31,191 bases of DNA from a candidate division WOR-3 bacterium (lineage in GTDB: Bacteria > Hydrothermota > Tepidihabitantia > SM23-42 > JAOAFX01). Below are positions 1-31,191 of this stretch, in pieces (positions within the stretch are counted from its first letter, which is position 1; each line of letters opens with the position of its first letter). The stretch lies in the NCBI GenBank assembly GCA_037444665.1, contig JBBILZ010000030.1, positions 1-31,191 on the forward strand, written 5' to 3'. Below the pieces are notes generated by a model. The model ran no database searches, was not told where the DNA came from, and worked only from the letters and a program-made list of their open reading frames with translations. A program made the position numbers and the translations under genes.

Positions 1-209
1 CGATCAATAATGGCAATACAAGGACAGAGGTCAATCTCAGTTTTAAACCCTACCAGTCATTGCTCTTGAGAGTGGATAAAAATGGCAATTTTAAGTTTGA
101 AGACATAGAATTTGTTCCACCCAGACCATCAATTACCGATATAGATGAACAGAGGAGGAGTTATGGCATTGATGGATATAAGGGAACAGGCAATACGAAG
201 GACGATTAA
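1..209 (+). CDS. 3' end of a hypothetical protein (partial, runs off the left edge)
   Basis: Frame starting at base 3 is open (INNGNTRTEVNLSFKPYQSLLLRVDKNGNFKFEDIEFVPPRP...TKDD) to TAA at 207-209. No recognisable motif. Confidence 0.65.
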   Translation, partial: INNGNTRTEVNLSFKPYQSLLLRVDKNGNFKFEDIEFVPPRPSITDIDEQRRSYGIDGYKGTGNTKDD

Positions 210-358
210 GTGAGTAGTATATGGTTGTAAGGCATAGCAGCCAGTATGGTTATAGGGCATGGTTTATTGGCAAAAAATACACAACTGACGAAAATACTTC
301 TTTTCAATAACTTTAGGTATTTTAAATTTATAGAGGTTGTCCCTACAAAAAATATAAA

Positions 359-380
359 GCCTCATAAATGAGGCAACTAC
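359..380 (-). repeat. GTAG-type REP-like palindrome
   Basis: Minus strand reads GTAGTT-GCCTCAT-TT-ATGAGGC, the same architecture as the copies at 12458-12544. Confidence 0.7.
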
Positions 381-437
381 AAAGATTTTTAAAATATAAA
401 CGAGAATAAATCTAGAGAGACTCGGATAGCAAGTCAA

Positions 438-466
438 TTGACAAATATGCGATTATAATGTATACT
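438..466 (+). promoter_or_regulatory. sigma70-type promoter for a leaderless glmM transcript
   Basis: TTGACA(438-443)-17 bp-TATACT(461-466). ATG follows 5 nt later with no SD. Confidence 0.75.
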
Positions 467-471
467 ATATT

Positions 472-1809
472 ATGTCTATTATATTCACCATCTCTGGTCT
501 CAGAGGAATTGCGGATAAAGACCTGAACCGCAATACAGTCTATTACTATGCAAAGGTTTTCGCAACCTATTTAAAAGCAAAAAAACTGGTCGTAGGCTGT
601 GATACAAGGCGGTCCAACCATTCTCTTGTCAATGGCGTGATTGAAGGCATCAGGGCTGCGGGTTGTAGTATAATCAATATCGGAATAGTGCCCACACCAA
701 CTGTTGTTTTTATGGTGCGCAGATTGAAGGCAGATGGAGGAATAATGGTTACTGCGAGTCATAATCCACCTGAATGGAATGGATTAAAATTTATCTCTGC
801 GCGCGGTGAATTTATAAATGAAAAAGAATTTATTGAGTTTTCGGAAAAAATAAATTATTTCAAGGATGCCGCTCAAAAAAAATTATACAAAATTAATAAT
901 AGTATTGGTAAAGATTATAAATATGGTTTTTATGAGCATATCAAAAAAATTATTAACCATTTTCGGTTGCGTAATATTGGTTTGAGAATAGGGGTTGATG
1001 GAGTTGGTGGAGCAGGTGCTGAAGCATTGCCGATGCTTCTTGAAAAAGCAGGGTGCAAGGTCTATAAAATACATTGTAAATTCAAGTCGGATTTTCCGCG
1101 TCCTCCTGAACCAACACCAGAAAATATATCACACCTTTGTGCACTTGTGGCAGAGAAGAAATTGGACTTAGGATTTGCCCTTGACCCGGATGGCGACAGA
1201 TTATCCATCGTTGATGACAATGGCATTGCTATTGGTGAGGAAAAGACTCTGGTGCTGGCGACCGATTATATGTTAAGCAGAAAAAGGGGTGCGGTAGTGA
1301 CCAATCTCTCTACTACCAGCTTGATGGATTATATCACAAAAAAATATCAATGTCGTCTCTACCGAACAAGGATTGGTGAGGTGAATGTTGTAACAGAAAT
1401 GAAAAAAGTTAATGCAATTATTGGTGGTGAAGGAAATGGCGGTGTTATATATCCCGCGATAAACTCTACGCGTGATGCATTAACCGGTGCAGGTATTATC
1501 TTAAAATTTTTATACACAACAAAAAAATCCATCTCAGAAATTGTCCGTACATATCCTGAATATTATATGATTAAAGATAAGATATATTTATCCACGGCAC
1601 AATTTGAAAAAAAGAAAGGTCTGGTGCTCAAAAAATTTAAGGGTGATATAAATACTACTGATGGTATAAAAATATCTACAGATGAATACTGGCTCCATCT
1701 TCGGCTTTCAAACACCGAGCCTCTGGTGCGTATCATTGCTGAAGGAAGGGACAGAAGGCATATTGTCGACATTATTAAACAAGTGAAGGCTATCCTTAAA
1801 AATAGTTAA
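472..1809 (+). CDS. glmM: Phosphoglucosamine mutase / alpha-D-phosphohexomutase family
   Basis: TASHNP phospho-Ser loop, DPDGDR metal loop, GGEGNGG sugar loop, RLSNTEP; 445 aa. GlmM versus PMM/PGM specificity is not certain. Confidence 0.8.
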   Translation: MSIIFTISGLRGIADKDLNRNTVYYYAKVFATYLKAKKLVVGCDTRRSNHSLVNGVIEGIRAAGCSIINIGIVPTPTVVFMVRRLKADGGIMVTASHNPPEWNGLKFISARGEFINEKEFIEFSEKINYFKDAAQKKLYKINNSIGKDYKYGFYEHIKKIINHFRLRNIGLRIGVDGVGGAGAEALPMLLEKAGCKVYKIHCKFKSDFPRPPEPTPENISHLCALVAEKKLDLGFALDPDGDRLSIVDDNGIAIGEEKTLVLATDYMLSRKRGAVVTNLSTTSLMDYITKKYQCRLYRTRIGEVNVVTEMKKVNAIIGGEGNGGVIYPAINSTRDALTGAGIILKFLYTTKKSISEIVRTYPEYYMIKDKIYLSTAQFEKKKGLVLKKFKGDINTTDGIKISTDEYWLHLRLSNTEPLVRIIAEGRDRRHIVDIIKQVKAILKNS

Positions 1810-1871
1810 CAAATATGTAAATGGATTTGTCGCATTAACCTATTCTGAATGATTTTCTGAAAGTAATCACC

Positions 1872-1899
1872 TTGACAAATTGGATAATTCGGATAGAAT
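1872..1899 (+). promoter_or_regulatory. sigma70-type promoter for folK-dNK-panB-queF
   Basis: TTGACA(1872-1877)-16 bp-TAGAAT(1894-1899); ATG at 1907. Confidence 0.7.
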
Positions 1900-1906
1900 T
1901 GAAAAG

Positions 1907-2389
1907 ATGGAAAAAATTTATCTCCTCATAGGAACAAATATCGGTGATTTAACAGAAAATTTAAAAAATGCCCTTGAACAACTGAATAGAAATAATATTA
2001 AAATTTTAAAAAAATCAAAAATATATAAAACAAAACCCTGGGGAAAGACTGAGCAACCCGATTTTTTAAATATTGCCGTAGAAGTAGAATCACCATTTAC
2101 TCCAGAAGAACTTTTAAAAAAAATAAAAGAGATTGAAAAGAATATGAAAAGAGAACCTGCTGAAAAATGGGGTCCAAGAATTATTGATATAGATATTCTG
2201 TTCTATGGCACAAGGCAGATAAATCAACCAGACTTGGTTATTCCACACCCACAATTTTTTAATCGTCCCTTCGCAATAATCCCAATGGCAGAGATTGCGC
2301 CTGACTTTATCCCGCCTTTTTCGCGAAAAAAAGTTAAGGAATTGATTTCAGGAGAGATGAATGAAGGAATTACGGTATATTGCAATTGA
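1907..2389 (+). CDS. folK: 2-amino-4-hydroxy-6-hydroxymethyldihydropteridine diphosphokinase (HPPK)
   Basis: IGTNIGD, QPDFLN, WGPRIIDIDIL, PHP...RPF motifs. Start moved from TTG 1880, which lies inside the promoter, to ATG 1907. Confidence 0.95.
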   Translation: MEKIYLLIGTNIGDLTENLKNALEQLNRNNIKILKKSKIYKTKPWGKTEQPDFLNIAVEVESPFTPEELLKKIKEIEKNMKREPAEKWGPRIIDIDILFYGTRQINQPDLVIPHPQFFNRPFAIIPMAEIAPDFIPPFSRKKVKELISGEMNEGITVYCN

Positions 2390-2990
2390 AGGAGTAATTG
2401 GGGCTGGCAAAACTACTCTTGCCAAAGGGCTGGCAAATAAATTTCATGCAGGATTAATCCTTGAAGAATTTGAAGAAAACCCTTTTCTTGCAAAATTTTA
2501 TTCAAATCCATCACATTATGCCTTTCATACCCAGTTGTATTTTTTGATCTCAAGATACCGTCAACAAAGAAAGATTAATCAAATGGACCTTTTCCATTCT
2601 CGTTTGGTGAGTGATTATCTTTTTGCCAAAGACAGAATTTTTGCTGAAGTAAATCTAAATGAAGATGAATTTGCCCTTTATGACAAAATCTATTCACTTA
2701 TTGCAAATGAAATACCAAAACCCGATGTGGTCGTGTATCTGCAATCAACGCCAGACATATTATACAAAAGAATAAAACAGAGAAACAGATCTTATGAACA
2801 TAATATTGAATTTGATTATATTACAAAATTGTGTGAGGCATATAATTCATTCTTTATACACTACAATACGAGTCAACTCTTGATTGTAAACATCAATGGC
2901 TTTGACTTTTTGACGAGCAGTGACCTTGACCTGCTTTATCAGGAAATTATCCAATTAAAAACTCCAAGAAAAATTATCTCAAAAGAATGA
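2361..2990 (+). CDS. Deoxynucleoside kinase (dNK/Dck/Dgk family)
   Basis: IAIEGVIGAGKTT P-loop, ENPFL..FY, QLYFL..R, RIKQRNRSYE lid; GGAG SD upstream. Confidence 0.92.
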   Translation: MKELRYIAIEGVIGAGKTTLAKGLANKFHAGLILEEFEENPFLAKFYSNPSHYAFHTQLYFLISRYRQQRKINQMDLFHSRLVSDYLFAKDRIFAEVNLNEDEFALYDKIYSLIANEIPKPDVVVYLQSTPDILYKRIKQRNRSYEHNIEFDYITKLCEAYNSFFIHYNTSQLLIVNINGFDFLTSSDLDLLYQEIIQLKTPRKIISKE

Positions 2991-3778
2991 TTACTACAGA
3001 GACAATTCTATTAATGAAGCAAAAGAAAGAAAAGATTGCCTGTCTTACGGCCTATGATTATCCCACAGCAAAAATCCTTGATGAAGTGGGTGTTGAAATA
3101 ATTCTGGTCGGTGATTCTGCGGCAAATGTTGTCGCCGGTGAAAAGACAACTTTGCCTATTACAATGTCTGACATGCTCTATCATACAAAAGTAGTTGCCC
3201 GTGCAGTAAAGAATGCACTGGTCATTGCTGATATGCCATTTCTTTCCTATCAGTGTAGTATTGATGAAGCAGTAAAGAATGCTGGTAGTTTTTTAAAGGT
3301 GGGCGCCGCAGGTGTAAAAGTGGAAGGTGCTGGACCAATAGTTGAAAAGATTGAAAGGTTTGTAAAATTGGGGATTCCCGTGATGGGGCATCTTGGCCTC
3401 ACGCCCCAATCAATCCATAAATTTGGTGGTTATAGATTGCGTGGAAGGACAAAAAAAGAAGCAGAGCAGATACTCAGTGATGCAAAAAAACTTGCTGATG
3501 CCGGTTGTTTTTCAATTGTTCTGGAAAAAATTCCTGCACCGCTGGCAAAAAAGATTACCCGCGCCTTGTCCATCCCTACAATTGGTATTGGTGCAGGTCC
3601 TTATTGCGATGGACAAATTTTAGTATTGCACGATATGCTCGGCATTTATGAAGATTTTGTTCCCAGATTTGTAAAGCAGTATGCACAGATTGGTGCGGAA
3701 ATACGGCGGGCAGTGAAAAATTATATTAAAGAGGTTAAATCAGGTATTTATCCTGATAAAAATCATTACTTTTTATAA
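2987..3778 (+). CDS. panB: 3-methyl-2-oxobutanoate hydroxymethyltransferase
   Basis: LTAYD, ILVGDS, ADMPFLSY, GHLGLTPQS, GIGAG..CDGQILV.HD; ATGA overlap with dNK. Confidence 0.97.
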   Translation: MITTETILLMKQKKEKIACLTAYDYPTAKILDEVGVEIILVGDSAANVVAGEKTTLPITMSDMLYHTKVVARAVKNALVIADMPFLSYQCSIDEAVKNAGSFLKVGAAGVKVEGAGPIVEKIERFVKLGIPVMGHLGLTPQSIHKFGGYRLRGRTKKEAEQILSDAKKLADAGCFSIVLEKIPAPLAKKITRALSIPTIGIGAGPYCDGQILVLHDMLGIYEDFVPRFVKQYAQIGAEIRRAVKNYIKEVKSGIYPDKNHYFL

Positions 3779-3786
3779 GGAGATGA

Positions 3787-4173
3787 ATGGCTGATTATAC
3801 ACAAAAACATGCGGTCGCTGGGTTGAAAACAAAGTTGCCCGAAATGGAAGTACTTCCCAATCAATTTAAAAATTATAAAATAACAATTGTAATTCCCGAA
3901 TATTCATCAGTCTGCCCGAAGACCGGCTTGCCTGATACTGGAACAATTACAATTGAATACGAACCCAACAAATACTTCGTTGAACTAAAATCATTAAAGA
4001 TGTATATTCTTGCCTACCGAAATTTAGGCATTTTTTATGAAAATGCAGTGAATAGAATATTTCAGGATTTTGTCAGGGCAGTAAAGCCCCGCTGGGCAAT
4101 TGTGCGTGGTGAATTCAATCCGCGTGGCGGAATAAAAACAGTTGTTGAAGTTAAAACACCAAATACGAAATAA
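3787..4173 (+). CDS. queF: NADPH-dependent preQ0 reductase (short, type I QueF)
   Basis: CPKTGLPD catalytic motif, ELKSLKMY, FYE, FNPRGG; AAGGAG SD. Confidence 0.93.
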   Translation: MADYTQKHAVAGLKTKLPEMEVLPNQFKNYKITIVIPEYSSVCPKTGLPDTGTITIEYEPNKYFVELKSLKMYILAYRNLGIFYENAVNRIFQDFVRAVKPRWAIVRGEFNPRGGIKTVVEVKTPNTK

Positions 4174-4186
4174 ATTCGCTAATCTC

Positions 4187-4214
4187 TTGCCAGTTTGGTT
4201 TTTTTTGTTATAAT
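4187..4214 (+). promoter_or_regulatory. Extended -10 sigma70-type promoter for leaderless greA
   Basis: TTGCCA(4187-4192)-16 bp-TATAAT(4209-4214), with TGn before the -10. ATG follows 6 nt later with no SD. Confidence 0.7.
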
Positions 4215-4220
4215 AAATTT

Positions 4221-6281
4221 ATGATAGAGAAGTTGATTAAGTGCATTGAAGAAAAGAAGTTTTCAGAATTAGAAGACCTCTGGTTTGAATTATTAGAAAA
4301 CGATAAGATGCCCATTGAACAATATCTACAAGCAGCAGATAAACTGAAAGAAATTAAAGAGTCTGCCCGTGCCTTTACACTCCTTGAAATCCTTGCGAGC
4401 CACCTTGAAAATCTGGGAAAGATTGACAGTGCAATTAAAGTATATAAGCATATGGTTTTCTTTACCAACAATGACCGGCAAATCAGAAAGGCGATAGTAA
4501 ATTTATACAAGAAAAGATACAATGATAATCCAAGACTTGAAAAATTTATTGAACTTTCCGGGTTGGAAAAGGGTGAGCACTTTTTTAAAAGTGTTGAACG
4601 TATTGAAGAATTCTTGAAATTTGATATTGGCAGGTTGTTCTATTTTGACCGTTATGGTATTGGTGAAGTCATTGCAATGAATCCAGACAAAAAAGATTTG
4701 GTGCTCAATTTTGAAAAACAGAAGGATTATTATGTAAAATTTGAAGTTGCCCAGGGACTCTTAACACCACTCTCAGAAGAGCATTTTCTTTATAAGAAAT
4801 ACCGAAATATTGAAGAATTAAAAAAAATTTTAAAAGAAGGCCCATTAATACTCATAAAATATCTCCTTAAAAGTTTTAATAAGCCCTTATCCTCCAGTGA
4901 GATAAAAATGCATCTCAGCGGGATTATTGAAGAGAATGAACTGGACAGATTCTGGGAAAGGATTAGAAAACAGTTGGAAAAGGACAGAGAGGTTAAGGTT
5001 GAGACCATAAAAGGGCAAAAGGTTTATCAATATGTTGAAGGTATTGATAAAAAAGAATTCTATCTGAAGCAATTCCAAAAGGCTGATATTGATGCGAAAT
5101 ATAGCCTGACTGAACAATGTGTAAAAAATTTACCCGAGATTGCAGATACGATTCTAACTGCACTCGTTGCAACAGGTAATGAAATTTATAAAGACCATCC
5201 AGCCCGCGCTTTGGATATATACTTTCTCTGCCAGGACCATAAAAAAGAAGGGCTCTCTTATACCCTGGATGACCTTCTACAAGATGACTCTAATGAAAAC
5301 ATATTATTAAATTTAATCAGCATTGACCACAAAATCAGATTACTGGAGATAATTAAACAAAGAGAACCACAGAACTGGCAGACAATTTTTGAAAAGATTA
5401 TGTTCGCGGTTGATGATATTCGGTTGCTGGACAAAATAGAAGAGCAGTTACAAAACTCAGAGTCAGATATAAAAAAGATATATCACACAATTTTTTTGAT
5501 GCCCCAAAAATTTCCAGCTCAATTTCAGTGGTTACTGAAAAAAGTGAGCCAGGGCAAATTATTAGAATTTATTACACCTGCATATCTTGCAAGGCTGGTC
5601 AATAATCTTGGAACGATCAGAGGATTAAAACAACCTTTTTTAAAGGCTATCACCTTAGAAAGATTTGACGATTTAATACAACAGGCAGGCAACCAGGAAG
5701 TGCTGACGATAAGAGATGCCTTTATTAAGTGTTCTGCCCTGAATGCCTATGAAAAAAGTAACTATCTGAAAATCATTGATTTCCATTTTCCTGAACTCCA
5801 GGAAGACAAAAACAATTTTATTTATGCTACATATGAAGCACTCGTAAAGAAAAAAGAAGAATTAGAACAATTGCTTAAAATAGAGATTCCCAAAAATAAA
5901 GAGGAAATCAGCCGGGCAAGGGAATATGGTGATCTAAGCGAGAATTTTGAATACAAGGCAGCAAAAGAGAAACAGGACCAATTATATCAGAAAGTAAGAA
6001 CCATTGAAACAGAACTCCAGCAGGTAAAGATTATTGATTTTAGCAATCTGGATACTTCAAAGGTTTCAGTTGGAACAAAAGTAACATTAAAAGGGCTTCA
6101 AGACCATAATACAATTGATTATACAATCCTGGGACGATGGGAATCAGACCTGAAAAATAATATAATCTCTAATGAATCGCCCCTGGCAAAAGATTCTTTG
6201 CTTAATAAAAAAATAGGTGACAGGATTGAGATTGAAGGAAAGCTCTACGAGATAATCAGTATTGAACCAGCAAAAAAATAG
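4221..6281 (+). CDS. greA: GreA/GreB-family transcription elongation factor with a ~530-aa N-terminal extension
   Basis: C-terminal AREYGDLSENFEYKAAKE coiled-coil tip and IISNESPLA...KKIGD domain; long helical N-terminus. Confidence 0.85.
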   Translation: MIEKLIKCIEEKKFSELEDLWFELLENDKMPIEQYLQAADKLKEIKESARAFTLLEILASHLENLGKIDSAIKVYKHMVFFTNNDRQIRKAIVNLYKKRYNDNPRLEKFIELSGLEKGEHFFKSVERIEEFLKFDIGRLFYFDRYGIGEVIAMNPDKKDLVLNFEKQKDYYVKFEVAQGLLTPLSEEHFLYKKYRNIEELKKILKEGPLILIKYLLKSFNKPLSSSEIKMHLSGIIEENELDRFWERIRKQLEKDREVKVETIKGQKVYQYVEGIDKKEFYLKQFQKADIDAKYSLTEQCVKNLPEIADTILTALVATGNEIYKDHPARALDIYFLCQDHKKEGLSYTLDDLLQDDSNENILLNLISIDHKIRLLEIIKQREPQNWQTIFEKIMFAVDDIRLLDKIEEQLQNSESDIKKIYHTIFLMPQKFPAQFQWLLKKVSQGKLLEFITPAYLARLVNNLGTIRGLKQPFLKAITLERFDDLIQQAGNQEVLTIRDAFIKCSALNAYEKSNYLKIIDFHFPELQEDKNNFIYATYEALVKKKEELEQLLKIEIPKNKEEISRAREYGDLSENFEYKAAKEKQDQLYQKVRTIETELQQVKIIDFSNLDTSKVSVGTKVTLKGLQDHNTIDYTILGRWESDLKNNIISNESPLAKDSLLNKKIGDRIEIEGKLYEIISIEPAKK

Positions 6282-6284
6282 AAA

Positions 6285-6360
6285 TGGCGCCAACGGGAAT
6301 CGAACCCGTAGTCTTCGCCTTGAGAGGGCGATGTCCTGAGCCAGATTAGACGATGGCGCC
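6285..6360 (-). tRNA. tRNA-Glu (anticodon CUC)
   Basis: Acceptor stem GGCGCCA/TGGCGCC, anticodon arm TCGCC-CTCTCAA-GGCGA, T arm ACGGG-TTCGATT-CCCGT, discriminator A. CCA not encoded. Confidence 0.96.
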
Positions 6361-6367
6361 CAGAACA

Positions 6368-6395
6368 ATTATATAAAATCTAAGGCAAAAGTCAA
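6368..6395 (-). promoter_or_regulatory. sigma70-type promoter of tRNA-Glu
   Basis: Minus strand TTGACT(6395-6390)-16 bp-TATAAT(6373-6368), 7 nt before the tRNA 5' end. Confidence 0.75.
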
Positions 6396-6418
6396 GCAAT
6401 GCCCATATTTTTTTACCC

Positions 6419-6447
6419 TTGACTTTTCTTGATTCTAAAAGTATAAT
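6419..6447 (+). promoter_or_regulatory. sigma70-type promoter of rpoN, divergent from the tRNA promoter
   Basis: TTGACT(6419-6424)-17 bp-TATAAT(6442-6447). Confidence 0.75.
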
Positions 6448-6461
6448 ATAGGTAGAGATTT

Positions 6462-7826
6462 ATGAGCAATAAAGAAACACATCTTTCTCAAAAACTGGAT
6501 GTTGGCACACATATTTTGCCATCCCTGGTATATTATTTGAAACTGCTGGAAATGCCTAATGTTGAACTTGAGACACTTGTGAGACAGGAACTTGATACCA
6601 ACCCGCTGCTTGAAGAAGTGGAAGATGAAGTTGAAGAGGGGTTAATCGTAAATGAAGACGAAAAATCTGACAATAAAAATAAAAAAGAGGAGTTTGACCT
6701 GCTTGACTTCTATGCCCGCGATGACCTTCCCAATCTTCCTGAACCTGAGGAAGAACAACTGGACCTTTTTGAAAACGCACCGGCAGAGAATGATAAACTA
6801 TATAACCATTTGATGCGGCAGGCAGAGCGTAAATTTACAGGTAAGGATTTAGAACTCGCTGAATTGATTATCTCCAACATTGAAGATGATGGATATCTCA
6901 CTGTGTCACCAGAAGAATTAGTTTATGAAGGGTATAATATAAATGACATTGAGCGAGTAAAAAGAGAGATTCAATTCTTTGACCCGGTAGGTTGTGCATG
7001 GCGGGATGTTCGTGAACCCCTACTGGCGCAGTTGCAAAAACTCGGCTATGCATCTGATTCTATTGAATGTTTGTTAATAAGAGACCATCTAAAAAATTTG
7101 CGGAATGGCAATTTCAAAGAAATTATGGAGAAATTAAAGATTGATGAAGGATGTATTGCACGGGTAAAACAGGTAATAATGAAATTAGACCCGAAACCGG
7201 GGTTACAATATGGTTCTCTAAATTCACCTTATGTGTATCCTGATTTTATTGTTTTCTGGCAGGACAATAATCTGCACGCACGCCTTAATGAAGAAAATGT
7301 CTGCAGAATTAGAATAAGGCGAGATTATCTTGAAAAATGTAATCAAAATGATGAAGAGGCAGAATATGTAAAGCAGAAACTTCGCTCTGCCCAGAATCTT
7401 ATCTTTGCCATTGAAAAAAGGCGAAAGACCTTAACCAGAATCATTAAGGCACTACTGGCCTATCAGAAAGAATATTTTTTAAAAGGGGATAATTTTCTAA
7501 AGTCCATTACAATGGTGGATTTTGCAAAACAATTAGGTGTGAATCCTTCTACAGTCTCTCGTGCAATTGCCAATAAATACCTTGAATCACCGCGTGGAAT
7601 CCATAAAATGAAATCTTTCTTTACTGCTCCAGTGGGCAAGACAGACAAAACATTTATCTTTGAAAAAATTAAAGAAGCAGTTGTTAATGAAGATAAATCC
7701 GTACCCCTGTCTGATAACCAGATTGCCAAAAAATTGGCACGAATGGGTATTATCATTTCCCGTCGCACTGTTGCCAAATATCGGGAAATGCTAAACATCC
7801 CATCCCAGCATTTAAGAAAAGTTTAA
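6462..7826 (+). CDS. rpoN: RNA polymerase sigma-54 factor
   Basis: ELDTNPLLE region I/II, IQFFDPVG, LGVNPSTVSRAIANKY HTH, RpoN box SRRTVAKYRE. Confidence 0.96.
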   Translation: MSNKETHLSQKLDVGTHILPSLVYYLKLLEMPNVELETLVRQELDTNPLLEEVEDEVEEGLIVNEDEKSDNKNKKEEFDLLDFYARDDLPNLPEPEEEQLDLFENAPAENDKLYNHLMRQAERKFTGKDLELAELIISNIEDDGYLTVSPEELVYEGYNINDIERVKREIQFFDPVGCAWRDVREPLLAQLQKLGYASDSIECLLIRDHLKNLRNGNFKEIMEKLKIDEGCIARVKQVIMKLDPKPGLQYGSLNSPYVYPDFIVFWQDNNLHARLNEENVCRIRIRRDYLEKCNQNDEEAEYVKQKLRSAQNLIFAIEKRRKTLTRIIKALLAYQKEYFLKGDNFLKSITMVDFAKQLGVNPSTVSRAIANKYLESPRGIHKMKSFFTAPVGKTDKTFIFEKIKEAVVNEDKSVPLSDNQIAKKLARMGIIISRRTVAKYREMLNIPSQHLRKV

Positions 7827-7856
7827 TTTATTTCATAAGTATCATACCCTTTTCTC

Positions 7857-7884
7857 TTGATTTTTATACATTAATCAGTATAAT
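7857..7884 (+). promoter_or_regulatory. sigma70-type promoter of the tricorn protease gene
   Basis: TTGATT(7857-7862)-16 bp-TATAAT(7879-7884); SD AAGGAG at 7895-7900. Confidence 0.65.
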
Positions 7885-7905
7885 TGTAGAATAAAAGGAG
7901 TAATT

Positions 7906-10900
7906 ATGAAAGGTTATTATAGGTTTCCCAGTATAAATAAGGATACAATCGTGTTTTTATGTGAAGATGATTTATGGGTCGTCTCTTTGAAAAACCCGCT
8001 TGCCCGACGTTTAACTTCCAACCTCGGTAGAATTGCAAATTGTAGCATCTCTCCTGATGGTGAGTATGTATCATTTACCGGAAGGGAAGAAGGTCACTTT
8101 GAAGTCTATTGTATTTCTATTAAGGGCGGTATTGCCCGAAGACTCACATTTCTCGGTAAAAACACAGTGGTAAGGGGCTGGACAAGGGATGGTGAGAGGA
8201 TTATCTTTGCCAGTGATGCAGGACAGTGGTACCCAGGTTTTATGTTTATTTACACAGTTGATAAAAATAAAGATATTCCAAAATTGGTGCCAGTAGGGCC
8301 TGCCCGAACAATCTCTTATGGACCGAAAAAAGGTGTGGTGATCGGTAGAAATACTGCAGACCCGGCACGATGGAAACGGTATCGTGGTGGTACGGTTGGT
8401 GAAATCTGGATTGACCCGAAAGAAAATGGACAATTTAGAAAATTGTTAAATATCAAAGGTAATCTTGCTGACCCGATGTGGGTCGGGAATAGAATCTATT
8501 TTATTTCAGACCACGAAGGTATCGGCAATATCTATTCCTGCACAATTGCGGGTAAAGATTTAAAAAGGCATACCCACCATAGGGATTTTTATGTGCGAAA
8601 TGCCCAGACCGATGGTAAGAATATTGTCTATCATGCAGGCGGTGACCTTTATGTCCTTTTTGTTGATGCTAATAAAATAGAAAAGGTAGAAATAGATTTT
8701 CGGAGTCCCAGAGTTCAGACCCAGCGTAAATTTGTTGATGCACAGAAATATCTTGAAGACTATGCGATATCACCGGAAGGTGGAAAAGTTTGTATTACAA
8801 GTCGGGGCAGGGTCTTCTCTATGCCAAACTGGGAAGGGCCGGTAATGCAAAATGGTTTAAAAAATAATGCCCGGTATCGTTTGGGCAGGTGGCTCTTTGA
8901 TGGAAAAAGAATTGTTGTAGTAAATGATGAAAAAGGTGAAGATGGATTGCAAATATATCATTCAGGTGGAGGTATAACTAATTTGCCTCTGATTGATATT
9001 GGAAGACCAATTGAACTTGAGCCTTCACCTAAAGAGCCATTGATTGCGTTAACCAATCATCGGAATGAATTGATTCTTGTAAACCTAAAATCCAAAAAGC
9101 GAGTAATCCTTGACCGCAGTAAATTCCGTAGAATTGAAGGTATTACCTGGTCGCCTGATGGCAACTGGCTTGCCTATACTTTTTTTGACTCAGATAGAAC
9201 GAGCTGTATAAAACTTGCTAATGTTAAGGAAAAAAAGAGTTATTTTGCTACAAAAAGTGTGCGCTACGATTTTTCACCAAGTTTTGACCCGGATGGTAAT
9301 TACCTTTATTTTCTTTCTGCACGACATTTTGACCCGGTCTATGATACTATCCAGTTTGAACTAAGTTTTCCATCAAACATAAAACCCTATCTCATTCTTC
9401 TAAGAAAGGACATAGAAACACCATTCAAATATAAGAGTTCTGTTCCACCAGCACTTGATACGGGTATGCCCGATCTGGCAAAGGAGATTACAAAACTTCA
9501 GAAAAAAGAAATGAAGATGAAGATTGACCTTGAGGGAATTAATAATAGGGTATTGGCTTTTCCTCTGGCTCCGGGCAACTATACTCAAATCTGGGGTATA
9601 AAAGATAAGGTACTTTATACCATATTTCCTATAAAAGGCGGCAAGGCACAATGGTTTTCTGACGAGTTTCCATCTGATGGCACACTTGAATTTTTTGATT
9701 TTAAAACACAGAAACAAGGGATAATTGTTAATGGGATTGGAAGCTTCAGGGTTTCAACAAAAAATGAAATAATTATCTATCGTTCAAAGAACCAATTGCG
9801 GATAATCAAACCTGTGGAGCAGGTTGAACAGAAATTAGAAAAACAGGCGCCCGGTCCAAAGAGTGGATGGATTGACCTTTCTCGGATAAGAGTGCTTATT
9901 GAACCAAAAGTAGAATGGAAACAGATGTACCGTGATGCCTGGCGTTTGCAAAGGGACCATTTCTGGAACAAAAATATGTCGGGCATTGATTGGAAAAAGG
10001 TCTATGAAAAATATCTACCACTACTTGAGCGGATCGGAACGCGTTCTGAGTTTTCAGACCTGATCTGGGAGATGCAGGGTGAATTGGGAACTTCACATGC
10101 CTATGAATGGGGTGGTGATTATCGCAGCGAGCCACGCTATACACAGGGTTTTCTTGGTGCAGATTTTATCTATGACAAAAAGCACAACGCCTATAAAATT
10201 GTTCGGATTATCAAAGGTGATACCTGGGAAGAGAATGCCTCTTCACCTTTACTGACACCAGGTTTAAATATTAAAGAAGGCGACCTGATATTGCAGATAA
10301 ATGGGGTGAATGTAAATAGCAAGATTCAACCGGGTGAACTCCTTGTAAATCGGGCACAAACCGAGGTTTCCATTACCGTCGCAAATGCAGGTGGTAAAAA
10401 CAAAAGAACCTTTACAGTAAAGACCCTTGTGGATGAGTCTTCTGCCCGATATCGGGAATGGGTTGAAACAAACCGAGAATTTGTGCATCAATTATCTAAA
10501 AATAAAATTGGTTATGTGCATATTCCTGATATGGGACCCTGGGGTTTTGCAGAGTTCCACCGGTATTTTCTCAGCGAAATCAAATATCCGGGATTGATCC
10601 TTGATGTGCGGTTCAATCGTGGTGGACACATCTCTCAATTACTTCTTGAAAAAGTTGCACGAAAGAGGATTGGGTATGATATTACACGATGGGGACAACC
10701 TGAACCATATCCTTTTGAGTCTGTGCTTGGTCCAATTGTTGCCATTACAAATGAATATGCAGGTTCAGACGGCGATATCTTTAGCCATGGATTTAAGTTA
10801 TACAAGATTGGACCGCTCATTGGTAAGAGGACCTGGGGTGGAGTGATCGGTATCTCTCCTTATTACCGACTTTCTGATGGAGGTTTGACCACACAACCTG

Positions 10901-11112
10901 AATATTCATTCTGGTTTATGGATGTGGGCTGGGGTGTAGAAAATTACGGCACAGAGCCGGATATTGAAGTAGAGATTACTCCACAGGACTATCTGCGCGG
11001 TAAAGACCCTCAATTGCTGACTGCAATAAAAGAGTGTTTGAGACTGATTAAAAAAAACAAACCGCATATTCCCAATTTTGGTAAAAAACCGATTCTCAAA
11101 TTGCCTTATTGA
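7906..11112 (+). CDS. Tricorn protease homologue (S41 family, PDZ-containing)
   Basis: WKRYRGG, beta-propeller repeats, GELGTSHAY (catalytic His), DVRFNRGG, AGSDGD (catalytic Ser), GKRTWGGV, ENYGTEPD; 1068 aa. Confidence 0.95.
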   Translation: MKGYYRFPSINKDTIVFLCEDDLWVVSLKNPLARRLTSNLGRIANCSISPDGEYVSFTGREEGHFEVYCISIKGGIARRLTFLGKNTVVRGWTRDGERIIFASDAGQWYPGFMFIYTVDKNKDIPKLVPVGPARTISYGPKKGVVIGRNTADPARWKRYRGGTVGEIWIDPKENGQFRKLLNIKGNLADPMWVGNRIYFISDHEGIGNIYSCTIAGKDLKRHTHHRDFYVRNAQTDGKNIVYHAGGDLYVLFVDANKIEKVEIDFRSPRVQTQRKFVDAQKYLEDYAISPEGGKVCITSRGRVFSMPNWEGPVMQNGLKNNARYRLGRWLFDGKRIVVVNDEKGEDGLQIYHSGGGITNLPLIDIGRPIELEPSPKEPLIALTNHRNELILVNLKSKKRVILDRSKFRRIEGITWSPDGNWLAYTFFDSDRTSCIKLANVKEKKSYFATKSVRYDFSPSFDPDGNYLYFLSARHFDPVYDTIQFELSFPSNIKPYLILLRKDIETPFKYKSSVPPALDTGMPDLAKEITKLQKKEMKMKIDLEGINNRVLAFPLAPGNYTQIWGIKDKVLYTIFPIKGGKAQWFSDEFPSDGTLEFFDFKTQKQGIIVNGIGSFRVSTKNEIIIYRSKNQLRIIKPVEQVEQKLEKQAPGPKSGWIDLSRIRVLIEPKVEWKQMYRDAWRLQRDHFWNKNMSGIDWKKVYEKYLPLLERIGTRSEFSDLIWEMQGELGTSHAYEWGGDYRSEPRYTQGFLGADFIYDKKHNAYKIVRIIKGDTWEENASSPLLTPGLNIKEGDLILQINGVNVNSKIQPGELLVNRAQTEVSITVANAGGKNKRTFTVKTLVDESSARYREWVETNREFVHQLSKNKIGYVHIPDMGPWGFAEFHRYFLSEIKYPGLILDVRFNRGGHISQLLLEKVARKRIGYDITRWGQPEPYPFESVLGPIVAITNEYAGSDGDIFSHGFKLYKIGPLIGKRTWGGVIGISPYYRLSDGGLTTQPEYSFWFMDVGWGVENYGTEPDIEVEITPQDYLRGKDPQLLTAIKECLRLIKKNKPHIPNFGKKPILKLPY

Positions 11113-11125
11113 TTTTATAAATAAG

Positions 11126-11156
11126 AACGCCCTCTGAATATAGTTCAGAGGGCGTT
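11126..11156. terminator. Probable bidirectional terminator between the convergent tricorn and asnA genes
   Basis: Perfect 13-bp stem AACGCCCTCTGAA-TATAG-TTCAGAGGGCGTT; U-tracts are short. Confidence 0.75.
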
Positions 11157-11176
11157 TCAATAATCATCTTATACAA

Positions 11177-12334
11177 TTACTCCAGCACAAAAATATTTTT
11201 CTTCGCACAGATTTCTTTTAATTCCTTGGGCCAGACCGTAACACTAACCTCACCAAGATGCGCAGTTCTTAAAATGTACATATAGGTCCTTGACTGACCA
11301 ATACCACCACCAATACTCAATGGAATCTTATCATTCAATATTGCTTGATGATAGGGCAGTTTTAAGAAATCAAGTTGTCCTGTGATTTCCAGTTGCTTTT
11401 TCAGTGTCTCTTTTGTTACGCGAATGCCCATTGATGTCAATTCATGGCGTCTCTTTGTGACAGGATTCCAGACAAGGATATCACCATTGAGTCCATGCAT
11501 TGGTCTGCCATCCTCAGAAACGGTCTCAGTGACCCAGTCATCATAGTCTGCTGCCCTCATTTCATGGGGATAACCATCTTTGAGTGTCCAACCGATGCCA
11601 ATGATAAAGACTGCAGGATATTTTTGCAAGATTGCGGTCTCGCGCTGTTTTCTTGGTAAATCTGGATACATATCGAGGATATCCTCAGCATGGAGAAATG
11701 TTAATTCTTCAGGAATTGGCGGATATCTGGGGTTCTTTAATTCAGGCCAATTTTCATGGGCAAATTTTGCCGCGCCATAGATAACCTTCCAGATCTTTCT
11801 CACCGTATCTTTTAGAAAATTTAAATTGCGTTGCTCAGGTGTAATGACCTTTTCCCAATCCCATTGGTCCACATAGGACGAATGGTCATGGTCTAAAAAA
11901 TAGTCCTTGCGCACTGCCCTCATATCTGTGCAGATACCTTCACCTACTTTACAACCAAATTGAGCAAGTGCCATTCTTTTCCATTTTGTGGCTGCCTGAA
12001 CCACCTGGGCTTCAATACGCTTTTTAAGACCGAGTCCACAGAGAAATTCAATAGGCGTTCTTGAACCATCACGGTCAAGATAGTCATTGACGCCACTCTC
12101 CTTGGTAACAATTAATGGAACCTGGACCATTGTTAAGTTCAATTCTTTGCAAAGATTCTTTTCAATATATTCTTTTACGGCAAAGAGTGCCTTCATCCTT
12201 TCAAGCGGTGGCAGAAGTGGTTTATAATCATTGGGCAGAATCTTTTCAACTTCTTCGTATGTGCTCACACCAGGACCTGCCAGATCCGCTTCCTTGCCTG
12301 TTTTCTTTATCTCTGCCTTGGCTTTTCTTGGCAT
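11177..12334 (-). CDS. asnA: Aspartate--ammonia ligase (asparagine synthetase A)
   Basis: KWKR, HSSYVDQWDWE, RAADYDDW, LNGDILVWN, SMGIRV, SIGGGIGQSR; strong SD AAGGAGGT. Confidence 0.95.
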   Translation of the reverse strand: MPRKAKAEIKKTGKEADLAGPGVSTYEEVEKILPNDYKPLLPPLERMKALFAVKEYIEKNLCKELNLTMVQVPLIVTKESGVNDYLDRDGSRTPIEFLCGLGLKKRIEAQVVQAATKWKRMALAQFGCKVGEGICTDMRAVRKDYFLDHDHSSYVDQWDWEKVITPEQRNLNFLKDTVRKIWKVIYGAAKFAHENWPELKNPRYPPIPEELTFLHAEDILDMYPDLPRKQRETAILQKYPAVFIIGIGWTLKDGYPHEMRAADYDDWVTETVSEDGRPMHGLNGDILVWNPVTKRRHELTSMGIRVTKETLKKQLEITGQLDFLKLPYHQAILNDKIPLSIGGGIGQSRTYMYILRTAHLGEVSVTVWPKELKEICAKKNIFVLE

Positions 12335-12457
12335 TATTGACCTCCTTTTTCTATTTATTCAATTATTTCAAGGCTTAAACATATAATCTGATGAGCAAAG
12401 TTTTATGCATCAGTGACCATATTAAAAAATTATAGTAATAGTTTAGCCACTTAAATT

Positions 12458-12544
12458 GTAGTTGCTTGATTTATCAAGCACCAAAAAGAGCCCACTGCTC
12501 CGTCCCGATGGGACGAGAGTCCCTTCGGGAAATTGGGCAACTAC
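12458..12544. repeat. REPIN-like inverted pair of GTAG REPs with nested mini-hairpin insertions
   Basis: GTAGTT-GCTTGAT-TT-ATCAAGC (12458-12479) faces an inverted GTAGTT-GCCCAAT-TT copy ending at 12544. The second copy is interrupted by CGTCCC-GAT-GGGACG and TCCC-TTC-GGGA hairpins. Confidence 0.7.
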
Positions 12545-12620
12545 ATTGATTTAATTCCATTTTTTAGAGTGGCTAACCTCTTATAAATTATAGTCTTTAG
12601 ACAAAATTTATATTCTCTAT

Positions 12621-12648
12621 ATTATCCACAAAAATTGGAAAAAGTCAA
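12621..12648 (-). promoter_or_regulatory. Possible asnA promoter
   Basis: Minus strand TTGACT(12648-12643)-16 bp-GATAAT(12626-12621). The -10 is imperfect and lies ~290 nt upstream of asnA. Confidence 0.4.
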
Positions 12649-12703
12649 TTATGAAATTGGTGTTCTTCCCTGTTTAAGCTCTTCAGCAAATATAAATTTT
12701 TAC

Positions 12704-12731
12704 TTGATTAATTTTTTATTTTATATAAAAT
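12704..12731 (+). promoter_or_regulatory. sigma70-type promoter for the leaderless CapA-family gene
   Basis: TTGATT(12704-12709)-16 bp-TAAAAT(12726-12731); ATG at 12739 with no SD. Confidence 0.5.
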
Positions 12732-12738
12732 CATCAAT

Positions 12739-13761
12739 ATGAAATTTGTCATTTGCCTGTCCATTTTAATATTTTCTTTTATTTGTGCGGATACCCTATC
12801 AATTATTATGGTTGGTGATATTATGATGGGCACGACCTTTCCCGAAATCAGACTTCCTTTAGAAGATGGCAAGGATATCTTTTTTAATGTATCAGAAATT
12901 TTAAAAAATGTAGATTTAACGCTGGGGAATCTTGAAGGACCGCTTACTGACTCAAAGAATTGCACAAAAAAGATTGAAAAAGGAAAGGTTTACGCATTCA
13001 GAACACCGCCCCATTATGCAGAATACCTTTTTAATGCGGGATTTGATTTTATGAACCTAAAAAATAATCATATCAATGATTTTGGACATGAAGGATTGTC
13101 CTCTACAATCAATGCCCTTAAAAAATTTTGTATAAAGTACGGCAATGATGAGATTGATGGAGAATTTGTTATCCGTGATAAAAAAATCTGTGTTATTTCT
13201 TTTTCCCAGGCCCAATGGGGTAATTCAATTCTTGATATTCCTCGTGCTCAGAACATCGTGGCACAAAGAGCCCGAGAGTATGATATCATTATTGTTTCAT
13301 TCCATGGCGGTGGAGAAGGTCTAAAATTTCTTCATACCTCGGATACACTTGAGTATTTTCTTGATCAACCAAGGGGCAATGTTGTAAAATTCAGTCATGC
13401 AGTGATAGATAGTGGTGCAGACCTTGTCTGGGGACATGGCCCACATGTGCCAAGGGCTATGGAGATTTACAAAGAGCGTTTAATTGTTTATAGTGCGGGT
13501 AATTTCTTTACCTATGGTTTTAATATTACTGGAGAACTTGGTTATGCACCAATTATAAAGGTTGCCCTTGATTCAACCGGGACCTTTATTCAAGGTCAAA
13601 TTTTTTCGGCAATTCAGGATTACCAAAGTGGTTTGGTTTTAGATTCATTGAATCGTGCTGCACAATTAATAAAAAAACTCTGCCTTGAAGACCTTCCTGA
13701 CACATCGCCCATCATTACTGATGAGGGAATGATTTTGAAAAAAACAAAAATGAATAAATAA
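12739..13761 (+). CDS. CapA/PgsA-family (PGA_cap) metallophosphoesterase, exported
   Basis: VGDIMM, GNLEG, NNHINDFG, SFHGG, GHGPHV motifs; N-terminal hydrophobic signal peptide. Confidence 0.88.
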   Translation: MKFVICLSILIFSFICADTLSIIMVGDIMMGTTFPEIRLPLEDGKDIFFNVSEILKNVDLTLGNLEGPLTDSKNCTKKIEKGKVYAFRTPPHYAEYLFNAGFDFMNLKNNHINDFGHEGLSSTINALKKFCIKYGNDEIDGEFVIRDKKICVISFSQAQWGNSILDIPRAQNIVAQRAREYDIIIVSFHGGGEGLKFLHTSDTLEYFLDQPRGNVVKFSHAVIDSGADLVWGHGPHVPRAMEIYKERLIVYSAGNFFTYGFNITGELGYAPIIKVALDSTGTFIQGQIFSAIQDYQSGLVLDSLNRAAQLIKKLCLEDLPDTSPIITDEGMILKKTKMNK

Positions 13762-13782
13762 TTTACAAAGTTATTTTACCCC

Positions 13783-13810
13783 TTGACAAAATTTAAATTA
13801 TGGATATAAT
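13783..13810 (+). promoter_or_regulatory. sigma70-type promoter of nrdR-nrdD
   Basis: Perfect TTGACA(13783-13788)-16 bp-TATAAT(13805-13810). Confidence 0.85.
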
Positions 13811-13820
13811 GGGGGGCGTG

Positions 13821-13836
13821 GCTCTATATATAGTGT
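13821..13836. promoter_or_regulatory. NrdR box
   Basis: gctCTATATATAGtgt matches the acaCwAtATaTwGtgt consensus and sits just downstream of the predicted nrdR-nrdD start site. Confidence 0.8.
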
Positions 13837-13872
13837 TTTTGCGGGCAATAATGCCCTATCAATTAAACAATT

Positions 13873-14346
13873 ATGAAGTGTCCGAGATGCGGTCATAGTC
13901 GTGATAAGGTGCTGGAGACAAGGGCGTCACAGGCGGGTTCAGTGACCCGACGCCGTCGTGAGTGTCGTAAGTGCCATTTTCGTTTTACCACTTATGAAAC
14001 AGTGGAGAGAATGCCGCTCGTGGTGATAAAACGGGATGGAACAAGAGAACCTTATGACCGTTCAAAACTTTTAGGTGGGATTGCCCTTGCCTGCAGAAAG
14101 AGACCCATCTCAGCACAGAAGATTGAATCTATTGTTAATGAAATAGAAGACCATATCAGTGACCATTATCAGATGGAAATAAAATCATCTGAAATTGGGC
14201 AAATGGTTTTAGACCGTCTGCTGAAAATAGATGAGGTAAGTTATGTGCGTTTTGCCTCAGTATATCGTAAATTCAAAAGTATAGATTATTTTGCAAAAGA
14301 GTTGCAAAAATTAAAAAAGGAGCGAAGATGGAAGAGAAAACATTAA
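13873..14346 (+). CDS. nrdR: Transcriptional repressor NrdR
   Basis: MKCPRC...RRRREC..C..RFTTYE zinc ribbon, ATP cone, YVRFASVYRKF. Confidence 0.97.
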   Translation: MKCPRCGHSRDKVLETRASQAGSVTRRRRECRKCHFRFTTYETVERMPLVVIKRDGTREPYDRSKLLGGIALACRKRPISAQKIESIVNEIEDHISDHYQMEIKSSEIGQMVLDRLLKIDEVSYVRFASVYRKFKSIDYFAKELQKLKKERRWKRKH

Positions 14347-16751
14347 GACTCAGCATTGGGGATGAGGTTCCTCAAGAAAAAACATTTCAATTTGTTATAA
14401 AAAGAAATGGCAAAACAGTCGCTTTTGATAAATCAAAGATTGCCAATGCAATATTCAAGGCAGCACGAGCCGTAGGTGGGGAAAATAAAAAGATTGCTGA
14501 AGCACTGGCTGATGAAGTCGTGCTATTCCTTTATACACTAAAAGGTGATAAACCACCAACCGTTGAAGAGATCCAGGATGCAGTAGAAAAAGTCCTCATT
14601 GAAAATGGTAATGCCCGCACTGCCAAGGCATTTATTCTTTATCGTAAACAGCGTGAGATATTGAGAAAGAAGAGGATGCTTGAAAAAAGACCCGAAGAAA
14701 GAGAGACAACAGATTATGCCTTATTTGTTAGAACCTCGGATGATGATTTTGTCTCCTGGGACCGTTCAAAAATTGTTGATGCCTTGTTAAACGAAACAAA
14801 TATGGATAAAGAGACGGCAGAAAAAATTGCCCGGGAAACAGAAGAGACAATCCTTAATTCAAATGTTGAATTATTATCATCTGCGCTCATTCGTGAAATT
14901 GTGAATATGAAATTGATTGAACACGGACTGGAAAATGCACGTTTGCGCCATATGCGACTTGGTGTGCCTCTTTATGATGCGGAAAAGATCATACTCTATG
15001 CCAATCGCGAGAATGCCAATATTCCCCATAATCCTGAGGCAACAAATATGACCCTTGCTGAGACCATAAAAAAACAGTATATGCTTTCAGAAGTATTCAG
15101 TCGGGAGGTAGCAGATGCCCATATCCGCGGTGACATTCATTTACACGATTTAGGATTTGGTGACCGTCCATATTGTTCAGGGCAATCACTTGAATATGTA
15201 AAGAAATTCGGATTGAATCTACCCAATGCATTGTCCATTGCCAGACCAGCAAAGCATCCTGATACATTGCTTGCCCATATGGTGAAATTTTCTGCTGCAC
15301 TGCAGGGACATTTTGCTGGTGCAATCGGCTGGGATGCAGTAAATATTTTCTTCGCTCCTTTTTTAACCGGGATGTCGGATAAAGAGATCCACCAGGTTGC
15401 CCAGATGATGGTATTTGAATATTCCCAGCAATCAGTAGCACGGGGTGGTCAGGCGATATTTTCAGATTTGAATCTATACTGGGAAATTCCCAAACACTTC
15501 AGGGATGTTGATGCGATTGGACCCGGTGGAAATTATACGGGTAAGAAATATATTGATTATCTTAATGAAGCCCAGAAATTTGCCTGGGCATTATTTGATA
15601 TCTATCTTGATGGTGATGGAACCGGCCGTCCATTCTTTTTCCCAAAGCCTTTAGTTCATATCACTGAGGAGCTCTACAGAACAGAAGGCTGGCAGGACTT
15701 TCTTAATCATATTGCCGAAGTTTCTTCAAAAAGAGGGAATACCTATTATGTTTTTGACCGCGGTGAAACGGCAAAGATTTCAGAATGTTGTAGATTATCA
15801 TTTAAACTTGAACAGAGTGATATTGATGATGCCCGCACACCCTGGAAAATGCGTTATACTGCACTACAAAATGTTACGCTCAATCTACCGCGCGCGGCAT
15901 ATTTTGCCAAAGGGAATGATGAATTATTATTTAAAAAGATTGACCAGGTACTAAATTATGCAGTGCAGGCACATCTTCACAAAAAGAAGTTTATTGAAAA
16001 ACTGATTGATCTGAAGGATGAAGGTCCGCTCGCCCTTTTAACAATGGAACAGGATGGAGAGCCGTATCTCAGATTACATCGGGCAACCTATCTTATTGGA
16101 TTATTAGGACTCAATGAGCTTGTTCAGTTCCATACTGGAAAACAGATGCATGAAGATGAGATGAGTTTAAAATTTGGGTTAAAAGTCTTATCTTATATGT
16201 ATTTGAAAGTAAAAGAACTATCAAAACAATATAATATGCGGTTTGTGATGGAACAGACTCCGGCAGAATCTGCCGCACATCGTATGGCACGACTTGACCT
16301 TGAGCATTATCCGGGCGAGGCAATCTCTGTAGTAAAGGGTGATGTAAAAACCAATTCAGTTTATTATACAAATTCTACTTATTTGAATGTGGGTATTCCT
16401 ATTGACCCGATTGATAGAGTAAGGGTTGAAGGAAAGTTCCATGATATGATTGAGGCAGGTGCCCTGACCCATGTCTGGCTGGGCGAATCTCAACCTCCAA
16501 AAGAGAGCATTGCAAACTTTGTGGTCAAGACATTCAGCCATTCACGGAATGCCCAGATTGCCTTCTCACCTGAATTCACCACTTGTAATTCCTGTTTCCG
16601 CACTTCGCGCGGTCTATCAAATACCTGTCCATACTGCAAAAGCACAAAGATTGACCATATTACCAGGGTAACCGGTTATTTTAGCAAGGTCTCGGGCTGG
16701 AACAAAGGTAAAAAGGCAGAATTAAAGGACCGTTATCGGTCAATATTATAG
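14328..16751 (+). CDS. nrdD: Anaerobic (class III) ribonucleoside-triphosphate reductase with two ATP cones
   Basis: Two ATP cones, HLHDL..RPYC, ECCRL thiyl loop, QTPAES, YYTNS, CxxC/CxxC metal site, RVTGYF glycyl-radical motif. Confidence 0.96.
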   Translation: MEEKTLRLSIGDEVPQEKTFQFVIKRNGKTVAFDKSKIANAIFKAARAVGGENKKIAEALADEVVLFLYTLKGDKPPTVEEIQDAVEKVLIENGNARTAKAFILYRKQREILRKKRMLEKRPEERETTDYALFVRTSDDDFVSWDRSKIVDALLNETNMDKETAEKIARETEETILNSNVELLSSALIREIVNMKLIEHGLENARLRHMRLGVPLYDAEKIILYANRENANIPHNPEATNMTLAETIKKQYMLSEVFSREVADAHIRGDIHLHDLGFGDRPYCSGQSLEYVKKFGLNLPNALSIARPAKHPDTLLAHMVKFSAALQGHFAGAIGWDAVNIFFAPFLTGMSDKEIHQVAQMMVFEYSQQSVARGGQAIFSDLNLYWEIPKHFRDVDAIGPGGNYTGKKYIDYLNEAQKFAWALFDIYLDGDGTGRPFFFPKPLVHITEELYRTEGWQDFLNHIAEVSSKRGNTYYVFDRGETAKISECCRLSFKLEQSDIDDARTPWKMRYTALQNVTLNLPRAAYFAKGNDELLFKKIDQVLNYAVQAHLHKKKFIEKLIDLKDEGPLALLTMEQDGEPYLRLHRATYLIGLLGLNELVQFHTGKQMHEDEMSLKFGLKVLSYMYLKVKELSKQYNMRFVMEQTPAESAAHRMARLDLEHYPGEAISVVKGDVKTNSVYYTNSTYLNVGIPIDPIDRVRVEGKFHDMIEAGALTHVWLGESQPPKESIANFVVKTFSHSRNAQIAFSPEFTTCNSCFRTSRGLSNTCPYCKSTKIDHITRVTGYFSKVSGWNKGKKAELKDRYRSIL

Positions 16752-17243
16752 ATTTTTCTCTGGTTTTTTAAAAAGTTCATTAATAATTAAAATAACTGCG
16801 CTGACCGTAACAAACGCATCAGCCAGATTATAGGTAAACCATCTAAAATTACCAATGCCCATATCAATAAAGTCAATTACATATTTTAATCTTATACGGT
16901 CAAAAACATTACCCAAAGCACCACCTACAATTAAGCCAAAAAGAACCACTCTCAATTTTGTTTTTTGTGAAAGACCAATAAAAGTAAACAAAATAATACC
17001 AACAAAGTGGAGTATATAGTATAAATAAGAAGGACCGAATGAAATGCTGAAAACGCCGTATGGATTATATGCAACCCTGAATCTGAGAATTGAACCGATA
17101 AATTCATAGGGAGGGTCAAATGGGCTTAAGAAATGGACGATTAATAATTTAGTTATCTGGTCTAATAAAAATGCAATAAAGACAGGTATTAAAAAAACCT
17201 TGATATTTTTATTTGCCGGTGCATTTAATGCAGAATCTGGCAT
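16746..17243 (-). CDS. lspA: Lipoprotein signal peptidase II
   Basis: LDQITK, NPYGVFS, GGALGNVFDR, VIDFI, YNLAD. Start uncertain (35-bp overlap with dksA); 3' end overlaps the nrdD 3' end. Confidence 0.93.
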   Translation of the reverse strand: MPDSALNAPANKNIKVFLIPVFIAFLLDQITKLLIVHFLSPFDPPYEFIGSILRFRVAYNPYGVFSISFGPSYLYYILHFVGIILFTFIGLSQKTKLRVVLFGLIVGGALGNVFDRIRLKYVIDFIDMGIGNFRWFTYNLADAFVTVSAVILIINELFKKPEKNL

Positions 17244-17577
17244 AAGGTAAAATCTTCAAACGTTTTTTCTCAATTAATTTTCCACACTTCTCACAGATTC
17301 CATAACGACCCTGATGGATCTTTCTCAATGCATGGTCAATACTGAACAGGAGCTCTTTTTGGCGGGATAGATTCATTGATGATAATTCTCTTTTTTCAGT
17401 TTCAGTGCCCTGGTCTGCCATATGGTTGGAATAAGCCGAGAGGTCACCTGAGGCTTCGGTCTGGGTTGTAGAGATCTGGCCACTGTCATAATTGATCCCC
17501 TTAATGATTTTTTCCCGTTCCTGTAGTAATCTCTTTTCAAACTCTTTTAATTCTGCCTTTTTTAGCTTTTTAATCAT
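17209..17577 (-). CDS. TraR/DksA-family C4 zinc-finger regulator
   Basis: Coiled coil with HMADQGTE tip, ALRKI..G.YGICEKCG...RL..LP....CIKC. Confidence 0.9.
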   Translation of the reverse strand: MIKKLKKAELKEFEKRLLQEREKIIKGINYDSGQISTTQTEASGDLSAYSNHMADQGTETEKRELSSMNLSRQKELLFSIDHALRKIHQGRYGICEKCGKLIEKKRLKILPYARFCIKCTGK

Positions 17578-18278
17578 TATTTCTTCTCCTTCAGCATATT
17601 CAAATATGCCTTTGCCTTTATGTTTGTAGGGTCAATTTTTAAAACCTCTTCCCATTCTTTCCTTGCATTATCGTGCTTGCGCTCCTGGTAATAACATAGA
17701 CCAAGAAGAACTTTTGCCTCAAGATATTTTTTATTACGAGCCAATATATCATTGAGCAATTTTTCTGCAGATTTATAATCATTCAACTGGGTATAGGTTT
17801 TTGCCAGTTTCAATTTTATATCAAGGAATGTTGGGCTCACTTCCATTGCCCGTTGATACTCATCCCGTGCCTTTTTATACTCCTGCAATTCATAGTAAGT
17901 ATCACCGAGTTGCATATAGGTATTGGCAAGTTTTGTCTTTAACTGAGGCGAAAATCCTTTTTCTTTGGTCTCAAGGGCGGCTGCTTTTTCAAAAGATTTT
18001 ATGGCTTCATCAAATTGACACTGTTCATTATAGATGATTGCAATATTTACATATGCCTCAATGTAATTGGGATTGAGTTCTATTGCTTTTTTAAAACTTT
18101 CAATTGCAGACTTATAATTTCCCGCAAGTGAATAGGCAAGGCCCAGGGCATTATGGACATCAGGATAATCTGGATAGGCGGCAATAACCTTTTTTAACCC
18201 TTCAACTGCTTCCCTTACATTTCCTTTTTCATAGGCTTGCAGTGCTTCATTATAGATTTTTGCCATCACCTGGTCCAT
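17577..18278 (-). CDS. Tetratricopeptide-repeat protein
   Basis: About six TPR units (e.g. YPDVHNALGLAY...AIELNPNYIEAY); TAATG overlap with the dksA-like gene. Confidence 0.88.
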   Translation of the reverse strand: MDQVMAKIYNEALQAYEKGNVREAVEGLKKVIAAYPDYPDVHNALGLAYSLAGNYKSAIESFKKAIELNPNYIEAYVNIAIIYNEQCQFDEAIKSFEKAAALETKEKGFSPQLKTKLANTYMQLGDTYYELQEYKKARDEYQRAMEVSPTFLDIKLKLAKTYTQLNDYKSAEKLLNDILARNKKYLEAKVLLGLCYYQERKHDNARKEWEEVLKIDPTNIKAKAYLNMLKEKK

Positions 18279-18283
18279 AGTAA

Positions 18284-18311
18284 ATTATATTTATAATCAC
18301 CTGTTTGTCAA
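18284..18311 (-). promoter_or_regulatory. sigma70-type promoter for leaderless TPR-dksA-lspA
   Basis: Minus strand TTGACA(18311-18306)-16 bp-TATAAT(18289-18284); ATG 5 nt later. Confidence 0.8.
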
Positions 18312-18341
18312 TATATTAAAAAAACAGACCATTTTCAACTG

Positions 18342-18617
18342 GATGCTGCATACTTGATACTGGATTTTTCTGGTTTTTTCCCTCGCATTTGCTCGGGACC
18401 TTCGGCTGGTCTATTTAGTCTTTTTGGTCTGTTTAGTCTTTCTCGTCTGTCTGGTTTCTTTAGTCTTTCTGACTTCATTATTTTCTATTCCCTTTATACC
18501 CCCTTATTCCCCTTGATAACCCCTTATTACCCTTCCAATCATAGATGATACTGCGAGCGAAGCGATACTGCATCTGTTTGGTTTCATTATCCCCTACTTA
18601 CTAACTACTGCCTACTA
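18342..18617. repeat. Intergenic patchwork of degenerate short tandem repeats
   Basis: 7-mers GATGCTG/CATACTT/GATACTG (18342-18362); seven 9-mers like RGTCTNTYT (18408-18470); five CCCTT units (18490-18534); GATACTGC direct repeat (18547, 18564); CTA-type 7-mers (18594-18617). Confidence 0.7.
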
Positions 18618-19646
18618 CATATAGTTCTCAAGCAGTTCTTCTTTGTTGTGGATTGAATAGTAGAACGCTGGTATCTCCAGCATTGTTAGGGCGCCATATT
18701 TCTTTTCCTTATTTAATCGGTAGCAGGCACGGGCACAGGCAACAAGGATGTTCGCCGTTGCTTCAGGGTTGCTATCCCATAAACAATTGTATTCAATGAA
18801 TGCCTTATTATGATTTCCTGTGTTCCCAGAGAATATTACTGAACCACAATGGGGAAAGCCTTTATGCTGTTTGTTCAAATTATCCTGAGAAACAAAGATT
18901 ATTTTTGTATCATAGTCAGCAAAATAGTTGGGCATCTTTTTTATTTTATCCGCAATCTCATTTTTGTCTGCATCGTCGTGGGCAACCACATAGACGACCC
19001 GCTTGTGCATCTGCCCTGGTCTTAATACGGGATTCTTGCCCTGCCTGACCTTTTTTAAGGCACTCTTTATTGGTATAGTGTATGACCTTGCATCCAGAAC
19101 TCCGGGTACCTGTCGCACTGCATCAGAATGTCCCTGACTTATTCCTGGTCCCCAGAATGTATAATTCCTGCCTTCAGGCATAAATGCATCAGCCATAACC
19201 CTTTCCAGAGAAAAAGTACCGGGGTCCCAGCCTGCAGAGATGATTGATGTGTGCCGGTTCAATTGCGCTATACGACCTATCTGATGATAATAATCAGGAA
19301 TCCTTTTGTGTGTATCAAAACTATCCACCGTGTTAAAAAATTGGGCAAAATAGAGTCCCTGACCATGTGTATATGGATTATTTATTCTAATCTTTTCAAG
19401 TGTATTATTCTCGGTTCCGAAAATATCCTCTTTTGAACCACCGCAGAGAATTGCTACATCAGCAAGGACTTCAAATTTATCCATACCAAAAACAGGAATA
19501 TTTTTAACTGATTTTTTTATTGAATCGGGTCTGCGCGTTATAATCTCTGTAAGTTCCATATCACTATTTTTATTGATTGCTTCTTTTACGCCCCGAGCAA
19601 GATTTCCATAACCAACAATTGCAACTTTTATTTTACTGTTTTCCAT
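18615..19646 (-). CDS. ddh: meso-Diaminopimelate dehydrogenase
   Basis: IVGYGNL, CGGS, VDSFDTH, GWDPG, TFWGPGISQGHSDA, MPNYFADY, SNPE. Start moved to ATG 19646, behind an AAGGAG SD. Confidence 0.94.
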   Translation of the reverse strand: MENSKIKVAIVGYGNLARGVKEAINKNSDMELTEIITRRPDSIKKSVKNIPVFGMDKFEVLADVAILCGGSKEDIFGTENNTLEKIRINNPYTHGQGLYFAQFFNTVDSFDTHKRIPDYYHQIGRIAQLNRHTSIISAGWDPGTFSLERVMADAFMPEGRNYTFWGPGISQGHSDAVRQVPGVLDARSYTIPIKSALKKVRQGKNPVLRPGQMHKRVVYVVAHDDADKNEIADKIKKMPNYFADYDTKIIFVSQDNLNKQHKGFPHCGSVIFSGNTGNHNKAFIEYNCLWDSNPEATANILVACARACYRLNKEKKYGALTMLEIPAFYYSIHNKEELLENYM

Positions 19647-20960
19647 TCTTCTCCTTTTTGAATAAATCATTGATTATCTTATATGCCCGCGCACAATCCT
19701 GAGATTCAACAAAGACCATAATATCAGTATGCACGGTCAGAACTTCCCAGATATTTATTTTTTCACGGGCAATAGGTGCAACAATATTTTTTATTGCACC
19801 TGGTTCATTGATAAAATGTAAACTGCGGATAACAATCTTCGCAATACAACAATATTTTTTATTGCACCTGGTTCATTGATAAAATGTAAACTGCGGATAA
19901 CAATCTTCGCAATATCTTTTTTCAAATTTAATGCCTTCAGGCTCTTGGATTTAGAAATTAATGGTGCCAATAATTTATATGCTATTTCAGCCTTCTTTTG
20001 TAAAACATATATTGCGAGAAGATTATCCGAAATCGTGATAGAATTTATCGCAATCTTTTTATGGGCAAGTATTGAGGCAATCTGATTCAGAATTCCTGGT
20101 GTCTCTGGAATCCTTTCACCAATAAAAGTGAGCACACCATAATTTTTATTAGAGGTAGTGATTGAAATTGTTTTATCAAACAAGATTTCAGTTCCATCCC
20201 TTTTTTTAGTCTTTCCATTATTAGAGATCACCCGCAGTTTTGGTAAATTTTTTCGATGTTTTAATGATATTGGGTTCAATACCTGGGCACCAGACGCAGC
20301 AAGTGCTCCGAGTTCTGCCCAGGAGAGTCTCTTTATCATTTTCGTATCTGATACAATCTTTGGGTCCATACTCAGGATACCTCCTACATCCTTTATCAAA
20401 ATTAATTCGGATGAATGCAACAATTCTGCCATTAATAGCGCAGAAATATCGCTTCCGCCCCTGCCCAGGGTTAATGTATTACCTTTTTCATCACGGGCAA
20501 TAAATCCGGGTATAATGAGAATTCTATTTTTCCTGAGCAAAGGAAGAATAAATTTTTGTGTAATCATCTTTGATTTTGAAAGAACTGAGAAATCCCTTTT
20601 TTCATTTATTTTATACGGACTAAGACGGACTTTTGATTTCAATGAAATGTGGATGGGCCATTCGGGTGCATCCGGTAATATTGTCTTTGCATCCTTTCCT
20701 AAATATTTGAATGCAGATTCAAAAATTAAAGCAGATTGAACCTCACCCATACCCACAAATTTTTCAAAATTGTAAAAATCAGGATAAGGGATTGCAGTTA
20801 TATAGGTCTTAATTAATTCGTCGGTCTGCCCTTTTATTGCTGAAGTAACCAAACAGATTTTTGAATCCTGAAATTGTAAGATACATCGGGCAATCTTTAA
20901 AAAATCTTCTGGTTCAGAAAGGACTGAACCACCAACTTTAAAAACCTTAATATTGTTCAT
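19633..20960 (-). CDS. lysC: Aspartate kinase with two ACT domains, frameshifted by a 68-bp tandem duplication
   Basis: KVGGS, TLGRGGSD, KDVGG...DPK, GAQVL motifs. Removing one repeat copy restores a 419-aa ORF ending ...EPGAIKNIVAPIAREKINIWEV...KEKNGKQ* at 19633. Confidence 0.85.
19779..19914. repeat. Exact 68-bp tandem duplication
   Basis: 19779-19846 is identical to 19847-19914 (caacaatatttttt...cttcgcaata). Confidence 0.97.
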
Positions 20961-22158
20961 ATTCAATCAATCCTTTTAAAGGTTGTTTTCTTTTTATTAA
21001 TTTTATACCATTATCAATCAGATATTCTGCGGGCAAAGGTCTTCCATTATAGGTTGATGCCATAGTTCTTGTATAGGCGCCAGAATTATGAATTAGAACA
21101 TACTCGCCAAGTTTCAGATTGGGCAGAGAATAGTATCCAAACTCATCTGCATTTTCGCAGAGCGGACCTGTAACGCGCACTTTTTTTCTCCTGTTTGAGT
21201 TAATACACAATGGCTCAATATGGTGATACGCATCATAGAGCGCAGGCCTGGGATTCTCGGTCATACCCGCATCAATCATATATACTGGTATATGATTCCT
21301 TATTTTTTTATCAATCAAACGGCTAAGAATATAGCCGGCATTTGCAACAAAAAATCTTCCTGGCTCCAGCATTATTTCTACCTCATACTTATCCTTTATT
21401 GAGCCATAACAGTCAATAATGGGTTTAAAATCAAGACGTTTTTCCTGGGGCAGATAAGGAACACCAAACCCACCACCGAGATTTACATAGTTACAATCAA
21501 AGCCATTTCTTCTTAGTAAATTTATTGTCTGCCCAACCTTTTTGCTCGCCTTGATAAATGGTTCTGGAGATAGTATTTGAGAACCAATATGGCAGTGGAT
21601 ACCGACCAATTTCGCATATCTGAATCTTTTTATTAATGAAAGACTTTGTTTTATCTCTTGTATTGTCATCCCGAATTTGCTGAATTTAGAGCCAGTAGAA
21701 AGATGCGGATGGGTTTTGGAAAAGATGCCAGGGTTTATGCGGGCAAAGACATTTATTTTTCTGGCGCGCATCTTTGCTGCTTTTTCCAGGAGGATTGCCT
21801 GGTCAATGCTTTCAAAATTAAAATAAATTACACCATTATCAAGTGCATATAGAATTTCTTCTATCTTGCGTGCGACATTATTATAAAGAATTTTATCTGG
21901 ATTGAAACCCGCTTTAAGGCAGACAAAAATTTCACCGGGTGAGACTACCTCAGCACCAATACCCTGGCTTTTTATCAATTTTAATATAGCGATATTGGTG
22001 TTCGCCTTTACGGCAAAAAAGAGTTTGGCAATTTTCAAAAAATGCTGCTTCAATATCTCAATATTTTTTATTATCCTTATTCGGTCATACACATAGCAAG
22101 GTGTTTCAACCGTTTCTTTTTTAAGATACCTGCGCAATGTTTTTAGGCAATCCTGCAT
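20947..22158 (-). CDS. lysA: Diaminopimelate decarboxylase
   Basis: AVKAN PLP lysine, SKFG, HCHIGSQ, GGGFG, EPGRF, GPLCE, GAY...YN. Start moved to ATG 22158, behind an AGGAGGT SD. Confidence 0.95.
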   Translation of the reverse strand: MQDCLKTLRRYLKKETVETPCYVYDRIRIIKNIEILKQHFLKIAKLFFAVKANTNIAILKLIKSQGIGAEVVSPGEIFVCLKAGFNPDKILYNNVARKIEEILYALDNGVIYFNFESIDQAILLEKAAKMRARKINVFARINPGIFSKTHPHLSTGSKFSKFGMTIQEIKQSLSLIKRFRYAKLVGIHCHIGSQILSPEPFIKASKKVGQTINLLRRNGFDCNYVNLGGGFGVPYLPQEKRLDFKPIIDCYGSIKDKYEVEIMLEPGRFFVANAGYILSRLIDKKIRNHIPVYMIDAGMTENPRPALYDAYHHIEPLCINSNRRKKVRVTGPLCENADEFGYYSLPNLKLGEYVLIHNSGAYTRTMASTYNGRPLPAEYLIDNGIKLIKRKQPLKGLIEYEQY

Positions 22159-22192
22159 AATACCTCCTCTCATCTATCAAAAAAATGGCAAT

Positions 22193-22218
22193 AAAAAAGC
22201 CCACCTGCTGGTGGGCTT
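22193..22218 (-). terminator. Intrinsic terminator in the lysA leader (attenuator)
   Basis: Minus strand AAGCCCACC-AGCA-GGTGGGC-TTTTTT, between the promoter and the lysA SD. Confidence 0.9.
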
Positions 22219-22258
22219 ATCGTCCATAAAACTGTTTATCATGGGAACGAAAAGCCCA
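22212..22258 (-). promoter_or_regulatory. Antiterminator hairpin, mutually exclusive with the leader terminator
   Basis: TGGGCTT/AAGCCCA, TCGT/ACGA and CCATGA/TTATGG helices sequester the terminator's 5' arm. Confidence 0.8.
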
Positions 22259-22307
22259 TCCTTAGAACATGCTTCTTCATCCAATATCTCTTAAAATATT
22301 TTAGCAT
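22239..22307 (-). CDS. Leader peptide of the lysine operon, MLKYFKRYWMKKHVLRMGFSFP (22 aa)
   Basis: ATG 6 nt after the -10 box; four Lys codons including tandem AAG AAG; the stop codon lies inside the antiterminator's 5' arm. Confidence 0.75.
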   Translation of the reverse strand: MLKYFKRYWMKKHVLRMGFSFP

Positions 22308-22313
22308 GTGCTC

Positions 22314-22341
22314 ATTATATATATTTTTCAAAAAAAGTCAA
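22314..22341 (-). promoter_or_regulatory. sigma70-type promoter of the lysA-lysC-ddh operon
   Basis: Minus strand TTGACT(22341-22336)-16 bp-TATAAT(22319-22314). Confidence 0.8.
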
Positions 22342-22480
22342 GCAATATTTTCGCCAGGTTCTTTAGCCTTTTTATTCCTTTTCTCATTCAGGTAATTTGG
22401 TATCCAGATATCCATCAGGACAAGTTTTGGACTTTTAGGTATTTTAATTTTATAGGGCAGATGCTGCTGGTATGGTTATA

Positions 22481-22508
22481 TTGACATGGTCTAAAATTTC
22501 AATACAAT
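22481..22508 (+). promoter_or_regulatory. sigma70-type promoter for the leaderless clostripain gene
   Basis: TTGACA(22481-22486)-16 bp-TACAAT(22503-22508); in-frame GTG at 22514. Confidence 0.7.
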
Positions 22509-22513
22509 TTGCT

Positions 22514-24574
22514 GTGCGTTTTCTTATTCTCCTGTGCATCCCTTTCACCCTTTTCTGCCGTGAATGGACCGTGATGGTATATATGGCAGCAGACAACTCT
22601 CTCAGTGCACTGGCTGACTCAGACCTCATTGAAATGAAAGCCATAGGCTCAAATGATGAACTTGCCATCATTGCTCAGGTTGATAAACCTTATATTGGAG
22701 CAAATCGCTATTATGTAGCAAAGGATACACTTTATAATTTAGCCAATTTAGGCACCATTGATATGTGTGACTGGCAAACACTCAGTGATTTTCTCCAGTG
22801 GAGTGTAATGTATTTTCCTGCCAAAAAATATCTACTTATTCTCTGGGACCATGGCACAGGCTGGACATTAGGACCCCATCGCACTTTTGGTAGTGATTGG
22901 TCTGCCGGTACAGAGATGAGTATTGCCAATGGAGACTTGAATCGGGCATTAAAAGGTTTTTATGATGCTACAAAAAAGCATCTAAACATCATAGGCTTTG
23001 ATGCCTGCAATATGCAACAGATTGAGATTGCCTATGAGATAAAAGACTATGCAAAGGTCTGCCTTGCACCACAGACTGTCTGGCCCTTAAGTGGGTTTCC
23101 CTATGAATCCATTTTTTATATCTTCAAACAAAACCCTGATATAAATGAGAATGAACTGGTAAAAGAAATTGTTAATAGATGTAGAGAATATTATACTACA
23201 ACTATTGCTTCAGCAATCTCGGCAATAGACCTTGAGAATCTAATTGATTTGAAAAATGCACTGAAGAATCTTGAAAAGATTATGCAGAATCCTCCTGATT
23301 CAGGAATGAAGAATTTAAGGGCTCAGGTCCAGACCATATCCCTTACTGACCCGAATCCAGAAACTGAGGATGATTACATTGACCTTGGTGATTTTCTGCG
23401 TTTGCTAAAGGATTATAATACAAAAAAAGAGTATCAGGATCTGTATAATATTTACAACCAGACCATCATTGCCACTGCATCATGGGGTGCTCAACTTTCA
23501 CGGCTCACCGGAATAACGACATTTTTTCCTGACCGTTATATTGAATTTAAAAATTTAATAAACATTTATCTGTTATTAGACTACAATGAATCGGGTTGGG
23601 CAAATTTTCTTAACTGGTTCTATGGACAGGATGATATAAGACCCACCTGTCCCATAGTTTCAGTGAGTGGTATGGGAAAAGATAATGACTTCACGCTATG
23701 CTGGAACCGCTCATTTGACCTTGCCTCGGTTTTCTATAATGTGATTGAATTGACCGATACTCTATTACTATTTGATGACCCGTGTGAGGATTCAAGTTTA
23801 TGGCTCTTCAATGGATTTTCGCTGGTTAAAAATATCAGCCATAGTGGTACAGGCTCTTTCTTCTCAGGGAATAGTAGTAATCTCAATAATTCATTGATCA
23901 CGAGAACGAATTTGAAGATAGACAATTTAGCCCTGCTTGATTTGTATCTGTTTTATAATACCGAAGAAATGGCTGATTCCCTGATTATTGAATATGGTGC
24001 AAAAAAATATGTATATTATGGCAGGTCTGGAACATGGCAGCATTGCCGTCTTGTTCTGCCTGAAGGAAATGAGCCATTAAAAATTTATTACCATTCTAAT
24101 GGAAGTATTAATAATGGCGGTGTTTATATTGATGATATAAAATTATATGGACTCGTTTCCGGTAGAAATATTCGTAATAGTTATTCTGATACTACGCTAT
24201 ATATATTCAATAAATTAAAGGGTGAATATTACTACGGAGTCTATGCCGAGGATTTTTATGGGAATCAGAGTGACCTATCAGAATTGGTAAAGGTCAATGT
24301 AACAAATTTTGCTATTCCCTATTCAATACCGAATCCATTCCAAAAAGATTGTGAGATTGTTCTTGACCTTCCTGATAATGTGATGCCGACCGTCTATATC
24401 TATTCCATTGCGGGTCGGCTCATCAGAAAATTTGAACCCTCTTCAATTGTTAATAAAAGAATATTCTGGGATGGGAAAGACAATAATCACAAAGATGTGG
24501 GTGCAGGAATATATTTTATTCTTGTAAAAGATAAAAGATTTAGCGTGATGGGAAAGATAGCGAGGCAGAAATGA
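22514..24574 (+). CDS. Secreted clostripain-family (C11) cysteine peptidase with C-terminal FlgD-Ig/T9SS-type sorting domain
   Basis: WTVMVYMAADN, ILWDHGTGW (His), GFDACNM (Cys), YIDLGDF, C-terminal PNPF...IYSIAGRLIR...WDGKD...GIYF. GTG 22514 gives a signal peptide; the ORF track start at 22472 lies upstream of the promoter. Confidence 0.88.
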   Translation: MRFLILLCIPFTLFCREWTVMVYMAADNSLSALADSDLIEMKAIGSNDELAIIAQVDKPYIGANRYYVAKDTLYNLANLGTIDMCDWQTLSDFLQWSVMYFPAKKYLLILWDHGTGWTLGPHRTFGSDWSAGTEMSIANGDLNRALKGFYDATKKHLNIIGFDACNMQQIEIAYEIKDYAKVCLAPQTVWPLSGFPYESIFYIFKQNPDINENELVKEIVNRCREYYTTTIASAISAIDLENLIDLKNALKNLEKIMQNPPDSGMKNLRAQVQTISLTDPNPETEDDYIDLGDFLRLLKDYNTKKEYQDLYNIYNQTIIATASWGAQLSRLTGITTFFPDRYIEFKNLINIYLLLDYNESGWANFLNWFYGQDDIRPTCPIVSVSGMGKDNDFTLCWNRSFDLASVFYNVIELTDTLLLFDDPCEDSSLWLFNGFSLVKNISHSGTGSFFSGNSSNLNNSLITRTNLKIDNLALLDLYLFYNTEEMADSLIIEYGAKKYVYYGRSGTWQHCRLVLPEGNEPLKIYYHSNGSINNGGVYIDDIKLYGLVSGRNIRNSYSDTTLYIFNKLKGEYYYGVYAEDFYGNQSDLSELVKVNVTNFAIPYSIPNPFQKDCEIVLDLPDNVMPTVYIYSIAGRLIRKFEPSSIVNKRIFWDGKDNNHKDVGAGIYFILVKDKRFSVMGKIARQK

Positions 24575-25452
24575 AAAATCTTGTTATCATTGCCAATGGT
24601 GGGGCAGGCGGCATTAACTTTCCATACCGTCGTGCCCAGGGTTTAAAAGAGGCAGTAAATACGGGCTATGAAATTTTAAAACAGGGTGGTTCAAGCCTTG
24701 ATGCTGTGGAAAGGGCGATAATGGTCTTAGAGGATACGACAATTTTCAATGCCGGAACCGGTTCAACATTGAGTCTAACTGGAGAAGTTGAAATGGATGC
24801 ATCAATAATGACTGCTGATGGCAGGTTCGGAGCAGTGGCGGCAATCAAAAATGTGCGTTATCCAATTCAGATTGCGCGTCTGGTAATGGAAAAGACCGAC
24901 CATCTATTATTATGCGGAGAAGGTGCACTCCGTTTTGCCCGTCTTAATGGCATAAAATACCATAATCCCAAAACAAAAGAGAAGGAGAGGATGTGGCTCA
25001 TTGCAAAAAGGAAATTGAATGGAGATTATTTCCCTAAATTGCAAAAATTAAAAGAATTGTATGAAACAGTTGGGGTTGTGGCGATGGATAAAGATGGCAA
25101 GATAACTGTGGGCACCTCAACCGGTGGAATTTCATTACACCTGCCAGGCAGGGTGGGTGATACACCAATCATCGGTGCCGGGACCTATGCAAATCGTTAT
25201 GGCGGCGTATCTACTACGGGGCATGGTGAAATGATTATGAAAACATTCCTTGCCTATCATACTGTTTCCCTTCTAACAAAGTATTCTGCATCAGTAGCAG
25301 GTAAACTGGCGATTGATTATGCGACCCGGAATAAATGTCGTGCCGGCATAATTGGTATAGACAGAAAAGGGAGAATCATCTGTGTTAATAATACCCAGGC
25401 AATGTCCTGGTGTTATATTAAAGACAATGAGATGAAAGTGTTCCAATATTGA
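24571..25452 (+). CDS. Isoaspartyl peptidase / L-asparaginase (Ntn-hydrolase)
   Basis: GGAG, FNAGTGS, EMDASIM, E|TVGVVA nucleophile Thr, STGG, GRVGDTP, TGHGE. Confidence 0.93.
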   Translation: MKNLVIIANGGAGGINFPYRRAQGLKEAVNTGYEILKQGGSSLDAVERAIMVLEDTTIFNAGTGSTLSLTGEVEMDASIMTADGRFGAVAAIKNVRYPIQIARLVMEKTDHLLLCGEGALRFARLNGIKYHNPKTKEKERMWLIAKRKLNGDYFPKLQKLKELYETVGVVAMDKDGKITVGTSTGGISLHLPGRVGDTPIIGAGTYANRYGGVSTTGHGEMIMKTFLAYHTVSLLTKYSASVAGKLAIDYATRNKCRAGIIGIDRKGRIICVNNTQAMSWCYIKDNEMKVFQY

Positions 25453-25456
25453 ATTA

Positions 25457-26503
25457 TTATATAACCTTCAGCCTTTTCTTTATTGCACCAGCAGGGCAGA
25501 CTTCAAAACAACAATAGCATTTTATACATTTTCTGGTATTAATATTAAAATTACTGATTGCCCTGGTCGGGCATACATTCTCACAGGCACGGCATCTATT
25601 ACAGAGCAGATGGTCAATATATGTTACCCTGAGGTCCTGAATTTTTGCAAATAGGCGACTACCAATACCCGAGAATATATTTCTCAAAAACAATCCAGGT
25701 GGCAGGGAAAAATCTTTGAGCGGCTCTAATGTGCCGATGATTTCAATATTATTCGGGTCAAATAACCCCTGTCTCAAGCCTATCTTCAATAAAGGATGGT
25801 GTTCGGGATTTAAATTTACCATAAGCGCACAGATATATTCCACTGCCCAGGGGTCATTACTGGTGATGACCTTGTTCATTTTGAACAGCCGATGATGTGC
25901 ATCACGGATATTCAGGGCATCAACAATAATCAGCTCGGGCCTTTTTAGATTATACAGTTCTAATAATAATTTGCAAAAATCATCAAGTGAAGCACATTGC
26001 GCATGTAAATGGGGTTTCATCCCGCCGGGGATAAGACCAAAGTGATTCTTTATTGCAATGCTCAGTATGGTCAATTCATGGGTCTTGAATTTGGGTAAGG
26101 ATATCACAATATCTGCGTCCAGTATATCCCTTGAAACATAGACCTCTTTTACGCTCTTATGTTTTAATCTTATTTTCTGCACATAGCGGCCAATATTTTT
26201 AAAACATCCCTGACTCGCCTGAAAAAATCCGCATTGACGGGCAACTTCAGTCTCATTTAGTGGTTGCGGAATAGGATTGTCACCGACTATTACATTGGCT
26301 GAATTTTTTAACAGATAGTCCACTGTCCACTCAATCAATTGCGGGTCAGTAATGATACACTCTTCAGGCTGGGCAATGCGCAACATATTCGGCTTCACAA
26401 ATACCCGTTTATCTTTTAAATCATTTAATCCAAATGCTTCAAATAGTTCACTGATTAAATCTTTCAGATTTGTGCCTTCTTTTATATAAACCTTTGTCTT
26501 CAT
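25457..26503 (-). CDS. DUF362-domain protein with a C-terminal 2x[4Fe-4S] ferredoxin domain
   Basis: VKPN, PKFKTH, KNHFG, CNRCRACENVCP and CIKCYCCFEVCP. Confidence 0.88.
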   Translation of the reverse strand: MKTKVYIKEGTNLKDLISELFEAFGLNDLKDKRVFVKPNMLRIAQPEECIITDPQLIEWTVDYLLKNSANVIVGDNPIPQPLNETEVARQCGFFQASQGCFKNIGRYVQKIRLKHKSVKEVYVSRDILDADIVISLPKFKTHELTILSIAIKNHFGLIPGGMKPHLHAQCASLDDFCKLLLELYNLKRPELIIVDALNIRDAHHRLFKMNKVITSNDPWAVEYICALMVNLNPEHHPLLKIGLRQGLFDPNNIEIIGTLEPLKDFSLPPGLFLRNIFSGIGSRLFAKIQDLRVTYIDHLLCNRCRACENVCPTRAISNFNINTRKCIKCYCCFEVCPAGAIKKRLKVI

Positions 26504-27270
26504 TCTTGTTTATTCAGCAGGATATCCTCTTTTATATTTTCATATAATTGGAAGAATTCGTTTAATCCTAATTGCTCGGGTCTTTTTGTTATAATGTCTC
26601 TATCTGTAAGGTCGGGTAGAGAACCAAGATAATTAATCAAGGCATTCTTCAATGTTTTACGACGGTAGCGAAATATGCCGTTAATAAATTCAAAAAAGTT
26701 CTCTTCATTCTTTAACAGAAACAGTGGTTCTCTGTGGTATAATCCAATTACCATTGAACTCACCTTTGGTGGTGGTGTAAAATATCCTGGTGAAATATTA
26801 AAACCTTTTGCGACATTGAAATAATAGTTAACATAGCAGGTAATTGAACTGTATTTTGTAGTGCCGGGCTTTGTTAGAAGCCGCTCTCCATATTCTTTCT
26901 GGACTGTCAGAACTGCATGTAAGAATTTATTCCGTTCCTGGACCAATTTTTCAATAATTTTGGTCGTTATATAATACGGAATATTGCCCACAATAATACA
27001 ATCTTTATAATCATTCAAATCAAGTGATAGAAAATCTGTATTTATTACTACAGTATTAGGAATATTCTTTTTTGCAAGTATATCTGCATATTGAGGGTCA
27101 ATCTCTATGGCATAGACAATCTTTGCTTTTTTTGCGATCTCCCGTGTCAATATTCCTTTTCCTGCACCAATCTCAAGGACCGGTTCATTTTCTATGCGGG
27201 CAAATTTAATGATTTTTTTTACTATAGAGATATTGTTCAAAAAATGCTGTCCTAACTTTTTTCCGGGCAT
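26500..27270 (-). CDS. rsmA: 16S rRNA A1518/A1519 dimethyltransferase
   Basis: LGQHFL, LEIGAGKG, EID, GNIPYYIT, FTPPPKVSS, RRKTLKN. Confidence 0.96.
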   Translation of the reverse strand: MPGKKLGQHFLNNISIVKKIIKFARIENEPVLEIGAGKGILTREIAKKAKIVYAIEIDPQYADILAKKNIPNTVVINTDFLSLDLNDYKDCIIVGNIPYYITTKIIEKLVQERNKFLHAVLTVQKEYGERLLTKPGTTKYSSITCYVNYYFNVAKGFNISPGYFTPPPKVSSMVIGLYHREPLFLLKNEENFFEFINGIFRYRRKTLKNALINYLGSLPDLTDRDIITKRPEQLGLNEFFQLYENIKEDILLNKQE

Positions 27271-27285
27271 TCTCGTGTTAAATAT

Positions 27286-28041
27286 TTATTCTTTCAAACT
27301 AAAAAGTTTACGGGCATTCTTATCTGTAATTGTTTCAACCTCATCCGCACTCAAGCCTTTTATTGATGCTGCTACATTCAAGGTTTCAAAAATATAACCG
27401 GGTTCATTTCTCTGTCCCCTGTGGTTGACTGGTGCAAGGAATGGAGCATCTGTTTCAAACATTACAAAATCAAGAGGTACATATTGAAAGATCTCACGCA
27501 TATTCTTGGAAAATGTTAAGACTCCACCGAATCCCAAATAGTATCCAAGATCCATAACCTTTTTTGCCTGTTCAATGGTTCCACTAAAGCAGTGGAATAG
27601 TCCCTTATGATAATCTTCTCTGGTTAAAATTTTTATTGCCTCATCAATGGACATCCTTGTATGGATAATTAATGGTAGATTGTATTTACGGGCAATATTA
27701 ATATGTTTTTCAAAGAGTGCTTGCTGTGCTTCTTTAGGGTAATAATGCCGATAAAAATCCAAGCCGGTTTCACCAATCGCAACGACTTTTTTATTACTGC
27801 ATAGGTCCTCAATCTCTGCCATCTGTGCAACTGACTCATCTGCACTCTCATTAGGATGGATTCCAACTGCGGGTAGAATCCAGTCATATTTTTCATTCAT
27901 CTTCAGTGCACGGATGCTGGTCTCTCTGTCATAACCAACATTGATAATATTTTTTATTCCTGCAGACCAGGCACGCTTGATTACTTCTTCTAAATCCTTA
28001 TTAAACTGGGGATCAATTAAATGGCAATGGGTATCAATCAC
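27286..28041 (-). CDS. tatD: TatD-family hydrolase
   Basis: IDTHCHL, GIHP, IGETGLD, IIHTR, HCFSG, ETDAPFLAP...RNEP. Confidence 0.95.
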   Translation of the reverse strand: MIDTHCHLIDPQFNKDLEEVIKRAWSAGIKNIINVGYDRETSIRALKMNEKYDWILPAVGIHPNESADESVAQMAEIEDLCSNKKVVAIGETGLDFYRHYYPKEAQQALFEKHINIARKYNLPLIIHTRMSIDEAIKILTREDYHKGLFHCFSGTIEQAKKVMDLGYYLGFGGVLTFSKNMREIFQYVPLDFVMFETDAPFLAPVNHRGQRNEPGYIFETLNVAASIKGLSADEVETITDKNARKLFSLKE

Positions 28042-30022
28042 TTCACAACTGCACCTGATGAGATGGGTTTGTCAGTGGTTAAAAGCACGAGCCCATTCTT
28101 ATCCTGTGCTGCCAAAAGCATTCCCTGGGACAATACACCCTTAAATGAAACGGGTTTTAAATTATTTACAATAATGATTGTCTTTCCTACAAGTTCTTCT
28201 GGTTTGTATTGTTTACCAATACCTGCCACAATCTGTTTCTTTATCTCGCCTACTTCAATCTCACAGACTACAAGATGATTGCTTCCTTGAACCATCCGCG
28301 CGGAAAGAATCTTTGCCGTGCGTAATTCTATTTTATTGAAATCTTCAATGGTTATCTCTTTCTGTTTTAACTTTGCAATCTGGACTTCAATAATCTCATC
28401 CTCAAATTTTTTGAAAAGAATTTCAATCTTATTTATGGTTTGCGGAACAATGGGCGTGCCAATATTGTCCCAGTTCTGTTCCTGAAAATTTATCATCTTT
28501 TTCAATTTCTGGGCAGTAAAAGGTAAAAATGGTTCCATTAATACTGCCAGTGCAGTCACCATCTTCATACAGATATACATTGTCCGTTCGCAGATCAAAG
28601 GGCTGGTCTTTCTTGCAATCCAGGGTGCTTCTTTATCAAAATATTTATTTCCTTCCTGGGCAATTTTCATCACTTCCTGGAGGGCGCTTTTAAATTCAAA
28701 ATTTTCAATCTTTTCACCGATTATCTTAGGCGCATTGTGTAGTATATCAAGAATTCTATTTTCATTTTCCGTAAATGCAGAGGCAGATGGAACATTTGAA
28801 TTATAATATTTTTCAATAAAGGTTAATGTGCGATTGATATAATTGCCAAGGATATCTGCCAGTTCATTATTATGCCAGGACTGAAAATCACGCCAGGTAA
28901 AATCTGAATCTCTTGTCTCCGGAAGATTGCGCGTAAGGGCATACCTCAAAGAATCAGCAGGAAATTCTTTGAGATATTCAGGAAGCCATATCGCATAGCC
29001 ACGGGAAGTAGAAAGTTTTTCACCTTCTAAATTTAAGAACTGATTTGCGGGAATCTCAGCGGGCAGGATATAATTACCATAAGCCATCAGCATTGCTGGC
29101 CAGATAAGGGCGTGGAATACAATATTGTCTTTGCCAATAAAATGGACCAGTTTTGTGTCTGGATTTAGCCAGTATTCCTTCCATAAATCTGGTTCACCTT
29201 TATTTATTGCCCATTCCATAGTTGATGAGATATAGCCGATCGGTGCATCAAACCATACATACAATACCTTTCCCTTTGCTTCATCAAGGGGCACTGGCAC
29301 ACCCCATGCCATATCCCTGGTTATGGGGCGGTCTTCAAGCCCTTCTTTAAGCCATCCTTTCACAAAGGTGAGGACTGTCTCGCGCCAGTTTTTCTTTGTC
29401 TCAATCCACTCCCTGAGTTGGACTCCCTGAGTTGGTTTTGAAACTGGGAAAGTTTAAAATACCAGTGTTTGGTCTTCTGCCTTACAGGTTTTTCACCACA
29501 GACCAAACATCTTGGTTCAATCAACTGGAACGGTTCAAGCCATCTACCACAGGATTCACACTGGTCACCTTTTGCACCATCAATACCACAGCGCGGACAT
29601 TTACCAACCACATAACGGTCAGGTAAAAACCTTGCACATTTGGGACAATAAAATTGTTCGGTCTCTTTTACATAAATAAAACCCTTGTTATATATTTGCA
29701 GAAAAAAATCCTGGGCAAGACGATAATGCAATGGTTTTGTTGTGCGGGAAAAATTATCAAAGCTTATACCAAAATCAATAAATGATTTTTTTATAGATTC
29801 GTAATAATAATCTACAATTTCCTGCGCTGTCTTTTTCTGCTGGTCAGCAAGAACAGTTATGGGCACACCATGTTCATCTGTGCCACAGATATGTATCACA
29901 TCCCTGCCTTTGAGCCTCTGATAACGCACATAGATATCTGCCGGCAGATATGCACCAGCAAGATGGCCTAAGTGAATATCGCCATTGGCATAAGGCAATG
30001 CACTCGTTACAAGTATCTTCAT
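28038..30022 (-). CDS. metG: Methionine--tRNA ligase, split by a 14-bp tandem duplication
   Basis: ALPYANG..HLGH, GTDEHG, four CxxC zinc motifs, YVWFDA, FIGKDN, KLSTS, C-terminal Trbp111-like domain. Removing one repeat copy joins the two ORF-track pieces into 656 aa. Confidence 0.93.
29408..29435. repeat. Exact 14-bp tandem duplication
   Basis: ACTCCCTGAGTTGG occurs twice (29408-29421, 29422-29435). Confidence 0.96.
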
Positions 30023-30027
30023 AAACA

Positions 30028-30055
30028 ATTATAAATAAAGTTTAGAAAAAGTCAA
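30028..30055 (-). promoter_or_regulatory. sigma70-type promoter for the leaderless metG operon
   Basis: Minus strand TTGACT(30055-30050)-16 bp-TATAAT(30033-30028); ATG at 30022. Confidence 0.8.
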
Positions 30056-30110
30056 TATAAGGGATAGGGGAGAAGGATATAAATATGGAAAAAAGATGGA
30101 GTAAATAACC

Positions 30111-30371
30111 TCAATTATTTAAAGGGATTACAGAAACAGTCCTTTTACCACCTTTTGTCCAGCCAAATTTTACCTGACCACGGGCAAGGGCATAAATTGT
30201 ATAATCCTTACCCATACCAGTATTCATACCCGGATGGATCTGGGTGCCGCGCTGTCTGATAATTATTGTACCTGTATTGACAACCTGTCCATCAAACCTT
30301 TTTACACCGAGCCTTTTACCTTCTGAATCCCGTCCGTTCTTTGCTGAACCTGTTCCTTTTTTGTGTGCCAT
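30111..30371 (-). CDS. rpmA: 50S ribosomal protein L27
   Basis: MAHKKG.GS..NGRDS..KRLGVK, RQRGT; GGAGGT SD. Confidence 0.98.
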
Positions 30372-30392
30372 GCTACCTCCTGTTTTTATATC

Positions 30393-30707
30393 TCATTTTT
30401 TGGTAATTTCAGTGATTTCTACTTCTGTAAATGACTGGCGATGCCCTTTTTTACGACGATAATTCTCACGCCGAATAAATTTAAAGACGATCACCTTGGG
30501 CATCTTACCAGTCTTTTTTATCACACCTTTAACTGAAGCACCTTCAATAAAAGGTTTTCCCACCAGCACATTATTTTCATCCTTTATCATCAAAACCTTG
30601 TTAAATTCAATTTCCTTTCCTGATTCGCCGAGAATTGCTGGAACAATTATCTTTTCACCCTTTGATACTACATATTGGTGATTATTGGTTCTAATTACCG
30701 CAAACAT
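30393..30707 (-). CDS. rplU: 50S ribosomal protein L21
   Basis: MFAVI...QY.V..G, VGKPF, YRRKKGHRQ.FT. Confidence 0.97.
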   Translation of the reverse strand: MFAVIRTNNHQYVVSKGEKIIVPAILGESGKEIEFNKVLMIKDENNVLVGKPFIEGASVKGVIKKTGKMPKVIVFKFIRRENYRRKKGHRQSFTEVEITEITKK

Positions 30708-31051
30708 TATTTACTCCCTGGTTCTTCAGGAATTACTGGCGCCTGCCCTTCAGGCACAGGGCTAATCGGTGCAGGCACTTCTGTTTCAAGGCCTCTTTCC
30801 ACAGCGCTCTTTGGCATTGGTCTTCGGGATAGGAGGACCAGAAACAAAGAGGTAAGGAAAAAACCGATTGCCAGTCCTGAAGTGAGCTTTATAAAGAAAG
30901 GCGTAGCGCCCTTACCACCAAATAATGAATCACTACCTCCACCGCCACCAAAGACACTGGACATACCCGCACCTCTGGTCTGCTGGAGCAGGACTACAAT
31001 AATCAATAGAACGCAAATCAGCACATGTAAAGCAAAGATTATTCCGTACAT
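30707..31051 (-). CDS. secG: Preprotein translocase subunit SecG
   Basis: Two TM segments flanking VLLQQ..GAG....FGG....LFG; AAGGAG SD. Confidence 0.93.
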   Translation of the reverse strand: MYGIIFALHVLICVLLIIVVLLQQTRGAGMSSVFGGGGGSDSLFGGKGATPFFIKLTSGLAIGFFLTSLFLVLLSRRPMPKSAVERGLETEVPAPISPVPEGQAPVIPEEPGSK

Positions 31052-31081
31052 TTATATCTCCTTAAATTAATATCTGAACCA

Positions 31082-31109
31082 ATTATATTCAAATTTCCTC
31101 CGATGTCAA
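31082..31109 (-). promoter_or_regulatory. sigma70-type promoter of secG-rplU-rpmA
   Basis: Minus strand TTGACA(31109-31104)-16 bp-TATAAT(31087-31082). Confidence 0.8.
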
Positions 31110-31191
31110 TATACCAGATATAAACAATAATTTATAGCCAGACCGACCACACTTTCGGCTTCTTAATTTTTGCTACGTCTTTCATCAAAAT

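Follow-up and report, generated by a model that had tools for sequence, protein, structure and literature searches.

We propose that the intergenic spacer upstream of lysA in a candidate division WOR-3 bacterium carries a ribosome-mediated transcription attenuator of the trp-operon type, which probably controls lysA, an aspartate kinase gene and ddh. Its central element is a short upstream open reading frame (uORF) with two adjacent lysine codons, predicted to start at the very 5' end of the transcript and to end inside an antiterminator. The window analyzed, the whole 31,191-nucleotide stretch of contig JBBILZ010000030.1, had been the subject of an earlier note that put forward a ribosome-coupled switch of this kind. 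Every element named there was recovered at the position given, namely the promoter, the ATG without an SD, the uORF, the terminator and the alternative hairpin, and the geometry also proved correct, with the antiterminator beginning 13-14 nt past the second Lys codon and enclosing the stop codon. The coordinates are collected in Table 1. The uORF and the terminator before lysA are worth annotating; the stretch that they occupy is not to be mistaken for a long untranslated leader of lysA.

Table 1. Features of the lysA leader and of the operon behind it, in window coordinates.
Feature	Position	Strand	Basis or remark
-35 hexamer TTGACT	22336..22341	-	TTGAC invariant in 16/16 aligned leaders
-10 hexamer TATAAT, 16-nt spacer	22314..22319	-	TATA[A/C]T in 16/16 leaders
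Leader ORF, predicted to be leaderless, 22 codons, MLKYFKRYWMKKHVLRMGFSFP followed by TGA, without SD	22239..22307	-	
Region 1: W-M-K-K codons plus the base that follows, potential anti-antiterminator by pairing with region 2	22271..22282	-	MFE fold
Tandem Lys codons AAG-AAG (codons 11-12), proposed sensing codons	22272..22277	-	
Region 2: antiterminator 5' arm, the last 6 uORF codons plus the stop codon	22239..22258	-	
Region 3: antiterminator 3' arm, its last 7 nt being the start of the terminator 5' arm	22212..22229	-	
Intrinsic terminator (regions 3:4), 9-bp stem, 4-nt loop, T run of six	22193..22218	-	
lysA SD, GAGGAGG	22163..22169	-	
lysA, diaminopimelate decarboxylase	20947..22158	-	TIGR01048, 357 bits vs cut-off 298
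Aspartate kinase gene (lysC-like)	19791..20966	-	Aspartate kinase models, E = 5e-67, below equivalog cut-offs
ddh, meso-diaminopimelate dehydrogenase	18615..19646	-	TIGR01921, 342 bits vs cut-off 181

Profile matches agreed with the gene order lysA, aspartate kinase and ddh read earlier from the letters. The aspartate kinase gene overlaps the end of lysA and is shortened here by a 68-bp tandem duplication. The likely start of ddh is the ATG at 19646, behind AAGGAG, and its longest ORF begins at 19670. The leader occupies an intergenic spacer between divergent genes, since the gene upstream of it (22472-24574) lies on the plus strand; the terminator therefore cannot belong to an upstream gene, and that explanation for it was ruled out. 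We found no promoter motif for lysA alone between the terminator and the lysA SD.

The leader is about 115 nt long and as a whole folds better than all of 200 shuffles (z = -3.07). The uORF ATG at 22307 lies 6 nt past the -10 hexamer with no purine-rich SD between them, and the distance from the -10 to the ATG is 5-8 nt in all leaders. We predict that transcription starts at or next to the A of this ATG. Such an arrangement is common in the genome: 610 strong -35/-10 motifs were located, and in about 200 cases an ORF of 100 codons or more begins 5-9 nt past the -10. Leaderless translation appears to be normal in this genome. In a sister family, a promoter of this sort sits directly on lysA at all six orthologous loci (6/6).

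The conservation of the leader was examined in 16 aligned leaders. Ten came from searches for lysA homologs, which are unbiased with respect to the KK codons; the other six were further unique leaders, located in public contigs by a pattern that required the KK codons. Only 10 of the 16 are therefore unbiased on this point, and these 10 lack independence, all of them belonging to a single genus. Orthologs of lysA were present in 10 of the 11 other genomes of the genus, nine of them with a full leader; the leader of the tenth (L010) ends at the contig end and retains the uORF tail and the terminator. The motif scans of genome contigs and metagenome contigs returned 110 and 105 stretches, almost all of them chance matches; only 10 stretches passed the terminator filter, six of which were the new unique leaders.

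The uORF frame is open, in frame and free of indels in 16/16 leaders, while the other two frames are open in 0/16 and 1/16. Its stop lies at one fixed column and is written in three ways (TGA in eight leaders, TAA in seven and TAG in one), and the distance from KK to the stop is always 10 codons. Because the frame stays open across relatives where the other two do not, its openness is above chance. One sequence by itself would not have been sufficient: in a genome of 38% GC, an open frame of this size with two Lys codons is not above chance, a caveat also raised in the earlier note, which pointed out that Lys codons are common here. AAG-AAG is invariant in the 10/10 leaders found through lysA homology. 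W-M-K-K never varies, whereas codons 13-17 vary at all positions. The invariant residues end a run of eight, F-(K/R)-(R/K)-(Y/F)-W-M-K-K, in which the K/R and Y/F exchanges alter bases and keep the chemistry. AAG is the minor Lys codon, making up 31% of Lys codons, and tRNA-Lys(CUU) is encoded by one gene in the genome, tRNA-Lys(UUU) by two.

Two competing helices follow the sensing codons. The terminator stem-loop (22218-22197) has 9 bp, 6 of them GC, and is followed by a T run that ends at 22193; it was found in all 16 leaders and has a predicted energy of -16.5 kcal/mol. The alternative hairpin (22258-22212) has 17 bp and a predicted energy of -20.9 kcal/mol. It takes the 5' arm of the terminator, so the two helices are mutually exclusive. 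Across the 16 leaders, 90.1% of the cells at its 17 pairs are paired, compared with 37-53% when the partner is slid. Compensatory changes on both sides occur at four antiterminator pairs, and the covariation score of this helix (0.122 vs 0.083) was reached by 0/500 shuffles. A third pairing, between regions 1 and 2, appears in the MFE fold and has 94% of cells paired across the 16 leaders, with columns that barely vary; in several leaders another upstream segment pairs in place of region 1. Stem covariation, which had been suggested as a check, therefore came out in favor of the antiterminator with its four compensatory pairs, and gave no support for region 1:2 or the terminator, both of which are nearly invariant among the 16 leaders.

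The placement of the ribosome was explored with footprint-constrained folds of a transcript cut off ahead of region 4. Placing the A site on K11 or K12 left every leader (16/16) able to form an antiterminator of 12 or more pairs, whereas no leader (0/16) formed it once the A site was on the stop codon. The gap from KK to region 2 is 13-14 nt, and 14 nt in 16/16 leaders. The truncated leader at equilibrium without translation also forms the antiterminator in 16/16, and therefore termination in the unstalled state would need either a ribosome at the stop codon or a kinetic trap of the 1:2 pairing. The parts of the switch, their conservation, the mutual exclusion of the helices and this geometry can all be read from the aligned sequences.

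We propose the following mechanism. Transcription would begin at or within a few bases of the uORF ATG, and a 70S ribosome would therefore load on the 5' end of the transcript without an SD. If Lys-tRNA is abundant, the ribosome would reach the stop codon inside the antiterminator and cover region 2; regions 3:4 would then fold as the terminator and RNA polymerase would stop at 22193. When Lys-tRNA is scarce, the ribosome would stall with AAG-AAG in the decoding center, covering region 1 and ending just short of region 2. The free region 2 would pair with the emerging region 3 to give the 17-bp antiterminator, no terminator would form and the operon would be transcribed. We infer that the uORF is translated and that the operon responds to lysine. 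The uORF conserved across the genus, the compensatory changes in the antiterminator and the footprint-constrained folds support the ribosome-coupled model, as do the leaderless starts throughout the genome and a set of paralogous leaders for other pathways.

These paralogs were recognized by the terminator core GCCCACC..GGTGGGCTTTT, which is common to 26 loci in 14 of the 49 genomes of the order and which gave 0 matches with a reversed-pattern control. Relatives hold 15 further loci with the same core, and each of the 15 has a leaderless uORF that supplies the antiterminator arm from its final codons. Asn-rich peptides containing N-K-N-K stand upstream of asparagine synthetase A (asnA; 386 bits vs cut-off 309) or a GCS2-like ligase, and peptides rich in Ile, Leu and Val stand upstream of 2-isopropylmalate synthase (leuA; 640 bits vs 532). 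One Ile/Leu/Val-rich type (6 loci) precedes a small basic ORF, with no obvious biosynthetic gene, and in 5/6 of these loci a sensor-like gene follows the small ORF. A covariance model of the leader (R1) gave strong matches in the genus only: within the order it matched 10 of 49 genomes, and in a sample of 151 genomes from the phylum it matched 4, each of them belonging to that genus. In the genome studied here the terminator motif occurs once, and no second attenuator emerged from two scans for terminators before genes (8 and 22 candidates) or from a scan of 58 leaderless short ORFs. The 26 loci may represent a small set of related leaderless attenuators (Lys, Asn-type and Ile/Leu/Val-type) in an uncultured lineage in which leaderless mRNAs predominate, and they suggest how a single terminator scaffold could be redirected to different amino acids.

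The switch may be specific for lysine, with the qualification that the KK codons also lie within a pairing segment. The proposed sensing site has just two Lys codons, both within region 1. This region is purine-rich and constrained by its complementarity to region 2, and would read K-K, R-S or E-E depending on the frame, such that K-K might be expected from structure alone about one time in three. Plain codon sensing would require neither an invariant W-M nor the conservative K/R and Y/F exchanges upstream of it. It is thus conceivable, and in our judgment rather unlikely, that the ribosome-driven switch is real and its signal is not lysine alone but general translation speed, several amino acids in the sensing window (Tyr/Phe, Trp, Met and Lys) or arrest by the nascent peptide. 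Eight conserved residues with chemistry-preserving swaps are more than codon sensing needs, a stall at any of about codons 8-12 would free region 2 by the geometry, and the aspartate kinase of the operon feeds Met and Thr as well. However, Lys alone is repeated in the sensing window, the first and last genes of the operon (lysA and ddh) are lysine-specific, and the paralogous leaders carry the fitting amino acid, Asn for asnA and Ile/Leu/Val for leuA; pairing with region 2 would also explain the W-M-K-K bases. A bolder version, which we regard as quite improbable, would make F-(K/R)-(R/K)-(Y/F)-W-M-K-K an exit-tunnel arrest or slow-down peptide that tunes or itself senses lysine (cf. TnaC and tryptophan). 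The peptide would then belong, as one module, to a kit particular to this lineage, in which a single terminator/antiterminator scaffold is re-aimed at Lys, Asn or branched-chain pathways by exchange of the leaderless ORF, with Lys read through the minor codon AAG.

It is very unlikely that the leader instead works as an RNA switch governed by a small molecule (an unknown riboswitch) or by an RNA-binding protein (a protein-dependent antiterminator), with the uORF incidental. The bases of codons 5-12 are highly conserved, as an aptamer or a protein site would be, and what appears by eye to be a SAM-type riboswitch with a terminator is present in the same genome. Against this, only about 50 nt of weakly folding RNA lie upstream of the antiterminator, the frame and the positions of start and stop are kept in 16/16 leaders despite the use of three stop codons, and the paralogs retain the ORF architecture and not this sequence. 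Nor did any Rfam riboswitch or T-box match the leader, an exclusion that the earlier note had recommended. The lysine riboswitch (RF00168) gave no match in the window at the Rfam gathering thresholds or in the 99.5%-complete genome, while the control search with the same family gave matches in 4 of 14 named genomes; a permissive scan of 21900-22800 gave 12 matches up to E = 10, none of them a T-box. A lysine riboswitch or T-box was thus ruled out, neither being matched in the scan of the window or that of 21900-22800, and RF00168 being absent genome-wide as well. Two leader families scored well short of their thresholds, Trp_leader (RF00513) with 25.4 bits vs a gathering score of 41, the match lying mainly on the terminator, and Phe_leader (RF01859) with 27.2 bits vs a gathering threshold of 55.

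Least credible, and in our view extremely unlikely, is that there is no regulator at all, the spacer holding either a gene for a small protein together with that gene's terminator, or a chance ORF and a terminator that is constitutively leaky in front of lysA: a 22-codon frame with two Lys codons is indeed unremarkable in a single sequence of this base composition, but RNA pairing holds the codons at the C-terminal end constant and leaves the middle five free to vary, the antiterminator overlaps the terminator and has compensatory changes, and no separate promoter motif for lysA lies between the terminator and the SD.

We prefer the attenuator, then, and compare it with known systems. Lysine genes of the diaminopimelate pathway are normally under the lysine riboswitch or protein regulators, and where lysC, lysA and dap genes are controlled by RNA this is usually done by the lysine riboswitch (L-box, RF00168), through premature termination. 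The leader described here would occupy the same regulatory niche and differs in being too short, with about 50 nt before the switch, for the 182-position aptamer. In the alpha-aminoadipate lysine cluster of Thermus thermophilus, Lys codons of a leader peptide reportedly govern read-through into the lysine genes. The likeness would lie in Lys codons in a leader peptide before lysine biosynthesis genes; the pathway (diaminopimelate/Ddh vs alpha-aminoadipate) and the lineage are different.

A mycobacterial polycysteine system reportedly works without an intrinsic terminator/antiterminator pair and would in this respect be unlike the present leader with its strong and conserved terminator. Its short ORFs are presented as attenuators (bioRxiv 10.1101/834739) and, as predicted for the uORF here, are leaderless and enriched in codons for the amino acid made by the downstream operon. 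A mechanistic counterpart is the E. coli trp attenuator (trpL), whose mechanism is summarized in PMC4007540. Both have a short leader ORF with two tandem regulatory codons, a stop codon beside or inside region 2, mutually exclusive pairings 1:2, 2:3 and 3:4 (region 1:2 being predicted here) and an intrinsic terminator before the first structural gene. Unlike trpL, the ORF here has no SD and lies at the predicted 5' end, its codons are for Lys and the operon is lysA-aspartate kinase-ddh.

Leaderless leader peptides have a precedent in Deinococcus deserti, where leaderless mRNAs dominate and, according to de Groot et al. 2014 (PMC4007540), 14 leader ORFs begin at the mapped transcription start and are predicted to attenuate transcription of amino-acid and tRNA-ligase genes. 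The genes concerned are the tRNA ligases for Tyr, Thr, Trp, Met, Asp, Leu, Cys and Phe, together with trpEGD, leuC, leuA, ilvBH, DAHP synthase and asd; lysA, lysC and ddh are not among the 14 listed. The present leader shares with them a predicted leaderless ORF in a lineage rich in leaderless mRNAs; it belongs to another phylum and has no sequence relation to them, and its transcription start is predicted where theirs are mapped. The suggestion in the earlier note that a leaderless version on a Ddh-pathway operon might be undescribed overstated how new the leaderless aspect is. Our literature search found no leader-peptide control of a diaminopimelate/Ddh lysine operon, and the present leader would be the first found for such an operon. 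It is a new example of a classic control device and not a new principle, because both leaderless leader peptides and lysine leader peptides are already known.

The leader preceding lysA, the aspartate kinase gene and ddh was re-read in the sequence, and the coordinates that an earlier note had assigned to its promoter, ATG, upstream ORF (uORF), Lys-Lys codons (KK), terminator and lysA Shine-Dalgarno (SD) sequence proved exact. In a scan of positions 16000-23500, the leader promoter scored 11/12 and ranked second among the motifs, and the leader terminator ranked first among the terminators. The folding energy of the 158-nt leader, -43.6 kcal/mol, is better than that of 200 of 200 shuffles (z = -3.07). 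All three genes lie on the minus strand. The NCBIfam models identify lysA as diaminopimelate decarboxylase (TIGR01048, 357 bits vs a cut-off of 298) and ddh as meso-diaminopimelate dehydrogenase (TIGR01921, 342 bits vs 181); the match of the aspartate kinase gene (E = 5e-67) falls under the equivalog cut-offs.

Features of the lysA leader and its surroundings (forward-strand coordinates)
Feature	Position	Strand	Remarks
-35 hexamer TTGACT	22341-22336	minus	followed by a 16-nt spacer
-10 hexamer TATAAT	22319-22314	minus	6 bases before the ATG
uORF MLKYFKRYWMKKHVLRMGFSFP	22307-22239	minus	ATG at 22307, stop codon 22241-22239; no SD
Region 1	22282-22271	minus	W-M-K-K codons
AAG-AAG Lys codons (KK)	22277-22272	minus	within the uORF
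Region 2	22258-22239	minus	
Region 3	22229-22212	minus	
Terminator stem-loop	22218-22197	minus	9 pairs (6 G-C); six-T run ending at 22193
lysA SD GAGGAGG	22169-22163	minus	
lysA ATG	22158	minus	
Clostripain-like upstream neighbour	22472-24574	opposite	divergent from lysA
Promoter of the TPR gene 3' of ddh	18311-18284	minus	score 12/12

The aspartate kinase gene carries a perfect 68-bp tandem duplication at 19779-19914 (2.0 copies, 100% identity). It causes a frameshift that leaves an ORF of 391 codons, compared with 414-421 in nine genus orthologs, and the remaining C-terminal ACT region is legible in another frame as far as the ddh SD. The duplication reflects either an artefact of the assembly or a genuine shortening of the regulatory domain. 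Elsewhere in the window, a structured repeat of ~150 nt (~12433-12583, minus strand) has an inner hairpin with a T run and outer inverted arms. More than 30 copies with 72-95% identity occur in the genome, often 5' of genes, and the Rfam scan of the window assigned it to no family.

In the window's own genome, 200 of 610 strong -35/-10 motifs are followed, 5-9 nt past the -10, by the start codon of an ORF with 100 or more codons (84, 53, 30, 21 and 12 starts at 5, 6, 7, 8 and 9 nt, respectively), compared with 1-12 in each 5-nt bin at distances over 25 nt. Leaderless mRNAs seem to predominate in this genome, the TPR gene after ddh being an example (18311-18278, minus strand). Since so many motifs show this spacing, an ATG six bases past a -10 is an ordinary gene start here, which makes translation of the uORF without an SD credible.

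We searched for lysA in 40 related genomes in addition to the window's own. Orthologs with 68-97% identity were present in 10 of the 11 other genus genomes, the remaining genome being 85% complete, and the same leader lies upstream of nine of the ten. At the tenth (L010), the contig ends 81 nt before lysA, and the uORF tail and the terminator are still present. Six orthologs in the sister family (L012-L017; 56-59% identity) have neither leader nor terminator; all six show a -35/-10 motif 7-9 nt before the lysA start, so that in these genomes lysA appears to be leaderless. Two public contig collections were scanned for a leader motif and yielded 110 and 105 stretches, of which only 10 had a terminator behind the motif. 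Removal of four duplicates of genus leaders left six new unique leaders, each with a lysA homolog downstream. Since the search pattern for these six included the W-M-K-K codons (codons 9-12), they are uninformative on the conservation of those codons, for which the ten leaders found via lysA are the unbiased sample. Two leaders, L008 and L200, contain an extra ~70 nt, including a C-rich/G-rich palindrome, inserted between terminator and lysA SD, and a third, L002, has a similar element upstream of the promoter.

The uORF is kept as a reading frame: counted from the ATG, it is open in 16 of 16 aligned leaders, against 0/16 and 1/16 for the other two frames; there are no indels from start to stop, ten codons separate KK from the stop in every leader, and the stop codon occupies a single column (TGA 8, TAA 7, TAG 1). 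All 16 leaders retain -35 TTGAC and -10 TATA[A/C]T, with 5-8 nt from the end of the -10 to the ATG. W-M-K-K is invariant in the ten unbiased leaders. Of the 15 positions in codons 13-17, 13 vary in this sample. Variable columns in codons 2-8 are most frequent at position 3 (6, vs 4 at position 2 and 2 at position 1), and the changes upstream of W-M-K-K are conservative (K/R at two sites, Y/F at one).

Region 3 can pair with region 2, forming an antiterminator (-17 to -24 kcal/mol, present in 16/16 leaders), or with region 4, forming the terminator (-15 to -19 kcal/mol). The 17 pairs of the antiterminator are 90.1% paired in the alignment, compared with 37-53% after shifting the partner by 1-3 columns. 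Both sides change at four pairs, and the covariation score of 0.122 was reached by none of 500 shuffles. As the leaders are kin rather than independent, this covariation suggests the helix with moderate, not strong, weight. In the minimum-energy fold, region 2 pairs with region 1; this helix is 94% paired and almost invariant, so it provides no covariation evidence. The codons directly after KK replace W-M-K-K as the partner of region 2 in several leaders.

In each of the 16 leaders, region 2 starts 14 nt past the second Lys codon. The transcripts, cut before region 4, were folded with a 29-nt ribosome mask, and an antiterminator was called at 12 or more pairs. It formed in 16/16 leaders with the ribosome A site on K11 or on K12, and in 0/16, with at most 1 pair, with the A site on the stop codon. 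It also formed in 16/16 without a ribosome; termination without stalling therefore needs either a ribosome at the stop or a kinetically trapped 1:2 helix, and RNA transcribed as far as the stop codon folds with 4-13 region 1:2 pairs. The earlier note had proposed a ribosome-coupled attenuator with a leaderless Lys-Lys leader peptide, to be checked by conservation of the uORF and KK position in relatives, stem covariation and footprint-constrained folding, and all three agree with it. Judged from comparison and folding, the leader as a whole is very probably a classic three-helix, ribosome-mediated attenuator.

That this leaderless leader-peptide attenuator senses Lys-tRNA and is specific to Lys is reasonably likely. 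The unbiased leaders have AAG-AAG in ten of ten, next to a Tyr codon that alternates between TAT and TAC. In long ORFs, 31% of the Lys codons are AAG (11,671 vs 26,373 AAA), and the genome has two UUU and one CUU tRNA-Lys genes. Pairing with region 2 accounts for the G of the second AAG (G-C), but not for that of the first (G-U; A would pair too), and it is possible that the minor codon is preferred as sensor. The main weaknesses of the attenuator reading are that the leader has just two Lys codons and that one genus supplies all unbiased leaders. Conservation of the upstream residues exceeds the needs of codon sensing, which leaves room for a nascent-peptide effect. On structural grounds alone, moreover, one of the three frames of the purine-rich pairing segment that holds the Lys codons would encode K-K. 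A lysine riboswitch as the control of lysA was rejected, as its model had zero matches in the window or in the 99.5%-complete genome and was positive in 4 of 14 control genomes. The Rfam scan suggested in the earlier note likewise placed no family at threshold in the leader, either in the window or in a permissive scan of the leader region; the sub-threshold matches to Trp_leader (25.4 bits vs 41) and Phe_leader (27.2 bits vs 55) rest largely on the terminator. Because the upstream neighbour is divergent, the terminator lies within a 5' leader and is not the end of a preceding gene.

A covariance model of the 16 leaders gave strong matches within the genus only and eight weak matches elsewhere in the order. 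In 49 genomes of the order, the terminator core was found at 28 places, which make up 26 loci and are spread over 14 genomes; a reversed control pattern had zero matches in these 49. lysA leaders account for eleven of the loci. Each of the remaining 15 has a leaderless uORF of 24-46 codons whose last codons pair with the 5' arm of the terminator (-20 to -34 kcal/mol). Four (L260, L261, L270, L279) encode M-(R/K)-D-N-K-N-(K/Y) and are candidate asparagine attenuators: one precedes asparagine synthetase A (386 bits vs a cut-off of 309) and three a GCS2-like ligase of 490-492 residues (one scanned, the N termini of the other two judged similar by eye), which hints that this ligase belongs to asparagine metabolism. 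Three Ile/Leu/Val-rich leaders (type D) precede 2-isopropylmalate synthase in two cases and, in the third, a small ORF followed by an isopropylmalate-dehydrogenase-like fragment. One locus encodes V-N-K-K-D-N-N-Y before an aspartate-aminotransferase-like gene (under the equivalog cut-off), and one N-D-N-D. The Lys-lysA, Asn-asnA and Ile/Leu/Val-leuA matches are what a codon-sensing device predicts. The six Ile/Leu/Val-rich leaders of type C (L266, L271, L272, L275, L276, L282) are not explained by this match of peptide to pathway. Downstream of them comes a small and very basic ORF that belongs to no known family (63-81 codons in the four with a listed ORF of at least 50 codons; starts and SD by eye in the other two), then a sensor-like gene in five loci and aspartate kinase in one, with no biosynthetic operon.

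Scans of the window's genome for leaderless short ORFs and terminator motifs found the lysA leader as the only attenuator of this kind. Two other leaders were noted there by eye: a terminator-bearing leader that resembles a SAM riboswitch and precedes a 398-codon gene (contig C3, ~37700-37936, plus strand), and a Cys-rich, RiPP-precursor-like small ORF with a terminator before a 434-codon gene (contig C38, minus strand).

An attenuator has reportedly been described for the Thermus lysine gene cluster. In the literature searched, with subscription journals largely outside it, no lysA, lysC or ddh operon of the diaminopimelate pathway came up as controlled by a leader-peptide attenuator. A term search of the main text of the Naville and Gautheret survey returned none of the words lysine, lysA and lysC (PMC2965389). 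In Sinorhizobium, a short ORF that contains Thr and Lys codons and lies upstream of an aspartate dehydrogenase gene has been proposed as a leader peptide (PMC10117765), and mycobacterial attenuators include leaderless polycysteine uORFs (bioRxiv 10.1101/834739). In Deinococcus deserti, 14 leaderless leader peptides were mapped, with transcription starting at the A of the ATG and in one case at -1; they include those of asd, leuA, leuC, ilvBH and trpEGD, and none is listed for lysA, lysC or ddh (PMC4007540). Leaderless leader peptides are already known, so the lysA leader would add to an existing class.
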